Part shown: piece by piece, positions 1 to 64,000 of the stretch
Position numbering within the stretch: the first letter of the stretch is position 1
Layout: every line of letters begins with the position of its first letter
Source of the DNA: Candidatus Hermodarchaeota archaeon
GTDB lineage: Archaea; Asgardarchaeota; Hermodarchaeia; Hermodarchaeales; Hermodarchaeaceae
NCBI GenBank assembly: GCA_016839805.1
Contig: JAEOTO010000022.1
Location: 38,881 to 102,880 of the forward strand
Length of the DNA: 64,000 nucleotides
Reading direction: 5' to 3'
Translations under genes and position numbers: made by a program
The notes under the pieces: generated by a model
Databases searched by the model: none
Seen by the model: the letters and a program-made list of their open reading frames with translations, nothing else
Told to the model about the DNA's origin: nothing

Positions 1-175
1 TTCCTGCCCGCACCATGTAGAAATTATGGCCACCTCGAATTAACGAGGGATAATCCACAGCGCCGAAAACATGTAAACCACCACGCATGAAGACCTTTCC
101 GAGAGAGAACCCAGCGGCGGAGATACCAGCACCAGCTTCACCACCAACCAAAATCGAAATCTCCAAGTCTGTCAT
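1..175 (-). CDS. 2-oxoacid:acceptor (ferredoxin) oxidoreductase alpha subunit with N-terminal gamma domain; 5' part only, runs off the window edge
   Basis: Hand translation from ATG at 175: MTDLEISILVGGEAGAGISAAGFSLGKVFMRGGLHVFGAVDYPSLIRGGHNFY. The GGEAGxG and YPSLIRGG motifs are typical of KorA/PorA-type N-termini. Not in the ORF track. Confidence 0.85.
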   Translation of the reverse strand, partial: MTDLEISILVGGEAGAGISAAGFSLGKVFMRGGLHVFGAVDYPSLIRGGHNFYMVRAG

Positions 176-494
176 GTTAACTCATCGCTCCGATACACAA
201 GGAGTGTGCAATATCTCAAAATTCTTTTGATATTCTTAGAATGGTCAATGTGGCATCTGTGCAAAAGGAGTAACATATTTTCTTACACAGCCAATGCTTC
301 TTCAAGAACTACTTTGCTTTAATTCCAGAATAACAGAATCACCTTCGCCTGACGTTGACACAAGAGTTTAAAATAAAGCAACTGCAGACGTGCTAACAAC
401 CATAGGTTTCTATCAGCTACGAAAACAAACACAACTGTTGGAATATCAAAATCTTTGGCACTTCACACTTACTGTCCATACAGAGGATGTTCAC

Positions 495-1283
495 GTGAAA
501 ATTCAAGTCATACCCACCACCTTCGCTTCGGAAGGTGAAATCATCCGGGGACATTTTGTCTTACCAAAGGGTTCGGGTCCATTTCCAGGAATCTGTAAGT
601 ATCACGGTCTCCCGGGGTCCTCAAATCAAGTTAGTGGTATTGCTTCAGAATTAGCAGTTGCGGGATTTGCGGTACTTACTTTCAACTTTCGCGGCTTTCG
701 AACCAGTGAAGGGCGATTCAGCCTTGCTGGAGAAGTCAAAGATGCCCAAACCGCAATCACACACCTACTTGAATCCAAGTACATCACTGGTGACTGGATT
801 GGCGTGTTTGGACCAAGTTATGGTGGAGCCATTGCAGTGTTAGCTGCAGTTAGGGAACCTAGGATAAGTGCAGTAGGCATACGGGCCCCAGTTTATAATA
901 CACTGGAATTCGCGCAGTCCCCTATTTTTGACGCTGGAGTACAAGACCTGCTTCGAACTGCTCCCAAAGAAATGCATGGACTCACTGACCCCCAAGAACG
1001 TAAGAGAATAATCGAACAACTGATCCATGAATCAAAAACACTCAATCCGATGACCGAAATCGCGAAAATCACACCCCGTCCACTTTTCATCATCACCGGC
1101 GATAAAGATCGAGGAATCCCTGTTGAGGGAGTTCGCCGCCTCTTTGCTAAAGCCCAGGAGCCGAAGGAATTGGTCATCATAAAAGGTGCAAACCACCATC
1201 TTTCCAATCCTCTCGCGTATGAACAAACTACCGATGCCATCATCACATGGTTCAAACGTCAAGTCGAATTATCATTCCTGTGA
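495..1283 (+). CDS. alpha/beta-fold hydrolase
   Basis: HGLPG, FNFRGFRTSEG, nucleophile elbow GPSYGG, GDKD and ANHH. ORF track starts at 390; GTG at 495 after GAGG is the more likely start. Confidence 0.85.
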   Translation: MKIQVIPTTFASEGEIIRGHFVLPKGSGPFPGICKYHGLPGSSNQVSGIASELAVAGFAVLTFNFRGFRTSEGRFSLAGEVKDAQTAITHLLESKYITGDWIGVFGPSYGGAIAVLAAVREPRISAVGIRAPVYNTLEFAQSPIFDAGVQDLLRTAPKEMHGLTDPQERKRIIEQLIHESKTLNPMTEIAKITPRPLFIITGDKDRGIPVEGVRRLFAKAQEPKELVIIKGANHHLSNPLAYEQTTDAIITWFKRQVELSFL

Positions 1284-1421
1284 AGGATTTTTACCCGGAT
1301 TAAACCTACTCATTCATTTCATTTTTTGGCAAGTTCACTTATCAAGCGGTTCTTTTTCGCACCCATAAGTTTACGGAAGTTTTTAGGGGTGAACTTACCG
1401 CTTTTCCTATGGGTGATCGAC

Positions 1422-1577
1422 ATGAATCACTGTCCACACTGCGAACAGAAACTACCTAATCACGTTGAGGTATGTCCAACTTGTGGTACTCCAATCAGCA
1501 AACTCATCAAAGAACCTGAATATCACGGCTTTCACTATCTCGTCATCAACCCAATAGAAATTCCTAATGATTGCTAA
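1422..1577 (+). CDS. small zinc-ribbon protein (51 aa)
   Basis: CPHC-x10-CPTCG, with ATG at 1422 preceded by GGGTGA Shine-Dalgarno-like sequence. Confidence 0.6.
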   Translation: MNHCPHCEQKLPNHVEVCPTCGTPISKLIKEPEYHGFHYLVINPIEIPNDC

Positions 1578-1588
1578 ATAAATGAGAA

Positions 1589-2893
1589 TTACGGATTAGC
1601 TTGCTGTGTAAGAGGAGAAGAAACAGGTTCAGTAGTTATTTCTTTCTGCAATAATATAGCCTGGGCTGCAATCCGGAGTTTGTCAAATTCCTCGTAATTC
1701 GAGATTGCTAACGGATTGTTTATTGGAAAGGGCAGACTTTCCACCACGGTTTTCGTCAAGTCATGCACAAAGAACCGACCCTTCGCAGTAACTTGGTTCC
1801 CCTCCACATTTCCAGTCAACCTTAACAGAGATAGCACAAATTTGATGCTCCTCGGCATTTCCTGAATCACCTTAGGGTCCAATCGAAGGTTATACAATTC
1901 ATGAGCAAATTTTCGCCAATTCTCTGAGTTCTCGTCCACGGTTGTTCGGAATGCTTGTGACCTTCCATTCTGGAGCATATCTAAGTACAATGCTAACGGT
2001 GGGTTCACCATCTGCAATCCACCCACCTTACTAAAGGCTGCAGCGCCAAATCCCAGATAATCAATCACCAGCTCATCTCGAGCTGAATCATAAATTTTCT
2101 TTGTCTTAGAAAACACCCACACATTTTCTCGGAAATAATTATGTCCAGCTAGAATCTGTCCGGCCTGTTCAATGAGATCAAACATACTCCGCGAATCCAT
2201 TGCTGGAGCAACCCGAACCCCAGGGATCTCCATAAACGGATACGTAGTAATCTGTTGTGGGTTAATTATACCAATACGATCCACATCAAACAGAAAATCC
2301 TCACGTGATTGTTTGGGAAGCCCTACCATCAAATCCACATTCACTGTCAATCCTAACTCCTTCGCAAGATCCACAATGGATTGAATGTGGGCTTCATCTG
2401 CTTTTGCTCGGTTCACGTGCTGTAGCGTGTCTGGTTTTAAGGATTCGACGCCTGTGCTTAATTTCTCTATGCCTAGTTCGCGAACCTGTTGAAGATACTC
2501 CGGTGTAAACTGCAACGGATTCCCCTCCATCCCAATATTCGCTAAATCGACATGTTCACGTAACGCGTTGAGAATGCGACCAATCTCTGTGGGGCTTAGC
2601 AAGTTGGGCGTTCCCCCGCCAATGTATACCCACTCCACCTTTCCTCCTACACCTCTGGTGTGAATTTCTTTTTCAATAGCCTTCAAGTAGAGGTCTTTCA
2701 GCTCTTTACGATAAACCACCTTATGAAACGGGCAAAACGCACAGAGTTGCTCACAAAAGGGCACGTGAATGTAGATTCCTACATGGTTCGTATAAATTTC
2801 ATTCCAGTCGACAGCAGCAAAAGTAAACTTGATTTTGGAAAAGCTGTTAGCAAGTCGACGGTTGGCGATACGGTTCAACATGGTATTACTCAC
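1589..2893 (-). CDS. radical SAM protein, HemN/HemW (coproporphyrinogen III oxidase-like) family
   Basis: YIHVPFCEQLCAFC (CxxxCxxC), YIGGGTP, DLMVGLP. Confidence 0.9.
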   Translation of the reverse strand: MSNTMLNRIANRRLANSFSKIKFTFAAVDWNEIYTNHVGIYIHVPFCEQLCAFCPFHKVVYRKELKDLYLKAIEKEIHTRGVGGKVEWVYIGGGTPNLLSPTEIGRILNALREHVDLANIGMEGNPLQFTPEYLQQVRELGIEKLSTGVESLKPDTLQHVNRAKADEAHIQSIVDLAKELGLTVNVDLMVGLPKQSREDFLFDVDRIGIINPQQITTYPFMEIPGVRVAPAMDSRSMFDLIEQAGQILAGHNYFRENVWVFSKTKKIYDSARDELVIDYLGFGAAAFSKVGGLQMVNPPLALYLDMLQNGRSQAFRTTVDENSENWRKFAHELYNLRLDPKVIQEMPRSIKFVLSLLRLTGNVEGNQVTAKGRFFVHDLTKTVVESLPFPINNPLAISNYEEFDKLRIAAQAILLQKEITTEPVSSPLTQQANP

Positions 2894-2903
2894 AGCTAAA
2901 AAA

Positions 2904-2930
2904 GTAATACTGATATCATATAAATATTAC
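2904..2930. promoter_or_regulatory. putative NikR-type operator, GTAATA-N15-TATTAC, overlapping a TATA-like box
   Basis: Perfect 6-bp inverted repeat with 15-nt spacer containing CATATAAAT, between the divergent radical SAM gene and nikR. Confidence 0.6.
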
Positions 2931-2968
2931 AGTCCTTACCATAGAGCACTCAACTGAAGTGATGCTTT

Positions 2969-3409
2969 ATGTCAAAATCTGGTGTCGCCCGTATCAGTAT
3001 CTCCCTCCCCCCGGGTCTGCTTGAAGAATTTGATCGAGTAACTTCAAATATCGGATATGATCGCTCTAAGGCAATTCAACAAGCAATGCGGGATTTTGTA
3101 TCAGAGTATCGGTGGGAATATGATAAGTTAGCCTCGGCGGTGGGAACAATCACGATTATTTTCGATCATGATATTCCTGGATTAGAGGGTGAACTTACAA
3201 GTATTCAGCATCAACATACTGACCTCATTACTTCAGCGACACATATTCACTTGGATAGTCATCATTGTCTCTTAGTAATCGTGGTGAAAGGAGAGGCATC
3301 AAAAATTAAGGGGTTGGCAACTCAATTACAGAGTTTGCGGGGTATTCATCAGTTGAAGATTACAAGTATGATGGATGAGGGGTCTGCCAAAAGCCCTCAT
3401 TCCCATTAA
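2969..3409 (+). CDS. nikR: nickel-responsive transcriptional regulator NikR
   Basis: N-terminal ribbon-helix-helix (RISISLP...RSKAIQQAMR); metal-binding domain QH...HIHLDSHHCL. Confidence 0.9.
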   Translation: MSKSGVARISISLPPGLLEEFDRVTSNIGYDRSKAIQQAMRDFVSEYRWEYDKLASAVGTITIIFDHDIPGLEGELTSIQHQHTDLITSATHIHLDSHHCLLVIVVKGEASKIKGLATQLQSLRGIHQLKITSMMDEGSAKSPHSH

Positions 3410-3502
3410 TCATTCAGGTATTAGAGTAACTATAAACACAATGTCTGGGTGCTTTTCACTCTACGAACAATTTAGGTTTCATACTTTGATTAACAGGATT
3501 AG

Positions 3503-3898
3503 TTAAAGCCTTGACCACGCCCGTTGCACTGCTTCTCCTGTCATCTCGATTACGGGTTGCATCTTATCAGCTGGAGCAAATCCAAGTTCCGGAGCGATTT
3601 TCATAATTGATGTATGTGACACGTACACTTCCCTTGCTTCTTCATAGACAACAAAACTACACGGAAATAGGAGTCCTACATTGAATGAAACATCCAGTGC
3701 TGCTTTAGCAAATTTCGGTCCACAAACGCAAATCATCATGAAACGCGGATAATCTTTGACTCCTAATTTTTGTTCGAAAATCGTATGAAGCGATTTGCTT
3801 GCTAGTAATCCAAATCCTTCTTCTTGCACAATCTTCTCCACGTGTCTTACCGCCTCATCAAAATCCATGTTAAGTTTTTTCTTCAGAATCTCAACCAT
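3503..3898 (-). CDS. DUF302 family protein
   Basis: EEGFGLL, ICVCGPKFA, GLLFPCSFVVYE pattern. Confidence 0.8.
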   Translation of the reverse strand: MVEILKKKLNMDFDEAVRHVEKIVQEEGFGLLASKSLHTIFEQKLGVKDYPRFMMICVCGPKFAKAALDVSFNVGLLFPCSFVVYEEAREVYVSHTSIMKIAPELGFAPADKMQPVIEMTGEAVQRAWSRL

Positions 3899-3915
3899 TT
3901 CAAACCACTTTAATG

Positions 3916-4269
3916 CTACTTTGTAAACTCATCAATTGCTTTGAGTGCATAATGAGTGGACATCAGGGAGTGCCCACCACCTACCATAGCTGCAACCTGG
4001 CACGCTTCCAGTATTTCTTCTCGGTTAGCACCCGCTTCCATGGCGCGTTTCACATGCCATGCTGTGCAGAACTGGCATTGAATATACACTGAGATAGCTA
4101 TTCCGATTATTTCCTTGATCTTTTTCGATAACACGCCATCAGCTTTTACGCTTTCCATGAATGTTTGAAATCCTTTCATGGCTTTGGGATTAAATTGTCC
4201 TAAGGCTTTGAGAGTCTTGCCGGCAGTCAAGAAATATTCGTTCATATCATCATCCAATGATATCACCAC
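3916..4269 (-). CDS. carboxymuconolactone decarboxylase / AhpD-like protein
   Basis: LSKKIKEIIGIAIS...CQFCTAWH..A...GANREEI. Confidence 0.85.
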   Translation of the reverse strand: MVISLDDDMNEYFLTAGKTLKALGQFNPKAMKGFQTFMESVKADGVLSKKIKEIIGIAISVYIQCQFCTAWHVKRAMEAGANREEILEACQVAAMVGGGHSLMSTHYALKAIDEFTK

Positions 4270-4411
4270 TATTTGCTCGAATAGTAATATCGCGTTCTTA
4301 GTGATTATAAGAGGTTGGGTTTACCAAACCGAGGAAGTGGTTGAGGAATTGGCATGCCACCAGAAAAACTCTTGAAGCTTAACGCTTTGCTGTCTATTTG
4401 GAAGAGATCCT

Positions 4412-5161
4412 GTGGATGACCGAGAGCAAGACAAACCCGTGGCCCTGGAGGCATACGAATTGATGGCAGAAGAATACAACAAGAGAGTACCAACAAAAGA
4501 TTATAATGCCTTTCTTGAACGCCCTGCCACCTTATCACTTCTGCCCGATATCAAAAGCAAACACGTTTTGGATGCAGGCTGTGGACCTGCAATATATGCT
4601 GAAATCTTCCTTAACCGAGGGGCAAAGGTCACAGCGATTGATGTTAGTCCCAAAATGATTCACTTCGCGAAAGAACGTTTAGGGAATCATGCCACAATAC
4701 GACAAGCCAATCTTGAAGAACCCCTAGATTTTTTGTCAGACAAGACAGTGGATCTTGTCTTCTCTTCGCTCGTGTTGGACTATGTCAAAGATTGGGATTC
4801 CCTCTTTGCCGAATTTTCCCGTATACTCCGCGACGATGGGTATTTCATCTTCTCCACAGAACATCCGTTTAGCAAATTCACATACAAAGATCATCCACGG
4901 TGTGAGGTTTTACCAAAAAACTACTTCGAGACTGAATATGTCGAATTCACATGGACAGGATTTGGTAAGGCGATTCTCGTTCCGTCATACCGCAGGCCAT
5001 TAGGTACATTCTTTGAGTGCCTACATACGGCAGGATTTTGCGTAGAGAAACTCATTGAACCTCGTCCAACTGAAGACTTCAAACGTCAGAATCCAGATGG
5101 TTATCAAAAAGCTTCTCGTAATCCTAGTTTTCTTTGCATTCGGGCCCGAAAAACGCTATGA
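4412..5161 (+). CDS. class I SAM-dependent methyltransferase
   Basis: VLDAGCGP motif [19 protein letters not shown] motif. Confidence 0.9.
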
Positions 5162-7270
5162 ACGCAGGATCTCTAACATTTTCTGGGTGTCGGTTGTTGG
5201 GTTTTGGCATACATGATTTGAACAAATATACGCAGTTGGCTTACCGTCAAGAGCTGTGTAATCTTTGACAAACGGTGCTAGCTGTACTATATGCTCAGCT
5301 CTATCATCTGTCGGAATTAGAAGGCTTACCTTATTGGGAATGAACTGGTCATTGATGGCTTTTATCATCGTCTGAGTGTCATCTGCTGCAGGATCGCCAA
5401 CAATGACGATTTCAAAACTTGGACCAACTGCAAAATCCACGCTGCTAATCATTAGTGTGAACCCGGGTGGAGCACTAAGCACATCGCCCGCAAAGGCTTG
5501 ACCAATCTTTGTTGCCTTCGACTCAAGTTCCGATTCAGCAGTGAGCCGAGCGATTCGGAGGAGATTCATCATGGCAACAGAGTTACCCGACGGGATGGCT
5601 CCATCATAGGCGTCTTTCTTGCGAACCAACAGATCTTCTGCATCATCCGCTGTGAAGAAGAATCCACCATGGTTTTCATCCCAAAAATGAGTCAACAGTT
5701 CTGTGTTCAAATCAATGACCTTCTGCAAATACTCAGGTTCCAGGGTTGTTTCATAGAGTTCTAGTAATCCCCAAATCATGAAAGCGTAATCGTCAAGAAA
5801 GGCGGGAATTGCCGCTTCGCCATCTCGATATCGATGAAGCAGCCGCCCTTCCTCGTTCTGCATTTGGGTTAACACAAAAGTTGTGGCGCGTTTCGCTGCT
5901 TCGATAAAGGAAGGCTCATCTAGGACCCTTGCTGCCTTAGCCAATGCCGCAATCATGAGGCCATTCCAGTCAGTAAGAATCTTGTCATCCTTATGGGGAT
6001 GAATACGCTGTTCTCTCACTGCGAAAAGTTTCTCTCGAGCTCCCTCCAGAATTTGTAGGAAGGCTTTCGCCGTCATCTTCTGCGCTTTTGCCTCTGCTGC
6101 CAACGAATTTTGAAGGTGCGGAATGTTCGTACCCATCCGTTTTCCCGTCGCTTCTTCCAAGAAATTTCCGTCAGCTGTGAGATTATATACCCTCAGATAC
6201 GCATCTGCTTCCTTTTTTGATAACACCTTACGGACTTCTTTCACAGTCCACACGTAAAACTTCCCTTCTTCACCTTCACTATCCGCATCCTCAGCTGAAT
6301 AAAAGCCCCCTTCAGGACTCGTCATATCCCGGCTCACATAGGTTATGATTTCTCGCACTGTTTGACCATATTCGTCTTTTTTCGTTGCCTGATAGGCTTC
6401 AGCATATGCCATCGTCAACATCGCTTGATCATACAACATCTTCTCAAAATGTGGAAGCAACCACTTCGGATCCGTGGAATAGCGATGAAACCCGAATCCC
6501 ACATGGTCAAAGATGCCACCCAACCGCATCGCCTGCAAAGTTTTTTCTACCATCCGCAGAGCGTCACCGTTTTGTGTGCGTTTCCAATACCGGAGTAAGA
6601 ACAGAAGATTATGTGGAGAAGGAAATTTTGGACGAAAACCAAATCCTCCATACTGTTCATCAAACCTCTCCTTCAATCGATCAAATGCTAATTCCAAGAC
6701 CCCTTCCTCTAACTGGGCGCCAGACGATCCCTGAGCTGAAGTCTCGAGGCTTTCTTGGATATTCTTAGAAATGGTGTCCAAGCGTTTGCGGTCCTGCTTC
6801 CATAATCGTTGGATTTCCGGAATTAACTCATCCATTCCAATGCGACCAAACCGCGATTCCGGTGGGATATACGTCGCAGCAAAAAATGGTCGCTTGTCCG
6901 GTGTCATAATAATCGTTAACGGCCAACCTCCACTCCCGGTCATCATCTGAGCAACCGACATATAAAGTGAATCAATATCAGGGCGCTCCTCTCGATCTAC
7001 CTTGATATTGACAAAGGCATTATTCATTAGCTTTGCAATGCGTGGGTTTTCAAAGGATTCTCTTTCCATGACATGGCACCAATGACAGGTGCTGTAGCCA
7101 ATGGAAAGGAAAATGGGTTTATCCTCTTTCTTGGCCGCTGTAAATGCCTTGTCACCCCAAGGAAACCAATCCACAGGGTTGTATGCATGTTGTAAAAGAT
7201 AGGGGCTCTTCTCATGAAAAAGCTGGTTCGTGTGGTTTTTCGTTTTCTTTTTCATATACTCAATTCCCAA
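5156..7270 (-). CDS. thioredoxin-domain protein YyaL/SPATA20 (DUF255) family
   Basis: [55 protein letters not shown]. Confidence 0.95.
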
Positions 7271-7406
7271 GATGAGAATCGGGTGTTCGTTTTTTTATAC
7301 TAGCGTTTTACTAATACTGATTCCCGGCAAAAATACCATTTTCTAGCCTATCGAGGTTATGCCGGCACTCAAAAATATGATATCAGTGACATAATAGTTA
7401 CAGGAA

Positions 7407-7961
7407 GTGAGTTTGATGTCGGAGTATCTGTTATTAACTGTGTATCGTCGATACTTAGAAGCTAATGGGTATGAGGTCGAACAAAAGGCTACAATCACTG
7501 GCGGGGTAATCGTTGATATTCTCGCTAGGTCTGAAAACCGAACGTTATTGGTTGAGGCGAAATGGATTCGTAGCCCTGGAGATGCTTATGAAGCCGTTGG
7601 ACGTGCTGTTCAAGACAAAGTAGCTATGCCTGAGGGGACTCCCGTTGTCGTTATTCCAATTGGAGTAGCTTCAGAAGAAATCCGTAAACGCATTTTAGGT
7701 GCCTGTTACAAGTATGGTATAGAAATTCATTATATTGCTGTGAATGAACGGGAAGTGTTTCCCGACTACTTAACAACGCAAGTGTATCCTGCCATTCAAT
7801 CTCTTATTCAACAAGCACGAAATCTATTCGAAAAAGGGCTTTCTCGACCTCAAATCAAAGCGGTTCACACTCTTCTTACAACGTTTCAAGCCATCGAAGA
7901 ACCACCCGAACTTATCGATGATTTGAACAATGTGTTAGGCGAACTGATACCTGGAAAATAG
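7407..7961 (+). CDS. PD-(D/E)xK restriction-endonuclease-like protein
   Basis: IVDILA...LLVEAK catalytic pattern, preceded by YLEANGYEV. Confidence 0.6.
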   Translation: MSLMSEYLLLTVYRRYLEANGYEVEQKATITGGVIVDILARSENRTLLVEAKWIRSPGDAYEAVGRAVQDKVAMPEGTPVVVIPIGVASEEIRKRILGACYKYGIEIHYIAVNEREVFPDYLTTQVYPAIQSLIQQARNLFEKGLSRPQIKAVHTLLTTFQAIEEPPELIDDLNNVLGELIPGK

Positions 7962-8055
7962 GCTTCCACTCATTGATCATGCAAATTATTCTGGTATAAT
8001 ACTTTCCAGCTTGGCAAACAGCTAGTTATTTGATTAGATGCTGGTTAAACGAGAG

Positions 8056-8982
8056 TTATAAGCGCTTTCCTTGGGTTTCTAATTGCTTAGCAATCCAGGT
8101 CTTCAGACTTCTTTTCGCTGGGATTTTTTTGTACCACTCGGGCTCTTCATAAAATCCTTCATGGCGAACTGTAATGAGTTCTTCTAGCGTGGATGGACGC
8201 GTATCAGACATGTCCTCTGCAAAGAGATGGAGTGGATAATTGTACGTGGGGGGTAGTTCTTGGAGTTCATCGGTTGGAAACATGGAGAGAATCACTCCAG
8301 AAAGTGCAGCCTGGTGGACAAAGATTTCGTATCGTTTGTCTTGTTGATAGAACTCCTGGCATGCTGGTTTCTGATACAGTTCGAAGAAGGTATCGTGCCA
8401 TATTCGGAATAATCGGTTCGTGGGACGTGTAATGAGAAAACCCGCATTGAAGTATGGGCGCACTTGCGTCGCGTCGACATGCGTTACCATGGGAAAAACG
8501 CGGTCTTGTGGTACCTGGCAAGAACGATAGATTTGGGTCCAAAATGGGTCCAGCGGTTCATCATATCGGGATCCAATTAAAGTGTGATGAACGGGGCGAT
8601 ATCCCAGACTTTTTTCATCGGGTAGGAGAAGGTCCTTGGGTTCATTTAGGACAAGTGTATTGGCATCCAGCCAGGCTAACAATGCCGTATCTCTCTCCGC
8701 CATGGATTCTGCGAAGGCAATAACTTGTATTGTGTCCGCGAAAAAGAACGGCAGCTTAGATTCATCAAGTTCAAATGAAATAAGTTGGGCATCAAGGGCT
8801 TGTAATCTCTCTTTGGTGCTGGTTGAGAGTTGCTGGGAGGATTCGGGTGTGAAAACCCAAATGGGTGTTTCTGATAAGGTTCCGGCAAAGGTCCGAATGC
8901 TTTCGACAAGAAGCAGTGTATTGGTTTCCGAACTTTTTTGGGGGAAAGTGATGGTTGTGAAGATGAGTTGTTCGGGCATCAT
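8056..8982 (-). CDS. glycosyltransferase-like protein (GT-A fold, GT8-like)
   Basis: WLDANTLVL (DxD-like), YFNAGF, HQAALS, LPPTYNY. Confidence 0.55.
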   Translation of the reverse strand: MMPEQLIFTTITFPQKSSETNTLLLVESIRTFAGTLSETPIWVFTPESSQQLSTSTKERLQALDAQLISFELDESKLPFFFADTIQVIAFAESMAERDTALLAWLDANTLVLNEPKDLLLPDEKSLGYRPVHHTLIGSRYDEPLDPFWTQIYRSCQVPQDRVFPMVTHVDATQVRPYFNAGFLITRPTNRLFRIWHDTFFELYQKPACQEFYQQDKRYEIFVHQAALSGVILSMFPTDELQELPPTYNYPLHLFAEDMSDTRPSTLEELITVRHEGFYEEPEWYKKIPAKRSLKTWIAKQLETQGKRL

Positions 8983-9058
8983 CAGAATGACCGATATAAT
9001 TCGTCTCCGCCTCTTCTTTAATTAAACCCAAAGGTCAATATAGGGTTTCAAGGCAACT

Positions 9059-10699
9059 TTGCACTTGAGGGTTTTTATGGAAAAGACTGCGTCTGAAGTT
9101 CTGGTTGATCAGCTAGCTAAGGCAGGTGTGAAATACATCTTTGGGATTCCAGGTCACAGCATCTTAGGTGTTGTTGAGGCGCTTCGAACTAATGATGATG
9201 TTACGTTTGTCACAGTTCGGCATGAGGAAACCGCCTCTCTGATGGCATCAGCTTATGCAAAGCTTACTGATGAATTGTGCGGCTGTCTTTCCATCGCTGG
9301 TCCCGGTGCAACTAATCTCATGACGGGGCTGTATGATGCGAAAATGGATCGGGCGCCTGTTCTAGCCATCACTGGTCAGGTGGCGTTACAATTTCTCCGG
9401 CGAGATGTACTACAGGAAATTGATCAGCATGACCTATTCGAATCGGTTTCGCTCTTCAACAAGGTCATTACGACTGCCAAAGAAACTTCTGAAATCACGC
9501 TCCTCGCAGTGAAGAATGCTGTTGTTCACCATGGTGTATCGCACCTGGGTGTCCCAATGGACATTCAAAATGCAAAAACCAAAGTTATGGCTAAGCCAGT
9601 TGAAGGTCGCTGGCCTGTTCACCGTTCACGACCTCCAAAAGATCTAATTGAGAAAGCTACAGATCTCGTCAATGCCGCTGATTCCCCCATGATCATTACT
9701 GGATGGGGCGCACATTATGCTCCCGAAACTGTGTTACAATTAGCTGAGAAAATCGACGCACCAATTGCCACCACCTTCAAGGCGAAAGGTTTGATTTCAG
9801 AGTTCCATCCCCAATCGGTCGGTGTGCATGGCTCCGTGGGATGGAGTTCGGCTCGTAAAGCTGCTCAACGGGCAGATCTATTAATAGTGTTGGGCAGTTC
9901 CTTTTCGCAACAAACAGCACTTCCTCCTTCCAAACCGATACTCCAAGTTGATTACGATCCTTTAGTGATCGGAAAACGCTTTCCAGTCAAACTAGGACTT
10001 TGGGCGAGTGTGGAAGACACCCTTCCCGAGCTCATATCTAAAGTTAATGAAAAAAATAACGAAGAGACACTCCGCTTCATCAAAGATGCTAAAGATGAAT
10101 GGATGCAAAAAATCGAGCAGATGACATCATCTGATCAAGTTCCAATTCATCCCGCTCGGATTCTTAAGGCCCTTCAATCGACCATACCCGATGATGCCAT
10201 CGTCTCAATTGATGTTGGTGATAATTCATACTGGTTCGGAAAATACTTCCAAATGAAGAGTACCCAAAACCTCCTTATTTCAGGTTATCTGGCCACTATG
10301 GGATTTGGGTTCGCTGGTGCCATTGGTACAGCTTTTGCCCATCCTCAGCGAAAATCCATCAGTTTAACAGGTGATGGTGCTTTCGCCATGCTCATGGCTG
10401 ACTTTACCACAGCTGTAAAACATAACTTACCCGTAATCGTGGTTGTATACAATAATAGTGAACTCTCGATGATCACTCATGAACAAGCTCTCGAAAAGTT
10501 CCCCAAATATGCAACAGAGTTCATCAACCCGGATTTCGCCAAATTCGCTGAAAACAGTGGAGGAATCGGTTATCGGGTCACCGATCCAACTGAATTGGCT
10601 CCCGCATTCGCAGGTGCATTCAAAGCCAAAAAACCTGTGATTATTGACGTTGTTACGGATCCCACGCAGTTCTGGATGGAACGCGGTCAGAAGCTCTAA
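9059..10699 (+). CDS. TPP-dependent enzyme, pyruvate oxidase / acetolactate synthase family
   Basis: FGIPG, VRHEE, GPGATN, GDGAF...NN TPP-binding motif; likely start ATG at 9077. Confidence 0.9.
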   Translation: MHLRVFMEKTASEVLVDQLAKAGVKYIFGIPGHSILGVVEALRTNDDVTFVTVRHEETASLMASAYAKLTDELCGCLSIAGPGATNLMTGLYDAKMDRAPVLAITGQVALQFLRRDVLQEIDQHDLFESVSLFNKVITTAKETSEITLLAVKNAVVHHGVSHLGVPMDIQNAKTKVMAKPVEGRWPVHRSRPPKDLIEKATDLVNAADSPMIITGWGAHYAPETVLQLAEKIDAPIATTFKAKGLISEFHPQSVGVHGSVGWSSARKAAQRADLLIVLGSSFSQQTALPPSKPILQVDYDPLVIGKRFPVKLGLWASVEDTLPELISKVNEKNNEETLRFIKDAKDEWMQKIEQMTSSDQVPIHPARILKALQSTIPDDAIVSIDVGDNSYWFGKYFQMKSTQNLLISGYLATMGFGFAGAIGTAFAHPQRKSISLTGDGAFAMLMADFTTAVKHNLPVIVVVYNNSELSMITHEQALEKFPKYATEFINPDFAKFAENSGGIGYRVTDPTELAPAFAGAFKAKKPVIIDVVTDPTQFWMERGQKL

Positions 10700-10715
10700 T
10701 TCCAATTGGATTTAA

Positions 10716-11498
10716 TCATTGAAATGTGAATGATGTTCCTGATCCATTCTCCCGGTACGCTTCTTCCCCTACAACACTACGTATTCCTGCTTTCGCTTCC
10801 TTGCTTGTACAATGGCAAGGGGAAACTAACCTAAGCTCCTCTTTCACGAAAAGCTCTCCCACCTTTATTCCCTCCTCTTCGGTTTTCAGATGGAAGCCAC
10901 CAATCATTGCTTGCAGGGGACGACCTGGAAATACCTTCTTCGATGATTTAATCATTGGTCCCACTTTGGGATGTGCACACCCTGTCAAAAGCACGAGTCC
11001 ATATGATTCCACGTTAATGACAAGTCCCTGTTCTTTGAGCCTGGCTGATCCTAAGGAACCAGTCGTGGCTACCCCCGACCGAATCATTTTACTTTCCTCT
11101 GCAACCTGACTTCGCACATGCAATTCACTAAGTGTGTGTTCAATCGTATCATGATGGGCTGGTAGATACACCACAAGGTCCCTATGTCCGATAAGTTCCA
11201 AAGCAGGTTCAAGAGCACCAAAATGATCATGATGAAAATGGCTGATAACCACTGCCCGAAGATTTGCAAAGTCCATATTCAAAGCTTGAGTATTATGGCG
11301 AAAAACTTGAGCACTGCCACTAGTGTCCATGAGGATCGCTTCACTCCGGCCCGGAAATTGTACTTCAATGTGCAGGGAAAGCCCGTGAACGCTACTGAAG
11401 CTAGATTGGGCAGATTGGTTATCCACCAATGTAGTTACAATGACGCCCAGTACCTCTTCACTGATTGTTTCAGTTGCCATTGCTGTTTCTAAAGCCAT
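10716..11498 (-). CDS. MBL-fold metallo-hydrolase
   Basis: HGLSL, SHFHHDH, TGCAHP, GGFHL, PCHCT. Confidence 0.9.
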   Translation of the reverse strand: MALETAMATETISEEVLGVIVTTLVDNQSAQSSFSSVHGLSLHIEVQFPGRSEAILMDTSGSAQVFRHNTQALNMDFANLRAVVISHFHHDHFGALEPALELIGHRDLVVYLPAHHDTIEHTLSELHVRSQVAEESKMIRSGVATTGSLGSARLKEQGLVINVESYGLVLLTGCAHPKVGPMIKSSKKVFPGRPLQAMIGGFHLKTEEEGIKVGELFVKEELRLVSPCHCTSKEAKAGIRSVVGEEAYRENGSGTSFTFQ

Positions 11499-11597
11499 CT
11501 ACATCTACCCCAGCACTTTTTCGTCCTAGCCTTCTTAATCCTTCTGTTCCCCCTCTAAACAGAATCGAAGGTAACCATCTATTATTTCCATCATTGG

Positions 11598-11990
11598 TTA
11601 TCGTTTTTTCTTCTCAATATGATGGTAAATCTTGTTGACAATCTTCCAGCCATCATCAGTTTTGAGCATATGATACAAATCAATATAATCAACGGGATCA
11701 CTGGAAAAACTCAACTCTATCACCACTGATGCAGCATTTCCAAATCGCTCAAAGGCTTTAATCTCGAACCAAGCTACATTATCGGTATTGTCAATCCCCT
11801 CTGCAAATTCTAGGTCTCGCATTTCCTTCCAATGATCCCGGCGTGCATAGGAGATTTGACCATCCTGTACTCCTATAGATAATCCATCCTCATAGAAAAT
11901 CTGGGAAATCGTCGCATAGTCTAGTGTCCGAAGTCCTTCCACAAAGGTAGCTATGCTCTTGTGAATATTCGCATACTCAGGATCTGACAT
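11598..11990 (-). CDS. NTF2-like / lumazine-binding-2 family protein
   Basis: YIDLYHMLKTDDGWKIVNK C-terminal signature. Confidence 0.75.
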   Translation of the reverse strand: MSDPEYANIHKSIATFVEGLRTLDYATISQIFYEDGLSIGVQDGQISYARRDHWKEMRDLEFAEGIDNTDNVAWFEIKAFERFGNAASVVIELSFSSDPVDYIDLYHMLKTDDGWKIVNKIYHHIEKKKR

Positions 11991-12063
11991 AACTCCACCT
12001 CCTTGCCTGAGCTTTAAAAGACTAAATGATATGGCAACACCTCATCTCATACTACCAAATCTG

Positions 12064-12105
12064 GAAAAGAAAAACCAACAGGGGCCTGGAGATACGCCAG
12101 CCCCT
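12064..12105 (-). terminator. hairpin plus U-tract terminator downstream of the nitronate monooxygenase-like gene
   Basis: AGGGG(C)CTGG...CCAGCCCCT stem followed on the - strand by TGTTGGTTTTTCTTTTC. Confidence 0.6.
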
Positions 12106-12131
12106 TATTATCTTACTACGAAAGTATTGTA

Positions 12132-13199
12132 CTAATTTACTAGTTTGGTAACAGCCTTAAGCCGCATTTCAGCTTCTTTGACGATACTGTCCACAACCTC
12201 TTTCACAGTTGGGATATCACCGATACCACCAATGGTCTGCCCAACAAGGATTGGACCTTTCTGGACATTACCGCGGTAAACCATTTCATAACTTTCCATT
12301 TCATTTAGGAGGTCATCAGCGGTCATTGATGCTTCTTCAGCCATCCGGGCATCACGATCCGGAACTGCTACACCATGTTTCTTAGAATATTCATTCTTCA
12401 GTAGGCGAATCGGACCAAATGCACCGGTGGTCATAACCGTATCTTCGTCGGTTGCTGGGAGGATGAGGGCTTTGTAGTCGTCATGGAATTCGCATTCTTT
12501 GGTGGCGATGAAGCGTGTACCCATTTGAATCCCAACGGCTCCCATGGCAAGGGCGCCAGCAAGCCCTTTACCATCGTACCATCCACCACACGAAACAACA
12601 GGAACATCACCTGCGAATTCCACCATTTCCGCCGTAAGAACGGTGGTAGCGACTTTTTCATAGCTGTTGTGGCCACCTCCCTCATAGCCTGTAGCGACGA
12701 TGCCGTCAAGGATGCCTTTGGTTCCCGGGAATTTTTTCTGGAACCAAGCAGGGTTAAGGGCTTTTTCGGCAAGCCATTTAGCGGGAATCACGTGGAAGAC
12801 GAGGAGGTCAGGATCTACGTCTTTGAAGTGGTGGGCCCCAGGGCGTGGGTCACCTGCTGAGGTGATGACGAGTCGGAGTTGTTCGCCAACTTTTTTATTT
12901 TCTTTACGGACGCGGGGAATGAGCTTGATGAGGTCAGGGTAGTCAATTTGGAGTCGTGCGGTACGAATGTTAACTCCAAAGGGCTTATCAGTATTTTCAA
13001 CGACGTCGAGAATATTTTTTTCCATTTCTTTAATGGGATCAAGGTTACGTAGGTTGGTGTGAGAGACGATGCCAAAAGCACCGGCATCGCTAACAGCTGC
13101 GCAGAGTTTAGTTGTGTAAAAGGGCCCCATCGCGGCTTGGATGATGGGGTGTTTGCAGCCAAGCATTTCTGTGAGTTTTGTTTTAATCATACAGTTCAC
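12132..13199 (-). CDS. nitronate monooxygenase / FabK-like FMN oxidoreductase
   Basis: PIIQAAMG, PFGVNI, GYEGGGH, GIQMGTRFIATKEC. Confidence 0.9.
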   Translation of the reverse strand: MNCMIKTKLTEMLGCKHPIIQAAMGPFYTTKLCAAVSDAGAFGIVSHTNLRNLDPIKEMEKNILDVVENTDKPFGVNIRTARLQIDYPDLIKLIPRVRKENKKVGEQLRLVITSAGDPRPGAHHFKDVDPDLLVFHVIPAKWLAEKALNPAWFQKKFPGTKGILDGIVATGYEGGGHNSYEKVATTVLTAEMVEFAGDVPVVSCGGWYDGKGLAGALAMGAVGIQMGTRFIATKECEFHDDYKALILPATDEDTVMTTGAFGPIRLLKNEYSKKHGVAVPDRDARMAEEASMTADDLLNEMESYEMVYRGNVQKGPILVGQTIGGIGDIPTVKEVVDSIVKEAEMRLKAVTKLVN

Positions 13200-13411
13200 C
13201 TTGGAGGAAACAAATTCTTTGATTTAGAGAATTTGCCTCTCATTTAACTGGAAGATAATTTAAGTGTGCGCATTGTTACGATTTCCCCCAAAACGTCAAG
13301 CTTATAGTACCGTACACAATGATTACTTTGGGAACTTAGGCGTCATTGACGCCAAAGAATCGGCTACAGTATTCGAATAGTGTTTTGAAGCGTATTGAAG
13401 GTGGTCTAAGG

Positions 13412-13621
13412 ATGACAAACCTTGGAAAACTCGACATGGCTTGCATTGGATTGATGGTAATTGTGATTCTCACCGCATCAGGATACTGGGCAGTGTTTGC
13501 AGGTGTTGTATGGATTGGAGGCACCCTTGTCTGGATGGGATGGGTCTGGTGGGTTGTATTCGCTGTAATCCTTATCTCATTGATCTTAATGGCGGTGACC
13601 TCACGTCATCGAAGGCGATAA
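13412..13621 (+). CDS. small membrane protein
   Basis: Hydrophobic, Trp-rich 69 aa ORF from ATG at 13412 with basic C-terminal tail. Confidence 0.5.
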   Translation: MTNLGKLDMACIGLMVIVILTASGYWAVFAGVVWIGGTLVWMGWVWWVVFAVILISLILMAVTSRHRRR

Positions 13622-13710
13622 AAATAGTCTTTTAAGAAATGCCTGTCTTGGGGTTAGAATGCATTTATAATGTAAAGTAGAAAAACTCCTGTGAGTTAAA
13701 ATAAGTAGAT

Positions 13711-14829
13711 GTGATTCGAATGGTAGATTTTGGGCAACAACTCTTTTTCTCTCGTTCCTGGGATTTGGTGAAAAAGAAAGTCGCGATGATGGTTGAGCAA
13801 AAAAACTGGAGATCGTGTTGGGTTCCGGATCACTTACGGGGTTTACCTCCCTTTGCCATCGATGATTTTCTATCACCCTGGACGATGCTCGGTGCTTTTG
13901 CCGAACTAGCACCCGATATGACTTTAGGAGTGGCTGTCACCGATAGTATTCGGCTTCATCCAGCTATTACTGCCCAAAATGCTGTTTCACTTGATCATCA
14001 GACGAATGGTAAATTCATCCTGGGTATTGGAGCAGGGGAAAAAATGAATCTTGCTGCTTACGGGTTTAGTACAAAACGGGCTGTAAGCCGGATGCGGGAG
14101 TGCATCGATGTGATGAAACTTTTATGGACGCAACAAGGACCAGTAGATTTCTCAGGTGATTTTTTCAATCTGCGACAAGCTGTGTTAGTTCCAAAACCTG
14201 TACAGCAGCCCTCAGTACCCGTTTGGGTAGCTGGGAATGGTACCGTCACACGGCGCATAACCGGTGAAGTCGGTGATGGCTGGTTTCCCTTCCCTGGATT
14301 ACCTCGTGTTTACAGAGAAGGTTTAGAAGATATTCATCAACACATGAAACGGGTTGGTCGTGATCCCAAAGAATTAGCTTGTGGGTTCTGGGGACGGGTA
14401 TATATGCACGACGATCAGGACAAAATTTCGCAATTTGTGAATCGGTTCCGTGGTGAACTTGCTTTGTATCCTTGGCTTATTCGGCTAATGGGATATTGGA
14501 AAGAGGAATTTGCTGATATTTACAAAGACTCGAATATCGATCCAAATCGATTAAGTCTACTAACCTTCGATGCAGATGATTTGGCGAAACTCAATATTGG
14601 GAAATTATTGCCGCTTGTTTCAGACATTCCTGAATCCGAACTTAAAACAGTCATGTTAGTAGGTTCACCTGAAGAGGTGACAAGGAAGATTCAAGCGTTT
14701 ATTGATGTTGGTGTTGAGCATTTTTGTTTTGAAATTATCAACGGAATGAGCAGACAAAATGCGCCGTTCACTTATTTCGATGTCTCCCGAATTCTTGCTG
14801 AAGACATCTACCCAAAATTAACGATTTAA
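13711..14829 (+). CDS. LLM-class (F420/flavin-dependent) oxidoreductase
   Basis: WVPDHL, GVAVTD..R.HPA, LDH..NGKFILGIGAGE, GDGW. Confidence 0.9.
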   Translation: MIRMVDFGQQLFFSRSWDLVKKKVAMMVEQKNWRSCWVPDHLRGLPPFAIDDFLSPWTMLGAFAELAPDMTLGVAVTDSIRLHPAITAQNAVSLDHQTNGKFILGIGAGEKMNLAAYGFSTKRAVSRMRECIDVMKLLWTQQGPVDFSGDFFNLRQAVLVPKPVQQPSVPVWVAGNGTVTRRITGEVGDGWFPFPGLPRVYREGLEDIHQHMKRVGRDPKELACGFWGRVYMHDDQDKISQFVNRFRGELALYPWLIRLMGYWKEEFADIYKDSNIDPNRLSLLTFDADDLAKLNIGKLLPLVSDIPESELKTVMLVGSPEEVTRKIQAFIDVGVEHFCFEIINGMSRQNAPFTYFDVSRILAEDIYPKLTI

Positions 14830-16061
14830 CGTTCTACTTTGCGACTGAGAATGAATACGAAGAGAGCAAGAAAGAACTTACCAACAAATGCAGTGACACT
14901 AGCAATCCAAAATTGTGGTATCGCATCAAATGGAATTGGCGGGGCTACTGCAAAAGATACTAAGGCGATAGCGAGATTGGAAATAAAGTTGATAATGGGA
15001 TTAGTCTGAATAAGACCTTGCGTCATATCAATCAGGAAAAGAGTTAGGGCTGTAAGAAATACAGTGAAAATAGTCCAGCCCATTAATTTCGATGGTTCCT
15101 CACCATACCCAAAGAATGTGTCCAGTAATTTACTCATACTTCCACGAATAGTCCATCGAAATCTTTCACCCCTCGTGAGAGGTTCAACATCTTTTTCTTG
15201 ATTCTGATTGAATGCACTGCTCCAATAGGATTGGCGCATTGATCGCATTTCATTGAGATAGTGTTTACTACTGAGGTCTAATCGCCCCTCCTGTTTGAAG
15301 TAAATTTTAAGGACTCGATGATCACGTGCGATATCACGAGCGTTACGCTTCTCCGTGTTGTAGTCTTCAATAGTGAAGGAACGGAGAAGATCACCAGTCC
15401 CAACCTCCGATTGCAGACCTTGCCGCTCTTGGTGCGCGACCAAGTTGTTTAATGATGCCGCGTTTTTTAAGGTGCAGAGCATCAATTGCGCTGATCCAAA
15501 CTTCCCGGAAAAATATACGTTCTCTACATTGGTGCTATCAAAGTGTGCTGATACAAGATTTGCTCCCCGCAAATCTGTGTATTCAAGTGTGGCACCATCA
15601 AGCATGGCACCCTGCAAATCCGCTCGGACCAGATCCGCAAATTGAAGTTGTGTGAGAATTAGCTGAGCACGTCGTAAATTCGCTCCCCATAGAATGGCAC
15701 CTTTCAGGTTTGCGCCCCAAAGGTCCGCTTCGAGAAGATTGGCTTGACTAAGATTGGCACCCTGTAGGTTGGCCTTTGTCAGAGATGCGCCATGCAGATT
15801 GGCATCATGGAAAAGGACTTCTAATAGTACGGCGTCATCAAGTCGTGCGTCGACCAGATACGCTTCACATAGGTGTTTCTGTTCGTCCTCACTTTGACTA
15901 AAGTCGATGTCGCGGAAATCTTTATCAGGTAAAACTTGGTGCCACCGACAGTAGGGGCTACCCGGGACGGTTGGGTGTGTACACCGTTCTCCGCGCTTGT
16001 GGCAGGGTCGTTCGTGACGATAGATGTATGTACAAACAGCGGGTGGCACCTGTCCAGACAC
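14826..16061 (-). CDS. pentapeptide-repeat protein with N-terminal Cys/His cluster and C-terminal membrane (ion-channel-like) domain
   Basis: Tandem A[N/D]LxG repeats, GYGEEP motif before TM helices, N-terminal C...C...C..H. Confidence 0.85.
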   Translation of the reverse strand: MSGQVPPAVCTYIYRHERPCHKRGERCTHPTVPGSPYCRWHQVLPDKDFRDIDFSQSEDEQKHLCEAYLVDARLDDAVLLEVLFHDANLHGASLTKANLQGANLSQANLLEADLWGANLKGAILWGANLRRAQLILTQLQFADLVRADLQGAMLDGATLEYTDLRGANLVSAHFDSTNVENVYFSGKFGSAQLMLCTLKNAASLNNLVAHQERQGLQSEVGTGDLLRSFTIEDYNTEKRNARDIARDHRVLKIYFKQEGRLDLSSKHYLNEMRSMRQSYWSSAFNQNQEKDVEPLTRGERFRWTIRGSMSKLLDTFFGYGEEPSKLMGWTIFTVFLTALTLFLIDMTQGLIQTNPIINFISNLAIALVSFAVAPPIPFDAIPQFWIASVTAFVGKFFLALFVFILSRKVER

Positions 16062-16287
16062 TGACTGATTACCCCCTAAACACAGAATTTCTGAGTGTCT
16101 TTCTAATTTAGATGGGTCTCGCGTTACTACTGACTGTGCTTTTAAGTTGTTATTAGCCTTTGGGATACTGAGAAGGTCGTTCCGGAAAATCGCGGTTTTT
16201 TTTGAGATTGCATTAATCTATTTAACGGATTACCCTTTGTAGCATCCTTGAAATGATAGTTCACTAACAAGTTAAGGTTGAATTATT

Positions 16288-17433
16288 ATGACCATTGCTG
16301 AGGCTTTTGTTGAGCATAACGGGCGCATCCGTTCTGTTGATGTTCTTCGAGGTGTGGCACTGGTTTTTATGGTTATCAACCATTTTGGTCAAACCTTTGT
16401 GGGTGGCGGATATCATTCGCCGGTTGCTGCTGCGATTCTCTTCTTTGGAATCATTCCAGCTCCGCTCTTCTATATTGTGGCAGGAATTAGTGTAGTCTTA
16501 GTTAATAATCGCTTCAAACGAAAAGGAGCGACATCGGAAACAGTGTGGCAGTGGGTGCTTTCTCGGGGCCTTCTAATCATGGGTTTGGGCTATCTCTTCT
16601 CGGTTGTGCTGTTTGGCACCGTCTGGTGGCTAGACTGGAGCATTCTTCAGCTAATCGGGCTCTCCCTGATTGTTAGTCAATTGGTGTTATATATTCCTCG
16701 ACGTTACCGTATCTTGCTACCAATTATTTTCATCGTAGCTGCGCCTTTTCTTCGGATTTGGCTCAATTATGAAGGTATCGTCGGCACAGTTGGAAATCTT
16801 CATTATGCCCCTCCCTTGACACTGCTGGATCATCTTTCAGCCATTATTGCCACCGGAAAAGCTCCTATCTTTCCCTGGTTGGCTTGTCCAATTATTGGCA
16901 CGATAGTCGGTGAGGCCTTCGTCCATCCGACTCCAAATCCTCGTCAACTCGTCTATCAGACCCTGTCAGTTGGCAGTATAATGTGCATTTTGGTTCCACC
17001 TTTGATGTTCTTTATGAGTGATCCCGTTACACAGTATCCCCTAACCAATGGCTTCTTTCTCCTATCCACCGGAATGACCTTACTGGCTATTGCCAGTGTT
17101 GTGACCACCGTTGACGCATGGCACTGGTGGAACCCTTTAAGCCGATTCTTCGAAGTTAATGGACAAATTACTCTGATTTCTTATCTAGCCCACCATCTAT
17201 ACGGCATCGTCTTCTTCGGCGTTTTACTCGGTTTCTATCGTGCTATTGATGTGATAGGGTATATGGCAATTACGCTGAGCTATCTTATCCTCTCGCTAAT
17301 TTTTGCGTATTTCTGGCTACCCTTTCGAAATAAACGGTCCTCGTACTGGGATATCCTCGTTTCGTATCTCATCCTGATAATTGCTTTATACGGACGATGG
17401 ATTTTTGCCGTCTTAGGATTCTGGGTCTTTTAA
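16288..17433 (+). CDS. multi-pass membrane acyltransferase-like protein (DUF1624/HGSNAT-like)
   Basis: RIRSVDVLRGVALVFMVINH, APLF...AGIS, PIFPW. Confidence 0.75.
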   Translation: MTIAEAFVEHNGRIRSVDVLRGVALVFMVINHFGQTFVGGGYHSPVAAAILFFGIIPAPLFYIVAGISVVLVNNRFKRKGATSETVWQWVLSRGLLIMGLGYLFSVVLFGTVWWLDWSILQLIGLSLIVSQLVLYIPRRYRILLPIIFIVAAPFLRIWLNYEGIVGTVGNLHYAPPLTLLDHLSAIIATGKAPIFPWLACPIIGTIVGEAFVHPTPNPRQLVYQTLSVGSIMCILVPPLMFFMSDPVTQYPLTNGFFLLSTGMTLLAIASVVTTVDAWHWWNPLSRFFEVNGQITLISYLAHHLYGIVFFGVLLGFYRAIDVIGYMAITLSYLILSLIFAYFWLPFRNKRSSYWDILVSYLILIIALYGRWIFAVLGFWVF

Positions 17434-17509
17434 GAATTCGAACAAGAGAATTGTATCAAAACCAACATCGTGAAAATTCGTGTAAAGTTTACCTGGGAAT
17501 AAAACATAA

Positions 17510-18481
17510 GTGGTATCAAAGGAGAAGAAATGCAACATGAACGAGCTACGAATTGGACACCTCTCCACTGCTTATCACACAGCGTTTATTTTAATGGGCG
17601 GTCGGTGGGTGGAGGAGAAAATGCAGGTTAAAGCTGCTTGGAACCTATTTCCGACGGGACCTGCCATGATACAGGCTTTCAAAAAAGGTGAACTGGATAT
17701 CGGGTATATTGGACTTCCCCCAGCAATGATTGGGATGGAACAAGGATTGAATATCAAATGTGTTGGCGGTGGACACGTAGAGGGCACTGTGGTTACTGCG
17801 CTAGCTGGATTCCAAACCATTGATGAACTCGGCTCAGTGGAAGCGACATTAGCACAATTTGAAGGCAAGAAGATTGGCACCCCTTCTCAGGGATCGATTC
17901 ATGATGTCATTATCCGAAAACTCGTTACGGATGCCCAGCTAACTGATTCTGTGATAATCGAAAACTTTGAGTGGGCTGATTTTATCCTCGAAGCTATGGA
18001 AGACGAAGAGGTCGCCGGTGGTTGTGGGACTCCACCCCTCGCGGTATTAGCAAACCGGTATCTCAAAGCTCCCCTGGTTCTTCCTCCTAGCTCGATATGG
18101 CCATACAACCCAAGTTATGGGATAGTTGCGACTCACACAATGATCGAAGAAAATCCCCCCCTCGTCGAAGGTTTCCTTCAGATTCATGAAGATGCCTGTA
18201 ACCTTATGCGCCTCAAACCCAACGAAGCTTCTAAGCTAGCTGTAAAAGAAATTGCCATTATTGGAGAAGATTTCTTACAACAAGTCTTCCGTGTTTCTCC
18301 CAAATATTGTGCTAGTCTTCCCTCCGAATACATCGAATCAACACTTGCTTTTATACCGGTTCTCAAGAAGATGGGTTATATCAAACGAACCTTAACAGAA
18401 CGGGACGTCTTCGAAAAAAGTCTCATCGAAAAGGTTCATCCCGAAGCACCTCATTATAATGATCCAGGAAATCTCGCTTAA
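17510..18481 (+). CDS. ABC substrate-binding protein, NitT/TauT (NMT1/SsuA-like) family
   Basis: FPTGPAMIQAF..GELDIGYIGLPP, PSQGSIHD; likely start ATG at 17537; no adjacent permease. Confidence 0.8.
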   Translation: MVSKEKKCNMNELRIGHLSTAYHTAFILMGGRWVEEKMQVKAAWNLFPTGPAMIQAFKKGELDIGYIGLPPAMIGMEQGLNIKCVGGGHVEGTVVTALAGFQTIDELGSVEATLAQFEGKKIGTPSQGSIHDVIIRKLVTDAQLTDSVIIENFEWADFILEAMEDEEVAGGCGTPPLAVLANRYLKAPLVLPPSSIWPYNPSYGIVATHTMIEENPPLVEGFLQIHEDACNLMRLKPNEASKLAVKEIAIIGEDFLQQVFRVSPKYCASLPSEYIESTLAFIPVLKKMGYIKRTLTERDVFEKSLIEKVHPEAPHYNDPGNLA

Positions 18482-18762
18482 CCACCTGCAACAGGTGGAA
18501 TGAGTACCAGTTCACTTTTATCATGAACGGACGTGTTGAATCCTCTAAGAGTGTCGATGTTTTTTCCATCAACAAAATACACAATTTGTAATCCACGAAT
18601 ATCTCGACCTGATCGAATCATCCGTTGAAAAGATTTCCCATATTTCTTCGAAAGACGTTGAAGAACATGTTCAACCGTTGATCCGTCATCGATTTCGATC
18701 ACCTCTTCTCGTGTCCCAGTAACCTCGCGAATCACACTGAGATAACGGATCGTTACATACAT
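18478..18762 (-). CDS. MoaD/ThiS/SAMP-family ubiquitin-like sulfur carrier
   Basis: 94 aa beta-grasp pattern ending LIPPVAGG. Confidence 0.9.
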   Translation of the reverse strand: MYVTIRYLSVIREVTGTREEVIEIDDGSTVEHVLQRLSKKYGKSFQRMIRSGRDIRGLQIVYFVDGKNIDTLRGFNTSVHDKSELVLIPPVAGG

Positions 18763-18943
18763 CAGGGTTCAGCTGTTCCTCTGCAGGCATATTAGATATA
18801 AACATCACGAAGGTTCTATGTTCAAAAATCAGACGTCGAATCCACTTAGTAGGATATTAATGCTAGACGTGGAGTAACACTAATTAGTTTCTCTGAAATG
18901 GTGTTCATCAACCCCTGAGGTGTGGTGAACAGGTGAACAGCAT

Positions 18944-20374
18944 ATGATTCCCACCCGGTCAAAAATAGTTTGTACAATTGGTCCAGCATGTGAAAGTAAA
19001 ACAAAGCTCCTCCAGATGGCAAAAGCCGGGATGGATGTTTTACGGTTAAATCTCTCACACGGAACTCTCGATGAACATCGAGCCCGTTTCAAACGAATTC
19101 GCAAATATCTACCTGAGCATCCGATTCTCATGGATTTAGAGGGTCCCCGAGTTCGAATTGGGGAAATGGCAAAAGCCGTCACCTTACTAGAGGGGGACAA
19201 GATTCGGTTAACGACAGAAGAAATTGAAGGCAATGCAGACCGGGTCTCTGTATCTTTAAAGACGTTGCCTAATAAAGTTGAAGAAGAACAGAGCATCTTC
19301 ATCAACGATGGAATCGTAGAACTACGTGTTGACAAAGTGAAGAATCGGGAGGTTTATTGTACTGTTGTTACCGGGGGTGAAATTAGTCGACACAAGGGTG
19401 TAAATGTGCCGGGAGTGGATTTGGGAATGTCGGTACCCACACCCCAAGACATCGAACATCTCAGGTTCATTGCGGAATTAAGTCCCGAGTTTGTTGCTGT
19501 TTCAGCTGTCAAAAGAGCAAGTGAACTTGAAACTGTCAAGGGCTTCCTCCAAAAGAAAGGAATTGATATCCCAATTATTACCAAGATTGAACAAAAAATG
19601 GCCGTTGAGAATTTTGATACCCTCCTCAAGGCTAGCTACGGTATAATGGTGGCTCGAGGAGATCTTGGAGTCGAGATTCCCCCTGAACAAATTCCACTTC
19701 TACAAAAGGAGATAATTCGAAAGTGCAATCAAGCAGGTAAACCAGTTATCGTAGCAACTCAGATGCTAGAGTCGATGGTGCGTAATTCACGACCAACACG
19801 AGCTGAAACCAGTGATGTTGCCAATGCTATTCTAGATGGTGCTGATGCAGTGATGCTATCAGCCGAAACAGCGGTGGGAAAACATCCTGTAAAGGCTGTC
19901 CAGGTGATGGAAACTATTGGTCGAACCATAATTCCTTCCTTTCCACAGCGCGACTTATCCTACTATGCATCCGATCAACACTTGATTGCTGAAGAACTGG
20001 GTCGCGCTGTCGTATCCATTGCTAAACACCTTGGTGTACAGACAGTCCTGGTGTTTACCATGGCGGGATATTCGGCTCGCATGGTTTCAAAATATCGTCC
20101 ACCCGTACGGATTGTGGCTAGCACTCCACATGTCCGTGTTCAACGTCAATTACGTTTATTATGGGGAGCCGAATGCATACTAATCCAACACCACGAAAAC
20201 ATGGATGCGCTGCTTCTTGCGGCAATTAAACGGCTTCATGACGATGGGATAGTTAAATCTGATGAAGAAATCATCGTTGTTCGAGCTTCAGCACTTGTCC
20301 CTGGAAAAACGAATGTCCTGGAAGTGTACACGATTAGCGATGTGCTCGAAGCCAAACTGTTACGCAAGCGCTAG
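18944..20374 (+). CDS. pyk: pyruvate kinase
   Basis: KIVCTIGP, RLNLSHG, DLEGP, MVARGDLG, ATQMLESM, PTRAETSDVANA. Confidence 0.98.
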   Translation: MIPTRSKIVCTIGPACESKTKLLQMAKAGMDVLRLNLSHGTLDEHRARFKRIRKYLPEHPILMDLEGPRVRIGEMAKAVTLLEGDKIRLTTEEIEGNADRVSVSLKTLPNKVEEEQSIFINDGIVELRVDKVKNREVYCTVVTGGEISRHKGVNVPGVDLGMSVPTPQDIEHLRFIAELSPEFVAVSAVKRASELETVKGFLQKKGIDIPIITKIEQKMAVENFDTLLKASYGIMVARGDLGVEIPPEQIPLLQKEIIRKCNQAGKPVIVATQMLESMVRNSRPTRAETSDVANAILDGADAVMLSAETAVGKHPVKAVQVMETIGRTIIPSFPQRDLSYYASDQHLIAEELGRAVVSIAKHLGVQTVLVFTMAGYSARMVSKYRPPVRIVASTPHVRVQRQLRLLWGAECILIQHHENMDALLLAAIKRLHDDGIVKSDEEIIVVRASALVPGKTNVLEVYTISDVLEAKLLRKR

Positions 20375-20404
20375 CTTACTCATTGAAGTTTTTTGGTCCT
20401 TGTT

Positions 20405-20920
20405 CTAATGGTTCTCGTCAATCTCTCTAATTCGTTTAAGCTGAGACTTAGCCTCTTCCACTCGAATATTTCCAAGAAATAGCAAGGCAAGTTCAGCGCG
20501 TTTTCGCACATTATAATCTCTGTCCTGCAGGACCTGGTTGAGTGGTGTTATTGCCCGTGAATCTCCAAGAATCCCCAAAGCTAAGGCTGCTTGGTCGCGC
20601 ACAAGGTTATGCCGATCATGGAGGGCATCGATAAGCGGTTCTAAGGCTCGGGAGTCCTTAAGAAGGCCTAGTGAAAGAGCTGCACAACTACGCACTCCAA
20701 ATGATTGGTCCTTAAGCGCACGAATCAGTGGTTCGACCGCCCGTGGATCACCGAGCTTACCCAACGTTGAAGCTGCTTGCCGCCGCTTACCCGCAACTTT
20801 ACTTTGAAGGGCTCGAAGGTAGCGTTCGACTCGTCCACTCCTTGGAGGCGGTGTGCTTGAATCTCGCTCCTTTAGGCTAGTGTTTTTCCAGTCGCCTTGG
20901 CCCAACCTGAAATCTCCCAA
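20405..20920 (-). CDS. HEAT (PBS-lyase-like) repeat protein
   Basis: Repeats of LG.LGD.RA.EPLI.AL.D....VR..AA.ALG; start uncertain. Confidence 0.85.
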   Translation of the reverse strand: MGDFRLGQGDWKNTSLKERDSSTPPPRSGRVERYLRALQSKVAGKRRQAASTLGKLGDPRAVEPLIRALKDQSFGVRSCAALSLGLLKDSRALEPLIDALHDRHNLVRDQAALALGILGDSRAITPLNQVLQDRDYNVRKRAELALLFLGNIRVEEAKSQLKRIREIDENH

Positions 20921-21081
20921 ACGTGATGAATCACTATTAGTGTTCTTTAGCTTAAAAATTCCTCTTATGTTTTACATAGACCGAAGTAGTCGGGGATAGA
21001 TAATACTGGTCTCAAATGAAAGGAAGCCTTTTATGACCCACTGTAACCGTTGAGTGTAAAATGTTTAATGGGTGAAAAAGG

Positions 21082-21993
21082 TTGACAGAACCATCCATTG
21101 AAGACAAACGAATCACGCTAGAGGAAGCTGCACAGAAAATCCATGACGGTGCACATATTGCATGGGGTGGATTCGGATACCAACGCCCACCGGAAGCACT
21201 CGCTATGGAGCTTATTCGCCAGAAAAAACGTAATCTCCGCATCTACACCTGTGGAAGTGAACATGACCTTGATATTCTCGTAGGTGCGGAAGCATGTCTT
21301 GAATTCGAGGTAGCCTTCTTTGCAATTGAAGCGTTGGGGCTTGCGCCAAATTTACGGCGACGAACGAAAGAGGGGAAGGTGCAGTTTGAAGACTATTCTA
21401 ACCTGGCGATGGCTTTACGGTTTTTAGGTGGGGCTTTGAATGTGCCTTTCATGCCGATTCGGCATATGATTGGTACGAATATGATGGATAAAACTCGGTT
21501 ACGTAAGGATAAGGCGAAAGTGATTGATTGTCCTTTTACGGGCACACCAATTGTTTTACTTCCCTCTGTTCAAGCAGATTTTGGTGTGATTTGTGCCCAG
21601 AAAGCGGATGTGGAAGGAAATGTCCAGATTTTCGGGATTAAAGGAGAGGATAACGAAATCGCTCGTGGGTCGAAAACGACGATAGTCTTCACTGAAGAAA
21701 TCATTTCAAACGAAGTGATTCGTGAAACTCCTGACTTAACAACAATTCCAGCTCTCTTTGTGGATTATATCGTAGAGGTCCCATTTGGGAGTTGGCCTAT
21801 GCAGTCTTATGGTGTTTATGATTATGACTTACCTCATCTCCAGATGTATATGGGGCAGTGTAAAACTGAGGAAGGCTGGCAGGAATATCTGAATGACTGG
21901 ATCCTAGATGTCGAAAACCATGATGGGCTCTTGAAGAAGATTGGTGAGAAACGACTCAAGGAACTGCGGGCTGACAAACGATATGGGTATTGA
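21082..21993 (+). CDS. CoA-transferase subunit A (glutaconate CoA-transferase-like)
   Basis: IHDG..IAWGGF, LRF.GGAL.VPFMP, CPFTG, ADVEGN. Confidence 0.9.
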   Translation: MTEPSIEDKRITLEEAAQKIHDGAHIAWGGFGYQRPPEALAMELIRQKKRNLRIYTCGSEHDLDILVGAEACLEFEVAFFAIEALGLAPNLRRRTKEGKVQFEDYSNLAMALRFLGGALNVPFMPIRHMIGTNMMDKTRLRKDKAKVIDCPFTGTPIVLLPSVQADFGVICAQKADVEGNVQIFGIKGEDNEIARGSKTTIVFTEEIISNEVIRETPDLTTIPALFVDYIVEVPFGSWPMQSYGVYDYDLPHLQMYMGQCKTEEGWQEYLNDWILDVENHDGLLKKIGEKRLKELRADKRYGY

Positions 21994-22004
21994 GGTGAAA
22001 AAAG

Positions 22005-22778
22005 ATGGAAGAGTATACATCAACGGAAATGATGGCAGTTTGTGGAGCAAACGCAGTTCGTGATGGTGAACGCGTGTTTGCGGGAACAGGACTCCCAGTT
22101 CTTGGGGCAATGTTAGCAAAAGTGACTCATGCCCCCAATGCCATCATTATCTATGAGGGAGGCAATGTCGATACACAAAATAAAGATCTTGCCCTATCAG
22201 TCGCAGATAGTCGATTGGGTTATCGAGCGGCTGCATCCATCGGGCTCATCGAAACCTTGGGATTTCTTATGATGGGTGGTCGAGTAGATGTTGGGTTTCT
22301 CGGCGCAGCTCAAATTGATGAATATGGCAACATCAACACTTCTTATATTGGTGACTTTGACTCACCCAAGGTTCGACTTCCGGGCAGCGGTGGAGGAAAT
22401 GACATCGCTAGCTCAGCTGGACGGATTATCCTAATGTTCACGCACGACGCTAGGAAATTTGTGAAAAAACTGGATTATCTGACTAGCCCTGGTCACCTTT
22501 CTGGTCCAGGTAGCCGAGAAAAACTTGGATTGATTGGTGGAGGACCCGCACTGGTTGTAACAGATAAATGCCAAATGGATTTTGATCCGAATACCAAAAA
22601 GATTCGATTAAAATCCGTGCATCCAGGTGTAACAGTGGATTGGGTAAACGAGAATGTGATGTTTGACCTTATTATCCCCGGTAAGGTACCGACTACGCCT
22701 GAACCGACAAAGGAGTATCTTGATAAGCTCCACCAACTGGACCCACAGGGTATCTATCTGGGAAAGGGGCAAAAGTAG
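22005..22778 (+). CDS. CoA-transferase subunit B
   Basis: FAGTGLP, YEGG catalytic Glu, GFLGAAQIDEYGNIN, RLPGSGGGND. Confidence 0.9.
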   Translation: MEEYTSTEMMAVCGANAVRDGERVFAGTGLPVLGAMLAKVTHAPNAIIIYEGGNVDTQNKDLALSVADSRLGYRAAASIGLIETLGFLMMGGRVDVGFLGAAQIDEYGNINTSYIGDFDSPKVRLPGSGGGNDIASSAGRIILMFTHDARKFVKKLDYLTSPGHLSGPGSREKLGLIGGGPALVVTDKCQMDFDPNTKKIRLKSVHPGVTVDWVNENVMFDLIIPGKVPTTPEPTKEYLDKLHQLDPQGIYLGKGQK

Positions 22779-22789
22779 TCTTAGTGGAT

Positions 22790-23209
22790 TCAATCACCAA
22801 TTGCTTGAATGATGATGTGTCGATTTCGTGGTCGCACGTCTAATTCTAAGAACACAATTTGTTGCCATGTCCCTAATGGCATTTGCCTGTCAATTATGGG
22901 AATCGTCAGACTTGGACCAATGATTGATGCACGGACATGACTATGGCCATTTCCATCTTGCCAGCGTAAATGATGCTCATACACTGCATCGTGTGGGGCA
23001 AAGCGTTCCATTGCATTTGGTAGGTCTTTGAGCAGCCCAGGTTCATACTCAATAGTAGTTATTGCGCCTGTTGATCCTGTACAAAACACAGTGACTATCC
23101 CGGAACGAATTTTACTGGCTTTTACCTCTTCTTTCACTTTGGTTGTTATATCAATGATGTCGGGTTCACCTTGGGTTTCAAACTGAATTTGACCGGAATA
23201 TGTTACCAT
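22790..23209 (-). CDS. yjbQ: YjbQ/UPF0047 family (secondary thiamine-phosphate synthase)
   Basis: NGHSHVRAS, LGTWQQIVFLELD. Confidence 0.9.
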   Translation of the reverse strand: MVTYSGQIQFETQGEPDIIDITTKVKEEVKASKIRSGIVTVFCTGSTGAITTIEYEPGLLKDLPNAMERFAPHDAVYEHHLRWQDGNGHSHVRASIIGPSLTIPIIDRQMPLGTWQQIVFLELDVRPRNRHIIIQAIGD

Positions 23210-23287
23210 TGTATTGACACCTAAGAATCCATGGCATATTGCCTTGCTAAAAATCCTGTGTGTTCATGATAACAATAAAAGGGAAGA

Positions 23288-24220
23288 ATGATGGAAGGAG
23301 GGCGATTCCGCATGATTGTTATCGGATTATTTACAGCACTTCTCGCCGCATTTTCCTGGGCAGCAAGTGCCGCATTCTATAAAACTGGGGCCAAAGATGT
23401 TTCAGCTCTCACCTCTAACCTCATTCGGATTCTCCTCCCGCTCCTCATTTTATCAATAGTCACCCTCATTTTGAACATCTATCCATTCATAGCTTTTCTC
23501 ACGTTTTGGGAGATCCTCTTCATCTTGGGAAGTAGTCTTTTTGCATTTGTCATTGGAGACGCGCTTTATTTTGTCACAATTCAAAATATTGGAGTCAGTC
23601 GGGGTGTGCCCGTGACTTCGATCTATCCTTTTTTCATCCTCCTGTTACAGATTCTCTTTCTCTCTCAGCCGATTCACCTTCTCATGATTCCTGCGGTGAT
23701 TATCACTATTGTTGGTGTTGCTATTCTTGGACGGCAACTAAATCCTGACTCTAATAACCAAGTCACGTTAACGCGTCGACAACTCTTGATTGGACTTATT
23801 GCAGGAATTTTGACAGCCTTAAGCTGGAGTATCAGTACCCTCCTTTTGGACACAGTTTTGGAAACAACCAATTTATTTCTCATAGCAGTTATTCGGCTAT
23901 CATTTGCACTAGCAATCCTCTCACCCGTTGTATTGGGACAACAAATCGTCTGGAAAAAAGATAGCCTCACTCAAAGACAATTGCTCTTTTTGAGCATTGG
24001 TGGAGTGTTTGCCCTCGTCATCGGATATATTGCTTTTGCCCTCTCCTTACAACTCGTGGATATCACCTCTGCCACCGTTCTCTCGTCATTAACACCTCTC
24101 TTTGCCCTCATTATCGGATGGCGTACACTAAAGGAGCGAGTAACTTGGATGACCGTGGTGGGTGTTATGGCATGTGTGATAGGAATTATTTTCATCGCCA
24201 TTGCCGTCTCATTAGTCTAA
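23288..24220 (+). CDS. EamA/DMT family transporter
   Basis: About 10 TM helices in two repeats; SIYP / SLTPLF...LKER. Confidence 0.85.
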   Translation: MMEGGRFRMIVIGLFTALLAAFSWAASAAFYKTGAKDVSALTSNLIRILLPLLILSIVTLILNIYPFIAFLTFWEILFILGSSLFAFVIGDALYFVTIQNIGVSRGVPVTSIYPFFILLLQILFLSQPIHLLMIPAVIITIVGVAILGRQLNPDSNNQVTLTRRQLLIGLIAGILTALSWSISTLLLDTVLETTNLFLIAVIRLSFALAILSPVVLGQQIVWKKDSLTQRQLLFLSIGGVFALVIGYIAFALSLQLVDITSATVLSSLTPLFALIIGWRTLKERVTWMTVVGVMACVIGIIFIAIAVSLV

Positions 24221-24289
24221 TCTAACAGATTTTTTGTTGTGATTAATAACGGTCACTTTTTTAGGATGATCATATGGGTAAAATGATTA

Positions 24290-24976
24290 CTAGTGGGTTT
24301 TGGGGTATGTTGCTATTCTATCTCTCATGTTAGGTTTCTTCATGTTGGTCTTCCTCATAATGAAATAGTCTGAAACCACGCCAACAACTGCACCGATACC
24401 ATGGGATAAGAAGCTCAATGGGGGAGCCATTGCAAATAATGCCAATATGAAGAGTGCACCAAACATAACTGATTGTAATTGTCGCATTATAGTGGCTCCT
24501 GCAATACCAAAAATAGCTGCTGACGCTCCAATAAAGACAAGTAGAGGAAAAAGAATAAGCGAGAGCACATTAGTGAGGAGACCTGCCATAAAATAAATAA
24601 TCAAGAAATTTTTTCGCCCGCCTTCCTTTTCGAACACCAATCCGATTACCGCTAACGCGAAAATGTTTAAGCCAAAATGGAGGAGATCCTGATGGACGAA
24701 CATTGCTGTGAGTAATACATAATATCTCCCTTGAGCAAACGCTGGTGCCGAGACGCCAAAGAATTCTAACACTTCAACACGCATTACTAAAAAATTTCCA
24801 CTAAGTAAAGCTGTGAAACAATACATCGCGAAATTTGCCAGAAGAATCCAGACAGTGATTGGAATCCGGAAAAGAATTTCTCGGATATTTAAAGGTCTAT
24901 ACTCTTCTGCTCCTGCTTCTGATATGTTGTCATTGGCATTCATATTAGACCCTAGAGGCTCTATGCCACTAATCAA
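24290..24976 (-). CDS. rhomboid family intramembrane serine protease
   Basis: MFVHQDLLHFGLN, GASAAIFG catalytic Ser, HGIG catalytic His. Confidence 0.9.
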   Translation of the reverse strand: MISGIEPLGSNMNANDNISEAGAEEYRPLNIREILFRIPITVWILLANFAMYCFTALLSGNFLVMRVEVLEFFGVSAPAFAQGRYYVLLTAMFVHQDLLHFGLNIFALAVIGLVFEKEGGRKNFLIIYFMAGLLTNVLSLILFPLLVFIGASAAIFGIAGATIMRQLQSVMFGALFILALFAMAPPLSFLSHGIGAVVGVVSDYFIMRKTNMKKPNMRDRIATYPKTH

Positions 24977-25152
24977 GACTACATATTTAGTCCCATATTA
25001 ATTTCAGGATACCGGTAAATGCGGTTATTCGCACTATTTCATGGTTGCTCAGCTGAAAACTGAACTGCTAGGTTACATTAATCGATGTTTCCGCTTTTTC
25101 CCACTGCAAAGGCAGATTGACTGGTCAAATTGAGTAAGTGTCTTGATCACTG

Positions 25153-26148
25153 TTATGCGACTGGATACCAGCATGCGAAGTAATGCCCCTTCTTTGCTTT
25201 GGTAAAAGGAGGTTGTTCTTTGGAGCATTTTTCTTGCGCTGCAGGACAACGGGTGTGGAAGCGGCAACCCCCTGGGGGGTTGATGGTACTTGGTACTTCA
25301 CCCCATAAAACGATGCGTTCACGTGACCTATCGGGATCAGGAACCGGAATTGCTTTCATCAGCGCTTCTGTATAATGGTGTTGGAATTCTTCGAAAATGG
25401 CTTTGACGGGTCCGTATTCTACCATCTGTCCTAAGTACATCACGATAACTCGAGCACAGATTTGGCGTACGGATGAAAGATCGTGCGAGATATACACGTA
25501 GGTAAGGTTCTTCTTGGCTTGCAAGTCTGTCATGAGATTCAATATCTGAGCCCGAATCGATACATCTAATGATGCAACAGGCTCGTCGGCAAATATGAAC
25601 TCAGGATCAACGGATAAGGCTCGAGCAATCACAATTCGTTGGCGTTGACCGCCACTGAATTGGTGGGGAAATCTTTCGGCGTGATAGGGTTCAAGGCCCA
25701 CCTCATGAAGTATATCATACAGCCGGTCTCGTGCATCTTCTTTCTCGACAAGGCCATGGATATTGAATCCTTCGGAGACTATGTCCTTGACAGGCATACG
25801 TGGATTCAGGGAGGTCCACGGATTTTGGAAGACCAGTTTAAGCTTTCGACGATATTTCATTTTCTCTTCTTTGCTTCCTTTCTCCCAAATTTGCAGAAGA
25901 TCTTCCCCGTTATAGAGTACTTCTCCACCTGATGCTGGAGTTAATCCTAAAATCGTACGGGCTGTGGTGGTCTTTCCACACCCACTTTCTCCAACCAGAC
26001 CTAAGGTTTCACCCCGGTAAACATCAAAATCAACGTGATCAACTGCATGGACTTTGCCGGTGACCTTTGATCCGATGATTTGTCTCGAGACAACAGTAAA
26101 GTATTTCTGGAGATCGGTCACGCTTAGAATAACGTCTTGTTTACTCAC
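25153..26148 (-). CDS. oppF: oligopeptide/dipeptide ABC transporter ATP-binding protein
   Basis: GESGCGKT, FSGGQRQR, ADEP, C-terminal GCRFHTRC. Confidence 0.9.
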   Translation of the reverse strand: MSKQDVILSVTDLQKYFTVVSRQIIGSKVTGKVHAVDHVDFDVYRGETLGLVGESGCGKTTTARTILGLTPASGGEVLYNGEDLLQIWEKGSKEEKMKYRRKLKLVFQNPWTSLNPRMPVKDIVSEGFNIHGLVEKEDARDRLYDILHEVGLEPYHAERFPHQFSGGQRQRIVIARALSVDPEFIFADEPVASLDVSIRAQILNLMTDLQAKKNLTYVYISHDLSSVRQICARVIVMYLGQMVEYGPVKAIFEEFQHHYTEALMKAIPVPDPDRSRERIVLWGEVPSTINPPGGCRFHTRCPAAQEKCSKEQPPFTKAKKGHYFACWYPVA

Positions 26149-27187
26149 TTTCCATTTCCTCCCGCGCCTGCTTCAATCGGCTTAATAATTCGCCTTTAAT
26201 TTCATCAATGCGAATGCATGCACTCTTATGACCCTTCTTGATTTCCACAGCATCCGGCATTTCCTGCTTACAAATGTCTTTTGCAAATGTACACCGAGGA
26301 TGGAATCGACAACCTGGAGGTGGATAAATCAGGTCTGGTATCGTGCCAGGAATCACAGCCAATCTCTTGATTCTTCCAAGAACCGATGGCACAGAGGTTA
26401 ATAATGCCGTGGTGTATGGATGCAATGGTTCATGGAAGATTGAACGGACATCTCCGGTTTCACAGACGCGCCCCGCATAAAGTACTGTGACGCGTTTGCA
26501 CATCTCAGCAATGACGCCCATATCGTGAGTAATCATCACTAAATCCATTCCGAAGTTCTTTTGGAGTTCTTGCATGAGGTTCAAGACTTGGGCTTCAATT
26601 GTCACATCTAAGGCAGTTGTGGGTTCGTCAGCAAAAAGAATTTCTGGGCGGGCAGAGAGGGCACGTGCGATAGCAATTCGCTGTCTCATTCCTGTACTGA
26701 ATTGGTGGGGATACTCGTAATATCGTTGTTCGGCTTCAGAAATTCTTACTGTTTCCAGGATTTCTATGACCGCTTTCTTCGCTTCTTCTTTGGTCACATC
26801 TTGATGGCGCATAATAACCTCTTGTATTTGGCTGCCTACAGTAAACACAGGATTTAGAGAAGTACTAGGATCTTGAAAAGAGATTGATATTTTATTTCCC
26901 CGGAGTTTTTGCATTTCCTTGTCGCTTTTTTCCACAAGATTCTCGCCATGGAACATAACACGACCATCAACGATTTTTCCAGGACTCGGAACGATACCAA
27001 GAACCGATAGGGCTGTTACCGTCTTACCGGATCCCGATTCCCCTACAAGCCCATGGGTTACATCTTCTTCAATGTTGAAGGTGACGCCATCAAGGGCTTT
27101 TACGATTCCTGCTTCAGTATAGAAATACGTCTTTAGGTTTTCGATTTCCATTATGTTTGTCATTCTATCCTGTTCTCCTATCTCCAT
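26141..27187 (-). CDS. oppD: oligopeptide/dipeptide ABC transporter ATP-binding protein
   Basis: GESGSGKT, FSTGMRQR, ADEPTTALD, GCRFHPRC; start may be ATG at 27163. Confidence 0.9.
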   Translation of the reverse strand: MEIGEQDRMTNIMEIENLKTYFYTEAGIVKALDGVTFNIEEDVTHGLVGESGSGKTVTALSVLGIVPSPGKIVDGRVMFHGENLVEKSDKEMQKLRGNKISISFQDPSTSLNPVFTVGSQIQEVIMRHQDVTKEEAKKAVIEILETVRISEAEQRYYEYPHQFSTGMRQRIAIARALSARPEILFADEPTTALDVTIEAQVLNLMQELQKNFGMDLVMITHDMGVIAEMCKRVTVLYAGRVCETGDVRSIFHEPLHPYTTALLTSVPSVLGRIKRLAVIPGTIPDLIYPPPGCRFHPRCTFAKDICKQEMPDAVEIKKGHKSACIRIDEIKGELLSRLKQAREEMESE

Positions 27188-28140
27188 AGTCGCGGATCTA
27201 AAGCGTCTGCAAGTCCATCGCCCATTAGGTTAAAGGCAAGTACAGTGAAGAAAATCATAAAAGCTGGATACAGTACGAGCCAGGGTTGTACAGACACAAT
27301 CTCCAAAGCCATGTTAATCATCCAACCCCAGGAAGGTATTGAGGCGTCACCAAAACCGAGAAAACTCAAACCGGCTTCAGCGAGGATGTTATACGCAATA
27401 CCTAAAGTAAATACAACGATAATGGGCCCTAGAGCGTTCGGGAGAATGTGTCGAAGCATGATTCGCCGATTGCTTGCACCAAGTTCCCGGGCTGCCTCAA
27501 CATAATCTAAATTCTTGAGTTTGAAGAATTCTGCCCGTATCATTCGGGCCATTTGGGGCCAACCGAATATTCCTAATACTGTAATGACAATCCAGAGTCC
27601 AAAACCTGCAACGACAAAGATAGATAGAATCTTAATCATAAGGAGCATGATCAAGAAAACTGGCATTACAAGGAAGACATCTGTCACCATCATTAGACCA
27701 GCATCCACTCTTCCGCCAAAATAACCTGCTAATCCACCCACTGCAAGGGCTATGATTGTAGATAAGAGCATAGCCACTATGCCTACTATGAGAGCTGTTT
27801 GGGCTCCCCAGAAGATACGACTGAGTACATCACGTCCCAATTTATCTGTACCTAATGGATGGAAAATGGAGGGTAGTGCTCTGGATCCGCCACCAAGTTC
27901 TGGTGGGTCAATCAGAAATATGGTACTATTAGGATCTGGTAGTACTCCCATGAAGGTGAGAAAGGGTGCACTCACACCCATAAATACAATAACTAGAAGA
28001 ATCCCTGCACCAAAAAGGGCAGTTCTGTTTTTCTTGAATCGACGCCAGACTAGTTGCCACTGACTGGCACCTCGTGTTTCAACTTCTTCTTCAAGTAGTT
28101 CTCTTCGTTCTAAATCGCTAACACGGTCGGTTTCTCCCAT
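27178..28140 (-). CDS. oppC: oligopeptide ABC transporter permease
   Basis: HPLGTDKLGRDVLSR, YVEAARELGAS (EAA loop), RHILPN. Confidence 0.9.
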   Translation of the reverse strand: MGETDRVSDLERRELLEEEVETRGASQWQLVWRRFKKNRTALFGAGILLVIVFMGVSAPFLTFMGVLPDPNSTIFLIDPPELGGGSRALPSIFHPLGTDKLGRDVLSRIFWGAQTALIVGIVAMLLSTIIALAVGGLAGYFGGRVDAGLMMVTDVFLVMPVFLIMLLMIKILSIFVVAGFGLWIVITVLGIFGWPQMARMIRAEFFKLKNLDYVEAARELGASNRRIMLRHILPNALGPIIVVFTLGIAYNILAEAGLSFLGFGDASIPSWGWMINMALEIVSVQPWLVLYPAFMIFFTVLAFNLMGDGLADALDPRLWR

Positions 28141-28147
28141 ACTGATT

Positions 28148-29155
28148 TCACCCCACGGTTATTCTAGGATCTACGATCCCGTAGGTCATATCGACAATGA
28201 TATTCGCAGCCAATATGAGAACAGTGAGAATCGATATTACTGCCATAATAACAGGAAAATCAAGGTTATTTAACGCCTGGACATAATAGTATCCAAGTCC
28301 AGGCCACGTGAACACCGTTTCAGTGATAGGCGCACCCGCAAAAGCCGTGGCGATTGCCAGTCCAATATAGGTGACCAGAGGGATCAATGCATTCCTTAGA
28401 GCATGTTTGTACACGACTTTAATATTGCTTAAGCCACTTGCCCGCGCCGCTAAAACGTAATCTTGTTGCAGTGTTTCACGCATTCCCGATCTCACAAGGC
28501 GCACGTATAAAGCCATAAAGGTGAATGTTAACACGAGCATTGGCAAAACCATATGCCAGGCAGCATCTGCTAAAAACAATGGAAATGGAAAGCTTCGATA
28601 ATTCCACGCATGAGCTCCACTAGCAGGGAAATAAAATAATCCATTAGTCAATGTGTGAAGAGACTGTGAAAAGATAAGCAGCCCAAAAATGCCTAACACA
28701 AAAATGGGCATCGAGACACCCAATAAGGCCATTGTTGTTACACCCATGTCAGCGATGGAGTAGGGGTGTCGTGCAGAATACACGCCAACAATAATCGCCA
28801 GGATAACGGCAAGCGCAAGTGCACTAAGCTGTAGTTTCAGGGTCTCAATCGTCCAAGGAATAAGGAGCGTTGCTACCGGTGAGTGAAAATAGAATGACGT
28901 TCCTAGATTTCCTTGAAATATGTTAAGAAGCCAATAGAAGTATTGCTCCCAGACCGGTCGGTCCAAGCGATAGTAATGACGTAAATTATCGACAACGTCC
29001 TGAGTGATGTAGGGTGTACCTGCCAGCATTAACCGTACTGGGTCACCAGCGGCATACATTAATGCCCAAGTAATGATTGTGACACCAAAAAAGACGGGAA
29101 TACTAAACAGCAGGCGTCGTAATAAAAACTTGGCTAACCGTGTAATCTCAATCAT
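28148..29155 (-). CDS. oppB: oligopeptide ABC transporter permease
   Basis: GNLGTS, DYVLAARASGLS, HALRNA, ETVFTWPGLG. Confidence 0.9.
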   Translation of the reverse strand: MIEITRLAKFLLRRLLFSIPVFFGVTIITWALMYAAGDPVRLMLAGTPYITQDVVDNLRHYYRLDRPVWEQYFYWLLNIFQGNLGTSFYFHSPVATLLIPWTIETLKLQLSALALAVILAIIVGVYSARHPYSIADMGVTTMALLGVSMPIFVLGIFGLLIFSQSLHTLTNGLFYFPASGAHAWNYRSFPFPLFLADAAWHMVLPMLVLTFTFMALYVRLVRSGMRETLQQDYVLAARASGLSNIKVVYKHALRNALIPLVTYIGLAIATAFAGAPITETVFTWPGLGYYYVQALNNLDFPVIMAVISILTVLILAANIIVDMTYGIVDPRITVG

Positions 29156-29376
29156 TTGACGAACCCTTCTTTAAATCGGTTGAACCCAATTCTTTGATTA
29201 GTTTTTTACCATTTGGGTTGAGGCAACCTATCCAATTTATTCTTTGGGAATTAAAGTCTACATATTTGAACACTCTATATAAATGAATTTAGTGCCCACA
29301 CGACAACCTATAAAAAGGCAAGTGTAATACGTGGGCTATCCGTGTAATTCGAACACGCGGAAAAACTAACTTGTGA

Positions 29377-31302
29377 ATGAAAATGAATAAAAGATTTTTA
29401 CAAATTTCAGCTATACTAGCGATTTCGCTTTTTGCCGCAGCACCGCTTCTCTCTTTATCTTCAGTAAATGCTCAGGAAACACTGTTTCCGATTTATATCG
29501 GTGTTGGCGATAATAACCCGGCCCGTCTAGCATGGGCACAAATCATTTCTGACTCGTTTAGGCGAATCGGAATTGACTCACGGGTTGCCATTGGTACTTG
29601 GGGTGGCTGGCTTGACCGTGTCCTCTTTCCACTCCCTGAAAATATAGGGCAAACCTACGTTTTAGGTGGTTGGGACTCTATCTTCATTGGGTGGAACTGG
29701 GGTAGCTCCTGGATTGATCCGACCTCCCTGTACGACAATGACTCTATCCCCATCTTCAACTGGTGTCTCCACGACGATCCTGAAATCGAAAGGCTCCTTG
29801 CTCTTATTCGGAGCGAACTTGATCCACCAACACGTATTTCATATCAGAAGCAACTACAAGCATACACTCATAACGTCAGTGCACTGCAGGTCCTTCTTTA
29901 TGAAAACGAAACCTGGGCTTATGATCCCAACATGATCGGCTTCTCGGATGTCTCTCAAATCTTTCCGACTGGCAGCGATCCCATGATGCGGATTACAGGT
30001 TCTGACGTCATTAAAATTGGTGTGAATGCTGATCCTAAAGACTATTCAAGTATGATGTCCACAGCCTACTACGACGGCATTGCCTATGGTGTAACCCAAG
30101 ACAGCCTCTTCTTCTATGAGAACAACGATGACATGTCCACTTTTACCTACACCCCGCAATTAGCGGCAAGTGACTGGGTAGTCGACAATAACGGCTATAA
30201 CTGGACTCTGTCGCTTCGTGAAGATGTGTACTGGCCAACGGGTATCCAATTCAATGCTAGCGATGTTATCTTGACCTGGAAGGCTATTGTAACACCGGCA
30301 GTGACCTCCGCCCGATACGGCGACTACTACACTGTTGGCTTGACCAATGAAAGCTTCATCGAGCTTGACGAGTTTACCGTCCGAGTTGCCTTCAATGAGA
30401 GTCTTCCGCTCTATGCGTGGACACCCCAATTGCTCAACATGGTCGCAATCGTGTCTTACCAAGAAATGAGCCAAGTGCCATTCGCCAATTGGCGAGCCCA
30501 CGGCTCCAACGCCGGTACGCTCTGGACTGCGACCGATGTTAACGGTGCAGCATACCCCGTGTATGGTCCCTACGGTCTTGGCCCCTACGTGTGCAATACA
30601 CCAGCGTCTGGTTGGGATGCAGGTTCACGAACCTTTATTGCCGACCGTCGGGGTTCAGCCGGTGATGTTGGATTAGCCAACGGCACCAAGGTTGCCTACT
30701 ATAAGGGTGTCAATGGTTGGCACAGTAGTGGTACTCCGATGCCCGTCCAATGGGTCTACAAGACCATTGTCGGTGGTTCTACGGCCATTAACGCTTTGCA
30801 AATCGACGAAATTGACCTTGTTGATACGAACTTTGCTATCGCGCCACTCCGAGCAACGGTCGACCCTGCTTGGGGTACAATGCTCTATGACGCTGAGATT
30901 GGCTTCCAATCCTTTGGTCTGAACCTACAGCACCCCATCTGGGGCACTGGAATTGGTACACCCTATGGTTCAGCTGATACAGCCAATGCGGGTACGTACG
31001 CACAGTATGTCCGCCAAGCTCTCAACTACTTGATTCCACGAGAGGCTATTGTCGCTCAGGTCCTTGACGGCTTTGGTGTGCCTGGTAATGAATACATGCC
31101 ACCGAGTCTAGCTGCCTTTAACTCCGACATTACGCAATATCGCTACAACGTTGCGGAAGCGACGCGACTGCTTGAACTGGCAGGCTATGTCGTTCCCACT
31201 GTACTTCCTGTACCACCCATTGCCTTGTACGCAGCGATTGGCGTAGCTGTTGCAGCTATTGTCATTGCAGTCATCGCAATCTACCTGTGGCGAAAGAAGT
31301 AA
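29377..31302 (+). CDS. oppA: family 5 (OppA/DppA-like) substrate-binding protein, apparently circularly permuted, with C-terminal TM anchor
   Basis: N-terminal signal peptide; W...DNNGYNWTLSLREDVYW..G..F.ASDV; VRQALNYLI.R; YNVAEA..LL; C-terminal TM followed by RKK. Confidence 0.8.
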   Translation: MKMNKRFLQISAILAISLFAAAPLLSLSSVNAQETLFPIYIGVGDNNPARLAWAQIISDSFRRIGIDSRVAIGTWGGWLDRVLFPLPENIGQTYVLGGWDSIFIGWNWGSSWIDPTSLYDNDSIPIFNWCLHDDPEIERLLALIRSELDPPTRISYQKQLQAYTHNVSALQVLLYENETWAYDPNMIGFSDVSQIFPTGSDPMMRITGSDVIKIGVNADPKDYSSMMSTAYYDGIAYGVTQDSLFFYENNDDMSTFTYTPQLAASDWVVDNNGYNWTLSLREDVYWPTGIQFNASDVILTWKAIVTPAVTSARYGDYYTVGLTNESFIELDEFTVRVAFNESLPLYAWTPQLLNMVAIVSYQEMSQVPFANWRAHGSNAGTLWTATDVNGAAYPVYGPYGLGPYVCNTPASGWDAGSRTFIADRRGSAGDVGLANGTKVAYYKGVNGWHSSGTPMPVQWVYKTIVGGSTAINALQIDEIDLVDTNFAIAPLRATVDPAWGTMLYDAEIGFQSFGLNLQHPIWGTGIGTPYGSADTANAGTYAQYVRQALNYLIPREAIVAQVLDGFGVPGNEYMPPSLAAFNSDITQYRYNVAEATRLLELAGYVVPTVLPVPPIALYAAIGVAVAAIVIAVIAIYLWRKK

Positions 31303-31350
31303 GTAGGCTACGCTCTTTGGCGTTCAGCCTACCCCCTTTTCTTTTTTTAT
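31303..31350 (+). terminator. hairpin plus U-tract terminator after oppA
   Basis: GTAGGCT...AGCCTAC stem followed by CCCCTTTTCTTTTTTTAT. Confidence 0.7.
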
Positions 31351-31402
31351 TCTCCCCTGAGTGGACTTTGCGTTTGATAGTCAGAACTAAGGGAGGTTAG
31401 TT

Positions 31403-31741
31403 TCAAAAAACTGCGAGAGAGGTGATAATAGAAACTAATAGTAAGAATCCAGCAAGGAGCAGAGGTGTATAACTGAGTTCTCGTGTGGCCTTAGCTTTTT
31501 CTGGGTTATACTCATCATGAATAGCTCGACTGATTGAAGGGAATCCTCCAATCATTAAAGCAATGCCACCAATGACGAAGAATAAGCCTGCCTCGAAGAA
31601 GGTTATACCGCTCAGGGCAATCAGTAACCGAATAAGATCCCATATGCCAAGTAGAAGTAAACTAACGAGATTAATTATGAGAATTACTGCCAAGCCAATT
31701 GAGGCCCATAGGATCGTTGAAATTACTTTTTGTTTCTTCAC
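31403..31741 (-). CDS. hypothetical membrane protein (3 TM)
   Basis: Hydrophobic 112 aa ORF filling an intergenic gap. Confidence 0.6.
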   Translation of the reverse strand: MKKQKVISTILWASIGLAVILIINLVSLLLLGIWDLIRLLIALSGITFFEAGLFFVIGGIALMIGGFPSISRAIHDEYNPEKAKATRELSYTPLLLAGFLLLVSIITSLAVF

Positions 31742-31897
31742 CGGTGTTCACTTATGAGGGGAGGATATCATGCGGTTCTTAACGTTTACGAAAGCGTCTA
31801 TGATACTATTTTTTGTCCAATGAGATGATTGAAACGACATGGAACGATAAATATTCAACGAATTAGACGAGCAATTCGAGTATACTGGATTTTGTCA

Positions 31898-32284
31898 TCA
31901 GGGTTCAGCAAGTTCTGCAACGGCTTTTCTTGCAAAATCCCAAAACAGCTTTTCAAATGCCATAAATTGATCCTGCCTATCCGCGGCTTTCTTGATTTCT
32001 AAACCTGCGATGGTGCCAATAAATAAGGCGCCTAATCGTGTTGCTGCCCCAACTGAATTCGGTTTAATTGGCTGCATTTCAATCGTGAATTCGTTTGGCT
32101 GACCCTCCACAGCAACAACTACGGGAACACGTTTGTCTCTTGGTTTGATCGGTCGTCCCACTACGTAGAATCCTTCTTTGGTGGGGTGGCGTGAACTTTG
32201 GTATTTTTGTTCAGAAAAAAATTGTTCTACTGCATCACAAAACGTTGAAAGCTTGATGTTCTTACCGATGGCTGGCAGACGCAT
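31898..32284 (-). CDS. hypothetical protein
   Basis: 128 aa ORF, ATG preceded by GGTGA; no recognised motif. Confidence 0.6.
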   Translation of the reverse strand: MRLPAIGKNIKLSTFCDAVEQFFSEQKYQSSRHPTKEGFYVVGRPIKPRDKRVPVVVAVEGQPNEFTIEMQPIKPNSVGAATRLGALFIGTIAGLEIKKAADRQDQFMAFEKLFWDFARKAVAELAEP

Positions 32285-32475
32285 TAAATTTCACCGCTCT
32301 TGGATTCCTTGCACCAGTGTTATAAGCGTCACGATAGGGGACATTACCCCTTTTCTTGAGTTCTGTAAAAAATTCAGTTTCATTTCTTTCTCTTCGTCTT
32401 AGAGGTTGGAGAACAAATTTAGGGGTTTGAAAGTAATCCATTGTAGATGACGAATTGTAGTATGCAGGGATTGTA

Positions 32476-33708
32476 ATGAAGTATGAAGATTTCTATAATC
32501 CAAAGTACAAACCGGCTCCTACGGATATAATTTGTACATTTCGCATCGAAACCCATGACCCACAACAGAGCATGCAGTGGGCAGCAGGAGGAGTCGCTGC
32601 TGAAAGTTCCATCGGTACCTGGACCGAACTCACCACCGAGAAACCCTATATGAAAGATTTGGCAGCTACAGTTTTTGACCGCAAAGATCATATTGCTCGT
32701 ATTGCTTATCCAATTGATCTGTTCGAACCTGGTAACCTTCCTAACATTATGAGTTCGGTGGCGGGTAATGTTTTTGGTTTGGGTGACTTGAAATATTTAC
32801 GGCTCCTTGATATTCATTTTCCCAAGAAATTAGTACAAAGTTTCCCTGGTCCTGCCTTTGGCATCTCGGGTATTCGACAAACGGTAAGGGTTCCAAAGCG
32901 CCCTCTTGTGGGTACCATCATTAAACCTAAACTCGGATTACGAACCAAAGATCATGCTGCGGTTGCTTACGCCGCCTGGGTTGGCGGGTGTGATGTCGTG
33001 AAAGATGATGAGAACCTTGCCAGCCAAGTCTTTAACCCATTTGAAGACCGGGTTCTTACCACACTTGAACAGCGGGATCGAGCTGAAGAGGAAACTGGTA
33101 ATCAGAAGGTCTATCTCATTAATGTCACTGCTGAAACTAAGGAAATGCTTCGTCGAGCTGAATTTATTGAAGATCATGGTGGTCGAGTTGCCATGATTGA
33201 TATCCTTACCTGTGGCTTCTCCGCCGTGGCTACTCTACGCAAACAAGGGTTTAAGCTGATTTTACACGGACATCGAGCTATGCACGCAGCGTTCACAAAA
33301 CTTCCTGAACATGGCATTGCCATGCCCGTGATTGCCATGGCTTCTCGGTTACTTGGAATCGATCAACTTCACGTCGGTACTGCTGTGGGCAAAATGTCTG
33401 AAGAACGAGAGGAAGTCGAAACCAATATCCACAAGTGTACTCAGCCGCTTTATGGAATTAACCCGACGCTTCCTGTAGCATCTGGTGGTTTACACCCACG
33501 CCTGGTTCCTGCCCTCATAGATATCTTTGGGACCGATTTTGTTATTCAAGCAGGGGGTGGAATCCATGGACATCCAAGAGGAACTAGAATTGGAGCGCAA
33601 GCAATGCGCCAAGCAGTGGATGCAACTCTTGGTGGACAGTCCCTCGAAGAATATGCAAAATCGCATAAACCACTAGCTGAGGCTCTTCAACATTGGCCAC
33701 CAAGTTAG
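32476..33708 (+). CDS. rbcL: RuBisCO large subunit, archaeal form III
   Basis: AAESSIGTWT, GNVFG, GTIIKPKLGL, VKDDENL (carbamylated Lys motif intact), HGHRAMH, GKM, SGGLHP, GGGIHGHP; 410 aa, no rbcS. Confidence 0.95.
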   Translation: MKYEDFYNPKYKPAPTDIICTFRIETHDPQQSMQWAAGGVAAESSIGTWTELTTEKPYMKDLAATVFDRKDHIARIAYPIDLFEPGNLPNIMSSVAGNVFGLGDLKYLRLLDIHFPKKLVQSFPGPAFGISGIRQTVRVPKRPLVGTIIKPKLGLRTKDHAAVAYAAWVGGCDVVKDDENLASQVFNPFEDRVLTTLEQRDRAEEETGNQKVYLINVTAETKEMLRRAEFIEDHGGRVAMIDILTCGFSAVATLRKQGFKLILHGHRAMHAAFTKLPEHGIAMPVIAMASRLLGIDQLHVGTAVGKMSEEREEVETNIHKCTQPLYGINPTLPVASGGLHPRLVPALIDIFGTDFVIQAGGGIHGHPRGTRIGAQAMRQAVDATLGGQSLEEYAKSHKPLAEALQHWPPS

Positions 33709-33811
33709 AACAATCGGAGAATCAGTTGCTCCCTCTTTCATTTCACTTTGTGTATGGGGTCCCTCAGCTTTATCAGATTCAAATCAGTCAACTGAGTTTA
33801 GTGTATAGAAC

Positions 33812-34972
33812 ATGAAGCGATCGGGGGTAGCAGATCTATACTTACATCCTGGAAGAGCACCGCGTTGGTTACTGAAGCGAATGACGGCTATGGCCGATGC
33901 CCTCTTTCAGGTTATGGTTGATGAACATGGTCCTCATGAATGCCTGAGACGAATTGGTGATCCCCTCTGGTTCCAGGCATTAAGTAATGTTTTAGGTTTT
34001 GATTGGGACTCATCTGGCACCACTACAGTCCTCTGCGGAGTGCTACAATCAATTCTTCAACCAGACCTTCATGGACTAATCGCTATCGGGGGGAAAGGGG
34101 CTCGAAGTCGTCAAGTTCCAGCCAAACTTGTATCTCTCTCCAACGAATTAGATGTTAGTGAAAAACAATGCCACGATTGGGTCTATGCTAGCCGGATGAC
34201 TGCTAAGGTGGACTCAGCAGCCCTCCAGGACGGTTATAACTTATATCATCATATGTTCTTTCTCGAACCAGAGAATGGGATTTGGACCGTTGTTCAACAG
34301 GGAATGGATCCTGGCACTAAGACCTCTCGTCGTTATCACTGGCTTTCTGAAGACCTGAACTCCTTTGTAGAAGAACCACACTCCGGATTAATCTCTGGGA
34401 AAGCACAGAAACAAGTCTTAGATCTTACTGCGCATGAAAGCCGTGAATGCCGTGAAATCTGTACGGAAATTGCGAATGAAGAGCGACCTGAACAGGTCCG
34501 GCGTCAGTTCTTCCAGCTCAAACCTCCACCACCCTATCATGAGGCTACCCTTCTCAATTGGTCAACTACATCAGATGTAGATCCAAGTCAACGAAGCTTG
34601 ATTGCGTATCATCGAGTCTTACCTAAGCAAATGGATTGGAGCGCAGTCAAACGGGTCTATGACATTCAACCAAAAAATTTTGAAGAACTTCTTGCCATTC
34701 GAGGAGTCGGTGCTAACACACTTCGTGGTCTGGCATTATTGAGTGAGATGGTCTATGGAAAACCGCCAAGCTGGGAAGATCCAGTACGAATGACATTTGC
34801 ATTTGGTGGCAAGGATGGTATTCCCTTTCCTGTCAATCGCTCGACCTATGATGAGGCTATCAGGTTTCTTGAAAATGCAGTTGATCGCGCTAAGCTGGAT
34901 CAGAAGGAAAAACTTCAGGCATTTCGTCAACTACGTAAATGCTTGGCTCATCCTTTAGTAGCAGTCTCGTGA
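33812..34972 (+). CDS. DUF763 family protein
   Basis: ADLYLHPGRAPRWL, GFDWDSSG, SRMTAKVD.A.QDGY.LYHH, FAFGGKDG.PFPV. Confidence 0.9.
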   Translation: MKRSGVADLYLHPGRAPRWLLKRMTAMADALFQVMVDEHGPHECLRRIGDPLWFQALSNVLGFDWDSSGTTTVLCGVLQSILQPDLHGLIAIGGKGARSRQVPAKLVSLSNELDVSEKQCHDWVYASRMTAKVDSAALQDGYNLYHHMFFLEPENGIWTVVQQGMDPGTKTSRRYHWLSEDLNSFVEEPHSGLISGKAQKQVLDLTAHESRECREICTEIANEERPEQVRRQFFQLKPPPPYHEATLLNWSTTSDVDPSQRSLIAYHRVLPKQMDWSAVKRVYDIQPKNFEELLAIRGVGANTLRGLALLSEMVYGKPPSWEDPVRMTFAFGGKDGIPFPVNRSTYDEAIRFLENAVDRAKLDQKEKLQAFRQLRKCLAHPLVAVS

Positions 34973-34978
34973 TGTTCT

Positions 34979-36289
34979 CTATTCCAGTTTCAGTGGTTTG
35001 GCAAAGGCTTGCATATCGAGAAATCCATGACCGGACACATTGAAGGCAATTACTGCATCCTCGCCTTGATCCTTAAATTCTAAAGCCTTATCAATGGCTG
35101 CCGCTACACCATAGGAGGATTCTGGAGCTGGAATGAAGCCTTCGGCTTGTACAAAACGCCGAGCCTGTGTGTACACGTGAACTTCATCCACAGGATAGGA
35201 AACTGCATCCAACATGCCTAACTTTCGTACGGCACTCATGATGGGTGCAGCAGCTGAATAGCGGATACCCTCTGCCCAGATCTCGGGCATCTCAACATCA
35301 TGTCCTAATGTGTACATCTTCAAAAGAGGAGTGAGTCCTGCATGATCGCCGTGATCGTACATGTATTTTCCCTTGACAAGATTCGGGGCGGCTTCACTTT
35401 GAGCGGCAAGAAAGTTACATTTTCGTTTGCCCTGTAGAACTTCACCAATGAAGGGCAAACTAAATCCACCAAAGTTGCTTCCTCCGCCAAAACAGCCAAT
35501 CAAAAGGGTCGGATTATCTTCTGCAATCTTGAACTGTTCAATCGTTTCTAAACCAATAATTGTCTGGTGTAGTAACACATGGCTGAGCACACTGCCCAAA
35601 CAGTAAATACTCCCATCACGATTCAAGGCATCTTCAATCCCTTCACTAATCGCAATTCCGAGGCTGCCTACATGTTGGGGATTCTGTTTCAAGAGTTCGC
35701 GCCCAAATTTCGTTTCTTTGCTAGGGGATGCAAAAACGTTTGCCCCAAAGAGGTTCATCAGAGTTCGCCGTCCCGGTTTCCATCGGTATGCTGCTCGAAC
35801 CCAAAATACACGACATTTCAAGTCATTCAACGAGGCAGCATAAGAGAGGGCAGATCCCCATTGTCCTGCACCAGTCTCCGTAGTGACCTCCTCGTATCCC
35901 TCTTTTGCAGCATAATATGTCTGTGCCAGGGCAGTATTGACTTTATGAGAACCAGTTGGGGAGAGGTCTTCGCGTTTATAATACAATCGAACATTCTTGG
36001 GTAACTTCAAGGCCTTCTCCAGTCGCAGCGCCCGCATTAACGGACGCGGTCGACCTGCCTGAATGTACAGCTCACGAATACCATCCGGGATATCAATCCA
36101 ACGTTCGGTGGAATTCTCCTGGCCTAACACCGTTTTCAACAAAAACTTGGGTAACATCTCCAATCGTGACGGACCCTCTTTCGGATCCATGGGAGGCGGT
36201 AGGGGCTCCGGTAAATCCGCAGCAAGATTGTACCAACGTCGTGGTAACTCATCAACGGGTAAATTAAATTGATTAATCGTTTCGGGCAT
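34979..36289 (-). CDS. trpB: TrpB2-type tryptophan synthase beta chain-like PLP enzyme
   Basis: PTGSHK (PLP Lys), TETGAGQWG, GGGSN, PAPESS, SGHG; likely start ATG at 36289. Confidence 0.9.
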   Translation of the reverse strand: MPETINQFNLPVDELPRRWYNLAADLPEPLPPPMDPKEGPSRLEMLPKFLLKTVLGQENSTERWIDIPDGIRELYIQAGRPRPLMRALRLEKALKLPKNVRLYYKREDLSPTGSHKVNTALAQTYYAAKEGYEEVTTETGAGQWGSALSYAASLNDLKCRVFWVRAAYRWKPGRRTLMNLFGANVFASPSKETKFGRELLKQNPQHVGSLGIAISEGIEDALNRDGSIYCLGSVLSHVLLHQTIIGLETIEQFKIAEDNPTLLIGCFGGGSNFGGFSLPFIGEVLQGKRKCNFLAAQSEAAPNLVKGKYMYDHGDHAGLTPLLKMYTLGHDVEMPEIWAEGIRYSAAAPIMSAVRKLGMLDAVSYPVDEVHVYTQARRFVQAEGFIPAPESSYGVAAAIDKALEFKDQGEDAVIAFNVSGHGFLDMQAFAKPLKLE

Positions 36290-36475
36290 AACCAACGCCT
36301 TCACAAGTTCATTCGAAGTAATCTCGACTACTGCACCGTCACTCCAAAAAAGGATTGTCAAGCCATGAGATTTTTACAATAACCCCAAACTTCACCCTAC
36401 CCCTAGAATTCTACGCGAAGCACTTAAAGGCATGTCTGCAAGTGGTAAACTAGGAACCCAGAGGGTGACAACTGA

Positions 36476-37024
36476 ATGGAAGAACTCGCAGAAGTCGTCT
36501 ACAAAGTCATAGTTGTCGGCGACGCAGGCGTGGGTAAAACCTCCCTCGCTCGTCGTTATACCACCGGACAATTCGATGAAAGCTACCTCTTCACACTAGG
36601 CGTCGATTTTTTCACTAAACAAGTAGAAATCAAAGGCAACCGCGTTAAATTAGTATTATACGACACCGGTGGTCAAGAACGGTTTGATTTCATCCGTGGA
36701 TTATATTTCGAGGGTGCAGCTGGGGCAGTGATTGCCTACGATATCACCGATCAGCGCTCTTTTGACCGTATTGACCATTGGGTCCAACAGGTATACCAGC
36801 GGTGTGAAGGGATTCCCCTGTTATTAGTTGCGTGCAAGACGGATTTGAAAGATCAACGCGTAGTTTCAAAGAAAGAAGGAGAAGAAATCGCAAAACAAAT
36901 GAAAATGGATTTCATGGAGAGCAGTGCTAAGGAGGACGTTCACGTAAGCGATGTCTTTGAAACCCTAGCCAAAACCATCTTAGAATCCTTTGAAAAACCC
37001 GGGAAACCCTGGGATAAAATCTAG
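36476..37024 (+). CDS. Rab-like small GTPase
   Basis: G1 GDAGVGKT, TLGVDF, G3 YDTGGQERF, G4 variant CKTD, G5 ESSAK; no C-terminal prenylation Cys. Confidence 0.95.
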   Translation: MEELAEVVYKVIVVGDAGVGKTSLARRYTTGQFDESYLFTLGVDFFTKQVEIKGNRVKLVLYDTGGQERFDFIRGLYFEGAAGAVIAYDITDQRSFDRIDHWVQQVYQRCEGIPLLLVACKTDLKDQRVVSKKEGEEIAKQMKMDFMESSAKEDVHVSDVFETLAKTILESFEKPGKPWDKI

Positions 37025-37029
37025 TAAGT

Positions 37030-37944
37030 TCAATTCGAGTTTGATTTTTCAGCGTCGGATTCTTCTACTTTTTTGATGAGTGATTCCGCGATGGGTCGAT
37101 TCAGGACGAGTCGATCCATGTTTCGGTATGCAGCCTCATCGGGTTGGAATTGAGAACCACATTCTGTGCAAAGAAGCGTGACGACGGGTTCGCTAGTGGT
37201 GTGTTGGCAGGTAAGACAGGAATAGAAGAGTTCCATTGGTTTTTTGGAAGTACTTGCTTCTTCTTTTTGCGTCTCCTGTGAAGCGGGAAATCGTACCACA
37301 TCAAGAGCAGTGACGCTGCATTTGGGGCAGGCAAGACGGCTCACCACTTTAAATCCCAGACAAATTGGACAGTGGGTAACTCCGATGACAGGTTCGCTCG
37401 TGAAAATCCCTGCAAGGGTAAGCTTCTCAAGGAAGAGTCGGGTGTCATAGCTGTTAAGTCCTGTGAGATGGTCAGCAACCGGATACGTAGTGCCAATTTC
37501 GAAGTTGAAGTGGGGATCGAAAAAATGGATTCCCAACTTCATCATTTCTTTGAGGAAATCCGTGGTTCTTTGAGAGGTGAGTAGGTCCGCAACGGGTGAA
37601 CTTTGGATTTCGGTGAGAAGTTCGTGGTACAGATTCTTCCATTCTTCCACTTTAGGGTTATCACTTAACTTACTTGCGTGTAAAATCCGTTTCATGGGTT
37701 CACGTAATGGACCAATCGGTTCATCTGGTCCTAAAAGGAGGGCAACAATCCAAGGAGGAAACACATAGGTAGCCCAGGTTCTGTTACTGACGTGGACACC
37801 ACGAAATCCCTCACGAAACAAGTTATGTGTCGCAAAAATTGCAAGGACTTCTTGGTGGCTAATCTCGCGAATGGTGTCACTGCGGTAGATATGTTGAGGT
37901 CCAATTTTGGGGTCCATGCGGAAGACTGCGAATCCTTTTATCAC
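37030..37944 (-). CDS. putative uDENN/longin-like N-terminal domain fused to TackOD1-like multi-CxxC zinc domain
   Basis: N-terminal hhhF.MDPKIGP motif; C-terminal YP...LEKL..AGIF, CPIC, CPKC, CLTC, CTEC. Confidence 0.55.
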   Translation of the reverse strand: MIKGFAVFRMDPKIGPQHIYRSDTIREISHQEVLAIFATHNLFREGFRGVHVSNRTWATYVFPPWIVALLLGPDEPIGPLREPMKRILHASKLSDNPKVEEWKNLYHELLTEIQSSPVADLLTSQRTTDFLKEMMKLGIHFFDPHFNFEIGTTYPVADHLTGLNSYDTRLFLEKLTLAGIFTSEPVIGVTHCPICLGFKVVSRLACPKCSVTALDVVRFPASQETQKEEASTSKKPMELFYSCLTCQHTTSEPVVTLLCTECGSQFQPDEAAYRNMDRLVLNRPIAESLIKKVEESDAEKSNSN

Positions 37945-38122
37945 GATCAGTATTCCCCTGTACCGTAAACTCCTTTCCTAGACACTTGTACTAGAACTAA
38001 TAAAGAGTCTTTCGTCCTAAGACACTTCAAGGGAAGAATTCCAATTTTTCAATATTTCAAGTATTCGACCTTCAAGCCGCACACTTAAATCATTTACAAT
38101 TGTTCCTTACACGCAACTTGAC

Positions 38123-39427
38123 TTGAAAGAGGAAACCACTATGCCATTCGACCTTACACCACTTTCTGGAACTGATGATCTCTTCGTGCCCAATTATCAG
38201 CAGAATATCTACCGCGTATTGCCAACTGCCTTACGTTGCCTGGGTGTCAGGATTGCCCGAGATGACCTCTTCGATCAACCCAATGTAGTAAAGCATCTCA
38301 AACAGAACAAGGCCCTAGATGCAGAAAGGGTTCTTGTCTGCATTGTAGACAGCTTAGGCGCTCAAAATATGCTCGGAACCAGAATAGGGACCTTCCTGCG
38401 TGACTTGGATTTTCTGACGCTGAGTAGTACTTTTCCAACGATTACATCAGCTGCCATACCCAGTATTACCTTTGGGGTTCCTCCCACCACTCATGGAATC
38501 TTTGGTCATGTCGTCTATTTCCAAGAATATGGGTCACTAATAGACACTCTGAAGATGTCGGGGTACAAACTCCGATATAGAGATGCAATTCCTCATGCCG
38601 GTATCGATGTACGAGCACTCCTCTGGACTGAAGGAATATCGACAATCCTACAACAAACACATCCTTCGCTTGTAGTCGCTGAAGGCTTACCTCAGGAGAT
38701 CCCAGGGACTGGCCTTGGGCGGTTTTATGTTCGAAGAGAGAATGTGATCTCCTTCAATGGTTTCATTGACGCCTTTGGAATAGTGCGGCGAGTCTTTGAC
38801 CACTTTCCGAGTCAACAGCTTTTTATGACCCTCTATTTCCCCCAAATTGATACACTAGCACACAAATACGGATCCAATTCTTCAGAATTCAAAGCAGGAT
38901 GCAATGCATTCCAACGGCAACTCCATGCCTTCTTAGAAAGTCTTCCTGCATCCCAAGCTAAACACACTACAATAATATTATGTGCCGATCACGGGCAAAA
39001 TCCGCTTCGAGAGGACCAGACAATTGTCTTAACTCAAGATCAACTTGCTGAAGTTAAGGGTACCCTAAAAGTTCCTCCCGGACATTCCGGTCGAGTCAAT
39101 CACTTCTATTGTCAATCTGCCAGAAAACGACGAAAACTAAAACAATGGCTCCTAGAACATGTAGAGGATCGAGCACTAATTTTCGACGAAAAAGATCTTA
39201 ATCAAGCTCAGCTTCTTCCCGTTCCAAGTTCAAAACGAATAATCCAACGACTTGGGGATCTATTACTCATCGCTCGAGATGGTGCAACACTAAGAGTCGA
39301 ACGCGAAAATGATTCAGGTGAGCCTTGGGGGCTCCTTCCTAGTCAAGGGCTGGTGGCTAATCATGGATCACTCACTGCTGACGAGCTCTTAACGCCCTTT
39401 GTCGCATTCAATGCAGCAAAGGTGTGA
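38123..39427 (+). CDS. alkaline phosphatase superfamily (nucleotide pyrophosphatase/phosphodiesterase) protein
   Basis: IVDSLG, STFPTITS (Thr nucleophile), HGIFG, IDTLAHKYG, CADHG, NHGS; likely start ATG at 38141. Confidence 0.85.
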   Translation: MKEETTMPFDLTPLSGTDDLFVPNYQQNIYRVLPTALRCLGVRIARDDLFDQPNVVKHLKQNKALDAERVLVCIVDSLGAQNMLGTRIGTFLRDLDFLTLSSTFPTITSAAIPSITFGVPPTTHGIFGHVVYFQEYGSLIDTLKMSGYKLRYRDAIPHAGIDVRALLWTEGISTILQQTHPSLVVAEGLPQEIPGTGLGRFYVRRENVISFNGFIDAFGIVRRVFDHFPSQQLFMTLYFPQIDTLAHKYGSNSSEFKAGCNAFQRQLHAFLESLPASQAKHTTIILCADHGQNPLREDQTIVLTQDQLAEVKGTLKVPPGHSGRVNHFYCQSARKRRKLKQWLLEHVEDRALIFDEKDLNQAQLLPVPSSKRIIQRLGDLLLIARDGATLRVERENDSGEPWGLLPSQGLVANHGSLTADELLTPFVAFNAAKV

Positions 39428-39842
39428 TATAAATGTGAAAATTAATCATTATTTCCTCGAACATGTCATTGAGTGATTCAATGTTCTTGGAAAGTTTTTC
39501 TCGACGTTTATCGATAGCTTGCATTCCTCGTAAACCATGGTAAAATAGGTAAATACCAACAATCATTAAGAAAATAAGAGATATGACGACCACGATATAC
39601 AAATACAATAGCGTCGCCGGGTTCCAAAGGCTCGATGTAGTAATCAAGACTGTGAAGATGGATAGGCTAATCGCTACAACTGAGATTCCCGTTCGCAATT
39701 CAGCAAGTTTGCTTCGTCGAATCGCCTCAAGCGTTCGTATTGTGGCCAACGCTGTTCGCATTCTAGCCGACTCATCTCGGTAATTCCATTCTTCAGTTTC
39801 AGCACTCATCCTTTTCCAACTCATGACGCAGTCTCCATACAA
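39408..39842 (-). CDS. hypothetical 2-TM membrane protein (DUF202-like)
   Basis: R+.LA..RT motifs followed by two hydrophobic helices. Confidence 0.55.
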   Translation of the reverse strand: MYGDCVMSWKRMSAETEEWNYRDESARMRTALATIRTLEAIRRSKLAELRTGISVVAISLSIFTVLITTSSLWNPATLLYLYIVVVISLIFLMIVGIYLFYHGLRGMQAIDKRREKLSKNIESLNDMFEEIMINFHIYITPLLH

Positions 39843-40065
39843 TGTTTGTTTCCAAAAAAGTTCTTCGCAAGGTCGGTAAACCTAGATCTAGTGATCAAGA
39901 ACCTTTACGAAGTTAATTCCTTTTTATAATCTCATAGGACACCGAGCCTGGAACAAATCGCGTCTTCATAAAATGCATGGCGAAAGATTGAGCATAAAAT
40001 TCAGCTGCCCTAACGGTATCCCACTCATATATTCCTTGGTTCAATCCTTTAGTGACTTATCCATT

Positions 40066-40893
40066 TTAGGTGTAGTGTTCGTCAAAGCTGCCAAACCTGT
40101 AGCCACGGAGATCAACCGTAATAAATTCATAGCCAATCGCGGTGAGTTGTTCAACGATTTGTTGCGCAACTTCACCCCTCAGGATTTGAGGAATATATTC
40201 AGAGGATACTTCAATACGAGCAAGTGTTCCATGATCTCGCACTCGTAACATGCCAATATCAATAATATCGTGAATGGCTTTTTCTGCTGCAGCAATACGG
40301 GAAAGGCGATCCTCAGTCAGGGGCTCATCATAGGGGATCCGCGTAGCCAGACAACTATTTGACGGTTTATCCGCCACAGGAAGCCCTAACTCACGGGCTA
40401 GCTGCCTTGCTTCAGACTTGTTTATCCCCGCTTCACGCAAAGGACTAATGATTCCTAATTCCTTGATAGCTTGTAGTCCAGGTCGAAATTCGCCCTCATC
40501 GCTTTTCGTTGAACCATCCACAACTGATTCGATACCAAGTTTGAGAGCAATCACTCGTGCTTGACGAAATCGGTGCAGCTTACAATGATAACACCTTTCC
40601 ATCGAATTCTTAACAATGGATTCAACTTTGAGTTCATCAATAGGTTGCACCTGATGTCGTATACCAATGTTCTTTGCAACCGAACGAGCGTCATCAATCT
40701 CTTCAGATACAATTAATGGCGAATCAAAGGTCACAGCTAGAGCTTTATCCTTCAGTGCTTCAAATGCCAGGGCGGCAACAACAGCACTATCGACGCCACC
40801 CGACAACGCCACCACTACACTCTCAAGCTCTTGAAAGCGAGTAATGACACTCTCCCGTTTTTCACTGAGGCTAGACAAACCCTTTTGTGACAT
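40066..40893 (-). CDS. larE: ATP-dependent sacrificial sulfur transferase LarE
   Basis: PP-loop ALSGGVDS, RCYHCK, RPGL.A, SCLATRIPY, RVRDHG.LARIE. Confidence 0.92.
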   Translation of the reverse strand: MSQKGLSSLSEKRESVITRFQELESVVVALSGGVDSAVVAALAFEALKDKALAVTFDSPLIVSEEIDDARSVAKNIGIRHQVQPIDELKVESIVKNSMERCYHCKLHRFRQARVIALKLGIESVVDGSTKSDEGEFRPGLQAIKELGIISPLREAGINKSEARQLARELGLPVADKPSNSCLATRIPYDEPLTEDRLSRIAAAEKAIHDIIDIGMLRVRDHGTLARIEVSSEYIPQILRGEVAQQIVEQLTAIGYEFITVDLRGYRFGSFDEHYT

Positions 40894-40898
40894 TGTCT

Positions 40899-42167
40899 CT
40901 ATTTTCCTTTTTTACTGAATTTTTGGCGAGTGATCGATTCTGCTTCTTGAGCGATCTGAGCTAATGATTTACCAGTCTTTTCTGCAGCTTTTTTCACATC
41001 TTCGTATTCAGCCTTAACCTGGAGTATAGCCCCTGTTCGGTCAGTGGCTATTTTCACGCTCACAGTCACTTCTTGGTTGTCAACTTTAATTCGCACGTCC
41101 TGCATTTCCCTGGCGAGGAGGTGACGATCACTTCGGAACACCCGAACACCGAGGCTTCCCGTTTCGGCGAGAAGAAGATGTGTGAGAGTCTCTTCTTTCT
41201 CAGGTGGAGCAATAACCGAAATCAGATGCCCAGGACGATTCTTTTTTGTAACTGTTGGCAGAATTGTGACATCTTTTGCGCCCGTTTGCATTAATCGATT
41301 AATTAAGTAACCAAGAGTTTCCCCAGAAACATCATCGACATTAGTTTCGAGAATAATAACTTGATCCCGATAGAATCGGAGTTCTGGAAGAGATTCGCCT
41401 AGTACAAGTCGAAGAAGGTTGGGGATTTCAGGTAATTCTCCGGTTCCTCCGCCATACCCTACAGCAAATGGGCGCATGGTAGGATATACAGGTACTGTTC
41501 TTGGGTTTAAAGCCGTAAGAAGAGATGCCCCTGTAGGTGTAGTTAATTCCCGTTGAAGCGGACCTCCCTTGAAAACTAGCTTTGCGTTTGTCAAGATATG
41601 CGTGACCGCTGGACCTGGTGCGGCAAGCTGTCCATGCCCGCTAGGAAAGGTTCCTCCACCCACAGCAATTGGCAATACAAAATACTTAGTTGTCTTCGGA
41701 TTCACAATTTCGAGGTTTTCTAATGCGATAGCTGCTCCGATGACATCCATAACAGTATCGACAGATCCAGCGCCATGAAGATGAACGGTTTCAGGTGGAT
41801 GACGATGAACAGACGCTTCAGCATCTACTAGATGGCGAATCGCTCGATTGGCATATGCACTTGCTTCACGTGAGAGTTTAAGGTCTTTAGCCATCGCTTG
41901 GACTGCGTCAAGTAAGAGCTTTCCTGGACGAGTTTTGTAAGTTTCATCTATTTGAATCTCCAAGAATAATCCACCGATGTGGCTCCGGGTAACTTGTCGT
42001 GGAGTAACCTTCACCCATTTGCAATCTGGGACATATTGGGATGCTTTTTCCATGGCTGCAATTACTTTCTCGGTATCTGCGCCAAGGTCGAGGAGGGCTG
42101 CAACAAACATATCACCAGCAATACCCGCCATCTGCGGATCTATCACAAGGATTTTCTTACTTGCCAT
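40899..42167 (-). CDS. larC: nickel-pincer cofactor nickel insertase LarC
   Basis: GIAGDMFVAALLDLG, EA.VH, ELTTPTGA, LETNVDD, KKNRPG, ETGSLGVR, EYED; likely start ATG at 42167. Confidence 0.92.
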   Translation of the reverse strand: MASKKILVIDPQMAGIAGDMFVAALLDLGADTEKVIAAMEKASQYVPDCKWVKVTPRQVTRSHIGGLFLEIQIDETYKTRPGKLLLDAVQAMAKDLKLSREASAYANRAIRHLVDAEASVHRHPPETVHLHGAGSVDTVMDVIGAAIALENLEIVNPKTTKYFVLPIAVGGGTFPSGHGQLAAPGPAVTHILTNAKLVFKGGPLQRELTTPTGASLLTALNPRTVPVYPTMRPFAVGYGGGTGELPEIPNLLRLVLGESLPELRFYRDQVIILETNVDDVSGETLGYLINRLMQTGAKDVTILPTVTKKNRPGHLISVIAPPEKEETLTHLLLAETGSLGVRVFRSDRHLLAREMQDVRIKVDNQEVTVSVKIATDRTGAILQVKAEYEDVKKAAEKTGKSLAQIAQEAESITRQKFSKKGK

Positions 42168-42233
42168 AAACAATCCCACCAGATTTGACAAATCTTCATC
42201 TTTTAATATGCTTGGTATATCTATCTCCAACGG

Positions 42234-43022
42234 GTGATACTATTGGTATCTGAACTTCGGGAAATCTTAGAAAAAGTCGCTCGTGGCGACTATTCAGTCA
42301 AAGAAGCAGAAATGCAACTACGGCTTTTTAACATTGTTGAAGTCGCACGCCTGGCCAAATTAGATGTATCTCGTGAAAAGCGAAAAGGCATTCCTGAAGT
42401 TGTCTTTGCAAGAAACAAGAGCATTTCGGATCTCAAAGAAATAATTGATGCCGGATTACAGGCCAAGCCTGTGCTATTGTTAAGTCAGTTATCGAGTGAG
42501 CAAATTAAAGCTATTAGAAAACATGTTGGAAAGAAATACGACATCAATGTGTATGGAGAGGGGTCCATGATGGTCCTACGTGAACAAGGATATGCACCCA
42601 AATCAACAGGTGGAAAGGTTGGTATCGTCGCAGCAGGAACATCAGATCGCCGTGTGGCGGAGGCTGCGAAAGTTATGGCTCTTCAAATGGGCTGCGAAGT
42701 CCTTGTGGCTTATGATGTAGGCGTAGCTGGTGTCCATCGGCTCTTTCCTGAACTCACTGAGATGATTGAACAAGGGATTGATGTCCTTATTGTTGCAGCT
42801 GGCATGGAAGGAGCTCTCCCCTCGCTAGTAACAGGACTTGTTGATATTCCTGTTATTGGTCTTCCCATTTCTACGGGTTATGGGCTGGGTGGGGAAGGAC
42901 TTGGTGCATTAATTTCAATGTTGCAATCTTGCTCCCTTGGTTTAGCTGTTGTGAACATCGATAACGGAATTGGAGCAGGGGCAATCGCCGCATTGATTGC
43001 AAATCGCATTGCCCAGAAGTAA
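42234..43022 (+). CDS. larB: nickel-pincer cofactor carboxylase/hydrolase LarB
   Basis: GIPEVVF, AGTSD, DVGVAGVHRL, AGMEGALPS, GYG, VVNIDNG. Confidence 0.92.
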   Translation: MILLVSELREILEKVARGDYSVKEAEMQLRLFNIVEVARLAKLDVSREKRKGIPEVVFARNKSISDLKEIIDAGLQAKPVLLLSQLSSEQIKAIRKHVGKKYDINVYGEGSMMVLREQGYAPKSTGGKVGIVAAGTSDRRVAEAAKVMALQMGCEVLVAYDVGVAGVHRLFPELTEMIEQGIDVLIVAAGMEGALPSLVTGLVDIPVIGLPISTGYGLGGEGLGALISMLQSCSLGLAVVNIDNGIGAGAIAALIANRIAQK

Positions 43023-43118
43023 TCAGTGAACATCATGTTCCAGAAAATCGCAAGAAAAATGATTTTTCCGAATAGTTGTGGATAGGCTTTAAGAAGGACC
43101 CAGAGTGCATTCTAATAG

Positions 43119-43233
43119 TACTCCTCTAACCACACTATCCTCTTCTTGAGAGGAACGATGGGGATCGAAAGCAATTCCAGCGGGAAATGAGCTGATTTAC
43201 TAGCTCACAGTAAGCTGTTGAACCAGAGGAGTA
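43119..43233 (+). ncRNA. putative structured 5' leader / cis-regulatory RNA upstream of a small GTPase
   Basis: Closing 9-bp stem TACTCCTCT/AGAGGAGTA enclosing hairpins TCCTCT/AGAGGA, GGGAT-C(GAAA)G-CA-ATTCC and CAGCGG/CTGTTG around TGAGCTG/TAGCTCA; TATA-like TTTAAG at 43088. Confidence 0.45.
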
Positions 43234-43248
43234 AAATGGTGGTCAATC

Positions 43249-43836
43249 ATGGAGCAAGACCCAGTGGGTTGGGTGTCTTCTGGAGATGTAAGTCTGCCCC
43301 GAAAAGCAGTTTTAAAGCTAATTGTGGTTGGGGAGGGCGGGGTTGGTAAGACAACACTAATTCATCGGTACCTCACTGGTAACTATCTGGATCAGCGTAT
43401 GACAGTGGGATCAGGATTTGCCACTCGAGATATCGAAGTTGAGGGTGTGGTTATTACCTTAGCCATCTGGGATTTTGCAGGGGAACAACGGTTCCGTTTT
43501 TTGATGCCTCATTATTGTCGTGGTGCTCTGGGGTGTATCCTGGCTTTTGATCTTACACGACTTACTACCTTCTATCATCTCGATGAATGGCTAAAAATTG
43601 TTCGTGAAAACACTGAGAATATTCCAATTATCCTAGTGGGGACAAAGGCTGATGTTCCATCAACGCAGCGTCAAGATGGTCAGCAATATGCCGAACTTAA
43701 TGGATTGGCTGGCTATCTAGAGACCAGTTCAAAGGATGGCATCAATGTAATTGAAACCTTTAATAATATCGCCAATCTGATGTGGAGTCGATTGACCACC
43801 TCTGAGCCAGTATCCATTGGTGCGTCAACTCCATAG
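43249..43836 (+). CDS. Rab-like small GTPase
   Basis: GEGGVGKT, TVGSGF, WDFAGEQRF, G4 variant TKAD, ETSSK. Confidence 0.93.
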   Translation: MEQDPVGWVSSGDVSLPRKAVLKLIVVGEGGVGKTTLIHRYLTGNYLDQRMTVGSGFATRDIEVEGVVITLAIWDFAGEQRFRFLMPHYCRGALGCILAFDLTRLTTFYHLDEWLKIVRENTENIPIILVGTKADVPSTQRQDGQQYAELNGLAGYLETSSKDGINVIETFNNIANLMWSRLTTSEPVSIGASTP

Positions 43837-43983
43837 CTTTACTCGAGTTATTCAACTAGTTTCTCTTCTTGAATTGGTTTTGTGTATCAAAATAATCTCG
43901 TGGGAGAGAAACACACTTAATTCTCGCTTCAAACTGTTCAAACCCCAACAGAGGGGAAGAATTCAGTATCGAGATGCAATTAC

Positions 43984-45345
43984 ATGACTCAAGCTGATCG
44001 ACCACCGACCAAAGAAGAACTCCTTGAAAAAGCCAAACAACCGGCAAAGGAAGCCATGCAACTCCATCCTTACTATAAGGGAAAAATTCAGACAATCCCC
44101 AAATGTATTATTCGTGGATTCGACGATTTTGCCATCTGGTATACCCCTGGCGTTGCGGCTCCCTGCCGTGATATTCAAGCCAATCCCGAGAAAGTCTGGG
44201 AACACACAAATAAGGGCAATACCATTGCTGTCGTTTCTGATGGTAGCCGTGTCCTTGGGCTTGGTAATATTGGACCTGAAGCTGGGCTTCCGGTGATGGA
44301 GGGAAAGGCGCTTATTTTCAAATATCTTGGTGGTGTTGATGCTATTCCTATTTGCTTAAACACACAAGATCCAGAGAACTTCATCCGAGCCACTAAACTC
44401 TTACAACCAAGTTTTGGTGGCATTAACTTGGAAGATATCTCTAAACCCAAATGCTTCAACATCCTTCATCGTTTGAAAACTGATATGAACATTCCCGTGT
44501 TTCATGATGACCAGCAGGGGACTGCTACGATTATACTCGCTGGACTACTAGGGGCATTACGACATGTTGGTAAAGAATTGGATCAGATAACTATTGCCAT
44601 GCTGGGTGTGGGGGCAGCCAATACTTGTACAGCGGAATTACTCATCGAAGCCGGTGTTCCTGCTGGAAATATAATCCTCTGTGATCGTGATGGTTTGCTC
44701 TATAAGAGTCGGGAAGACTTGAAACAAATGAAAGAAGATGAACACGAGAAATATGATTTGGCAATTCTAACCAACGAAGACCAACGTACTGGAGATTTTG
44801 GTGAAGCCCTTCGAGGCGCTGATGTCTGCATCTCTGCTGCAGCTCCTAAGCCTGGACTCATTAAGAAAGAGTGGGTGAAAACTATGGCTTCAGATGCCAT
44901 CGTGTTTGCTTGTGCGAACCCGCTGCCAGAGATTTGGCCGTGGGAGGCGAAGGAAGCCGGTGCTAGGGTTGTTGGAACGGGACGATCTGATTTTGACAAT
45001 CAAATTAATAATAGCTTGGGTTTTCCGGCGATTTTCCGTGGTGCCTTAGATGTTCGAGCAACGACGATTACTGATGAAATGTGTATCGCGGCTGCACAGG
45101 CTCTCGCAGATATCGCTGAAGAGCGGGGCTTCCGTGATGACTATGTGATTCCCGGCATGGAGGAATGGGAACTATATCCCCGAGAAGCAGTAGCGGTTGG
45201 CATGAAAGCCATCGAACAGGGCGTTGCACGGAAGCAATGGGAAATGGCAGACCTTCTTAAGCATACGACTCAGATTATCAAACGGTCCATTGATGTAACC
45301 CAAGCACTGATGGACAACGGATTTATTCCCAAGGCGCCCGTCTAA
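43984..45345 (+). CDS. NAD(P)-dependent malic enzyme
   Basis: YTPGVA, GLGNIGP, PVMEGK, INLEDI, FHDDQQGTA, ANP.PEI, TGRSD..NQINN. Confidence 0.95.
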   Translation: MTQADRPPTKEELLEKAKQPAKEAMQLHPYYKGKIQTIPKCIIRGFDDFAIWYTPGVAAPCRDIQANPEKVWEHTNKGNTIAVVSDGSRVLGLGNIGPEAGLPVMEGKALIFKYLGGVDAIPICLNTQDPENFIRATKLLQPSFGGINLEDISKPKCFNILHRLKTDMNIPVFHDDQQGTATIILAGLLGALRHVGKELDQITIAMLGVGAANTCTAELLIEAGVPAGNIILCDRDGLLYKSREDLKQMKEDEHEKYDLAILTNEDQRTGDFGEALRGADVCISAAAPKPGLIKKEWVKTMASDAIVFACANPLPEIWPWEAKEAGARVVGTGRSDFDNQINNSLGFPAIFRGALDVRATTITDEMCIAAAQALADIAEERGFRDDYVIPGMEEWELYPREAVAVGMKAIEQGVARKQWEMADLLKHTTQIIKRSIDVTQALMDNGFIPKAPV

Positions 45346-45372
45346 TCGAGGGGCGCTTCATTTCTCTTTTTC
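45331..45372 (+). terminator. hairpin plus U-tract terminator after the malic enzyme gene
   Basis: AAGGCGCCC...GGGCGCTT stem spanning the stop codon, followed by TTTCTCTTTTTC. Confidence 0.6.
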
Positions 45373-45470
45373 TAAACAATTTGCGTGTTTACAAAAGGGC
45401 AAACCTTTAACTGATGAACCATTCACTGACGCAATTGATGTATTTCCCAATCGTTGAGGGGGTTGTCTGA

Positions 45471-46151
45471 ATGACAATTTTAGTCTCAGATTTAGATGGA
45501 ACGCTTCTCGATGTTCGTGACCGATTTGCGCGTTCACAAGTTAAAGTGCTTGCCCGTCTAGGTTATGAAGTGAAGGTAACTCAAGTCTATCCCCTCGTCC
45601 AATATACCATGGATGCCGACAAGTTTCTGGGAGCTTTAGATATCTCGTTATCCAACAGGAAACTCGTGCAATACTATTTGCATATTGAACAAGAATTTTA
45701 CAAGGGTTGGCAGCACTCACATGTATTTCCCGGTGCCATAGAAGCCTTACAATCTATTCGGCCTCGTCTAACTGCTCTTCGGCTCATTACCTCTCGCGCA
45801 TGGATCGAAGAAACTCGACGAGAAGTTAAGGCGTTCGGGCTAGACCAACTTTTTGACCAACACGTGTTCACCCGTGGTGATCTAGCCCGTGCAGAGGGAG
45901 TTGATGAGATACCCTTGTATCCCTATCTAGAACATCGACAACGACTCATCCAACTCTCTATTACCGATATTAAACCCCCAGACAACGTATGGGTGCTGGG
46001 AGATTCTCCCAATGAAATGCGGGCTGCTAAGGGGTTAAATTACATCGCTATTGGTGTCTTAACAGGATTCGCCTCAAAAGCTGATTTAGAACCCATCTGT
46101 GACTATGTAATCAATTCAGTCGCTGATATCACCACACTGATAGAATCCTAG
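45471..46151 (+). CDS. HAD-superfamily hydrolase (tandem paralog 1)
   Basis: DLDGTL, ITSR, LGDS..E. Confidence 0.9.
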   Translation: MTILVSDLDGTLLDVRDRFARSQVKVLARLGYEVKVTQVYPLVQYTMDADKFLGALDISLSNRKLVQYYLHIEQEFYKGWQHSHVFPGAIEALQSIRPRLTALRLITSRAWIEETRREVKAFGLDQLFDQHVFTRGDLARAEGVDEIPLYPYLEHRQRLIQLSITDIKPPDNVWVLGDSPNEMRAAKGLNYIAIGVLTGFASKADLEPICDYVINSVADITTLIES

Positions 46152-46200
46152 ATACTCAGAGTAGCAAAGCCTTTAACAGGCGCCTCGCTGTTGTTCCCTC

Positions 46201-46884
46201 TTGAAGATGACGATAAACGTATTCATATCAGATTTAGATGGAACTCTTATCGATACGCGCGAGAGAGTAATCCAGGCACACGTTGATGGTTTACACGCGA
46301 TTGGCTATCCTGTGGAAGTCACACAAGTTCGGTCTCTGTATCGGTTTACATCCGATGCTCGGGATTTACTCAGTCAGCTAAATCTCCAACTCAATGAGTC
46401 TGAGTTTATCAGATATCTTCGTGGATTTCGAGATTCCTTTTATGCTAACTGGGAACTCTCACAGGTTTTTCCAGGCGCTTTCGAGGCTCTTCAAAAAGTC
46501 CAATCAAAAGTAGAATATATGCGCTTAATTACCTCGCGACAGTATACGGATCAAACCAGCAAGGAAATCCAACGGTTCGGACTACATCGCCTTTTTGATA
46601 AAATCTTCACTCGTGGTGACCTAGCCCATGCAGAAGGGAAAGACAGAATTCCACTTTATCCCTTTGTACCCCACCGTCGACGACTCATCCAACTTGCCTT
46701 ACAAGACATCAAAGTGGATGGTGAAGTCTGGGTTGTAGGCGATTCAATGAATGAGGTCAAGGCCGCCCAGAGCCTAGGCTTAACAGCAATTGGCGTATTA
46801 ACCAGCTATAGCACTAAGGATGATTTAGCACCCTTCGCAAGGCATATAATTAACTCAATTAGTGAAATTGTGCAACTTATCTAA
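46201..46884 (+). CDS. HAD-superfamily hydrolase (tandem paralog 2)
   Basis: DLDGTL, ITSR, VGDS..E; visibly similar to 45471..46151. Confidence 0.9.
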   Translation: MKMTINVFISDLDGTLIDTRERVIQAHVDGLHAIGYPVEVTQVRSLYRFTSDARDLLSQLNLQLNESEFIRYLRGFRDSFYANWELSQVFPGAFEALQKVQSKVEYMRLITSRQYTDQTSKEIQRFGLHRLFDKIFTRGDLAHAEGKDRIPLYPFVPHRRRLIQLALQDIKVDGEVWVVGDSMNEVKAAQSLGLTAIGVLTSYSTKDDLAPFARHIINSISEIVQLI

Positions 46885-46902
46885 CCTGTGTTTATATGGT
46901 AA

Positions 46903-48390
46903 ATGATTATGTCTCCTCCTCCACAGCCCTCTAACCCACAGAGTAACAAATCCATTACTTCACGATTTGACACTCGACAATACCAAGAACACATTCTTCA
47001 ACGAATCAAAGAAAATCGCAATCAAAATATCTTGGTAGAATTAGACTGTGGCCTGGGGAAACGAGTACTCACCTATAAATTGATTACCGAACTTTTTCCA
47101 GACACCCGGTTTATCATCACTGTCAACTCCTCTTCCTCGCTTCAGGAAACCGCACAATATTTGGAAGAAGAGTATGGCGGGGTAGAAGGCCTAGGGGTGC
47201 TCTCACCTAGAGTTCGAGGACCAATTCGAATAAAACTCCTCCGTGAATCTCGGGTTGTTCTATGTACTGCGCGAGTACTAGCCAATATTCTGCGCAAGGG
47301 TGAGTTAACTCCCGACCGCTTCCAAGCATTACTCATTAATGAAGTAGACACAATTCTACGCCGGGTAGGACATAACCAGGTTCTCATTCAACCTTGGAGC
47401 TTTCTCCTCAATTTCTTTAAGGACCGCTGGATTATCGGGTTAAGTGGTACCCTTCGTGACGACCATGTTGTAATTAATGACGCTCAACTCCAAATCCGCA
47501 ATGAACTCCAAAGTCTGGCGGGCTTCATGACTAACGTCGAATTGATCAGCATGGATGAACTCGTTGATACTGACATGGACCAGTACATCAAACCCACAGT
47601 TCTTGACGTAGCACCAGTTCAAGATCCCGTGATCCGTGCCATAGCACTTGTCCTCGATGACCTCATCCAATCAACTCGTGAAGAAATCTATCAAGTGCTT
47701 AAGGAAGAAACTACTGAGCAAGTTGGTGCGCTACCCGAATCCACGCGATTACTACACTTGATGCTCCAGGAACTTCCCATCTCCGAAGAACTCGCCCAAC
47801 AATATAGTGGGTTGTTGATGGTTCGAAAATATCTCTACGGCATGTCAGCCAAGAGTTTTCGCCGTTACCTCTACCATCCTACCATCAAACCTCAAATTGA
47901 TGTCAAGCGGATGCAACAAGATTGGCCCAAAACCACACCGAAATCCATCGAAGCCCAAAACCTTACCCTAAAAGCTGGAAAAACCGTCATTCTCTCCTCT
48001 TACCTCAACGTTGTCAGCGAAATCGATACACTCCTCAAAGAAAAAGGCATTCAAACATTCAAACTTACAGGTCGAACCATGGACAAACAGGCAGTATTAG
48101 CCAAGTTCAAAGAGGTCAAACCACCGGCTGCTGTTATTCTTTCACCTGTGGGTGAAAGAGACCTCGATTTACCTGATACTGATTTGCTCATTATTTGTGA
48201 TACAGTAAATACGACAAAAACGATTTACCAAAAGATGAAACGGAGTCGTGGAGGGCGAGTAGTGTTCCTCGTTTACAGAGACACCTCTGAAGTTGGGAAA
48301 CTCCGTCGCTTAATCGATAACATCATGCAACGGTATCCCTGGTCAACTCAGCTTGGAAATACGTCTGCACTGAATGTGAAATTTAGTTAA
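46903..48390 (+). CDS. divergent SF2 helicase-like protein (Hef/Mph1/FANCM-like)
   Basis: Q-motif RQYQ, motif I variant LDCGLGKR, motif II variant NEVD, motif III LSGT, motif V GERDLDLP, degenerate motif VI QKMKRSRGG. Confidence 0.65.
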   Translation: MIMSPPPQPSNPQSNKSITSRFDTRQYQEHILQRIKENRNQNILVELDCGLGKRVLTYKLITELFPDTRFIITVNSSSSLQETAQYLEEEYGGVEGLGVLSPRVRGPIRIKLLRESRVVLCTARVLANILRKGELTPDRFQALLINEVDTILRRVGHNQVLIQPWSFLLNFFKDRWIIGLSGTLRDDHVVINDAQLQIRNELQSLAGFMTNVELISMDELVDTDMDQYIKPTVLDVAPVQDPVIRAIALVLDDLIQSTREEIYQVLKEETTEQVGALPESTRLLHLMLQELPISEELAQQYSGLLMVRKYLYGMSAKSFRRYLYHPTIKPQIDVKRMQQDWPKTTPKSIEAQNLTLKAGKTVILSSYLNVVSEIDTLLKEKGIQTFKLTGRTMDKQAVLAKFKEVKPPAAVILSPVGERDLDLPDTDLLIICDTVNTTKTIYQKMKRSRGGRVVFLVYRDTSEVGKLRRLIDNIMQRYPWSTQLGNTSALNVKFS

Positions 48391-48399
48391 CACAGAGTC

Positions 48400-48909
48400 T
48401 TATTTTTTTGTCAGAGGTTTGAGCCACTTAAACCACATCACTGCACTCATTGTTGTAAAGAAGAATGCCATTATGAGATTAAGAATAATAACCATGATGA
48501 GTTCATTTAGAAAACCTAGAAGGTCAAAATAAATGGGTAGAACCCTGAAATACCCCAGCATACTAGCAAATTGAAACATCGTAATTGTCATGAATCCAAT
48601 AACATAGATTCCCAAGAGAAGCCATCTCCAGTAATGCGGTTTGTGAACAGGATGGGTACACCCGAAGATAATTTGTATACTGAGCCACATCCCCACGAGA
48701 AAACCTTGGATTAAAAGAAGAATGAATACGGAAAACCAAAACGGACTAGCATACCCCCAATCTATTAGTACGGTTATTTGCCGTGTGATTTCTAAAAGCA
48801 TAGTCATAGTAATAAAAATCGCTACAATCGCAGCTGAGAGAACCAAATATCCAATACGCCAAAAGCGAAGCGTTCCAGGATAGGGTTCTTTAATCTGATT
48901 ATCTACCAT
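48400..48909 (-). CDS. hypothetical 4-TM membrane protein
   Basis: Four hydrophobic segments, no recognised motif. Confidence 0.6.
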   Translation of the reverse strand: MVDNQIKEPYPGTLRFWRIGYLVLSAAIVAIFITMTMLLEITRQITVLIDWGYASPFWFSVFILLLIQGFLVGMWLSIQIIFGCTHPVHKPHYWRWLLLGIYVIGFMTITMFQFASMLGYFRVLPIYFDLLGFLNELIMVIILNLIMAFFFTTMSAVMWFKWLKPLTKK

Positions 48910-49028
48910 TTGGATTCCCTCTCAAGTAACAATTCAATCGAACTAGGAATATCAATTAGATTGAAAATATATGCCTGTAGCACCAGCATTTAACTATTGA
49001 GGATATTGCTCCAAGATGTGACTCGAGT

Positions 49029-49664
49029 ATGCCCCTGCCACAGAATATGCAACCAGACAACAATGATTCAAATTCAAGAAATAATGCGACATCAGAGAAA
49101 CTAACAGTGTATCCGGTGTATGTCTACCGGAGGACTTGTAAGCAAATATTCGATTTCTGCCTTCAAGAGGCAAAACGTAAACCCCCGCGTGAAGCGTTAG
49201 GTGTAATTCTAGGCTTCCGCCGGTCTTGGCAAGGTGAGAATTACATACGGGTCACTGATTGGGCGACAGGACGTGTTGAAGCTAGTATAGCGTATGCTCG
49301 ATTTACCCCAGAGGGTATTTTGGAATATCGCCTTGCATTACATGATCGGTACGGAGCGAATCCACATACCCCGCGGGTTGTTGGCCTCTGGCACTCTCAC
49401 CCTTTTGGTGGAGACCCTCACTTTTCATCTACTGATTTACGGACCTTCTTCAACACTCCCTTTTGTGCCGAAGGCAACGTGTTCTTTCTCATCGATCCCT
49501 TAAGTCGTATCTTCAAAGTTTACATGCTGCGTCCACGACTCGAAGAACCTGGTCTGCAACTCGAACGGGTTGATTGGTGTACGTATCAACCCTCGGTTCC
49601 TTTGGGTGATGCACCGCCAATCGAGGATCAGCTGCACGATGAGGAGCCTGTGGAAGATGAGTAA
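49029..49664 (+). CDS. JAB/MPN+ (JAMM) metalloprotease, putative Ubl-processing/deconjugating enzyme
   Basis: REALGVILG (catalytic Glu) and VGLWHSHP-x7-S-x2-D intact JAMM motif; LIDP. Confidence 0.92.
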   Translation: MPLPQNMQPDNNDSNSRNNATSEKLTVYPVYVYRRTCKQIFDFCLQEAKRKPPREALGVILGFRRSWQGENYIRVTDWATGRVEASIAYARFTPEGILEYRLALHDRYGANPHTPRVVGLWHSHPFGGDPHFSSTDLRTFFNTPFCAEGNVFFLIDPLSRIFKVYMLRPRLEEPGLQLERVDWCTYQPSVPLGDAPPIEDQLHDEEPVEDE

Positions 49665-50523
49665 GAAGAAGCCGACATCTATCGAATTACGGTTTTTTGA
49701 ACGTGACCAACATGATCGTACACGTCGTTGGTTAGGAGCGACTAACCTTGATACTATTCGACAATCCACTGTCCTTATGGTCGGGGCTGGTGCTGTGGGA
49801 AATGAAGTCTGTAAAAACCTAGGGTTGTTGGGTGTTGGGAAAATCATCCTTGTTGATCCTGATAAAGTTGCGGCATCTAATCTGAATCGGTGTGTGTTTT
49901 TCCGACCTGGCGATCATGATATTAAATTCAAAGTGGAGGCTGTAGCTGAGCGATTACCCGAACTCGCTACAACCACGGTGGTGGAACCACATGCGGTGCC
50001 AATCCAACACGCACCTGATACGGTGTGGGACGTGGATTTAGTTATCGTAGGTGTAGACAACCATTATGCCCGATACCTGTTGAATGCTAAGAATCTTAGC
50101 TTAGATCCCCCTCGCCTCATCATTAATGGGGCAATGGGGAAAGACCACATATCAGTAGAAGTCTTGGGTCCACCTCACACAGCCTGCATGATCTGTTCCT
50201 GGAGCAAAGACTTTGTAGACCATGTTGTAGCCAACGAAGTCCGCACTCAGTGCGACCCCTTTTTTGTGGACACAGTACCACGATTTCCCATGGTCAGCTT
50301 TGTGACATCCATCGTAGGCGCTGTCATGGCGTGGGAAGCCACTCGAGTTCTGGTTGGGTTGCAACAATGGCAGAATACTGGTCAATGGCAGCAAGGGCTC
50401 GAACCCGCATTTGGTCGGTTCATCCAATACAATCTTAGTAATCACCAGGCGAGTACTGGACCCATTATGCCCAATCCTCGATGCAGTGAAACCTTCTGCC
50501 GTGACAAACGCAAACACCTCTAA
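49657..50523 (+). CDS. ThiF/MoeB-family E1-like Ubl-activating enzyme
   Basis: VGAGAVG, D.D.V..SNLNR, K..A, GVDN..AR, CMIC, downstream Cys (TQCD, putative catalytic), C-terminal CSETFC; ATG at 49657 overlaps the JAB stop. Confidence 0.92.
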   Translation: MSKKKPTSIELRFFERDQHDRTRRWLGATNLDTIRQSTVLMVGAGAVGNEVCKNLGLLGVGKIILVDPDKVAASNLNRCVFFRPGDHDIKFKVEAVAERLPELATTTVVEPHAVPIQHAPDTVWDVDLVIVGVDNHYARYLLNAKNLSLDPPRLIINGAMGKDHISVEVLGPPHTACMICSWSKDFVDHVVANEVRTQCDPFFVDTVPRFPMVSFVTSIVGAVMAWEATRVLVGLQQWQNTGQWQQGLEPAFGRFIQYNLSNHQASTGPIMPNPRCSETFCRDKRKHL

Positions 50524-50538
50524 CAGACTGAGACAGAT

Positions 50539-52143
50539 TTAGATGAGTCCGATCGTTTTTTGCCATACTGTGGATGTAGGTTTCTGATCCGCCCAAAGTC
50601 GAAGATTCAAAATAACCTGTTTTGCAGCCTGAGGCATTGAGACGTTTAAATGCACGTTAACCGGTGCATTCAAACGTGGTGTAAACGGTTCAATTGCCAC
50701 GACCTGGTCCATCAATCCATCCGAAAGGGTGACCGTCATCACCATTTGATCAAGTGGATAAGATCCTGTCCGTGAAGGAGTTAATGAGACAGTCATAGGT
50801 AACCGACTCCCCCGAGGTACGGCATCAGGAACCTTCACATGAAGTTGTGCCGGGGCTGCACTTAGTCGAGGTGCCCCAGAATCAGGGACACTTATTACAC
50901 GGCTAACCTTCCAATTGGTGTTGATTTTCGGCTCCGATTTCCCGCGCTTCTTCTCGTCAATAAATTTCGCCCGATAATACCAACTTACTTTGAATTCTTG
51001 ACGAATCCGCGTATCCATCCAATTTCCAATAATCAATGGAAGATGACGATTGGTGACACCCAATAAACCCATTGATCCATGCCAGGTGGGATCAACAGGA
51101 ATCCATTGACCACGAAGCCAAATCTGACTCCAAGCATGGCGTTCCCACGCCTTGCCGTCAAAAGCCAATCCTGCTTCTAACCGGGCAGGAATTTTATTTG
51201 CACGGCACAACGCCGTAAACAACGCTGCATATTCTGTGCAATCCCCGACTTGATTTTCAATGGCATACGCTGCTCCCCTTTCATATTTTTGCGGGGTATA
51301 CCTCATCTTGTTAGTAACCGTCTGCATCGCAGCTTTAGTGTACTGAATTGGAGTTTTGTGCACCTTAGCTAGATCTCGGGCTAAGTCTTTGATTAAATGG
51401 TGGTGGCTTTCAATGAAGTTCTCTGGTTTCGTATATCGTTCGATATGCTGTGGAACCTCTGAACTAAGTGTGGTTGGGGGAAGATTGTATCGAACGGCAC
51501 GGTTGCGTACCAATGCTGTATAGCCACATTTGAACACTTTTCCTACCGGTAAGACGTCATGCGAAAATCGGATCCAGTTATTTCCGATGAGATCATTTTG
51601 TTCGCGACCTGATGTTGGAGAAAACTTAACATCGAGGATGTCCTGGCGAGGTGGTATCGATGGGGGCATCGCTATGAATGCGTTAATGTTTCCAATTTCA
51701 TATGGCGTACGATTCTTGAGGCTAACCGTATAGTTCACTCGGTGAATGACGATTGGTGGATGTCCAGCTTTAACAAAGAAGCAGCCCAAAACGTGGTGAT
51801 TATCTGGCGGGCCTTTGTTAGGGTCTTTGTCGACAACAAGCTTCTTGATTTTAGTTTCTTGAAATGCAACGAGAACGGTGTAGATGCCAGAAAGAAGGGT
51901 TTTCTTGGTTGGTAAGGAAAATTGTCCAAAATTCGTCTTGTCAAACCGGAAGGGTACTTTACTGATGGGCTTTCCAAAGGGATCGACGATATAGACTATA
52001 CCAGTGTCAATTTTCATGTTAGTGGTGACGGAACTGGTACGTGTCAGCTGAATAGTGATGGATTGACCAGCATTTACGCTTGGCATTCCATCATGACGGG
52101 ATGAAGTGATAATCTGCAAGGACACAGGAAGACCCTTTTTCAT
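50539..52143 (-). CDS. transglutaminase-like (Cys-His-Asp) protein with flanking beta-sandwich-like domains
   Basis: GDCTEYA.LF.ALCRA..IPAR, HAW, W.PVDPTW; ATGA overlap with the upstream gene. Confidence 0.85.
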   Translation of the reverse strand: MKKGLPVSLQIITSSRHDGMPSVNAGQSITIQLTRTSSVTTNMKIDTGIVYIVDPFGKPISKVPFRFDKTNFGQFSLPTKKTLLSGIYTVLVAFQETKIKKLVVDKDPNKGPPDNHHVLGCFFVKAGHPPIVIHRVNYTVSLKNRTPYEIGNINAFIAMPPSIPPRQDILDVKFSPTSGREQNDLIGNNWIRFSHDVLPVGKVFKCGYTALVRNRAVRYNLPPTTLSSEVPQHIERYTKPENFIESHHHLIKDLARDLAKVHKTPIQYTKAAMQTVTNKMRYTPQKYERGAAYAIENQVGDCTEYAALFTALCRANKIPARLEAGLAFDGKAWERHAWSQIWLRGQWIPVDPTWHGSMGLLGVTNRHLPLIIGNWMDTRIRQEFKVSWYYRAKFIDEKKRGKSEPKINTNWKVSRVISVPDSGAPRLSAAPAQLHVKVPDAVPRGSRLPMTVSLTPSRTGSYPLDQMVMTVTLSDGLMDQVVAIEPFTPRLNAPVNVHLNVSMPQAAKQVILNLRLWADQKPTSTVWQKTIGLI

Positions 52144-52532
52144 AATGCTTTTCCTTCATCATCTGGATCTGAATCGTTGGGTTCCCTCTCCTTATCTTGG
52201 AGAATAACTACTTTTCCTCCTTTCTTCTTTGGGGGTCCCATTCGCTGAACATTCCCAAGAATCACAATACTAGACCCTTCTTCACCCATCATTTCATCAT
52301 TTGTTGGTCGGGGACCAAGGAACTGGGTGAAATGAGGAGGGTGTGGTTCAACTCCTCTGACAATAGTTCCGGGACAGATACCATCTCCAGATTCTAAGAA
52401 AATCACTCGGCAGTTAGGGCACATATAGCTTCCACAGGTTGTGCAAATCCACCAAGTCCTTCGTGCTTCATCAAGTGGAACTTGGGCATCACAGGCAACA
52501 CATTTCATTTGTGAGGCGCCGTACACACTCAC
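52140..52532 (-). CDS. RING-like zinc-finger protein (putative E3) with disordered SIM-like tail
   Basis: CVAC-x15-CTTC-x4-CPNC-x11-CP...H; tail contains SIVIL and KVVILQD plus acidic residues. Confidence 0.65.
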   Translation of the reverse strand: MSVYGASQMKCVACDAQVPLDEARRTWWICTTCGSYMCPNCRVIFLESGDGICPGTIVRGVEPHPPHFTQFLGPRPTNDEMMGEEGSSIVILGNVQRMGPPKKKGGKVVILQDKEREPNDSDPDDEGKAL

Positions 52533-52756
52533 TCTTCAGGCTCCTCCTTATCTGGATGTTTGCGGGCTCGGTGAACTTTCACATCAAAATGAGGAGAAAA
52601 GTTTGGGGGACGTTCTTCTTCAAATGGAATATCCCGTTCTTCTAAGATGACGATACGATTCAATGAGGATGGGTGCTCTGATGGATCTTGATTATCCTTA
52701 TCAGATTCATGCTTCTCTTTTTCTACCTTAGGTGGGGGTTCCGTCATCTTGAGCAC
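52529..52756 (-). CDS. small acidic/disordered protein with RIVILEE motif
   Basis: 75 aa ORF abutting the E2 stop and overlapping the next start (GTGA); fills the operon gap. Confidence 0.55.
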   Translation of the reverse strand: MLKMTEPPPKVEKEKHESDKDNQDPSEHPSSLNRIVILEERDIPFEEERPPNFSPHFDVKVHRARKHPDKEEPEE

Positions 52757-53521
52757 CTAACTTTCTTCATCTTTATCAGAATTCTCTAGGATTCGGACTT
52801 TTGTTTGAAATCGCCTTTCCGGATCTTGGAGGATACGGGGAGGTCGTCGACTCGGGCTAGCTTCTGTGGATTGCGGTTCTAAAATTGTCACACGACCCTC
52901 TCTAGGTGGTGAAGGTGCTCCTATTTGGTGCCTTTCCTCCCAAAGACGCTCCAAAGTATTCACGATATTTTCTGAATCCTTCTCATACCAAGCCATTGCC
53001 ATACTGTTAAGCCCATGATCGGATTGGAATTGTGATGGTGGTTCAACACGATCAGGCTTTAGTAAAATAAAGAAAGGCAAGTCTTCTAGAATTCGATCCA
53101 ATTCTCCTCTGACTGAATAACATGCTTGTCCCTTTCCACTGGCAGCTAACCGGGGATGATAAAGCTGAGTTTCCGCTGCGGGACGAATCGAGCCAATATT
53201 TTGGGGATATTCTCGGGGAAGATCAAAGATAAACCGATGTTCATACTGAATGGCTCGCTGGTCGGTCAGCGTTCCTGGCTCATGAATATACCCGGGAAGA
53301 TTTCGCATAGTAAACTGAACGCGTTTATAGGCTCCATCTCGGTATCGGGCACTAATCGCGACCGTGAAATCAGAATTACTCCAACTAGTATCCTCACGCC
53401 GTGGTGGATCGGGAGGCCAACCCCGGCGTCCATACAAATTATTCATGGTATCAAAGAACGTCTGGATTTGTGTTTCGACTCGGGCGTTAAAGAGTTCCGG
53501 TGAAAACACTGGTCGTGTCAT
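52757..53521 (-). CDS. UBC/E2-like ubiquitin-conjugating enzyme
   Basis: F.FDLPREYP, TQLYHPRL...GQAC (HPN-like motif plus catalytic Cys), LN..A..WY; disordered C-terminal tail. Confidence 0.8.
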   Translation of the reverse strand: MTRPVFSPELFNARVETQIQTFFDTMNNLYGRRGWPPDPPRREDTSWSNSDFTVAISARYRDGAYKRVQFTMRNLPGYIHEPGTLTDQRAIQYEHRFIFDLPREYPQNIGSIRPAAETQLYHPRLAASGKGQACYSVRGELDRILEDLPFFILLKPDRVEPPSQFQSDHGLNSMAMAWYEKDSENIVNTLERLWEERHQIGAPSPPREGRVTILEPQSTEASPSRRPPRILQDPERRFQTKVRILENSDKDEES

Positions 53522-53580
53522 GATCTATCTCCACATCTACCTTGATTCCTCGGAAAGGATATTTAGTCAATTCTAAGATA

Positions 53581-53904
53581 TTAGAATCCCACTTCAGGCA
53601 CTACATCGAGGAGGAAGAACTCATCATCTGAAATTTTGGGATCTAGTTCGCCAAAGGTGGCACCAGGGCTTAGTCGAGTGGGTTCCGGGGCTTTGCGGAT
53701 TAAGACAAACTCAGGACGTTGGTCACCAATTTTTGCCTTCGCCCAATCGTCAATACTTACACCTTCATCTCGAGCTTGGGTGACGAGGGTGCGGATGACT
53801 TCTTCAACTCGAGTGTCTTCATCAATCCCAATGCGAAATTCCTTTTGGCGAGGTTCAACGTCAACAATGATTGAGCGCCAAAAACCTTCTTCACTGCTCA
53901 TCAT
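53581..53904 (-). CDS. ubiquitin-like (beta-grasp) protein ending ...PEVG-F
   Basis: Beta-beta-alpha pattern (IIVDV..FRIGI.EDTRVEEVIRTL); LSPGATFGEL...ISDDEFFLL echoes ubiquitin [20 protein letters not shown]; penultimate Gly; first gene of the E2 operon. Confidence 0.7.
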   Translation of the reverse strand: MMSSEEGFWRSIIVDVEPRQKEFRIGIDEDTRVEEVIRTLVTQARDEGVSIDDWAKAKIGDQRPEFVLIRKAPEPTRLSPGATFGELDPKISDDEFFLLDVVPEVGF

Positions 53905-54144
53905 AAGTTACCTCAAAGGGAAGACGTGTATCACCCACTTTAACTTTTCTTGATAATTAGCCCGCTTCTCGTCCCTGTTTATTCAAGAAAGAAATAAGGT
54001 CGGTTCCAAAACAAGTTTAAATGGCGCCTTGCTCTCCGGTTAAGTGAAAGTTTAAGAGTCACGGGCTAGTTTGAGCTAGTGAACTTAGTCATCGCATAAG
54101 ATGTAATTAACTACACAATAACCCGCGGGAGATTAGTCGGCGAA
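53905..54144. promoter_or_regulatory. divergent promoter region shared by the Ubl operon and the SMC operon
   Basis: 240-bp head-to-head gap with TATA-like elements (TTTAAC near 53939, TTTAAAT near 54016, TTTAAG near 54051). Confidence 0.45.
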
Positions 54145-57045
54145 ATGACACCTAGGCAAGAGCCATCACCCTCAATATCACCCTTAGTATTTCGTAAGCT
54201 ACGCCTAGTGAACTTTGTCATTCACCGTGATACAACCATTCAGTTGGATAGCGCTCCCATCACATTAATCACAGGTTCCAATGGCAGTGGAAAAACTCTC
54301 ATCCTCGATGCATTACTCTTTGCCATTGGGGTTGATTCTCGCCGCGCGCAACGGCAACGAAACGCGGCCTTCATTGGACAATTTGATAAACATGCTGAAG
54401 TCAATTTAGAACTCAACAACTTCCAACTCAACGGTCGGCGTGTCCTACGGAGCCCAGACCCAAGCTTATCAAAGCTCCTTAATAATGACGTAGTGACGAT
54501 TCGCCTTCGAATTTACCCAGGTAATCGGATCGCCTATTGGCTCAATGAGCAACGTTCCATCAACGGTCACCCGATAACCCGAAAGGATATCCGGAAACTC
54601 TTTCGAGCAGCTGGTCTTTTTGGTGACTCTCCTTTAGCCATTACAGAAGCAGAAACTTTAGACCATTTTGCCTCGCAATCACCTCGCCGCAAATTCGAGA
54701 CATTACTCAATGAAACCGGGTTACGAAACTGGATGGAGAAACTTGAAGAAGCCCGACTCCTAGTCCTTCAAGCCCAGGCAAACGTCAAACCCCTCCAATA
54801 TCGTATTCGACATGAAGAACAACGCCTTCAACTCTTAAAAACCGCCTACGCAGCCTTTCAACAAAAACAACAACTCCAAGAACGCCTCCAAGAACTCGAC
54901 CTTGAAGCAGCTTGGTCAGAAGTAGCTTATCGAGAAGGATTGGTTGAACAACTTCAATCGCAGATGAATGAAATTCAAGCTCAATTTACTATGGAACGTG
55001 AAAAATTAACAAAGCTTGATAATCGAAGAGCTGAACTCGTTTCAAAGTATGAAACTGTACAACAGCAACGACAAAAGCTTCAAACCACAATGGAGACAGT
55101 TCGCGATCAGCTTATGCAAGCGAAAGGACACCGGCTAGGACTCGAAAACGAACTAACCAGTGTCAATACGCAAATGAAACGTTACACAACAACCAAACGT
55201 CGAAAACCTGCGAAAACCAAACACGAGACTTTACAACGCGAATTTGCTGCTTTCACCAAGGAACGTGATGACCTTGATGATCAATTAGATAACTTGCGTC
55301 AAGATATCGCTTTCACAGAGGAGGAATTATTTACTACACCACAACGGTTTCCACGTTTCGAAGAAAGTATCCTGCGTGCTTGTCAACGATATCGTGAAGA
55401 ATTAGACAAGATCGCACTATCGGCTTCAGTAATTGGTCCTCTGTTCTCTCTTATACAGATGAAACGTGATTATGAGGAGTATGAAACTGCCGTCAAGCTC
55501 GCAATGGGTAGGTACACTTACGCATTCATCGCCTTGGATCGTAATGCTTTCAGTGAAGCTAAGAGCTTATTCGATCGCCTTTGGCCTTCTGAAAAACCAG
55601 ATTTAGTGGTAGCTCGGACCAACCCAACAACCGCGGTAACTCACGATCGTCCTGAAGTATCTCCACCTGTTTTTGGTTGGGCTGCAGATCTAATTGAAGG
55701 GGATGTTTATGCAGTTAGTTTTCTCAGTCGTGTTGTTAATACAGCAGTCGCTGAAGAATCTGCAGATCCCAACGAGTTAGTTGATGCCACCCAACAATTG
55801 AAAGGAAATATCATCACGAGTGATGGGACGAGTTTTTACCTGCGAATTGGGGCTTTCGCCCGACCACCTCGCCCTGTAACCGTCCGGTTATCTACTGCTC
55901 TCCGGGAATTAGGACTGACTCAGGAAAGTAGTGTAATTAGACAACGGCTTCGAAAATCACGAGAAGACGAAGCCCGTTTAATGCAAGATCGCATGCGCTT
56001 GAATTCTGAAATTAGCCAACTACGCTTACAGCTTCAGGATTTACGGCAAGCAGGTTCCGCTGCCTTATCTGATGAAGAACGCACCTCGATTCTAGTGGAT
56101 TTAGAACGGCGTTCAGCAGACCTGCAACAGCAGATACTAGAATTAGATGTACGCTGTGATACCCTTGCCCAAGATAGCCAGGTTTGCAATTCTGATATGC
56201 TTCCCTTAATTTCTCGAATGCAAAAGTTGGACAGACAATTAGAAAATTTAGATCATCGCCGGTCGCGGCGGACAGCTGAGGTTGAACGAATTACTGACGA
56301 ACTTCGTCAACGTGAGGAAGAATTTACACACCTCAATACACAAGTGAAAGAGTTTCGAAAAAATGCGGAGAAGCTGGGTAATCGTCCTGCAAGCATACGA
56401 ACCCCCTCGGCTGTAAGAGACGAGCAATTACAGCTTCAGGCAATGATTGAAACAATTACAGCGACGGCAGAGGACCTTCATGCCTTCGAAACACAAGAAG
56501 AAATTGTCCAACAACTTCATGATTACCTAAAAGAGCGTAAACTACATTTAGAAAATTTGATGACGGATGTCGACAGGCGCTTAATCAAATGGCGAGAAGA
56601 ACTCGAAACGACAATTGAGAAATTAAACCAGCGAATGAATCAACTCCTCAGCCACTTCCTCAAACAGGTAAAACTCCAAGTTCGGTATCCTGATGAACCT
56701 AGCCGGGCAGAACTGAATCTCCAACTAGCGATTAACCGGAAAGAACAATGGCGAACCTATCAAGAGATGTCTGGCGGCGAACGGGTCCTAGCCACCCAAA
56801 CCTTTATCCTCGCACTTCACACTTTGGCGAAAAGCCCTCTGCACGTTATTGATGAATTTACCCAACGATTAGACGAAGCTAGTCGGGCAGCAGTTCTCAG
56901 TGTGGTTCAACGTACTCTCGATTTAACTCACATTGAGACGCTCATTCATCCCCAGTTCCTACTTATGGCTCCCTCTACCGTTGGTCTTCAGATTCCAGAG
57001 ACCATGCATCATATCATTTTGCTCAAAGGACAGGTGAAACCATGA
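54145..57045 (+). CDS. SMC-family ATPase, Smc5/6-like
   Basis: Walker A GSNGSGKT; two long coiled coils; central hinge VIGPLFSLI...AVKLAMG...AF; signature MSGGER; Walker B HVIDEF; D-loop TQRLD; QFLLMAP. Confidence 0.88.
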   Translation: MTPRQEPSPSISPLVFRKLRLVNFVIHRDTTIQLDSAPITLITGSNGSGKTLILDALLFAIGVDSRRAQRQRNAAFIGQFDKHAEVNLELNNFQLNGRRVLRSPDPSLSKLLNNDVVTIRLRIYPGNRIAYWLNEQRSINGHPITRKDIRKLFRAAGLFGDSPLAITEAETLDHFASQSPRRKFETLLNETGLRNWMEKLEEARLLVLQAQANVKPLQYRIRHEEQRLQLLKTAYAAFQQKQQLQERLQELDLEAAWSEVAYREGLVEQLQSQMNEIQAQFTMEREKLTKLDNRRAELVSKYETVQQQRQKLQTTMETVRDQLMQAKGHRLGLENELTSVNTQMKRYTTTKRRKPAKTKHETLQREFAAFTKERDDLDDQLDNLRQDIAFTEEELFTTPQRFPRFEESILRACQRYREELDKIALSASVIGPLFSLIQMKRDYEEYETAVKLAMGRYTYAFIALDRNAFSEAKSLFDRLWPSEKPDLVVARTNPTTAVTHDRPEVSPPVFGWAADLIEGDVYAVSFLSRVVNTAVAEESADPNELVDATQQLKGNIITSDGTSFYLRIGAFARPPRPVTVRLSTALRELGLTQESSVIRQRLRKSREDEARLMQDRMRLNSEISQLRLQLQDLRQAGSAALSDEERTSILVDLERRSADLQQQILELDVRCDTLAQDSQVCNSDMLPLISRMQKLDRQLENLDHRRSRRTAEVERITDELRQREEEFTHLNTQVKEFRKNAEKLGNRPASIRTPSAVRDEQLQLQAMIETITATAEDLHAFETQEEIVQQLHDYLKERKLHLENLMTDVDRRLIKWREELETTIEKLNQRMNQLLSHFLKQVKLQVRYPDEPSRAELNLQLAINRKEQWRTYQEMSGGERVLATQTFILALHTLAKSPLHVIDEFTQRLDEASRAAVLSVVQRTLDLTHIETLIHPQFLLMAPSTVGLQIPETMHHIILLKGQVKP

Positions 57046-57839
57046 TGGATACTAATGATACCTCAGTACATCGCCGTGTTTTTTCTGATCGTAAGATATG
57101 GCGAAAAACCTCGAAACGAAATTACAAGAAATATCGTGTCCCCTCTTATGGTACAAAGAGTGTCATCATCACTCTTTGGGATTTAACAAAGAAATACGAA
57201 ATTGCCTTGAAGCATAAAGAGGTATTTCCGATCAAAGAGTCTGAGATTGACCGTGAAGAAGTCACTGATGCATTTCATCTCCTGGAAACTCCTTGGGAAC
57301 GAAATCTTGATGGTCGATTTTATCACACTCTTTCCACTATGGTCCATCGCCGTGATTCTCAACTGGCTACCCCTGAAATCACATCCGAGCAATGGATTCA
57401 TCAGTTCGCAAATGTCGTCAAACGTCGGGCAACCCCATTACTTTTTCTTATCAGCCCTGAGCGATCCGTGCCACCTTTTGATCTACCACCAGTTGATTCT
57501 CCTGTCACACTAGCTGAACCACCTTCCCGTGATGACCGCATCGCATTGCAGAAGCATAAAGTGCCATTCGAAGAAGTTTCATTCACCTCATTAGAAACCC
57601 GGCGGAGTAGATTAGTCAAACGTTTACAGGGAAAACGATTCAAGTACTCGGAGTTAGCTGACCATCTCTCCAATTGGGAACTAGACCTTCTTAGCCAGAT
57701 GATCCGGGATAATTCCTTACCAGCGATTTTTGATAAAACCTCGGTAACGTTTCGTGAAGTGGCGTTCTCCAAATCAAATTCTGCATTCTCAGCTGTGGCA
57801 ATTGCAGCAAAGAAGTACGAGGAGGTCACGTCGCAATGA
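57042..57839 (+). CDS. putative kleisin (ScpA/Nse4-like) subunit
   Basis: Directly after SMC with ATGA overlap; helical N-part, Pro-rich linker, C-terminal winged-helix-like VSFTSLETRRSRLVKRL...FKYSEL; assignment is mostly positional. Confidence 0.45.
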   Translation: MMDTNDTSVHRRVFSDRKIWRKTSKRNYKKYRVPSYGTKSVIITLWDLTKKYEIALKHKEVFPIKESEIDREEVTDAFHLLETPWERNLDGRFYHTLSTMVHRRDSQLATPEITSEQWIHQFANVVKRRATPLLFLISPERSVPPFDLPPVDSPVTLAEPPSRDDRIALQKHKVPFEEVSFTSLETRRSRLVKRLQGKRFKYSELADHLSNWELDLLSQMIRDNSLPAIFDKTSVTFREVAFSKSNSAFSAVAIAAKKYEEVTSQ

Positions 57840-58477
57840 CAACAGATCCAGCAGAACCTAAAGATACAACTCTTGTGATAGAAGAAGCAGAAGATGAAGC
57901 ACTGGAACAACGCCATCTCCTAGGTCAACTCTTTGCCGCACTCACAGCTCGATATCGTGATGATGATGGCCATCTGAATGTCGGTGTAAAACGCCAAGAT
58001 TTACTTGAAGCACTCCACGTAAATAAGACCGGGTTAAACCGCCTTCTCGACCTGCTCCGCCAACAAATTACATCACTCGGGCTGGAACTTGTTGAATATC
58101 GCCTTGGTCGAGACACCCTCTATTGCATTCGAACACTCTATGGTGTTCCCGGGGAACTCACAGATCCTGAATACGCAGTCTTAGGTGTCATTATTGCCAC
58201 CATTGAGCAGGCAAGCAAAAGGCGGCGACCTCGTCGAATTGCCACAAAAGATCTCGAAACTATGCTAGTAGCCCGGGGGCGAATTTCCCGCTACCAACTG
58301 GATCGAATTCTACGCCGGCTCATCGAATTAGGTTATGTCACCCGAACTGCTCGATGCATCGCCTATGGACCACGCTTAGAACTAGAATTTGATGCGGAAC
58401 GCCGTGAAGCCATCGCGAGTGCTGCCACAATATACCTTGCTGGAGCCATCGCCCAATCAGAAGGTGACACCGAATGA
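57836..58477 (+). CDS. KITE-family tandem winged-helix protein (Nse1/Nse3-MAGE/ScpB-like)
   Basis: L...I.SLGLELVE, LT..E.A.L..I, L.RL.ELGYV and YGPRL.LE resemble Nse1/MAGE WH-A/WH-B motifs; ATGA overlap. Confidence 0.65.
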   Translation: MTTDPAEPKDTTLVIEEAEDEALEQRHLLGQLFAALTARYRDDDGHLNVGVKRQDLLEALHVNKTGLNRLLDLLRQQITSLGLELVEYRLGRDTLYCIRTLYGVPGELTDPEYAVLGVIIATIEQASKRRRPRRIATKDLETMLVARGRISRYQLDRILRRLIELGYVTRTARCIAYGPRLELEFDAERREAIASAATIYLAGAIAQSEGDTE

Positions 58478-58929
58478 AACTCGATTTATCAACGGTGGGC
58501 ATCTCTTGTGTCGCCTGTGGAACACGGACTACATTAGAACATGCTATCCAGGAGGGCTGGCACCAATGCCTTCGTTGCCAGTTTTTCATCGACCCCCAAT
58601 GCCTCCACATCGTTCAAACTACAATGGGAGGCGTGTGTCCAGCTTTCAGTCAAGGAGTTCCACGCCACACGCTTCAACCCGCGGACATCCCCTCCGAACA
58701 AATCTTAATCTTTGTGAAAGATCAATATCAAAAAGGTCGTGTCGGGGCCCTCATAGATACTCTCTTTTACACACAACGGCTCCCTCTCTCTCCACCTCAA
58801 CATGACTCAAAATATAAAGGGCCTTCCGAAGAGCCGCTGACCCGTGAAGAGATTTGGCAGCGCTATGGCTTAGTATTGGTACGAAGGGCTCACGGAAAAT
58901 GGGTCACTTGGGAAAAAATTCTATTTTAA
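58474..58929 (+). CDS. RING-like zinc-finger protein, paralog of 52140..52532
   Basis: CVAC-x16-CLRC-x4-DPQC-x11-CP...GV..H; ATGA overlap with the KITE gene. Confidence 0.6.
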   Translation: MKLDLSTVGISCVACGTRTTLEHAIQEGWHQCLRCQFFIDPQCLHIVQTTMGGVCPAFSQGVPRHTLQPADIPSEQILIFVKDQYQKGRVGALIDTLFYTQRLPLSPPQHDSKYKGPSEEPLTREEIWQRYGLVLVRRAHGKWVTWEKILF

Positions 58930-59910
58930 ACCTAATTTAACGAGAATGGTATCCACAAGTTTTCGAGCTGAATTTTTCACATCCTCCAGCTCTGTTTTCG
59001 GCTCATCCTTTTCATCTTCATCTAACAAAGGTAATCCAGCTAAACTTCGGATGATACTAGATATTGCATGTTGAGCTACAAATATCTCCGAACCCCCTGA
59101 CAATAAAACTACTAATTTCCCGGAGCAGACAGCATCAGCTGTTTGCATCAGAATCTTAGTCATTGCTGGAAATGCACGAAGCGAGAGATTGAACCCACCA
59201 TAATCCAATGCATGCGCATCATGCCCCATGTTCCAAAGGATCATTTCTGCTTCACTTTGACGGGCTAAAGGCGGAACCAGGCGACGGACCGCTTCTACAA
59301 AGGATCCATCACTACTATTACTAGGAAATGGCACATCCACATGCCGCTTCGACTCTATCTCATATCGTTCCCGGAAACTCGCCTCAAAGTTCAAATGAAA
59401 TACTCCCTCATCATCCCCTAATATGTCCCGTGTTCCATCCCCGGGATGAGGATCAGTATCAACGATAAAAAATTGTTTCACATCATATTTCTGTTGTAGA
59501 TTTCGTATTAGCAGGGCTGAGTTGTTATAATAACAAAAACCCCAAAAGGAATCTCGACTAGCGTGATGCCCCGCACATCCTGTAAAAGCAAAGGAATTTC
59601 TGGCTTCCCCTAACCACACACCCTCACCTGCACGAACTGCAGCACCAGCGGAGACCAGTGAAGCGGCATCATACCCAGAATTCTTCACCTGCTGAATGTG
59701 GTTTTTTGTATGCACCTGAACAAGCAACTCTTCAGAAACTTCAAAAGCCTGCTCCACTTTCACATGAGGTGAATCAAGGGTCCCTGTTTCTCGTAAATAC
59801 TCAAAGGCCGGTTGGACACGACCAGCTAGAACTGGATAACCTTTCGCAGCCATGAGTGGATGATACAAAATAAGGGTTGGCTTCTTAGTTGATGCTGTTT
59901 TATTGGTCAT
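58921..59910 (-). CDS. histone deacetylase (Zn-dependent HDAC/AcuC) family protein
   Basis: AGHHA, GFCYYNN, DTDPHPGDGT, GHDAH, SGGS in place of EGGY. Confidence 0.9.
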   Translation of the reverse strand: MTNKTASTKKPTLILYHPLMAAKGYPVLAGRVQPAFEYLRETGTLDSPHVKVEQAFEVSEELLVQVHTKNHIQQVKNSGYDAASLVSAGAAVRAGEGVWLGEARNSFAFTGCAGHHASRDSFWGFCYYNNSALLIRNLQQKYDVKQFFIVDTDPHPGDGTRDILGDDEGVFHLNFEASFRERYEIESKRHVDVPFPSNSSDGSFVEAVRRLVPPLARQSEAEMILWNMGHDAHALDYGGFNLSLRAFPAMTKILMQTADAVCSGKLVVLLSGGSEIFVAQHAISSIIRSLAGLPLLDEDEKDEPKTELEDVKNSARKLVDTILVKLGLK

Positions 59911-60042
59911 TTCATCACCTTGCTGCAGTGCATTATGATGGCTATCTTCTGTCTTTTACAAATCTAATGGACGAAAGACTATATCAGGTTGAGCCCCTGT
60001 AATGAACCACTAAAACCAAGTCAAACGAACTGGTGATGAACC

Positions 60043-61242
60043 GTGGAAATTCGAAATTTAACAGAGAAAGAACGTACCGAAGCCAGAATGTTACACCGAT
60101 ATGCCTTCGGTGAATGGTCGGATAAAGAAGTGAAAGACGATGAAATGACCTATCTTGACCCCACACAAACAATCGGGCTATTCGATGATACTGCGACTCT
60201 CATTTCTACTGTTGCTGTGATTGATTTCAAACAGTGTATTCGTGGTGTCAGTAAACGAATGGGTGGAATTGCCGAAGTAAGTACGTATCCGGAGGGACGG
60301 TATCAGGGAAATATACAAAAACTGATGCAGTATGCCTTCAACCAAATGCAAGAAAACGGCTTCTCGGTGAGTATGCTTGCCCCATTCAAGGATTCCTATT
60401 ACGAAAAATTTGACTACACTAAGGCGAACGCACCATATCTTGTAGGCGCTCCACAACTTGCGATTCGTCATTACCTCTCAATAGATCCAGGTTCTGATTG
60501 GGTAATCGAAAGACATCGAGCCCAAGATGTACAGAAACAATACACGGAATATTTCAATCGTGTCCCATTTACGAAATATCATGGCTTTGTTACCTTTACA
60601 AAGTTGAAACCAAAAATCTGGAAAGACCGAAGTAAGGATTCTCTGGTCGTGTTCGTTAAACGGAATGGAAACACCGAAGGGATGAGCCGTTATCGGATAC
60701 TACGCAAAGATCCCCGTGATGAGGCAACCCAAGAACTTCATATCGTTGATTTCTACTCGAATAGCCTAACTGCTCAATTAATATTATTCAACTTCTTTGC
60801 GAAACATACTGACCAGATTAACAAAGTTTGGATTCATGCTCCCTTTGATACAATGGTCGAACATTGGTTCAAAGATGACATCATTGAAATCAAACGATAT
60901 ATGCCCTGGATGGTTCGAGTAATTGACGTTGAACAAGCGCTTACGGGTCTACCTGCAAAAGGTGAAGATGAATTTCGCATTCGAGTTACTGACAAGATGT
61001 GTGAATGGAATAATCAAATCTTTGCGCTCCGCTCAAAAAACGAGTCCCTCCAAGCCCATCAGGCCTCAGGAAATCCCGCAGCTACTATGACTATCAAAGG
61101 ACTTTCAGCATTAGTATACGGAACCCAATCCATTGAGGAACTCGAACATCTTAACTTGTTACAAATCAAAGAAGAATGGGTCAAACACACCCTTCAACGA
61201 TGGTTCACTCAGTTACCCATCTACAGTACCGTCTACTTCTAA
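60043..61242 (+). CDS. Eis-family GNAT acetyltransferase with C-terminal SCP2-like domain
   Basis: MGGIAEVST.PE.R.QG, L.PF...YYEKFDY, MVRVIDV..AL, D.MC.WN, LSAL.YG. Confidence 0.88.
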   Translation: MEIRNLTEKERTEARMLHRYAFGEWSDKEVKDDEMTYLDPTQTIGLFDDTATLISTVAVIDFKQCIRGVSKRMGGIAEVSTYPEGRYQGNIQKLMQYAFNQMQENGFSVSMLAPFKDSYYEKFDYTKANAPYLVGAPQLAIRHYLSIDPGSDWVIERHRAQDVQKQYTEYFNRVPFTKYHGFVTFTKLKPKIWKDRSKDSLVVFVKRNGNTEGMSRYRILRKDPRDEATQELHIVDFYSNSLTAQLILFNFFAKHTDQINKVWIHAPFDTMVEHWFKDDIIEIKRYMPWMVRVIDVEQALTGLPAKGEDEFRIRVTDKMCEWNNQIFALRSKNESLQAHQASGNPAATMTIKGLSALVYGTQSIEELEHLNLLQIKEEWVKHTLQRWFTQLPIYSTVYF

Positions 61243-61321
61243 CAGAACCGATTTTAAGGCGAGGTTTTTTAGGCTAGAAGGTTGCTGAGTTGTACCCTCA
61301 CTTGTTCAGGGGCGAAAATAA

Positions 61322-61711
61322 ATGGGATTCGAGCTACCCTTCGATAAAATCCAAGCCGCCATTAAAGAATACTTACTCTTTGAAGCTGATCCAACTGCTC
61401 GGACGATTAAACTTGAATTCAAAGGAAGTATCTATGAAGAAATGCCCTTAGGTGACATGCTGGAAGATGAAGAGGGCTTGAAGCGAATGGCAAAAAGCTT
61501 CATGGATGAAGATATCGATTACACCGCTGAACCCCTTCCTGAAGGCAAAGGCGTTATCCTCTCTTTTGAGAGCGATGAAGACTATCAGAAAATGTATAAT
61601 TTCATCGATGGCATCGTGAATGGCGAGTTGCTGAAGGACATCATGGAAAAGATCATGAAATCCATGTTCGCAGCCTTTGACGATAGCTCCGAATTCGAAA
61701 ACACGACATAA
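61322..61711 (+). CDS. hypothetical acidic protein
   Basis: 129 aa ATG-start ORF with upstream TTTTTAGG; no recognised motif. Confidence 0.65.
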   Translation: MGFELPFDKIQAAIKEYLLFEADPTARTIKLEFKGSIYEEMPLGDMLEDEEGLKRMAKSFMDEDIDYTAEPLPEGKGVILSFESDEDYQKMYNFIDGIVNGELLKDIMEKIMKSMFAAFDDSSEFENTT

Positions 61712-61895
61712 ATCGAAGGTTCATTTTTAATTGCAATACCTTGAATCAATCCTGGGGGAAGAAGGCTTCCATCTCATTGTGCATGTTGTGATATACTTTA
61801 GTTCGGTTGATATTCGAATTGATGATGATTAAAAAGCTTCACGACCAATTGATGTTAGAAGTATTCAACGGTTAAAATATTGACGTGGAAGCACC

Positions 61896-63278
61896 TTGAC
61901 AGCAATTATTCGTAACAAAAATGACCTAATCAAGGGATCACCCAAAACGCAGCACGCAAGAAAAATTGCTCTAGATTTACTCGAAGCCGCGTTAATTGCT
62001 GCAGATCCTCAGCAAATGGTTCGCCAAGTAATAAAACTTGAAAATCATATTTTACATTTAGCTCAGCACAAAATCAACCTTCATACTATCAACGGAGTTT
62101 TTGTAATCGGTGCAGGAAAAGCCACTGGACGAATGGCCGAAGCCATCGAAGCACTCCTCCCCGAGAGTATCACTGGTGGTTTAATAATCGTACCTGAAAA
62201 TTCAGTGAATGATTTTGTGCTTGAAAGTGTGGAACTTCAGGGAGGTGGACACCCCCTTCCCACCAATCAAAGTGTTAATTCAACGCGAGCACTCCAAGAA
62301 CTTATCACAAGCAGTCCACATGATGCATTGATAATCAGCCTGATATCCGGTGGTGGGTCCTCCTTGCTCTCTCACCCCGCATCACCCCTCACTGTACAGG
62401 ACCTTCAAGAAACTACGACCCTCTTGATAGAATCAGGGGTACCCATTACTGACATGAACACACTTCGAAAACACCTCTCACAGGTCAAAGGAGGCTATCT
62501 AAGCAGCCAGGTTTACCCACGACAGCATATAAGCCTCCTAATATCAGATATTCCTAATGACCAACTCGACATGATTGCCAGCGGACCCACACTTCCAGAT
62601 CCTACCACCTTTCACGATGCTGCAGAAATTCTTACGAAGTACAACCTCTGGTCAGAGGTACCTCCCCGAGTCAAGCAACGTGTTGATGCCGGCCTACGAG
62701 GAGACATTACCGACACTCCGAAACCGACTAATCCTATTTTTTCTTCGACGGTCGCTGAACTCATTGGCAACAACCGAGTAATTTGTGAAGCAGCTCAGCA
62801 AACAGCACAACAAAAGGGTCTAACGGCTCAAATCCTTGCAACGGATTGGCAAGGAGAAGCACGAGAAATTGGATTCAAAATAGGAGAACTTGCCAACAGA
62901 CTCCAAAGGCCCAGTACTCCCCATGTCCTTATAATCGGCTCCGAAACTACCGTTACAGTCCGCCATCCAGGAAAAGGTGGTCGTAACACCGAACTCATTG
63001 CGGCCACCCTTCCCTTCCTCAAACACCATGACGGATTAGTCGTCGCAAGTCTCGCTACTGATGGCGTTGATGGTCCAACCCCCTATGCTGGAGCAGTCGC
63101 TGACCATGAATCTATCCAACGAGCGACCACTCTCAATCTCTCCTCCGAGGAATTGCTCGATACCAATAATACCTACATCCTTTTCGAAGCCCTCAACGAC
63201 CATATCTTCACAGGTCCCACTCACACCAATGTCCGTGACATCACCATCATTATCTACCTCAAAGACCTTCCCTCGTAA
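61896..63278 (+). CDS. glycerate 2-kinase (GckA/TtuD, MOFRL family)
   Basis: GAGKA, GGHPLP, LISGGGSSL, RKHLSQVKGG, IASGPT, GGRNTE, TDGVDG, TGPTHTNVRD. Confidence 0.93.
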   Translation: MTAIIRNKNDLIKGSPKTQHARKIALDLLEAALIAADPQQMVRQVIKLENHILHLAQHKINLHTINGVFVIGAGKATGRMAEAIEALLPESITGGLIIVPENSVNDFVLESVELQGGGHPLPTNQSVNSTRALQELITSSPHDALIISLISGGGSSLLSHPASPLTVQDLQETTTLLIESGVPITDMNTLRKHLSQVKGGYLSSQVYPRQHISLLISDIPNDQLDMIASGPTLPDPTTFHDAAEILTKYNLWSEVPPRVKQRVDAGLRGDITDTPKPTNPIFSSTVAELIGNNRVICEAAQQTAQQKGLTAQILATDWQGEAREIGFKIGELANRLQRPSTPHVLIIGSETTVTVRHPGKGGRNTELIAATLPFLKHHDGLVVASLATDGVDGPTPYAGAVADHESIQRATTLNLSSEELLDTNNTYILFEALNDHIFTGPTHTNVRDITIIIYLKDLPS

Positions 63279-63346
63279 TGTAATTGTCCCAAACTTTTTT
63301 CTAATATCAGCAAAGGCTTATGTAGCCACAACCAGAATCATTTCTT

Positions 63347-63796
63347 ATGAGTGAAGAACCCAAACCCAGCCGCGTACTCAAATGTGCTGAATGTGGCGCT
63401 AAGCTTCTATATGAAATAATAATGCCTGGACGCCCTATCATCTGTGAATACTGCGGTGCCAAAAATATTGAACCACGAGAGAAAAAATTGCACACTCCCT
63501 TCACCCGACGAAGACGCATGGCTGCACGCCGAGGCCCCCATCGTGCACCCCTTCTCCGCACAGTCAAACTACTTGCAGACAAAGGTGCCATCGATCTCAA
63601 AGTCTTGCGACAATACACGAAACGCAACATTGACCGCAAAATGCGTCCTCCTGTAGCTCTCCGACACGCCCTCCGTCAAATGCGCGATGAAGACAAACTA
63701 GACCGGGAAAAAATCTTAACTGCAATTGATGAACTCATCGGTGAACAAAAACTCCCAAAACAGGCACGAGTAAATATTTCGCGGCTACTCAAATAA
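63347..63796 (+). CDS. basic zinc-ribbon protein, hypothetical
   Basis: CAECG...CEYCG followed by an Arg-rich segment and helical C-terminus. Confidence 0.6.
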   Translation: MSEEPKPSRVLKCAECGAKLLYEIIMPGRPIICEYCGAKNIEPREKKLHTPFTRRRRMAARRGPHRAPLLRTVKLLADKGAIDLKVLRQYTKRNIDRKMRPPVALRHALRQMRDEDKLDREKILTAIDELIGEQKLPKQARVNISRLLK

Positions 63797-64000
63797 CGCC
63801 AATCATACCCTCAAAATCTAATAAATGAATACGGATTGTTATCAAATCAACAAAATGTGACACTGGGTATAATGGCGGATTAGGCACCTCCAAGAAAAGG
63901 ACATTTGTCCAATTAAGGACACAATTGGAGGGGAGAGGGAATGGTTTTCTAGGGGGGAGGGAAGTGCCAAGATCTTTCGCCAAACCCAGTGTTCCCAATA

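Follow-up and report, generated by a model that had tools for sequence, protein, structure and literature searches.

A second, divergent SMC operon probably coupled to a dedicated ubiquitin-like conjugation cascade in Asgard archaea

Results

In a 64,000-nucleotide stretch of a Hermodarchaeota contig (the window), we found a locus that probably encodes one functional system, namely a second, non-condensin Asgard SMC-kleisin-KITE complex with an integral RING-like zinc protein (RING1) and, in the Hermodarchaeia, in Ca. Asgardarchaeum and in part of the Heimdall-labelled lineages, a divergent ubiquitin-like (Ubl) cascade devoted to this complex. Elsewhere, the same genome carries the canonical versions of both, an SMC-ScpA-ScpB operon and a ubiquitin/E2 cluster, and the locus was therefore read as a second SMC complex with a Ubl system of its own. 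No paper on the coupling of an SMC complex with a Ubl cascade was found in the literature.

Gene content and layout of the locus

All 11 ORFs called in the initial annotation were recovered with their coordinates and overlaps (Table 1). The upstream plus-strand pair codes for JAB and E1. The E1 ORF is open from TTG 49570, and the alignment with the N-terminus of the orthologue in genome G022 makes ATG 49657 its likely start, which gives an 8-nt overlap with the JAB stop. The minus-strand operon, in the order Ubl>E2>small protein>RING2>transglutaminase, contains two 4-nt overlaps and one abutment, and the four genes of the plus-strand SMC operon are joined by three 4-nt overlaps. The gap between the two operons holds two outward-facing TATA/BRE-like boxes that resemble each other. 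Alignment of nine Hermodarchaeia loci showed a conserved block CACTTTAA(C/G)TTT on the Ubl side and (G/A)AA(G/C)TT(T/A)AAG on the SMC side, with an invariant TGGCGC between the two blocks and a central conserved TGGCGCC in the gap. The neighbours of the loci are housekeeping genes (HDAC-family deacetylase, GNAT acetyltransferase, HisRS and ATP synthase).

Table 1. Features of the SMC-Ubl locus (positions in the window).
Feature	Position	Strand	Size and basis
JAB/JAMM metalloprotease	49029..49664	+	211 aa; Pfam Prok-JAB
E1-like adenylating enzyme (ThiF family)	49657..50523	+	~288 aa (from the likely start); Pfam ThiF
Transglutaminase-fold (papain-like) Cys enzyme	50539..52143	-	534 aa, flanking beta-rich domains; Pfam Transglut_core
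RING2 zinc protein	52140..52532	-	130 aa; RING1 profile and eight invariant ligands
Small acidic protein	52529..52756	-	75 aa; conserved C-terminal motif
Divergent E2 (UBC fold)	52757..53521	-	254 aa; AlphaFold/Foldseek and profile search
Candidate Ubl precursor	53581..53904	-	107 aa; end ...PEVG-F
Divergent intergenic region	53905..54144	.	240 bp; alignment of 9 Hermodarchaeia loci
Second, divergent SMC ATPase	54145..57045	+	966 aa; Pfam SMC_N
Putative kleisin	57042..57839	+	265 aa; position only
KITE-like winged-helix subunit	57836..58477	+	213 aa; MarR_2
RING1, fourth subunit gene	58474..58929	+	151 aa; AlphaFold model and VIA-align

The SMC operon and its RING-like fourth gene

The SMC protein of the window matched Pfam SMC_N over residues 17-924 (E 1.2e-24) and SMC_hinge weakly, and its translation contains readable Walker A and Walker B motifs and the SGGE signature. 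Its best sequence scores were obtained with prokaryotic SMC heads, and the match to NCBIfam SMC_prok_B (1.4e-40) was far below the cut-off of that model. The canonical SMC of the genome, a distinct protein of 1191 aa, lies on contig C22. The 265-aa ORF is a putative kleisin, as it stands between the SMC and KITE genes like ScpA in the canonical SMC>ScpA>ScpB operon. Family and structure searches with this protein gave no match, and its gene is kept in every lineage of carriers. The sole family match of the 213-aa ORF was the winged helix MarR_2 (E 2.5e-6), and its lower-ranked Atlas leads included the DUF4194/MksE and MAGE (Nse3) clusters (scores 0.79-0.81). The distribution of this KITE-like protein is that of RING1, and the two genes are always adjacent, with RING1 directly 3' of KITE in every locus examined.

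The N-terminal part of RING1 (about residues 1-100) is a RING-like zinc domain, which a disordered linker connects to a conserved C-terminal beta domain of three strands. The best 50 VIA-align matches of its AlphaFold model (pLDDT 83.8) were mostly RING, U-box, ZZ and SP-RING domains with Z of 4.2-5.6, a range for which the tool itself cautions that common arrangements can produce matches; among these many RINGs, Nse2 (SP-RING) scored Z 4.8-4.9 and the Nse1 RING Z 4.3. Foldseek with the same model returned nothing significant, and the fold evidence for a RING-like domain is moderate. The zinc-ligand pattern is C-x2-[CHD]-x16-C-x2-C-x4-[CD]-x2-C-x11-C-x9-H, in which ligand 2 is C, H or D across the family and Asp replaces Cys40 in Hermodarchaeia. 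The family is small, with only 54 clusters among 1.84 billion representatives. RING2 combines an N-terminal RING-like domain with a disordered basic/acidic tail and lacks the C-terminal beta domain of RING1. All of its eight ligands (C11, C14, C30, C33, C38, C41, C53 and H64) are invariant in four orthologues, and it showed weak Pfam matches to IBR and zf-RING_16. The RING1 profile found RING2 proteins at E 1e-9 to 1e-12 (2.6e-11 for that of the window), which supports the earlier proposal that the RING-like genes of the two operons are paralogues.

The ubiquitin-like conjugation cascade

No ubiquitin-family Pfam match was obtained among the parts of the locus. Orthologues of the 107-aa protein matched YukD and RA (ubiquitin clan) weakly, and the nearest Atlas feature clusters listed with a Pfam family were all ubiquitin-like folds (score 0.90). 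These beta-grasp signals are weak, but in 20 orthologues of the candidate Ubl the C-terminus has an invariant VG followed by 0-3 variable residues; ubiquitin-type precursors likewise end in a C-terminal Gly with a short extra tail. The genome also encodes a canonical ubiquitin and two UQ_con E2s on contig C47, and because of this separate cluster the proposal that the Ubl of the locus is dedicated to this system was upheld.

The E2 of the window matched no Pfam family, UQ_con included, and two of its orthologues gave sub-threshold UQ_con matches only. Its AlphaFold model (pLDDT 79.6) yielded 96 Foldseek PDB matches at E<=1e-3, the best 50 of which were almost all E2 enzymes with a probability of 1.00. 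Moreover, 36 of the 39 matches of the E2 profile to PDB sequences were E2s, aligned over the active-site loop. All 29 sequences compared keep H122, P123, R124 and C134, so that the motif HPR replaces HPN; Cys134 is the predicted catalytic residue, and the C-terminal tail is disordered. The gene of the small acidic protein overlaps or abuts the end of the E2 gene in all three layouts described below. This protein carries the C-terminal motif [IV]xI[IL]xE...PPN[FY]xP...H, in which I37, E40, P50, P51, N52 and H62 are invariant in six orthologues, and an adaptor or substrate role is conceivable.

The JAB protein matched Prok-JAB at E 4.9e-10, and its JAMM residues E55, H122-x-H124, S133 and D136 are invariant in five orthologues from three lineages; it likely trims the Ubl C-terminus and acts in deconjugation. 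The E1 matched ThiF at E 8.3e-34 and the transglutaminase-fold enzyme Transglut_core at E 5.8e-22. The catalytic Cys motif GDCTE[YF] of the latter was present in 11 of 11 orthologues examined, including core-only forms of 290 aa, and its gene is paired with that of RING2 in the Hermodarchaeia and Heimdall-labelled loci.

Linkage and distribution in Asgard archaea

The divergent layout of the window recurs in 10 further full-length loci of Hermodarchaeia, and within family f1 the E2 and SMC genes are adjacent in every genome whose contigs allow a check. In Ca. Asgardarchaeum abyssi, SMC>kleisin>KITE>RING1>JAB>E1 form one overlapping operon, and Ubl>E2>small protein>transglutaminase, without RING2, lie on another contig. 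Heimdall-labelled MAGs carry nine co-directional genes (SMC>kleisin>KITE>RING1>JAB>E1>Ubl>E2>small protein) at five separate loci, where RING2 is found 6-43 kb from the array. JAB thus lies directly 3' of RING1 in both of these layouts. The linkage is kept in three gene orders and among lineages with only about 30-40% protein identity in common. The initial annotation had proposed that the SMC and Ubl operons are one functional unit, a view open to refutation by unlinking in relatives, and the linkage persisted. Its description of the conjugation module as complete fits Hermodarchaeia; the genes of RING2 and the transglutaminase do not have a fixed place, and the Ubl operon of Ca. Asgardarchaeum has no RING2. 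Overall, the functional unit, the RING paralogy and the dedicated Ubl stood, and the earlier interpretation is partly supported; the co-regulation of the operons, the DNA sensing and the origin of Smc5/6 ligase coupling that it also put forward are hypotheses.

The search of 400 Asgard genomes yielded the E2 at strong E-values in 32 of them, only in families with RING1/KITE. RING1 was present in 18/18, 28/31 and 11/12 genomes of three families. An E2 of this type was not found in about half of the RING1-bearing genomes, including 28/31 in family f4, which indicates a role of RING1 independent of the cascade. About half of the carriers of the SMC-RING1 operon have it without this E2/Ubl, so RING1 is not necessarily an E3.

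Discussion

We propose the following mechanism. JAB would trim the 0-3 residues past the invariant Gly of the Ubl, of which the motif and the tails are observed. The ThiF-type E1 would then adenylate this Gly and hand the Ubl to Cys134 of the E2, a chemistry suggested by the observed folds and residues. RING1, held on SMC/kleisin/KITE by its C-terminal beta domain, may recruit E2~Ubl to the DNA-loaded complex, and SMC subunits or nearby chromatin proteins would be tagged, as by Nse1/Nse2 in Smc5/6. The remaining proteins would be accessory: RING2 might work as an adaptor or free E3 and the transglutaminase-fold enzyme as a second (de)conjugating or cross-linking activity, alongside the small acidic protein. 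E3 activity, RING-SMC binding, the substrates and an Smc5/6 ancestry are inferences. The steady vertical pattern of the locus within families and its housekeeping surroundings favour a role in chromosome maintenance or repair over that of a mobile defence island.

The coupling might run in the reverse direction, so that the Ubl cascade acts on or regulates the SMC complex; RING1 would then be a structural or DNA/protein-binding zinc module and RING2 the ligase, unless no E3 is needed. The many genomes with RING1 and the SMC operon in which no E2 was found agree with this, as do the full set of eight ligands in RING2 against the variable ligands of RING1 and the modest fold scores of RING1. However, the Ubl operon of Ca. 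Asgardarchaeum lacks RING2 and JAB-E1 stands directly behind RING1 there, and in the Heimdall-labelled arrays it is RING1, not the distant RING2, that adjoins JAB-E1-Ubl-E2. We regard the reversed coupling as unlikely.

Anti-mobile-element defence, in which an SMC-type DNA sensor comparable to Wadjet/Lamassu would work with a Bil/CBASS-like Ubl module and the transglutaminase-fold enzyme as effector, is more doubtful still. Bacterial E1-E2-Ubl-JAB operons are defence systems (PMC10557695) and SMC-based immunity is established (PMC10586767); moreover, of all PADLOC models, that of the Lamassu SMC-like ATPase LmuB matched the SMC best (E 1.5e-30, C-terminal half), and E1 and JAB matched CBASS/Bil-type models weakly. 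The SMC nevertheless scored higher with chromosomal SMC models (139 bits) than with LmuB (105 bits), and E2, Ubl, RING, KITE and kleisin had no match among the PADLOC models. No JetD- or LmuA-like nuclease partner was seen in the loci examined. The locus lies among housekeeping genes, and almost all genomes of each carrier family have it, between conserved flanks, rather than a patchy selection of them. The idea of two unrelated operons that are neighbours by chance, with the zinc-protein paralogue as a coincidence of local duplication, is disfavoured and very improbable. Simple inheritance could explain the synteny within Hermodarchaeia alone, and the Ubl-E2 and SMC operons of Ca. Asgardarchaeum are on different contigs, but cascade genes stay fused to the SMC operon in three rearranged orders and, among 400 genomes, the E2 occurred in no family that lacks RING1. 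The coupled SMC-Ubl system is the reading we prefer.

Comparison with known systems

Wadjet (JetABCD) shares with the locus an SMC-family ATPase with kleisin/KITE-type partners, and Lamassu (LmuABC) the partial LmuB match (PMC10586767). Unlike these systems, the locus has a Ubl cascade in place of a JetD-type or LmuA-type nuclease effector, its KITE and kleisin are unmatched in PADLOC, and it is kept throughout whole families. Bil/Bub and CBASS Cap2-Cap3 also encode a prokaryotic E1, E2, JAB and, in Bil, a Ubl together (PMC10557695). The similarity of E1 and JAB to these is only at the level of generic domains, however, and the E2 and Ubl are without a PADLOC match; the Asgard system has unfused E1 and E2 genes, RING-like proteins, an SMC partner and vertical inheritance within families.

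The ubiquitin operons of Caldiarchaeum subterraneum and Asgard archaea comprise Ub, E1, E2, a small RING protein and Rpn11 (PMC3082918, PMC5654768, PMC6043591). The operonic arrangement and the roles, with a JAMM protease that trims the Ub precursor, an E1, an E2 and a small RING, are alike. Those operons give clear Pfam ubiquitin and UQ_con matches, as does the set on contig C47, whereas the parts of the locus are far more divergent, with HPR in the E2 and a single Gly at the Ubl end, and their genes are linked to an SMC operon and to the gene of a transglutaminase-fold enzyme.

SMC5/6-related SMC-kleisin-kite operons have been reported in TACK/Asgard archaea (bioRxiv 10.1101/2024.01.07.573240; Yoshinaga and Inagaki, PMC8665677). 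For a Hermodarchaeum genome, Supplementary Table 3 of the preprint gives SMC5/6-related SMCs and a single Nse1/3-related kite, and no Nse4-related kleisin was found there in Hermodarchaeum (bioRxiv 10.1101/2024.01.07.573240). The preprint describes operons of three genes and archaeal kites without the Nse1 RING, which is regarded as a eukaryotic innovation (bioRxiv 10.1101/2024.01.07.573240). The locus agrees with these operons in being an addition to a condensin-like SMC operon and in the gene order SMC>kleisin>kite, but its kite gene is always followed by a RING-like gene, and a Ubl cascade comes with it.

Eukaryotic Smc5/6 consists of Smc5-Smc6, the kleisin Nse4, the KITEs Nse1/Nse3 and the SUMO ligase Nse2. 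Both systems have an SMC-kleisin-KITE core with zinc-finger ligase-type subunits, which in the Asgard case would likewise work with E2~Ubl, and the RING1 gene adjoins the KITE gene as the Nse1 RING adjoins the Nse1 winged helices. The zinc-ligand pattern of RING1 presumably differs from those of Nse1 and SP-RING. Unlike Smc5/6, the Asgard locus has a single SMC gene, whose product would presumably form a homodimer, and it encodes KITE and RING separately. Parts similar to Nse2, Nse5 or Nse6 were not seen at the locus, and Ubl, E1, E2 and JAB are private to it, whereas Smc5/6 uses the general SUMO/Ub machinery of the cell. The Smc5/6 complex of eukaryotes, with its ligase subunits, may have a prokaryotic forerunner in the Asgard system.

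Gene Organization of the Locus

ORF reading in the window confirmed that the eleven genes exist and lie where the initial annotation had placed them. The SMC, kleisin, KITE and RING1 genes are joined through three 4-nt overlaps, and the E1 start was set by orthologue alignment at ATG 49657, which gives an 8-nt overlap with the JAB stop.

Features of the SMC-Ubl locus in the window
Feature	Position	Strand	Basis or size
JAB protease	49029-49664	+	Pfam Prok-JAB 4.9e-10
E1, ThiF-type	ORF open from 49570, likely ATG 49657	+	Pfam ThiF E 8.3e-34
Transglutaminase-fold protein, 534 aa	50539-52143	-	Transglut_core 5.8e-22
RING2, zinc protein, 130 aa	52140-52532	-	
Small acidic protein, 75 aa, motif-bearing	52529-52756	-	
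E2 candidate, 254 aa	52757-53521	-	
Ubl candidate, 107 aa	53581-53904	-	
Divergent gap between Ubl and SMC operons	53905-54144		240 bp
SMC, 966 aa	first gene 3' of divergent gap	+	Pfam SMC_N E 1.2e-24
Putative kleisin, 265-aa ORF	second gene of SMC operon	+	position
KITE-like winged-helix protein, 213 aa	third gene of SMC operon	+	MarR_2 2.5e-6
RING1, zinc protein, 151 aa	fourth gene of SMC operon	+	

Alignment of the divergent gap with loci of related genomes (L008, L009, L011, L013, L015, L017-L019) revealed two similar outward-facing TATA/BRE-like boxes, CACTTTAA(C/G)TTT on the Ubl side and (G/A)AA(G/C)TT(T/A)AAG on the SMC side at 54046-54056. TGGCGC(C) between both boxes was invariant and kept in two Hermod genera, and it may be a shared operator. 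Directly upstream of the locus lies a gene for a ResIII/Helicase_C protein of 495 aa (46903-48390). At the other end, the gene for an HDAC-family deacetylase (58921-59910, minus strand) is convergent with RING1 and overlaps its end, and a GNAT-SCP2 acetyltransferase gene (60043-61242, plus strand) lies beyond it. In G027, a genome of another family, a GNAT gene (L005:3697-4224) lies directly upstream of SMC. These HDAC and GNAT neighbors may reflect an acetylation link to the SMC complex.

Conservation of the Linkage Across Asgard Genomes

The initial annotation had proposed that the Ubl conjugation module and the Smc5/6-like operon are one system, and had set linkage in related genomes beforehand as one of the points on which this would stand or fall. 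The SMC and cascade genes were found linked in three gene orders. In the Hermodarchaeia family of the window, the E2 was present in 18 of 18 genomes and adjoined SMC wherever contigs permit, and the 11-gene layout was repeated exactly in ten further full-length loci. Conservation within Hermodarchaeia alone could be inherited synteny. In Ca. Asgardarchaeum abyssi, SMC, kleisin, KITE, RING1, JAB and E1 follow one another as a single operon of overlapping genes, while Ubl, E2, the small protein and the transglutaminase-fold gene are on another contig, with the Ubl ending exactly at Gly. The third order was seen in five separate loci of Heimdallarchaeota-labelled MAGs, as a co-directional array of SMC, kleisin, KITE, RING1, JAB, E1, Ubl, E2 and the small protein, with RING2 and the transglutaminase-fold gene 6-43 kb beyond it. 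Across the carrier lineages the locus proteins are only ~30-40% identical. Without a shared function, it would be difficult to account for three rearranged orders that all keep cascade genes with the SMC operon. Comparative genomics lends good support to the reading that these genes would work as a single functional unit, an SMC-plus-Ubl system whose RING-like parts are paralogous and whose Ubl is its own.

The distribution was determined by profile searches of 400 Asgard genomes; a peptide-pattern search of contigs, with narrow patterns, matched only Hermod genomes and Ca. Asgardarchaeum, so the phylum-wide picture comes from the genome profiles. RING1 matched 67 genomes, and KITE matched 70 in the same families, always immediately upstream of RING1. 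The E2 profile strongly matched 32 genomes, all within families that carry RING1 and KITE. One large family had this E2 in 0 of 31 genomes and RING1 in 28 of 31; there the four-gene operon stands by itself, and a transglutaminase homologue lies at a distance of 6-7 kb. Since RING1 and KITE range more widely than the E2, the SMC-kleisin-KITE-RING1 operon is the more widespread unit, to which about half of the carriers add the Ubl cascade.

In three loci in which this E2 and Ubl were not found (L033:839-2446, L034:16394-17998 and L005:1046-2533), a transglutaminase-fold homologue of 27-32% identity lies 2-7 kb from the SMC-kleisin-KITE-RING1 operon. The Heimdall-labelled arrays carry, directly after the small protein, a gene for an aromatic amino-acid lyase of 574-584 aa with an inserted rubredoxin domain, conserved in three loci of different MAGs (L022:10442-12160, L026:11094-12848 and L028:11216-12940). 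The public runs holding locus DNA were sediment metagenomes, and no RNA holder was listed.

SMC, Putative Kleisin and KITE-Like Protein

The SMC translation shows GSNGSGKT, SGGE and IDEF, which correspond to Walker A, the signature motif and Walker B. The SMC_N match covers residues 17-924, and the SMC_hinge match is weak (E 0.049 in the window copy and 0.004 in the orthologue of genome G115). By sequence, the best PDB matches were prokaryotic SMC heads, with Smc6 at 3.3e-9. In G049, a complete Heimdall-labelled genome, a separate 214-aa ORF (L033:16636-17280) encodes only the N-terminal head half of an SMC; the full-length SMC gene of the RING-bearing operon lies 2 kb downstream of this ORF.

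The 265-aa ORF matched nothing in Pfam, in PDB sequences by profile search or in the Atlas feature search. It was named a putative kleisin by position, because its conserved place between SMC and KITE is that of ScpA in the SMC-ScpA-ScpB operon of the genome. For KITE, one winged helix was detected (MarR_2, 2.5e-6), and the orthologues matched winged-helix families only in the Pfam scan. The Atlas leads were DUF4194/MksE and MAGE clusters at scores of only 0.79-0.81, and a profile of the KITE alignment found nothing meaningful among PDB sequences. The complex prediction for KITE, the putative kleisin and RING1 as partner scored 0.01, which speaks neither for nor against binding.

The source genome (G000) also encodes the canonical counterparts. 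Contig C22 carries a canonical SMC (1191 aa)-ScpA-ScpB operon, contig C43 carries Rad50-Mre11-HerA, and at C47:272-2571 a ubiquitin gene (PF00240, 2.9e-11) is flanked by two UQ_con E2 genes (9.5e-35 and 7.9e-17). The SMC complex and the divergent Ubl system of the window are therefore each a second one beside the canonical version, and the separate ubiquitin/UQ_con cluster bears out the earlier view that the Ubl of the locus is a dedicated one.

The RING-Like Pair

That RING1 and RING2 are paralogues, as had been suggested, was borne out by profile and ligands alike: the RING1 profile finds RING2 at 1e-9 to 1e-12, and the two have a common scheme with eight ligand positions, C-x2-C-x15/16-C-x2-C-x4-C-x2-C-x11-C-x9/10-H. 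RING1 has in addition a conserved three-stranded C-terminal domain that RING2 does not have. The AlphaFold model of RING1 (pLDDT 83.8) gave no Foldseek match at E<=0.001. In VIA-align against representatives, the best 50 matches were mostly RING, U-box, ZZ and SP-RING domains, including APC11, RNF4, TRAF3/6, Ring1b and Prp19, with Nse2 at Z 4.8-4.9 and the Nse1 RING at Z 4.3. The Z scores of 4.2-5.6 are modest, so the domain is called RING-like and not a proven RING.

The RING1 family is rare, with 54 clusters among 1.84 billion representatives, and the named members encountered were all annotated as "hypothetical protein". In a search for KITE-RING fusions, a RING1-like domain was found in longer proteins of 315-325 aa, whose genes have TPR genes and not SMC genes as neighbors. 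Two distant RING1 relatives on contigs of ~1.3 kb have upstream ORFs without detectable KITE similarity. In a separate small family (P0073, P0078, P0081 and P0084, at L031 and L032), a RING1-like domain with CxGH in place of the first CxxC lies at the C-terminal end of a protein with coiled-coil and winged-helix-like parts, and the adjoining genes encode large TPR proteins and not SMCs.

The Predicted Ubl Conjugation Cascade

The E1 carries the adenylation domain listed in the table, and the JAMM/MPN+ residues E...HxH...S..D of JAB were invariant across lineages in five orthologues. The E2 copy of the window had no Pfam match, and two orthologues matched UQ_con below threshold (0.003-0.004). 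The assignment was nevertheless upheld by a profile search of PDB sequences and by predicted structure. With a four-sequence E2 profile, 36 of 39 weak matches in PDB sequences were E2 enzymes, aligned at the ...P.EYP...HP...C loop. The AlphaFold model (29-sequence alignment, pLDDT 79.6) gave 96 Foldseek PDB matches at E<=1e-3, and the best 50 were nearly all E2s at probability 1.00. In place of HPN, His122-Pro123-Arg124, without Asn, was invariant together with Cys134 in the 29 sequences. The predicted structure thus indicates that the protein is an E2 of UBC fold with HPR replacing HPN.

The Ubl orthologues gave weak Pfam matches to YukD and RA (0.015-0.07), the Atlas feature neighbors belonged to the ubiquitin clan (score 0.90), and a profile of the Ubl alignment found nothing meaningful among PDB sequences; these matches hint weakly at a beta-grasp fold. 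The C-terminus says more: in 20 orthologues it has an invariant Val-Gly followed by 0-3 unconserved residues, ending exactly at Val-Gly in 10 and with the tails F, D, L, Q, K, I, FSS, QKQ or IK in the others. This is the pattern of a precursor that is trimmed to a terminal Gly.

The transglutaminase-fold Cys enzyme kept its catalytic motif in 11 of 11 copies, including the 290-aa core-only forms. Such a gene of ~290 aa occurs in five Hermod species (L008:2838-3713, L009, L011, L012 and L017). These short forms correspond to residues 131-423 of the window protein and are without its N-terminal Ig-like and C-terminal beta-rich domains. Short, acid-flanked [IV]x[IV][IL] motifs are found repeatedly, in the tails of E2 and RING2 and also in the small protein (52140-53521; alignments A10 and A11). 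The copies at I37 of the small protein and at I91, L92 of RING2 are invariant across lineages. By their sequence they look like SIM-type strand-addition motifs.

Proposed Function

In the mechanism that we propose, JAB would trim the Ubl precursor, and E1 would activate the Ubl and pass it to Cys134 of the E2. RING1 would be held on the SMC/kleisin/KITE module, perhaps via its extra C-terminal domain, and could bring E2~Ubl to the DNA-engaged complex, where complex subunits or chromatin neighbors would be tagged. RING2, the small protein and the transglutaminase-fold Cys enzyme may have accessory roles, as an adaptor, as a substrate or in (de)conjugation. E3 activity, physical assembly, DNA dependence and the ancestry of the Smc5/6 ligases are treated here as hypotheses.

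The main alternative keeps the coupling and makes the SMC complex a client of the cascade, with RING1 as a structural zinc module. The variable zinc ligands of RING1 and its presence without this E2 favor such a role. We consider this alternative unlikely, though with some weight. A role in defense against mobile elements is less likely still. It draws on partial matches of the SMC in PADLOC to LmuB (1.5e-30) and JetC (4e-12), and on weak matches of E1 and JAB to CBASS/Bil models. The latter were generic, with the E1 domain best at 9.3e-15 to E1-E2 fusion models and at 3.5e-7 to BilD, and JAB at 6e-5; neither E2 nor Ubl matched the BilA-D or Cap2/Cap3 models, and the locus is thus unlike Bil and CBASS Cap2-Cap3. 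Likewise, the kleisin, KITE and RING had no PADLOC match, and the sets of Wadjet (JetABCD) or Lamassu (LmuABC) with a nuclease effector were not found. No nuclease effector was seen in the loci examined, the locus is near-universal within carrier families, and its neighbors are housekeeping genes, all of which speaks against defense. With its 9-11 small genes, the locus offers a prokaryotic system that is concrete and can be cloned for testing SMC-directed Ubl conjugation.

Comparison With Smc5/6

Smc5/6 is the eukaryotic SMC complex with ubiquitin and SUMO ligase subunits, and the likeness of the locus to it lies in putative ligase-type subunits of an SMC complex. There are two differences in architecture. 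Smc5/6 is a heterodimer of two SMC paralogues, whereas each operon here has one SMC gene, single copy in the genome by own-genome search. In Nse1, a RING is fused C-terminally to the KITE winged helices, whereas every locus here encodes KITE and RING1 in two separate, overlapping genes.

A preprint on SMC evolution reported for TACK and Asgard archaea two SMC-kleisin-kite operons, of which one is related to SMC5/6, and its table gives Hermodarchaeum sp016839805 two SMC5/6-related SMCs, no Nse4-related kleisin and one Nse1/3-related kite (bioRxiv 10.1101/2024.01.07.573240). The same work states that archaeal kites lack the Nse1 RING and that this RING is an innovation of eukaryotes; it makes no mention of a RING-like neighbor or a Ubl cascade at the archaeal operons (bioRxiv 10.1101/2024.01.07.573240). 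Full-text literature searches, of incomplete coverage, gave no description of SMC-Ubl cascade coupling in Asgard archaea.

In several Asgard lineages, a RING-like gene is a constant member of the second SMC-kleisin-KITE operon, which three independent orders join to a private E1-E2-Ubl-JAB cascade. Asgard biology thereby gains a second, highly divergent Ubl pathway beside the known eukaryote-like one. The locus bears on the question of how Smc5/6 acquired its ligase subunits, and is a system for testing which Smc5/6 features came from archaea. As a tentative and somewhat unlikely possibility, Smc5/6-type ligase coupling may predate eukaryotes: in an SMC5/6-related complex of Asgard archaea, the KITE-adjacent RING subunit would have brought a dedicated E2~Ubl to complexes bound to DNA, and Nse1 would have arisen by a later fusion of the neighboring KITE and RING genes. 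If this is true, the Nse1 RING was not a eukaryotic invention.

Follow-up and report, generated by a model that had tools for sequence, protein, structure and literature searches.

The two RING-like proteins encoded in the window, a 64,000-nt stretch of a Candidatus Hermodarchaeota archaeon genome (GCA_016839805.1, contig JAEOTO010000022.1, positions 38,881 to 102,880, forward strand), are paralogues, and we somewhat favor the reading that they are two E3s for one private, Val-Gly-ending ubiquitin-like protein (Ubl), one bound to an SMC complex and the other free, in the manner of SUMO ligases. This reading builds on observed paralogy, gene order, distribution and motif conservation, together with modeled folds and a modeled contact between RING1 and the E2; the catalysis and the RING2 partners that it invokes are presumptive. 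Ancient RING paralogues would have divided labor around a single modification system. Judging from homology, a JAB protease would trim the Ubl to its Val-Gly end, an E1 would activate it and a divergent E2 would carry it on Cys134. RING1 would act as the free E3, with its RING on helix 1 and loops 4/7 of the E2, and its SIM-like tail motifs may hold the Ubl in a donor, backside or substrate-bound state, as in SUMO ligases that combine an SP-RING with a SIM. RING2 would be a fixed subunit of an SMC5/6-like complex, probably docked on the kite protein via its C-terminal module, and would recruit the charged E2 to this complex or to its DNA-bound clients, the role of the Nse1 RING or Nse2 in eukaryotes.

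The relevant genes lie in three runs. The + strand encodes the JAB/MPN protease (49029..49664, identified by homology) and a ThiF-type E1 (49570..50523), whose true start is probably downstream of the listed one, the calls in relatives being 288 aa. The – strand encodes a transglutaminase-fold protein (50539..52143; Pfam Transglut_core, E = 6e-22), RING1, an acidic protein of 75 aa that carries a single SIM-like motif (52529..52756), the E2 (52757..53521) and the Ubl (53581..53904); the RING1 stop overlaps the transglutaminase start, and the RING1 start overlaps the stop of the 75-aa gene. The SMC operon, which includes RING2, follows on the + strand. All of the encoded parts are small and soluble-looking.

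Paralogy, zinc ligands and fold of RING1 and RING2

RING1 (130 aa; 52140..52532, – strand), a candidate free E3 with a C7H RING-like domain and a disordered tail, and RING2 (151 aa; 58474..58929, + strand), a candidate SMC-bound subunit that combines a RING-like domain with two helices and a conserved hairpin module at its C-terminus, occupy the ORFs quoted in the original prediction. The paralogy claimed there proved significant and extended past the ligands. BLASTP aligned the two proteins at 32% over 57 aa (E = 7e-7), and profile-profile comparison gave a probability of 96% (E = 2.3e-9). When run against the 24,053 six-frame ORFs of this genome, each domain HMM matched only the gene of the other (E = 6e-7 and 1e-6), and the next-best matches had E values of 0.5 and 0.06. 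With the eight ligands fixed, the non-ligand residues scored 25, compared with a shuffled mean of –41 (SD 12; 0 of 20,000 shuffles equaled it).

The predicted zinc ligands are C11, C14, C30, C33, C38, C41, C53 and H64 in RING1 (52341..52502, – strand) and C12, C15, C32, C35, D40, C43, C55 and H65 in RING2 (58507..58668, + strand), the latter domain being assigned from conservation and a structure model. All eight are conserved in both families as seven Cys (or His/Asp) and an invariant His; His/Asp substitutions are confined to ligands 2 and 5, which belong to one site, and ligands 3, 4, 7 and His8 are invariant. This conservation supports the late His as the eighth zinc ligand, as had been proposed. 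The shared GVxxH motif in which it was placed held only in part: the His is kept in both families and the Gly in RING1, but the rest is not general. The Asp noted at ligand 5 of RING2 is present here but restricted to Hermodarchaeia (16/16), the other lineages having Cys. An Asp ligand at this position has been described in RING-D types (PMC3166285) and therefore has precedent. The terminal C-x2-C pair of canonical RINGs is absent from both proteins, in which Cys7 is followed by Pro and then, 9–11 residues on, by His; because the last ligand pair is rearranged, no positional equivalent of the linchpin Arg/Lys after the last ligand can be assigned. We regard the domain as an Asgard RING variant and infer from the RING fold that ligands 1, 2, 5, 6 and 3, 4, 7, His8 form a cross-brace. 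Among known domains, it resembles the C4C4 (RING-C2) domains of CNOT4/Not4, cellulose synthase (zf-UDP) and TFIIH p44. In the alignment, the first seven ligands are spaced as in the cellulose synthase RING, and Pro follows ligand 7, but the C4C4 domains end in CxxC where the proteins described here have the late His.

Both structure models were confident (for RING1, pLDDT 92–95 at residues 11–70, with a low-pLDDT tail), and they point to the RING/U-box-like fold that had been predicted, with modest Z scores. Almost all of the top 50 VIA matches were RING, U-box or SP-RING entries (Z 4.0–5.6), led in both cases by 3lrq (RING1: Z 5.6, rmsd 3.1, 62 aligned; RING2: Z 5.5, rmsd 6.2, 73 aligned). 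Every score was below Z 6, and the zinc fingers of ZZ, p44 and Slx1, which are not all E3s, tied with the RINGs. PHD and FYVE entries did not appear in the top 50 for either model, which does not by itself exclude those folds; Pfam FYVE and B-box matches fell below the cut-off. Foldseek returned no match with E < 0.001 for either model, and among its non-significant RING2 entries the PHD domains had an rmsd of about 10 Å, compared with about 3 Å for RNF4. For neither RING did single-sequence searches of Pfam/NCBIfam or narrow-alignment searches of the PDB yield a match above the cut-off; the Atlas feature search with RING2 gave only leads below 0.9, and the Atlas structure search gave a TM by query below 0.4. 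Among PDB sequences, the RING1 profile matched the RNF4 RING best (E = 0.003, single domain), and Pfam zf-UDP was matched by 16 of the 29 members of the RING1 family, with a best E of 9e-5.

In a phylogenetic tree, RING1 of Hermodarchaeia and of family f21 clustered at 99/97, separately from RING2, and a recent lineage-specific duplication was accordingly rejected. The tree rests on 70 columns with a long stem and a bootstrap that had not fully settled, seven rows off the ligand pattern having been excluded; since it has no root, we make no claim about the order of duplication events. RING1 and RING2 are old, specialized paralogues, and the domain is also present in unrelated fusion proteins.

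RING2 and the SMC5/6-like operon

The SMC operon encodes a 966-aa SMC5/6-related ATPase (54145..57045), a 265-aa protein in the kleisin position (57042..57839), a tandem winged-helix kite protein resembling Nse1/Nse3 (57836..58477) and RING2, all on the + strand. The SMC family profile was closest to Smc6 chains (E = 1e-46 to 7e-45), followed by Smc4 (2e-33) and Pyrococcus Smc (4e-31). Members of the kite family matched Pfam only weakly (SMC_Nse1 in 3/25, best E = 0.002; MAGE in 2/25, E = 0.001). The 265-aa protein had no kleisin match in Pfam; its conserved position makes it a putative kleisin.

Genetic linkage of RING2 to the kite and SMC genes was strong. In Hodarchaeales and eight Asgard families, the kite gene of the Smc6-like operon is followed by RING2, always directly (47/47 complete loci), and the pair is kept even where SMC and kleisin have been inverted away, as on two contigs, one of them from Hodarchaeales. 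The two are separate genes in all 47 loci; no fusion was found among proteins of 313–2000 aa (not 265–312 aa), which is weak evidence, and no kite domain was found among representatives of length-unrestricted RING2 matches. These data support one option of the original prediction, namely one RING on the SMC and one free, RING1 lying outside the SMC operon. Its view of the duplication as the most direct link between the two operons was not supported, because the duplication is old, the domain recurs in unrelated fusions and other lineages show the direct order SMC-kleisin-kite-RING2-JAB-E1(-Ubl-E2). In f5, f10, f20 and f21, JAB(-E1) directly follows RING2, and in f21 RING2 and JAB-E1-Ubl-E2 form one run.

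RING heterodimers of paralogues are common, and RING1 and RING2 are encoded together in f21 and in Hermodarchaeia (18/18 with RING1), as an obligate heterodimeric E3 of the Slx5-Slx8 or RING1B-BMI1 style bridging the operons would predict. However, RING2 stands alone in f5, f10, f17 and f18 and in Heimdallarchaeaceae, where two of the genomes are single contigs, and RING1 tracks the transglutaminase gene rather than RING2. The heterodimer suggested earlier is for the former reason not supported, and we consider it improbable.

RING2 is also retained in genomes that yielded neither this E2 nor this Ubl (Heimdallarchaeaceae, 0/11; f17, 0/1; f18, 0/3), and therefore has a role independent of both; canonical E2s are present there. 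This is consistent with an alternative that falls well short of likely but carries appreciable weight, in which RING1 is the sole E3 for this system and RING2 either serves the SMC complex as a zinc subunit with a structural or DNA-binding role, comparable with the TFIIH p44 finger, or uses a canonical E2. The tie of p44 and ZZ domains in the fold search also agrees with it, as does the location of the most conserved non-ligand residues of RING2 in the RING2-specific C-terminal module (58840..58911, + strand; E125, E126, W128, G132, V134, R138, G141, K142 and W146), a candidate docking surface. Against it stand the RING2-JAB-E1 order in four families, and f5 and f20, whose (incomplete) genomes have E2, Ubl and RING2 with no RING1 found. 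In addition, the E2-facing helix position of RING2 is hydrophobic (V/I/F/W) in all E2-bearing lineages, whereas in Heimdallarchaeaceae, the single contrast, it is mixed or polar and the loop is shorter.

RING1 with the E2 and the Ubl

The Ubl ends in Val-Gly plus one residue; V104-G105 is invariant, and Val-Gly is terminal in other lineages. Its language-model neighbors were beta-grasp families, and no PDB sequence matched it. Homology matches of the E2 were weak and mixed; it has HPR, with Arg replacing the Asn of HPN, an invariant Cys134 and SIM-like motifs in its tail.

The RING1 tail, C-terminal to the RING and of low pLDDT, carries two predicted SIM-like motifs, I89–L92 (52257..52268, – strand), with V/I89 and L92 at least 90% conserved, and V108–L111 (52200..52211, – strand), also conserved. 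The motif occurred 49 times in 26 RING1 tails, compared with a shuffled mean of 5.7 (maximum 13), the pattern being narrow and defined after the sequences had been seen and the genomes being related rather than independent; it was not enriched in RING2.

A model of RING1 with E2, Ubl and zinc scored 0.64, compared with 0.37 in the best of three controls, an unrelated one, and passed a mark reached by 58 of 80 solved pairs and 2 of 110 mismatched pairs, a calibration that is only rough here, with our own alignments and zinc riding along. One of the three runs gave 0.30; the runs agreed in at least 33% of contacts, and partner pLDDT was at least 64. The modeled interface (RING1 11–17, 40–50 and 52–58 on E2 4–21, 104–107 and 140–142) is a canonical RING-E2 contact, in which loop 1, the helix and loop 2 of RING1 lie on helix 1 and loops 4/7 of the E2. 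The pass may reflect likeness to solved RING-E2 structures. As for the E2 binding proposed earlier, engagement by RING1 is supported in silico. In the best ternary model, RING1 106–114 lies on Ubl 22–30 and 34–42, placing the second motif on the beta2/alpha1 groove. With the E2 swapped out and RING1 and Ubl retained, a control scored 0.01. It is thus the E2 contact that carries the score of the full model, and the SIM placement gains no separate support from it, which is not evidence against binding.

The tandem SIM-like motifs beside a RING, with RNF4 as best sequence match, also recall STUbLs, and, next to ESCRT genes, the genome separately encodes a canonical E2, an E1 and a small RING. RING1 could then be a cross-talk ligase whose motifs read the private Ubl and which attaches a second modifier via the canonical E2. 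We regard this as quite improbable, however, as RING1 is encoded in the operon of the divergent E2 and modeled on it; its ligand set differs from that of RNF4, and a RING followed by a SIM is the SUMO-ligase layout, the reverse of RNF4, whose SIMs are N-terminal (PMC12751080). RING1 is always directly upstream of the transglutaminase gene in Hermodarchaeia and 10 f21 genomes, even 7–11 kb from the E2. It might accordingly serve mainly as an adaptor for that enzyme, a deconjugase or acyl-transfer partner, and not as an E3, which we find very improbable given the canonical E2 interface of the model and the transglutaminase genes without RING1 in f4, f5 and f20.

Relation to SMC5/6 and known modification systems

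Nse1 (NSMCE1) likewise has a kite followed by a RING-like domain beside a Smc6-like ATPase, and its RING (2ct0) was near the top of the fold matches (RING1: Z 4.8, rmsd 2.4, 57 aligned; RING2: Z 4.3, rmsd 3.3, 58 aligned). However, Nse1 holds both domains in one chain and has the ligand pattern C4HC3, whereas here kite and RING2 are two genes, ligand 5 is Cys/Asp, ligand 8 is the late His and RING2 carries an extra 85-aa module. SP-RING SUMO ligases (Nse2/Mms21, Siz/PIAS) share with RING1 a RING-type domain plus SIM-like tail; the position of RING2 matches that of an SMC-bound stand-alone ligase, Nse2 entries tying at Z 4.3–4.8. In these ligases, a SIM in a flexible downstream extension serves the same modifier that the E2 carries, but the SP-RING binds one zinc (PMC12751080). 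In contrast, RING1 and RING2 have eight conserved ligands, the copy with the SIM-like motifs is the one encoded away from the SMC genes and the Ubl, with its Val-Gly end, is not recognizably SUMO.

Both the RING of Nse1 and the SUMO ligase Nse2 have been treated as eukaryotic additions to SMC5/6, the former being called absent from archaeal kites (bioRxiv 10.1101/2024.01.07.573240). In Asgard lineages, Hodarchaeales among them, the kite gene has a RING gene tied to it, and the paralogue RING1, with its RING-plus-SIM layout, stands beside a complete E1/E2/Ubl/JAB set. These observations hint that the coupling of SMC5/6 to protein tagging seen in eukaryotes has archaeal roots and raise the question of whether SMC5/6-linked tagging and SIM-based readout predate eukaryotes. 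A more specific scenario, which we rate as rather unlikely, is that SMC5/6 in the Asgard ancestor of eukaryotes already included a RING subunit and that this ancestor also had a SUMO-like modifier read by SIMs; RING2 would then have given rise to the Nse1 RING when it fused with the neighboring kite, and RING1 would exemplify a RING-plus-SIM ligase design older than eukaryotes. Even without common descent, both the RING ligand arrangement and the archaeal modification system would be undescribed; our literature search, with most subscription papers outside its scope, found no description of these RING proteins, the SMC-RING link or the SIM-like motifs.

The Ub/E1/E2/srfp/Rpn11 operon of Caldiarchaeum subterraneum also combines Ubl, E1, E2, JAB and a small RING, and the E2 and RING surfaces that matter in its E2-RING pair (PMC5654768) are the same as those in the RING1 model. 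Its srfp is a RING-H2 and its ubiquitin ends in di-Gly, whereas the system described here has a Val-Gly Ubl, an HPR-type E2, SIM-like tails, a transglutaminase and the SMC link; a canonical-type set sits elsewhere in this Hermodarchaeota genome.

Two related RING-like domains

Two genes for RING-like proteins were predicted in divergent operons of the window, and both were recovered as open reading frames read from the sequence: RING1 (130 aa, 52140–52532, minus strand) and RING2 (151 aa, 58474–58929, plus strand). Pairwise alignment of the two proteins gave a match of 32% over 57 residues (E = 7e-7), the family profiles matched each other with a probability of 96% (E = 2.3e-9), and each domain HMM retrieved only the other RING gene among the 24,053 six-frame ORFs of the whole genome. 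When the eight ligands were kept fixed, the non-ligand residues scored 25, compared with –41 ± 12 for shuffled sequences (0 of 20,000 reached 25). The predicted kinship is thus not confined to the cysteines but extends past the ligands.

Both families follow the ligand pattern C-x2-[CHD]-x15/16-C-x2-C-x4-[CD]-x2-C-x8-11-C-P-x7-9-H, in which the late His, originally suggested as a possible ligand 8, is invariant. Substitutions occur solely at ligands 2 and 5 (numbered in sequence order), which would share one common zinc in a cross-brace. Asp at ligand 5 is limited to RING2 of Hermodarchaeia and has a precedent in RING-D types (PMC3166285). The zinc domain was modelled with a pLDDT of about 90–95 in both proteins; structure searches returned RING, U-box, SP-RING, ZZ and p44 domains, tied at Z values of 4.0–5.6, and Foldseek with both models gave no significant match. 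The modelled fold cannot separate Nse1 from Nse2 or other RINGs.

In their candidate function, RING1 and RING2 would work in the manner of RING E3s. They differ from Nse1 in their ligands and in the lack of a fusion, from SP-RINGs in having eight ligands, and from canonical RINGs in lacking the last CxxC. The Nse1 RING and Nse2 have been regarded as eukaryotic gains (bioRxiv 10.1101/2024.01.07.573240). Our literature search found no paper on the RING1 or RING2 proteins; what is new here is how old the two copies are and how they divide their labour, together with the modelled RING1–E2 interface.

Distribution and gene order

The RING2 profile matched in 68 of 400 Asgard genomes, mostly within eight families, and the kite gene directly precedes RING2 in all 47 complete loci examined. 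On a Hodarchaeales contig and one further contig, kite and RING2 are still paired, with SMC and kleisin inverted away. One RING2 homologue (L102:537–1085), on a short contig where it has no kite or SMC neighbours, retains the C-terminal module and has lost several zinc ligands.

RING1 was present in Hermodarchaeia (18/18) and in family f21 (labelled Heimdall-/Gerdarchaeota), and its sequences from these two groups formed a single clade (support 99/97) in a tree with a short alignment and a long stem. RING1 and RING2 are old, specialised copies. A transglutaminase gene always directly follows RING1 in both groups; that RING1 is an adaptor for this enzyme seems highly improbable. The transglutaminase is about 534 aa long in the window (50539–52143), but several close relatives have a version of about 290 aa; in Heimdallarchaeaceae it lies 5–8 kb from the SMC operon, though E2 and Ubl were not found there.

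RING2 occurs without RING1 in Heimdallarchaeaceae (two single-contig genomes included) and in families f5, f10, f17 and f18, which argues against an obligate heterodimer; we consider a RING1–RING2 heterodimer, as raised in the original prediction, improbable. The E2 and Ubl of the window were present in f1, f5, f20 and f21 and were not found in f4, f10, f17 and f18, many of these genomes being incomplete. That RING2 is structural, or works with a canonical E2, is rather unlikely.

In f21, SMC, kleisin, kite, RING2, JAB, E1, Ubl, E2 and the acidic protein form one run on a single strand, and RING2 and JAB (with or without E1) are adjacent in f5, f10 and f20. Other Asgard sequences (L070:1504–2514; P0123, P0124, P0128; P0113–P0115, P0120, P0121, P0131; P0102–P0110) carry the RING-like domain in fusions with small GTPases, with SWIM-like domains or with helical proteins. 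Because the domain also occurs in such unrelated fusions, gene order is stronger evidence of a link between the operons than the duplication, which had been put forward as their most direct tie.

RING1, the E2 and the modifier

We modelled a complex of E2 (residues 1–200; gene at 52757–53521, minus strand), Ubl, two zincs and RING1 (residues 5–118). The model scored 0.64, compared with 0.37 for the best control; of the solved complexes, 58 of 80 reach the score mark, as do 2 of 110 mismatched pairs, a calibration only roughly valid for this model. Across runs, at least 33% of contacts agreed, and partner pLDDT was at least 64. In the model, loop 1, the helix and loop 2 of RING1 sit against E2 helix 1 and its loops 4 and 7, the surfaces that the Caldiarchaeum cascade required on reconstitution (PMC5654768), and in the best run RING1 106–114 lies on the beta2/alpha1 face of Ubl. 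Since similar complexes have already been solved, this pass may reflect likeness rather than binding.

RING1 tails contain a psi-x-I-psi motif about twice each (49 matches across 26 sequences, against a mean of 5.7 and a maximum of 13 in shuffles); kin sequences are not independent, and the narrower pattern was picked once the data had been seen. The motif is conserved across lineages while its flanks shift from acidic to basic. Each E2 tail has two or more copies and the acidic protein has one, while the same count against shuffles showed no enrichment in RING2. Several SWIM-type fusions of the RING-like domain also bear a V-K-I-I/L motif.

On balance, we lean towards RING1 and RING2 both recruiting the E2, as E3-type proteins, for a single Val-Gly Ubl, with RING1 free and RING2 on the SMC5/6-like complex. 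RING1 would hold the modifier by its SIM-like motifs, and RING2 would dock on the complex via its conserved C-terminal module. The RNF4 RING was the best PDB sequence match of a broadened RING1 profile (E = 0.003); a role for RING1 as a STUbL-like cross-talk ligase appears quite improbable.

Genomic setting

The plus operon reads SMC, a 265-aa protein, kite and RING2, with successive genes overlapping by ATGA. The SMC family profile scored Smc6 chains highest (E about 1e-46), followed by Smc4 (2e-33) and Pyrococcus Smc (4e-31); kite gave weak matches to Nse1 and MAGE, and the 265-aa protein is a candidate kleisin from its gene position alone. The minus operon (Ubl, E2, a 75-aa acidic protein, RING1 and transglutaminase) faces JAB and E1. 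Ubl (53581–53904) terminates exactly at Val-Gly in several lineages and carries 0–3 extra residues in Hermodarchaeia, which fits trimming by JAB.

Apart from the SMC5/6-like operon, the same genome encodes a canonical SMC–ScpA–ScpB set. Outside the window, contig C47 (1–6686) carries a canonical-type E1 fragment, an E2 (UQ_con, E = 1e-34), a small RING, a UEV protein and ESCRT/Vps4-like genes, and this cluster is a second modification system in the genome. Given both sets, the window locus would be a second, private one. On contig C22 (79729–84671), the canonical SMC has ScpA- and ScpB-like neighbours.

Upstream of JAB lies a helicase-like gene with degenerate motifs (46903–48390), and the f5 genome has a gene like it close to the region of the SMC operon (L061:10222–11601). 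The window also contains two tandem paralogues of HAD-family hydrolases (45471–46884) and a Rab-like small GTPase (43249–43836).

Follow-up and report, generated by a model that had tools for sequence, protein, structure and literature searches.

Six short peptides encoded by three consecutive genes of an archaeal Ubl operon are copies of one linear motif that is conserved, lies in predicted disorder, is confined to this operon and is found family-wide. The motif, [G/S/N]-[R/K]-[V/I]-x-I-L-[D/E/Q/G], usually with a basic linker upstream, occurs three times in an E2-like enzyme, once in a small protein, p75, and twice in a RING-like zinc-finger protein. Judged from sequence, a shared docking role is most likely its natural reading, and we put at about 50% the probability that the six peptides are one docking motif acting by strand addition on a shared partner, most economically the cognate Ubl.

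All coordinates refer to the window, i.e. the entire 64 000-nucleotide stretch of DNA that was analysed. The three carrier genes lie on its minus strand and code for the 254-aa E2-like enzyme (52757..53521), assigned from its AlphaFold2 (AF2) model, Foldseek and invariant alignment columns; p75 (75 aa; 52529..52756), which has no known family and no Pfam match; and the 130-aa RING-like protein (52140..52532), assigned from its AF2 model, VIA-align and Pfam zf-UDP matches of its orthologs. The same strand encodes a transglutaminase-fold (TGase) protein (50539..52143; Pfam Transglut_core, E = 6e-22), whose translation is coupled to that of the RING gene, and the cognate Ubl (53581..53904), the candidate receptor, whose 107 residues end in VPEVG plus F. 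On the plus strand are the genes for a JAMM/JAB peptidase (49029..49664; Pfam Prok-JAB, E = 5e-10), the presumed Ubl-processing and deconjugating enzyme, and a ThiF-type E1 (49570..50523; Pfam ThiF, E = 8e-34). The true start of the E1 is probably about 25–30 codons downstream of the listed TTG; alignments of its orthologs begin at query residues 24–33.

The six peptides quoted in the first-pass annotation were all located, each on the minus strand. The E2 tail carries GRVTILE (residues 209–215; 52877..52897), the short variant PRILQD (residues 228–233; 52823..52840) and KVRILEN (residues 241–247; 52781..52801), the last of which is followed by the acidic C-terminus. The p75 copy is NRIVILEE (residues 33–40; 52637..52660), and the RING tail contributes SIVILGN (residues 88–94; 52251..52271) and GKVVILQD (residues 106–113; 52194..52217), the latter followed by an acidic tail. 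The strict pattern originally proposed, [RK][VI]xIL[EQ], describes four of these copies, PRILQD and SIVILGN being looser variants. SIM cores read [VIL]-x-[VIL]-[VIL] or [VIL]-[VIL]-x-[VIL], and the hydrophobic ψ-x-ψ-ψ version fits five of the six, PRILQD being shorter. Among the ortholog instances, the core columns hold V or I in 100%, I in 92% and L in 93% of cases.

The strict pattern has 11 matches in the 688 383 residues of this genome's ORFs of at least 80 aa, three of which fall in the E2 and RING proteins; a fourth match lies in the 75-aa ORF. The suggested check of genome-wide motif frequency thus came out in favour of the motif, with four of about 12 matches concentrated in 459 residues for which 0.007 would be expected. 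The remaining matches sit within folded domains, e.g. the Walker-B-like KILILDE. As the pattern was set post hoc from the same data, conservation provides the independent test. Motif positions are 80–100% conserved as against 20–40% for the flanks (30 E2, 18 RING and 19 small-protein orthologs), so that across 17 syntenic Hermodarchaeota loci the copies form islands of conservation within variable tails. Loss of the motif in orthologs had been named beforehand as the observation that would count against it; the motif is instead kept across four Asgard families, down to about 35% E2 identity.

Disorder had been claimed for all three proteins. For the tails of the E2 (residues 203–254) and the RING-like protein (residues 80–130), both of which adjoin confident cores, AF2 bears this out (pLDDT below 50), and neither tail is confidently docked onto its own core; for p75, the flanks are of low complexity by sequence. 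The short linear motifs themselves are therefore real, conserved features of predicted-disordered tails in consecutive proteins of the Ubl pathway. A PSSM scan of this genome, in which GKVVILQD obtained the highest score, found no further protein with the motif in a disordered context, which speaks against a proteome-wide SIM network. The motif is also absent from the canonical Ub-ESCRT cluster of the same genome (contig C47). A further copy proposed at the N-terminus of the KITE protein, TLVIEEAEDE (57869–57898), is not conserved in 12 orthologs and was dropped. The conserved stretch WKV.RV[VI]S[VI]P[DE] of the Hermodarchaeota TGase was left uncounted because I-L is missing from it and it probably forms the final strand of a domain. 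Other motif classes were rejected by pattern: PP1 RVxF requires F or W as its last residue, Cyclin RxL matches only two copies, and PIP-box and HbYX show no resemblance.

The E2 consists of a UBC-fold core (residues 1–200; pLDDT above 90) and a tail (residues 203–254; pLDDT below 50) that holds the three motif copies. Foldseek matched its model to UBC9, Ube2G and Rad6 in the PDB (E = 1e-4, probability 1.0, target TM about 0.53), and H122-P123-R124 and C134 are invariant in orthologs, which places a catalytic cysteine about 10 residues past an HPN-type motif, as in UBC-fold E2s, with Arg in place of Asn. The Pfam search gave no match, UQ_con included, and this, together with HPR for HPN, makes the protein a divergent member of the UBC fold; sequence searches of the PDB with E2 and Ubl profiles yielded no meaningful match. 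In copy 1, conservation among 30 orthologs reaches 90% or more at R210, I213 and L214, and the flanks are variable. Copy 2 reads PRIL[DEQ] in most orthologs and is absent from one subclade (P0047, P0049 and P0050). Copy 3 is conserved as VRIL[DE], with I244 at 90% or more, and corresponds to the copy found near the C-terminus throughout the E2 family. Of 27 tail-bearing representatives, at most 50% identical, 20 have a ψ-x-ψ-ψ core, which in 11 of them lies no more than three residues from the C-terminus. The motif is, by these alignments, a mark of the C-terminal tail of the whole rare E2 family. The extreme C-terminal position of many E2 copies could alternatively mean a carboxylate-reading pocket on another protein.

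The RING-like protein combines a Zn-binding, cross-brace-like core (residues 5–75; pLDDT above 90) with a tail (residues 80–130; pLDDT below 50) bearing two motif copies, and is a paralog, by BLASTP, of the zinc-finger protein at 58474–58929. Pfam zf-UDP, a RING finger, is matched by 14 of its 18 orthologs (best E = 4e-6), with RING-type Pfam matches below threshold, and Foldseek gave no match to the model at E ≤ 1e-3. Copy 1 is conserved as S.V.IL.DV.R (L92 invariant; D94, V95 and R97 at least 90%) and copy 2 as GG[KR]V[VI]IL.D (G106 and V108 invariant; L111 at least 90%).

In p75, a variable, acidic N-terminus is followed by a conserved stretch roughly 30 residues long. We found 86 homologs, which adjoin this E2 family wherever their context is known, and 81 of them contain [NK][RP]I[VI][IV]L.E; the most distant operons have KVIVLEE (L020), GLTILEE (L029) and KPVILAV (L030). 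The adjoining segment RDIPFEEERPPNFSPHFDVKVHR (residues 41–63; 52568..52636) has invariant P50, P51 and N52 with nearly invariant neighbours, its PPN core is present in all distant homologs, and it is probably a second binding element. The p75 copy thus lies inside a longer conserved segment and may act unlike the tail copies. A kleisin segment, RIALQKHKVPFEE, resembles RIVILEERDIPFEE of p75; in its orthologs the stretch is QQAMRRHRIPFKD or similar, which makes the resemblance coincidental, and it was not kept.

This rare Ubl system occurs in four families of Asgard archaea and usually neighbours a Smc5/6-like operon; in Hermodarchaeota, family f12 and L022 it adjoins an SMC-kleisin-KITE-zinc-finger operon. 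The carriers shift between lineages and the motif stays: the RING paralog has two or three copies, and the TGase linker has two in f12 (TVKIID and KIKILV) and in L023 (PQILAPE and PRIIKPK). The constant non-carriers are the Ubl, the E1 and usually the JAMM peptidase, whose tails show no motif in the ortholog alignment. The minimal operons L029 and L030 (the latter a 2.3-kb contig only) comprise just E1, Ubl, E2 and p75, so that the receptor has to be sought among the Ubl, the E1 and the E2 core. The analysis also defines p75 as a fourth core component of the system. Full-text literature searches turned up no paper that describes the motif, the E2 family or p75. Archaeal Smc5/6-related operons have been described (10.1101/2024.01.07.573240); the adjacent Ubl operon goes unmentioned in that paper's passages containing ubiquitin, SUMO, operon or neighbo-.

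No other protein of the cluster is as conserved as the Ubl, whose Hermodarchaeota orthologs are 84–100% identical and whose net charge is −10. Every lineage retains its β1–β2 region, VDVEPRQKEFR, in nearly invariant form. A β-grasp fold is weakly suggested by sequence signals (YukD, matched by 16 of 21 members with E values of 0.014 or more; ubiquitin-clan neighbours in the Atlas, 0.90) and by context. The absence of any Pfam match to ubiquitin or Rad60-SLD and of any PDB sequence match means that the Ubl is not a detectable SUMO, which weakens the SUMO/SIM parallel of the first-pass annotation. The SIM signature of an acidic flank, also claimed initially, holds in Hermodarchaeota and fails family-wide. 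The acidic downstream flank is specific to Hermodarchaeota; throughout the family the constant flank is the basic upstream one, with a mean charge of +2.4 over eight residues compared to an about neutral −0.4 downstream, and in f12 the motif takes the form [IV]-[KR]-I-[IL] within Lys-rich linkers. The Ubls are themselves strongly acidic, not basic (net charge −6 to −10), and the family as a whole does not show the arrangement of SIMs, in which an acidic or phosphorylatable flank faces a basic SUMO surface.

In the reading we favour, one short linear motif, present in all six peptides, serves for docking. The tails that hold it belong to proteins of the pathway of a divergent, Asgard-specific Ubl: here the E2, the adaptor-like p75 and the RING-like zinc finger and, elsewhere among the lineages, the TGase-fold protein. 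Each copy would form a short β-strand and extend a sheet of a shared partner at its edge, most economically the acidic Ubl, whether free, thioester-linked or already conjugated; its role would then parallel that of SIM for SUMO, LIR/AIM for ATG8 and UFIM for UFM1. With two or three copies, a tail would gain avidity for several Ubl molecules or conjugated targets and would hold the E2, the E3 and accessory proteins at the same Ubl-marked site. The Ubl is the only plausible ligand common to the E2, RING, p75 and TGase proteins. The complementary charges of the motif's upstream flank (+2.4) and the Ubl (−6 to −10) count in favour of this partner, as do the Ubl's top conservation and nearly invariant β1–β2 hairpin; in eukaryotic Ubls, this hairpin provides the strand engaged by SIM, LIR and UFIM ligands. 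Predictions of a complex between the mature Ubl (residues 1–106) and p75 residues 26–68 scored 0.45, 0.32 and 0.13 in three runs, against 0.21 for a single control with an unrelated partner, and no interface was reported; these scores were weighed neither for nor against binding.

A possible, more tentative alternative is that the receptor is the E1, which lacks a ubiquitin-fold domain, or the backside of the E2 core, so that the tails would bring the E2 to the E1 and the RING, p75 and TGase proteins to the E2. Both candidates are present in every operon, the minimal ones included; the E1, being ThiF-only by Pfam, needs a way of recruiting the E2, and additional E2-binding peptides in E3s are well established. 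Precedents are the docking peptides of the UBA5-UFC1 and Atg7-Atg3/Atg10 pairs and the backside binders G2BR, U7BR and R6BD. However, the RING, p75 and TGase proteins have no obvious reason to bind the E1, and on an E2-core receptor the one to three copies of the E2 itself would compete in cis; that AF2 leaves the E2 tail undocked (pLDDT below 50) argues weakly in the same direction. It is quite unlikely, in our judgement, that the motifs instead pair mutually as homo- or heterotypic β-strand zippers, assembling the E2, p75, RING and TGase proteins, with no folded receptor, into a multi-enzyme particle or condensate. Although every accessory protein has the motif, and tails with two or three copies on flexible charged linkers would suit such an assembly, four-residue aliphatic cores are short for stable strand–strand contact, the many family members with a single C-terminal copy have no multivalency, and the strictness of I-L, like the conservation of the basic residue, points to a shaped pocket.

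The genomic setting could also point to a substrate or scaffold, such as the Smc5/6-like SMC-kleisin-KITE complex or DNA, as the docking site. The adjoining SMC operon of Hermodarchaeota, f12 and L022 and the Lys/Arg-rich linkers agree with this, but L020/L026, L029 and L030 have the motif and, in the flanks read (6–10 kb where the contig allows), no SMC genes, and we consider this reading very unlikely. Most improbable is a targeted ligase of the RNF4 type that reads chains of one modifier and writes another. The RING-like fold, the two motif copies in its tail and the separate canonical ubiquitin, E1 and E2 cluster in the genome (contig C47) are compatible with it, and the RNF4 RING heads the top rows of the wide VIA-align comparison (Z 5.2), in which RING and U-box domains predominate, followed by U-box, Ring1b and the Nse1 RING (Z 4.5), although Z values near 5 are also reached by common arrangements. 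Yet translational coupling joins the RING gene to an E2, p75 and TGase of its own, the domain order is opposite to that of RNF4, and the canonical ubiquitin cluster has no motif and shows no link to the Ubl operon. With a single Ubl served by its own E2, the reversed order and middling RING-likeness scores, the RNF4/STUbL analogy of the first-pass annotation is weakened; moreover, the presence of the motif in the E2 and p75 makes it a pathway-wide handle, not the reader module of one ligase.

Eukaryotic signalling by ubiquitin, SUMO and ATG8 has short linear docking motifs as one of its hallmarks; in prokaryotes such motifs are, to our knowledge, hardly documented. If the present motif does bind the Ubl, the non-covalent recognition of a modifier by its own enzymes would be older than eukaryotes, and the motif would also offer a simple, testable way into an uncharacterized archaeal conjugation pathway. 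A bolder version, which we regard as doubtful when taken as a whole, would have an Asgard-specific, SIM-like multivalent network of Ubl recognition, genomically wedded to the Smc5/6-like complex, as the prokaryotic counterpart of the SUMO–SIM logic that organizes eukaryotic Smc5/6-Nse2, PIAS and STUbL assemblies. In it, p75, with its motif and PPNFSPHF, would be a minimal disordered E3/E4 that putatively holds the donor Ubl and the E2, comparable to the tandem-SIM module of ZNF451 or IR1 of RanBP2.

Among known systems, the operon of Caldiarchaeum subterraneum encodes Ub, E1, E2, a small RING finger protein and Rpn11 (PMC5654768, PMC6043591). The present operon is similar in combining a Ubl, a ThiF-type E1, an E2, a small zinc-finger E3-like protein and a JAMM peptidase, but the ubiquitin and UBC domains of C. 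subterraneum are recognizable by Pfam, whereas the E2 described here has no Pfam match and HPR in place of HPN. The C. subterraneum system is not known to include a transglutaminase, a counterpart of p75 or a tail motif common to several of its proteins. The G2BR of gp78, the U7BR of Cue1, the R6BD of Rad18 and the Atg3/Atg10-Atg7 and UBA5-UFC1 contacts are likewise accessory peptides that tether pathway components; these E2-backside and E1-docking peptides, however, are mostly helical and serve one protein pair, unlike the single strand-type motif seen here on three or four proteins. LIR/AIM and UFIM peptides, which bind ATG8 and UFM1 and occur in ATG enzymes and in the E1 UBA5, add to the β2 strand of their Ubl. 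Like the present motif, they are short and strand-forming and sit in flexible extensions of enzymes, of the E1 or E2 type, from non-ubiquitin Ubl pathways, which also have a minimal ThiF-like E1 with no UFD and a Ubl ending in a single glycine (VG). The LIR, however, requires an aromatic residue [WFY] at the first core position, with [LIV] at the fourth; here the first position is V or I in all 105 ortholog instances. In the UFM1 and ATG8 systems the motif is found on the E1 or on receptors, as opposed to the archaeal system, where the E1 lacks it and the carriers are the E2, the E3-like and adaptor proteins and the TGase. With SIMs the motif shares a four-residue aliphatic ψ-x-ψ-ψ core, location in disordered regions, often in tandem, on pathway enzymes and beside a RING-type domain and, in Hermodarchaeota, the acidic residues that follow. 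It departs from them in its I-L, which hardly varies, in the extreme C-terminal position of many copies, in a conserved flank that is basic and upstream rather than acidic, and in a modifier that is not detectably a member of the SUMO or ubiquitin family. The SIM-bearing pathway enzymes PIAS, ZNF451, RanBP2 and UBA5 are closer analogies than RNF4 and the STUbLs.

The window (contig C10, 38881-102880) belongs to a 2.3-Mb metagenome-assembled genome of Hermodarchaeota. Its Ubl gene cluster comprises plus-strand genes for a JAMM peptidase (49029-49664) and a ThiF-type E1 (49570-50523), followed on the minus strand by genes for a transglutaminase-fold protein (TGase, 50539-52143), a RING-like zinc finger (52140-52532), a 75-aa protein (p75, 52529-52756), an E2-like protein (52757-53521) and the ubiquitin-like protein itself (Ubl, 53581-53904). 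An operon for SMC, kleisin-like, KITE and zinc-finger proteins (54145-58929, plus strand) diverges from the Ubl-side genes, and the entire arrangement from JAMM to SMC is syntenic in 17 other genomes of Hermodarchaeota. As listed, the E1 ORF has a TTG start and overlaps the JAMM gene by ∼ 95 nt; alignments with its orthologs begin at residues 24–33 of this ORF, so that translation probably starts at one of several ATGs near 49639-49657. Among closely related Hermodarchaeota (the window and loci L003, L005, L007, L011, L014 and L015) the TGase occurs in two forms, a long one of ∼ 534–550 aa, in which an Ig-like domain precedes the core and a further domain follows it at the C-terminus, and a short one of ∼ 290 aa that consists of the core only.

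All six peptides that the first-pass annotation had singled out as SIM-like motifs in the E2, p75 and RING-like proteins are present where it placed them: GRVTILE (residues 209–215), PRILQD (228–233) and KVRILEN (241–247) in the E2, NRIVILEE (33–40) in p75, and SIVILGN (88–94) and GKVVILQD (106–113) in the RING-like protein. A seventh, at the N-terminus of KITE, is not conserved and was dropped as a copy. Among the genome's ORFs of at least 80 aa (688,383 residues in total), the strict pattern [RK][VI]xIL[EQ] has 11 matches, of which three fall in the E2 and RING-like proteins, and the 75-aa ORF adds one more; the expectation over 459 residues is 0.007, so that the motif is enriched in these proteins. 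The other matches sit within folded domains, e.g. in Walker-B strands. Since the pattern was picked after seeing the data, it is conservation that truly tests it. When 30 E2, 18 RING-like and 19 p75 orthologs are aligned, the motifs form conserved islands in variable tails, with 80–100% conservation at motif positions versus 20–40% in the rest of the tails. The disordered setting claimed for the E2 and RING-like copies is borne out by the AlphaFold2 models, in which E2 residues 203–254 and RING-like residues 80–130 have pLDDT values below 50 and the cores exceed 90. A whole-genome scan with a position matrix built from the ortholog instances returned no additional match in a disordered context and gave no hint that motif-bearing readers are spread across the proteome, and the canonical ubiquitin–ESCRT cluster on contig C47 is without the motif. 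The short linear motif is genuine, conserved and restricted to the operon.

The E2-like protein has no match in Pfam; its model resembles the UBC folds of UBC9, Ube2G and Rad6 (Foldseek probability 1.0, E-value 1e-4), and H122-P123-R124 and C134 are invariant in its orthologs. It is a divergent E2 in which HPN is replaced by HPR. The zinc finger, whose core is confidently modelled, has structure matches mostly to RING and U-box domains, with Z-scores of at most 5.2; a Foldseek search with its model gave nothing significant, and 14 of its 18 orthologs match a Pfam RING family below threshold. We call it RING-like, its identity as a RING being unproven. It is paralogous to the zinc finger that ends the SMC operon (58474-58929, plus strand), with a common Zn core; the SMC-side paralog has a folded-looking domain at its C-terminus and the Ubl-side copy a disordered, motif-bearing tail instead. 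The Ubl, which shows weak beta-grasp signals, ends in VG plus zero to three residues, and is strongly acidic (net charge −10); no other protein of the cluster is as well conserved (84–100%). Its residues R19, K21, R24, W54, K58, R70 and K71 are invariant. The canonical Asgard cluster of the same genome (contig C47, 1-6686) encodes ubiquitin, two UQ_con E2/UEV proteins, a partial E1, a Vps4-like AAA ATPase and ESCRT-like proteins; with both clusters present, the organism thus has two Ubl systems operating in parallel.

This E2 family is rare: only 53 relatives were retrieved when 1.8 billion representative proteins were searched with its profile, and the family is present in 32 of 400 Asgard species genomes, in four families only. 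The looser core psi-x-psi-psi occurs in 20 of the 27 relatives that have a tail beyond the E2 core, 11 of these copies lying within three residues of the C-terminus. It is typically preceded by a Lys/Arg-rich linker, and the endings include KKVVILED, GKVKILE, GGLQILD and three copies of the GGIRII type. In p75, 81 of the 86 homologs carry the motif directly before an invariant PPN element. This second element (residues 41–63; 52568-52636, minus strand), DIPFEEERPPNFSPHF.VKVHR, is conserved even better than the motif, and its PPN core is shared by all 86 homologs and persists in the most distant operons. p75 appears to join E1, Ubl and E2 as a fourth, universal component of the Ubl system. The motif is a hallmark of this rare Asgard system.

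Gene order in other Asgard families varies. In family f12 and at locus L022 the order is SMC-kleisin-KITE-ZnF-JAMM-E1-Ubl-E2-p75, all on one strand. The RING–TGase pair of f12 lies ∼ 6 kb away, the RING-like protein having two or three motif copies and the TGase linker two (TVKIID and KIKILV). Locus L023 has the order ZnF-JAMM-E1-Ubl-E2-p75-RING-TGase, and its TGase linker contains PQILAPE and PRIIKPK; the TGase copies hold in f12 and L023 and not clearly in Hermodarchaeota. Family f2 has Ubl-E2-p75-TGase only, and operons with tail-less E2s (E1-Ubl-E2-p62 and E1-p80-Ubl-E2) retain the motif on the p75 homolog. A single one-strand array joining the SMC-side genes to JAMM-E1-Ubl-E2-p75 is seen at L025 (contig C13 of genome G082), L022 and L023. 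These loci belong to Asgard families other than the Hermodarchaeota, and the association of the Smc5/6-like complex with the Ubl system is therefore older than Hermodarchaeota. A natural Ubl–E2 fusion is found at L031 (2940-3845, protein P0090), where the Ubl end, VVGG, continues directly into the N-terminal helix of the E2; at L024 (5603-6546) the Ubl ORF likewise extends, in a different reading frame, into the N-terminal part of the E2, through either a fusion or a frameshift.

The motif is very probably a docking handle. Its carriers differ by lineage and the motif itself stays, and the components that are always present without carrying it are the Ubl and E1, usually with JAMM. Minimal operons, which hold only E1, Ubl, E2 and the p75 homolog, leave the Ubl, E1 and the E2 core as candidate receptors. 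The main rival reading, with the E2 core or E1 as the docking site, fits this restriction and seems rather unlikely; in the AlphaFold2 monomer models the tails are not docked on their own cores, which argues weakly against the E2 core. The Ubl is the sole sensible ligand common to an E2, an E3-like zinc finger, an adaptor and a TGase. Its beta1–beta2 hairpin, VDVEPRQKEFR, is almost invariant in all lineages, and SIM, LIR and UFIM peptides use the beta1–beta2 edge of eukaryotic Ubls. The charges are also opposite: the flank conserved family-wide is basic and upstream of the motif (+2.4 over eight residues), and the Ubls have net charges of −6 to −10. On these grounds we favour the reading that the motif would dock onto the Ubl by strand addition, with a probability of about 0.5; the Ubl, an unproven candidate receptor, is the likeliest partner.

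Our literature search turned up no description of the motif, the E2 family or p75. A preprint on SMC evolution (10.1101/2024.01.07.573240) describes archaeal Smc5/6-related operons, and its passages on ubiquitin, SUMO, operons and neighbours do not mention adjoining Ubl genes. The acidic flank that had been read as a SIM signature is specific to Hermodarchaeota; in f12 the motif takes the form [IV]-[KR]-I-[IL] within Lys-rich linkers, so that the motif does not follow the SIM charge rule. The Ubl has no detectable relationship to SUMO. The likeness to RNF4 survives only as an analogy of architecture; unlike RNF4, the RING-like protein has the domain order reversed, and the system has one Ubl with its own E2 and the same handle on every pathway protein. 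Nearer analogues are SIM-bearing pathway enzymes such as PIAS, ZNF451 and RanBP2, and UBA5 with its UFIM, and the motif would belong, as a variant, with such Ubl-docking short linear motifs.

Follow-up and report, generated by a model that had tools for sequence, protein, structure and literature searches.

We report that a small gene in the genome of Candidatus Hermodarchaeota archaeon probably specifies, in precursor form, a ubiquitin-like modifier (Ubl) that can be conjugated and that belongs to a private E1–E2–JAB system. The source DNA is assembly GCA_016839805.1, contig JAEOTO010000022.1, positions 38,881 to 102,880. This stretch of 64,000 nucleotides is referred to as the window, and all coordinates below are positions within it. 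Our reading is built on the fold of the product, a conserved Gly beneath a variable cap, intact motifs in the E1 and JAB proteins, an invariant HPR motif and Cys in the E2-like partner, the co-occurrence of the four genes, and the fusion of Ubl to E2 in distant homologues.

Results

The Ubl precursor is encoded on the minus strand at 53581..53904, where the preliminary description had placed an open reading frame, and its 107-aa product ends in P-E-V-G-F followed by the stop codon. The true length is probably 106 aa, because orthologues begin at the second Met (second ATG). The predicted processing site spans 53584..53589 (minus strand). It consists of the codon for Gly106 (53587..53589), which would form the mature end, and that for the Phe107 cap (53584..53586), with the TAA stop at 53581..53583. 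Of 400 Asgard genomes, 31 carry the gene, each in one copy; across the lineages that have it, the locus is single-copy and keeps its synteny. Within family f1, the Ubl is the best-conserved protein of the locus, with identities of 84–100% versus 68–75% for the E2-like protein and 70–83% for the E1.

Nothing above threshold was found for the Ubl in scans of Pfam, NCBIfam, and PADLOC. When the Pfam scan was extended to an E value of 1, none of the models for ubiquitin, ThiS/MoaD, Urm1, UFM1, or ATG8 was matched; the sole lead is YukD (PF08817), which is sub-threshold (E 0.051; 14.8 bits versus a cut-off of 27). PDB sequence and profile searches gave zero matches at E values up to 10, and a search of the ESM Atlas yielded no orthologue at ≥0.9, returning generic beta-grasp families only. 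A second metagenome search for Ubl relatives recovered close relatives only, whereas one carried out with both Ubl–E2 fusion proteins described below (P0028 and P0036) was empty. A profile search of genome contigs with the E2 alignment found Asgard MAGs only. One candidate, P0033 (1924 aa, eight HMMER "stretches"), was dropped as a false positive, being a low-complexity repeat protein, and P0023 was excluded from the alignments because its C-terminal half is unrelated sequence.

The fold of the Ubl was addressed by structure prediction. AlphaFold run on the single sequence was uninformative (pLDDT 47.6), and that model was discarded. With a 27-sequence alignment (A2), a confident model was obtained (pLDDT 87.2, pTM 0.77), with the elements in the order b1 (residues 10–16), b2 (21–27), a1 (33–46), a2 (51–59), b3 (64–70), b4 (76–78), and b5 (95–103). 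As modeled, the fold is a beta-grasp plus one added helix, and no helix lies ahead of strand 1. Foldseek and VIA-align place the model among ubiquitin-like beta-grasps. Its top structural neighbor is the EccD/YukD Ubl domain (Z 10.5 over 88 aligned residues); other neighbors are the parkin Ubl (Z 9.9) and SUMO and ubiquitin (Z about 9), the last two being matched in Foldseek at E about 1e-4 and a target TM of about 0.7. The beta-grasp that had been predicted from the letters alone is therefore borne out by both the model and its structural neighbors. Past strand 5, the predicted mature protein has just three residues, E-V-G, resembling the tail of ubiquitin.

The preliminary description also pointed to an extra segment after helix 1. 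This segment, residues 46–61 (53722..53769, minus strand), is present; it takes in the last part of helix 1, then a short loop and the additional helix 2 (51–59). It is not, however, peculiar to this one protein, since the helix is conserved family-wide. Gly60 is invariant throughout the Ubl family, down to 29% identity, Trp54 is kept in at least 90% of members, and Lys58 is invariant in close orthologues. A ubiquitin mutant bearing the MoaD insertion is included in the Foldseek matches to the model.

The C-terminus was examined across orthologues. Val-Gly is invariant at 42 orthologous loci from four Asgard families (f1, f2, f11, and f12), and conservation ends abruptly past it, with 0–3 unrelated residues trailing (up to 4 in metagenome clusters), a pattern well beyond accident. 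In the family of the window itself (18 genomes), the cap is F, L, Q, K, I, D, IK, QKQ, VLP, FSS, or none; E, R, G, RK, KVEA, and EVEA are also seen in the metagenome clusters. The Ubl stops exactly at the Gly in 6 of the 6 f12 loci read and in the single f2 locus, and family f11 has one genome with Gly at the end and another with Gly-Phe. Eight distant metagenomic relatives also stop exactly at VG, and a distant subclade (P0027, P0038, and P0041–P0043) has Ala in place of the terminal Gly. None of the other operon proteins has Gly as its last residue. The single-Gly terminus with a one-residue cap, first read from this one gene, thus recurs in the aligned ortholog C-termini as a conserved Gly with a variable cap, and the comparison supports a single Gly under a short cap as the terminus of the Ubl family.

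The gene next to that of the Ubl encodes a 254-aa divergent E2-like protein (52757..53521, minus strand), and the two genes always adjoin each other in all four families. Typical UBC-fold E2s have an HPN-type motif with the catalytic Cys about 10 residues downstream. In the E2-like protein, the Asn of the canonical motif is replaced by Arg, giving HPR at residues 122–124 (53150..53158), and the candidate catalytic residue, Cys134 (53120..53122), falls 12 residues past the His of this motif. His122, Pro123, Arg124, and Cys134 never vary, even at 36% identity. Nothing above threshold was obtained for the E2-like protein from Pfam, NCBIfam, or PADLOC, and the UQ_con model was matched by 1 of 14 members of its family (E 0.0033). 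Comparison with UBC E2s, both solved ones and the genome's own, gave weak collinear matches over the HPN–Cys region (E 0.09–0.7), and in the Atlas, the feature clusters closest to the protein are those of bacterial E2s of the UQ_con type (score 0.93). These observations, in which every sequence match is sub-threshold, constitute weak evidence for a UBC fold in the 254-aa partner. The disordered tail of the protein bears three SIM-like motifs. Two distant homologues, P0028 and P0036, are Ubl–E2 fusions, in which ...VVG-G runs straight into the E2 N-terminus.

A minimal E1 of 288 aa is encoded on the plus strand at 49657..50523 (ThiF, E 8.3e-34), counted from the ATG at 49657; the listed open reading frame starts at a TTG at 49570. 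The protein is a single adenylation domain with a GxGxxG motif, an NR motif, and two pairs of Cys that flank one further Cys, all of which are kept to 50% identity. Among solved structures, it best matches UBA6, UBA3, and UBA1, in each case in the active adenylation domain (E 3.5e-20), and UBA5 and ThiF trail at about 1e-10. By these matches, the adenylation domain stands closer to those of eukaryotic E1s than to ThiF. The E1 gene overlaps by 8 nt the gene for a 211-aa JAB/JAMM metalloprotease (49029..49664, plus strand; Prok-JAB, E 4.9e-10), the predicted cap-trimming and deconjugating enzyme. Its Glu, HSHP motif, and S-x-T-D motif are kept in all aligned orthologues, so that the JAMM protease described as intact at the outset has a catalytic motif that is both complete and conserved. 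No correlation ties the presence of JAB to that of a cap. Cap trimming cannot be the only job of JAB, because lineages with a capless Ubl still retain it. The Ubl, the E2-like protein, the E1, and JAB co-occur in all four families, and the JAB–E1 pair co-occurs with Ubl–E2 even when the pairs are unlinked, as in genome G001, where Ubl–E2 is on C13 and JAB–E1 is on C20.

Three further proteins are encoded between the E1 gene and the E2-like gene, all on the minus strand. A 75-aa acidic protein (52529..52756) has one SIM-like motif; its position is kept across f1, and the motif region is also found in f12. A Cys-rich zinc-finger protein of 130 aa (52140..52532) is a candidate RING-like E3 or adaptor, with sub-threshold matches to IBR, zf-RING_16, and zinc-ribbon models. 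It is a paralogue of the protein encoded at 58474..58929, the cross-matches showing 30–40% identity over about 57 aa. The third is a 534-aa transglutaminase-fold (papain-like) protein (50539..52143; Transglut_core, E 5.8e-22), whose gene adjoins or neighbors Ubl–E2 in f1, f2, f11, and f12. This protein may act as another peptidase or as a component that binds targets.

Divergent from the Ubl operon is a second SMC-like operon (54145..58929, plus strand; SMC_N, E 1.2e-24). Its products are a 966-aa SMC paralogue, a 265-aa partner for which the Pfam scan was empty, a winged-helix partner of 213 aa, and a zinc protein of 151 aa. Elsewhere on C22 there is a canonical, hinge-containing SMC of 1193 aa, together with ScpB. 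The PDB matches of the SMC paralogue are a mixture of Smc and Smc1/3/4/5/6, and the SMC5/6 type is not singled out by sequence. The SMC-like operon is collinear with JAB–E1(–Ubl–E2) in f12 and f2, and the Ubl system is tied to the SMC5/6-like operon in three families. Family f7, which is without the Ubl, has a transglutaminase homologue within 10 kb of a four-gene SMC-like operon. A bacterial-type defence island was considered as the setting and was not adopted: PADLOC gave nothing beyond generic E1/JAB matches, and the locus is syntenic and single-copy.

The genome contains other Ubl systems. The di-Gly MoaD/SAMP-like open reading frame named in the preliminary description is present at 18478..18762 (minus strand) and ends in ...PPVAGG. 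A canonical Ub(GG)–E2–E1–RING operon is located on contigs C47/C49 beside UEV/ESCRT-like genes, and its ubiquitin has a GG end and no cap. An additional ThiF-type E1 is encoded on C21. When the Ubl family was compared by hhalign with the genome's own ubiquitin, no similarity was found (probability 5.8%), and the same was true of the genome's own MoaD (probability 5.8%); the comparisons yielded just a 21–22-column match over strand 2 and helix 1. Because the genome also has the GG-ubiquitin operon and the GG MoaD, the capped Ubl represents a third, separate system, and the 288-aa E1 therefore has no other obvious client. The earlier suggestion of a Ubl family apart from archaeal ubiquitin and SAMP is supported by the fold, the conserved Gly with its unconserved cap, the lack of a match to the ubiquitin, ThiS/MoaD, Urm1, UFM1, and ATG8 models, the lack of similarity to the genome's own ubiquitin and MoaD, and the separate presence of the GG-ubiquitin operon.

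Discussion

These data allow us to propose a pathway for the capped Ubl. The JAB metalloprotease would clip the Phe107 cap, leaving Gly106 as the free C-terminus; JAB is the presumed trimming enzyme. The minimal E1, which is probably a homodimer, would adenylate Gly106, and the Ubl would then probably move to the conserved E1 Cys that lies between the two zinc-binding Cys pairs. From there it would be received by Cys134 of the adjoining divergent E2 and be passed onto target lysines, possibly with the aid of the RING-like zinc protein. JAB would also undo the modification. The extra helix 2 of the Ubl may serve as a family-specific recognition surface. The neighboring SMC5/6-like complex and DNA-bound proteins nearby are the likely targets or setting.

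Comparison with known systems suggests that the true precedents of the capped Ubl are Bil of Type II and Bub of Type I rather than UFM1 or ATG8. In Type II Bil, a conserved Gly is followed by up to nine non-conserved residues, which are cut off by the JAB of the operon; in the E. aridi protein, Gly97 is followed by Ala98, and JAB cuts after the Gly (PMC10557695). Bil has a separate E1 and E2, and its E1 has a four-Cys zinc site (PMC10557695). A single beta-grasp Ubl, one conserved Gly, a short variable tail, and an operon JAB are common to Bil and the Asgard system. In PADLOC, the Asgard E1 matched BilD weakly and generically over the Rossmann region (3.5e-7), and the Ubl and the E2-like protein were unmatched in a library that may lack BilA/BilB models. 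The Bil E1 has an IAD-AAD-CYS architecture, whereas the Asgard E1 is a single adenylation domain of 288 aa. Moreover, Bil is bacterial, antiphage, and without an E3, whereas the Asgard system has a RING-like zinc protein, a transglutaminase-fold protein, and a tie to an SMC-like operon.

In Type I Bub, a Ubl–E2 fusion is cut after a conserved Gly by a JAB–E1 fusion (PMC11601596). Bub (BubAB/BubCD, formerly 6E/DUF6527) has a minimal, ThiF/UBA5-sized E1 (PMC11601596; PMC11601603). The pairing of Ubl with E2 and of JAB with E1, which takes the form of fusions in Bub, recurs in the Asgard locus as adjacent genes, with an 8-nt overlap between JAB and E1, and the Ubl is fused to E2 in the distant homologues P0028 and P0036. 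The two systems differ in chemistry: Bub forms Tyr/Ser oxyesters and has no catalytic cysteines, whereas the Asgard proteins have the invariant E2 Cys134 and the conserved E1 Cys. A DUF6527 serine protease, a feature of Bub, was not found among the Pfam matches of the Asgard locus proteins scanned, and the Ubl of Bub frequently contains two or three beta-grasp domains, unlike the single-domain Asgard Ubl. Since the logic of JAB trimming to a Gly followed by E1 and E2 has already been proven for Bil and Bub, the underlying principle is not new.

Likenesses to other Ubls are less complete. The preliminary description had compared the terminus with those of UFM1, ATG8, and Bil. The Val-Gly and short tail do agree with that comparison, but the partner enzymes are not of the UBA5/UFC1/UfSP or Atg7/Atg3/Atg4 kind. 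UFM1 has a mature Val-Gly that is exposed by removal of a very short tail, and its E1 is minimal and homodimeric. Nonetheless, UFM1 is not among the top structural neighbors listed for the Asgard Ubl, and its Pfam model is unmatched. Its E1, UBA5, is a match to the Asgard E1 that is ten orders of magnitude worse than UBA6, UBA3, and UBA1. UFC1 is without an HPN-like motif, whereas the Asgard E2-like protein has HPR, and the UFM1 protease is the cysteine protease UfSP, whereas the Asgard protease is a JAB metalloenzyme. ATG8 has two N-terminal helices before the beta-grasp; the Asgard model has none, and no ATG8 Pfam match was obtained. Like the Asgard Ubl as proposed here, SAMP, MoaD, and ThiS are small archaeal beta-grasps with activation by ThiF-family enzymes and deconjugation by JAMM proteins. 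SAMPs, however, end in GG and need no E2, whereas the Asgard system has E2-like and zinc-finger proteins. The archaeal ubiquitin operon shares a Ubl, an E1, an E2, a small zinc-finger E3 candidate, and a JAB with the capped system. Unlike the latter, it encodes true ubiquitin (PF00240) ending in GG; its E2 is of the UQ_con type and has HPN, and its E1 carries a ubiquitin-fold domain at the C-terminus. In Caldiarchaeum subterraneum, an Rpn11 homologue is reported to process the ubiquitin precursor (PMC6043591, PMC5654768).

Other readings of the locus must be weighed against conjugation as proposed here. The Ubl could be a non-conjugated beta-grasp adaptor like YukD or EccD. Its contact with the E2-like protein or with the SMC-like complex would then be non-covalent, and its Gly would serve folding or docking only. 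EccD and YukD are themselves non-conjugated Ubls and account for both the sole Pfam lead and the top structural match. The former, however, stays at 14.8 bits against a cut-off of 27, and type VII secretion (ESX/T7SS) genes were not found near the Ubl locus. Fusion to the E2-like protein would be equally expected of a stable non-covalent partner, the SIM-like motifs on the operon proteins suit such binding, and one subclade has Ala instead of Gly. A structural Gly nevertheless fails to explain why many genes stop there, or why sequence and length are free beyond it. In addition, every family with the Ubl also has an adenylating E1 and a JAB isopeptidase, even where these are unlinked to it, and both enzymes would lack a substrate. 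We therefore regard the adaptor role as unlikely. Even less consistent with the locus is a role in sulfur transfer, in which the Ubl would be a ThiS/MoaD-type carrier that the neighboring ThiF-family enzyme adenylates and thiocarboxylates, with no protein conjugation. The beta-grasp insertion after helix 1 does sit where that of MoaD does, and the small E1 does belong to the ThiF family. Against this, the Ubl shows no ThiS/MoaD Pfam match and no similarity to the genome's own MoaD, its terminus is a capped single Gly and not GG, and the E1 resembles the adenylation domains of eukaryotic E1s more closely than it does ThiF. The system also includes a JAB, a zinc-finger protein, and an E2-like protein whose Cys is invariant, and cofactor-synthesis or sulfurtransferase genes were not found in the locus. 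Together, these observations make a sulfur carrier highly improbable.

A different question is which enzyme would process the Ubl. Conjugation could take place as proposed while the transglutaminase-fold protein chiefly removes the cap and cleaves the conjugates, with JAB serving otherwise. VG, FG, and GG termini are processed by the cysteine proteases UfSP, Atg4, and Ulp, and the transglutaminase-fold protein shows the residues of a Cys–His–Asp triad. Its gene is in or near the Ubl–E2 operon in all four families and is nearer to the Ubl than JAB is in f2 and f11. However, every characterised prokaryotic Ubl system uses JAB for this purpose, including Bil, Bub, the Caldiarchaeum Rpn11 homologue, and the haloarchaeal JAMM, and JAB and E1 have overlapping genes that travel together. 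The transglutaminase homologue is, moreover, found within 10 kb of the SMC-like operon in f7, which has no Ubl, and several f1 genomes carry a version that matches residues 131–423 only. We consider it improbable that this protein, rather than JAB, is the main processing enzyme.

The most speculative part of our reading concerns the targets of the conjugatable modifier. It is possible, if doubtful, that in some Asgard archaea the Ubl is a SUMO-like tag dedicated to an SMC5/6-like chromosome complex, with its own enzymes bearing SIM-like docking motifs. Targeting would then be directed by two paralogues, the RING-like fourth subunit from the SMC operon and its counterpart from the Ubl operon. 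A recent preprint treats the link between SMC5/6 and Ubl ligases as a eukaryotic addition (10.1101/2024.01.07.573240).

Conclusions

The capped Ubl would represent a third Ubl family, an orphan by sequence, which is accompanied by a dedicated E1, E2, and JAB in no fewer than four families of Asgard archaea. The surprise is limited, since the principle is already known. Experimental proof of the logic of a single Gly under a disposable cap has, however, so far been limited to the bacterial antiphage systems Bil and Bub. The locus offers a compact, expressible set of five or six small proteins with which to probe how Ubl pathways diversified before eukaryotes. The repeated tie to an SMC5/6-like operon yields a testable hypothesis, namely that chromatin bound by SMC complexes is tagged with a Ubl in archaea. 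Should the modifier indeed act on the SMC5/6-like complex, the link between SMC5/6 and Ubl ligases (the Nse1 RING and the Nse2 SUMO ligase) would be pre-eukaryotic or would have originated independently in the closest relatives of eukaryotes.

Fold and Family-Defining Helix of the Ubl

The ORF at 53581..53904 (−) encodes 107 aa and terminates in P-E-V-G-F-stop; its product is probably 106 aa long because orthologues start at the second Met. Without an alignment, AlphaFold gave no confident model (pLDDT 47.6); with the 27-sequence family alignment A2, it returned a model with a pLDDT of 87.2 and a pTM of 0.77, containing strands at residues 10–16, 21–27, 64–70, 76–78, and 95–103 and helices at residues 33–46 and 51–59. 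PDB neighbors identified by Foldseek are EccD Ubl domains, SUMO1, ubiquitin, ISG15, and Hub1 (E 1.5e-4 to 1e-3, target TM ~0.7). VIA-align, which is independent of Foldseek, matches EccD5 over 88 residues with a Z of 10.5 and an rmsd of 2.5, and gives a Z of 9.9 for the parkin Ubl and ~9 for SUMO, ubiquitin, FAT10, and YukD. The aligned model and both sets of neighbors uphold the ubiquitin-like beta-grasp proposed in the preliminary description; the predicted fold singles out no one known Ubl family.

The segment previously flagged as an internal insertion, residues 46–61, runs from the end of helix 1 through a loop and helix 2. Relative to ubiquitin it is additional, at a site where MoaD also has additional residues, as Foldseek matches include a mutant ubiquitin with the MoaD insertion. 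It is not peculiar to this Ubl, however, being a helical segment found in all family members. G60 is unchanged even in relatives with only 29% identity, W54 is retained in at least 90% of the family, and K58 is invariant among close orthologues. The helix-2 segment defines the family and most likely forms a recognition surface.

A Conserved Terminal Glycine under a Variable Cap

A single-Gly terminus under a short cap had also been proposed, and ortholog C-termini confirm it, the Gly being conserved and the cap not. Across 18 close orthologue clusters, the conserved end is DVVPEVG, after which conservation stops; the residues past VG are none, F, Q, E, R, K, G, D, RK, FSS, VLP, KVEA, or EVEA. 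In whole genomes of the window's own Asgard family, f1, the cap is 1–3 residues long in 17 of 18 members and missing from one. Gly is the last residue in all six loci read from family f12 and in the single f2 locus, and one f11 locus ends at Gly and the other at Gly-Phe. VG is likewise the exact C-terminus in eight distant metagenomic relatives (29–47% identity). The tail beyond the last strand consists of E-V-G only, three residues, and resembles that of ubiquitin. Because Val-Gly is invariant, constraint is gone one residue later, and many genes stop there, the pattern reads as the signature of a Ubl with a putatively reactive C-terminal carboxylate.

Unusual distant forms, all from short metagenomic contigs, are P0027, P0038, P0041, P0042, P0043, P0028, P0036, P0021, and P0022. 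Ala replaces the terminal Gly in a subclade of five distant relatives, two of which end exactly at Ala. Several distant relatives carry 40–80 additional residues beyond VG. In P0028 and P0036, VVG-G runs directly into a complete copy of the E2-like protein, yielding Ubl-E2 fusions.

Partner Proteins

Four genes lie downstream of the Ubl on the same strand, encoding a 254-aa E2-like protein (52757..53521, −), a 75-aa acidic protein, a 130-aa Cys-rich zinc-finger protein (52140..52532, −), and a 534-aa transglutaminase-core protein (50539..52143, −). Genes for a JAB protease (49029..49664, +) and a ThiF-family E1 (49657..50523, +) overlap by 8 nt and are convergent with the Ubl operon.

The 254-aa protein has no Pfam match, and even relatives with only 36% identity retain its H122, P123, R124, and C134 without exception. 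A PDB profile search with its family retrieved mainly E2s, with the PxxYP, HPN, and Cys region aligned and the Cys in register (E ~0.5). Comparison with the genome's own E2 by hhalign aligned the same motifs and a D-x-LN-x-x-A motif beyond the Cys (E 0.09). One of 14 family members matches UQ_con (0.0033). In the ESM Atlas, the closest clusters by feature consist of bacterial proteins, some of them with UQ_con (score 0.93, 187 shared features). These four grounds are each weak but agree in pointing to a divergent E2. Its third HPR residue is Arg, where canonical E2s have Asn, and this may alter the chemistry.

The E1 conserves GxGxxG, NR, and two Cys pairs with a single Cys between them. The pairs are a predicted zinc site, as in Bil and SUMO/NEDD8 E1s, and the intervening Cys is the candidate catalytic residue. 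Among solved structures, the E1 is closest to active adenylation domains, those of UBA6, UBA3, UBA1, and UBA7 (3.5e-20 to 1e-12), with UBA5 and ThiF (~1e-10) well behind them, though the protein is only 288 aa long. The JAB keeps its Glu, HSHP motif, and S-x-T-D motif, and the zinc-finger protein gives sub-threshold IBR and RING-like matches.

A short SIM-like motif, [RK][IV]x[IV]L and then acidic residues, is repeated in the tails of three operon proteins (52140..53521, −). The E2-like protein has three copies, which its orthologues keep; the zinc-finger protein has two and the 75-aa protein one. In f12, the motif-bearing region of the 75-aa protein is recognizable after the E2. By analogy with SUMO-interacting motifs, these may be docking sites for the Ubl that work by adding a strand. 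In several f1 genomes (loci L022, L026, L027, L028, L034, and L037), the transglutaminase-fold match covers only residues 131–423 of 534 (~850 nt), so shorter forms without the N-terminal Ig-like part seem to exist.

A Third System in the Genome

Scans of the Ubl against NCBIfam and PADLOC gave no match, Pfam returned YukD alone at sub-threshold level, and the PDB holds no sequence relative. Profile comparison with the same genome's ubiquitin and MoaD-like protein found no similarity. These null results support the earlier proposal of a family apart from archaeal ubiquitin and SAMP, and the Ubl family is new and orphan in sequence.

Contigs C47 and C49 of the same genome (L047, G000:C47:1-4000; L048, G000:C49:1-3000) carry a canonical Asgard ubiquitin operon encoding a 78-aa uncapped ubiquitin with a GG end, a UQ_con E2 with HPN, an E1 with a C-terminal ubiquitin-fold domain, and a RING-H2 protein. 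A Cys-less UEV-type E2 adjoins it, followed by ESCRT-like genes of coiled-coil type. The E1 is divided between the ends of the two contigs, which overlap in sequence and probably join. A further ThiF-type E1 lies on contig C21. Because the genome holds both this GG-ubiquitin operon and a MoaD-like ORF with a GG end (18478..18762), the Ubl is the tag of a third system.

Distribution and Linkage to an SMC-like Operon

The source genome comprises 2.3 Mb in 50 contigs and is 87% complete. When 1.84 billion cluster representatives were searched exhaustively with HMMER, only 26 clusters matched at E ≤ 0.001. MAGs with close relatives are labeled Promethearchaeota and Hermodarchaeota, which assigns the window to an Asgard archaeon of the Hermod group. 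By profile search, the Ubl occurs in 31 of 400 genomes of the phylum, always in single copy and in four families only: f1 (17/18), f2 (1/1), f11 (2/2), and f12 (10/12). When the E2 motif was scanned across 185,579 prokaryote species (GTDB, one genome each), Asgard MAGs alone matched. No other protein of the f1 locus is as well conserved as the Ubl (84–100% identity, versus 68–75% for E2, 70–83% for E1, and 59–74% for the SMC-like protein), as would be expected of a modifier that fits many partners.

Divergent from the Ubl operon in the window is a second SMC-like operon (54145..58929, +) encoding a 966-aa SMC_N protein, 265-aa and winged-helix partners, and a 151-aa zinc protein. The 966-aa protein is a second SMC paralogue; contig C22 encodes a canonical 1193-aa SMC with a strong hinge match, plus ScpB. 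Gene order is fixed in f1: the zinc protein, winged-helix protein, 265-aa protein, and SMC-like protein share one strand; the Ubl, E2, 75-aa, zinc-finger, and transglutaminase genes diverge from them; and E1-JAB is convergent. In f12, the order differs and the arrangement is tighter, with SMC-like, 265-aa, winged-helix, zinc protein, JAB, E1, Ubl, and E2 on one strand and the zinc finger and transglutaminase ~7 kb off. In the f2 genome G001, contig C20 carries a collinear run from the SMC-like gene through the zinc-protein gene to JAB and E1, and Ubl-E2-transglutaminase lies on C13. Loci L040, L043, L046, and L060 show the collinearity of f12 and f2. Therefore, two pairs are conserved, Ubl-E2 and JAB-E1, and they are found together even where they are not linked; three families show a tie between the system and the SMC-like operon.

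The zinc protein of this operon has homologues in 60 of 400 genomes, among them 28 of 31 in f7. Two f7 loci read (L062, G015:C1:1338000-1357999; L063, G033:C1:577600-597599) have no JAB, E1, Ubl, or E2 beside the four-gene operon. Because the zinc protein is more widespread than the Ubl and the operon in these two f7 loci lacks the Ubl system, the latter is an add-on to an older four-gene operon in some lineages. A transglutaminase homologue lies within ~8 kb of the SMC-like operon in both f7 loci. The zinc proteins at 52140..52532 (−) and 58474..58929 (+) are paralogous in their Cys-rich N-terminal parts (~57 residues; 30–40% identity in cross-hits), a sequence-level tie between the two operons.

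Proposed Mechanism and Relation to Known Systems

The best-supported reading is a five-step path. The JAB would trim the cap, the E1 would adenylate Gly106, the Ubl would pass as a Cys thioester from E1 to E2 and be joined to lysines, and the JAB would undo the modification. Each proposed step has experimental precedent in prokaryotes. Cap-less lineages retain the JAB, so it probably serves mainly in deconjugation and only secondarily in removing the cap. A possible alternative processing enzyme is the papain-like transglutaminase-fold protein.

The likeness to UFM1 and ATG8 drawn in the preliminary description is superficial, neither being present among the structural neighbors listed; Bil and Bub are the real precedents for JAB trimming followed by E1 activation. 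In Type II Bil, the Ubl has a universally conserved Gly followed by up to nine non-conserved residues, the cap residue keeps ATP from binding in the pocket of the E1, and the operon JAB cleaves past the Gly (PMC10557695). In Type I Bub, a JAB-E1 fusion cleaves a Ubl-E2 fusion past a conserved Gly, and the E1 is minimal and homodimeric (PMC11601596; PMC11601603). The Asgard system shares its pairing of parts (Ubl-E2, JAB-E1) and minimal E1 with Bub, thioester-competent cysteines with Bil, and an additional zinc-finger protein with the archaeal ubiquitin operon, but by sequence it falls within none of the three. It is a new version of a known type of system, and it gains interest because the host is an Asgard archaeon, the E1 domain is eukaryote-like, and the tie to a putative SMC5/6-like operon recurs.
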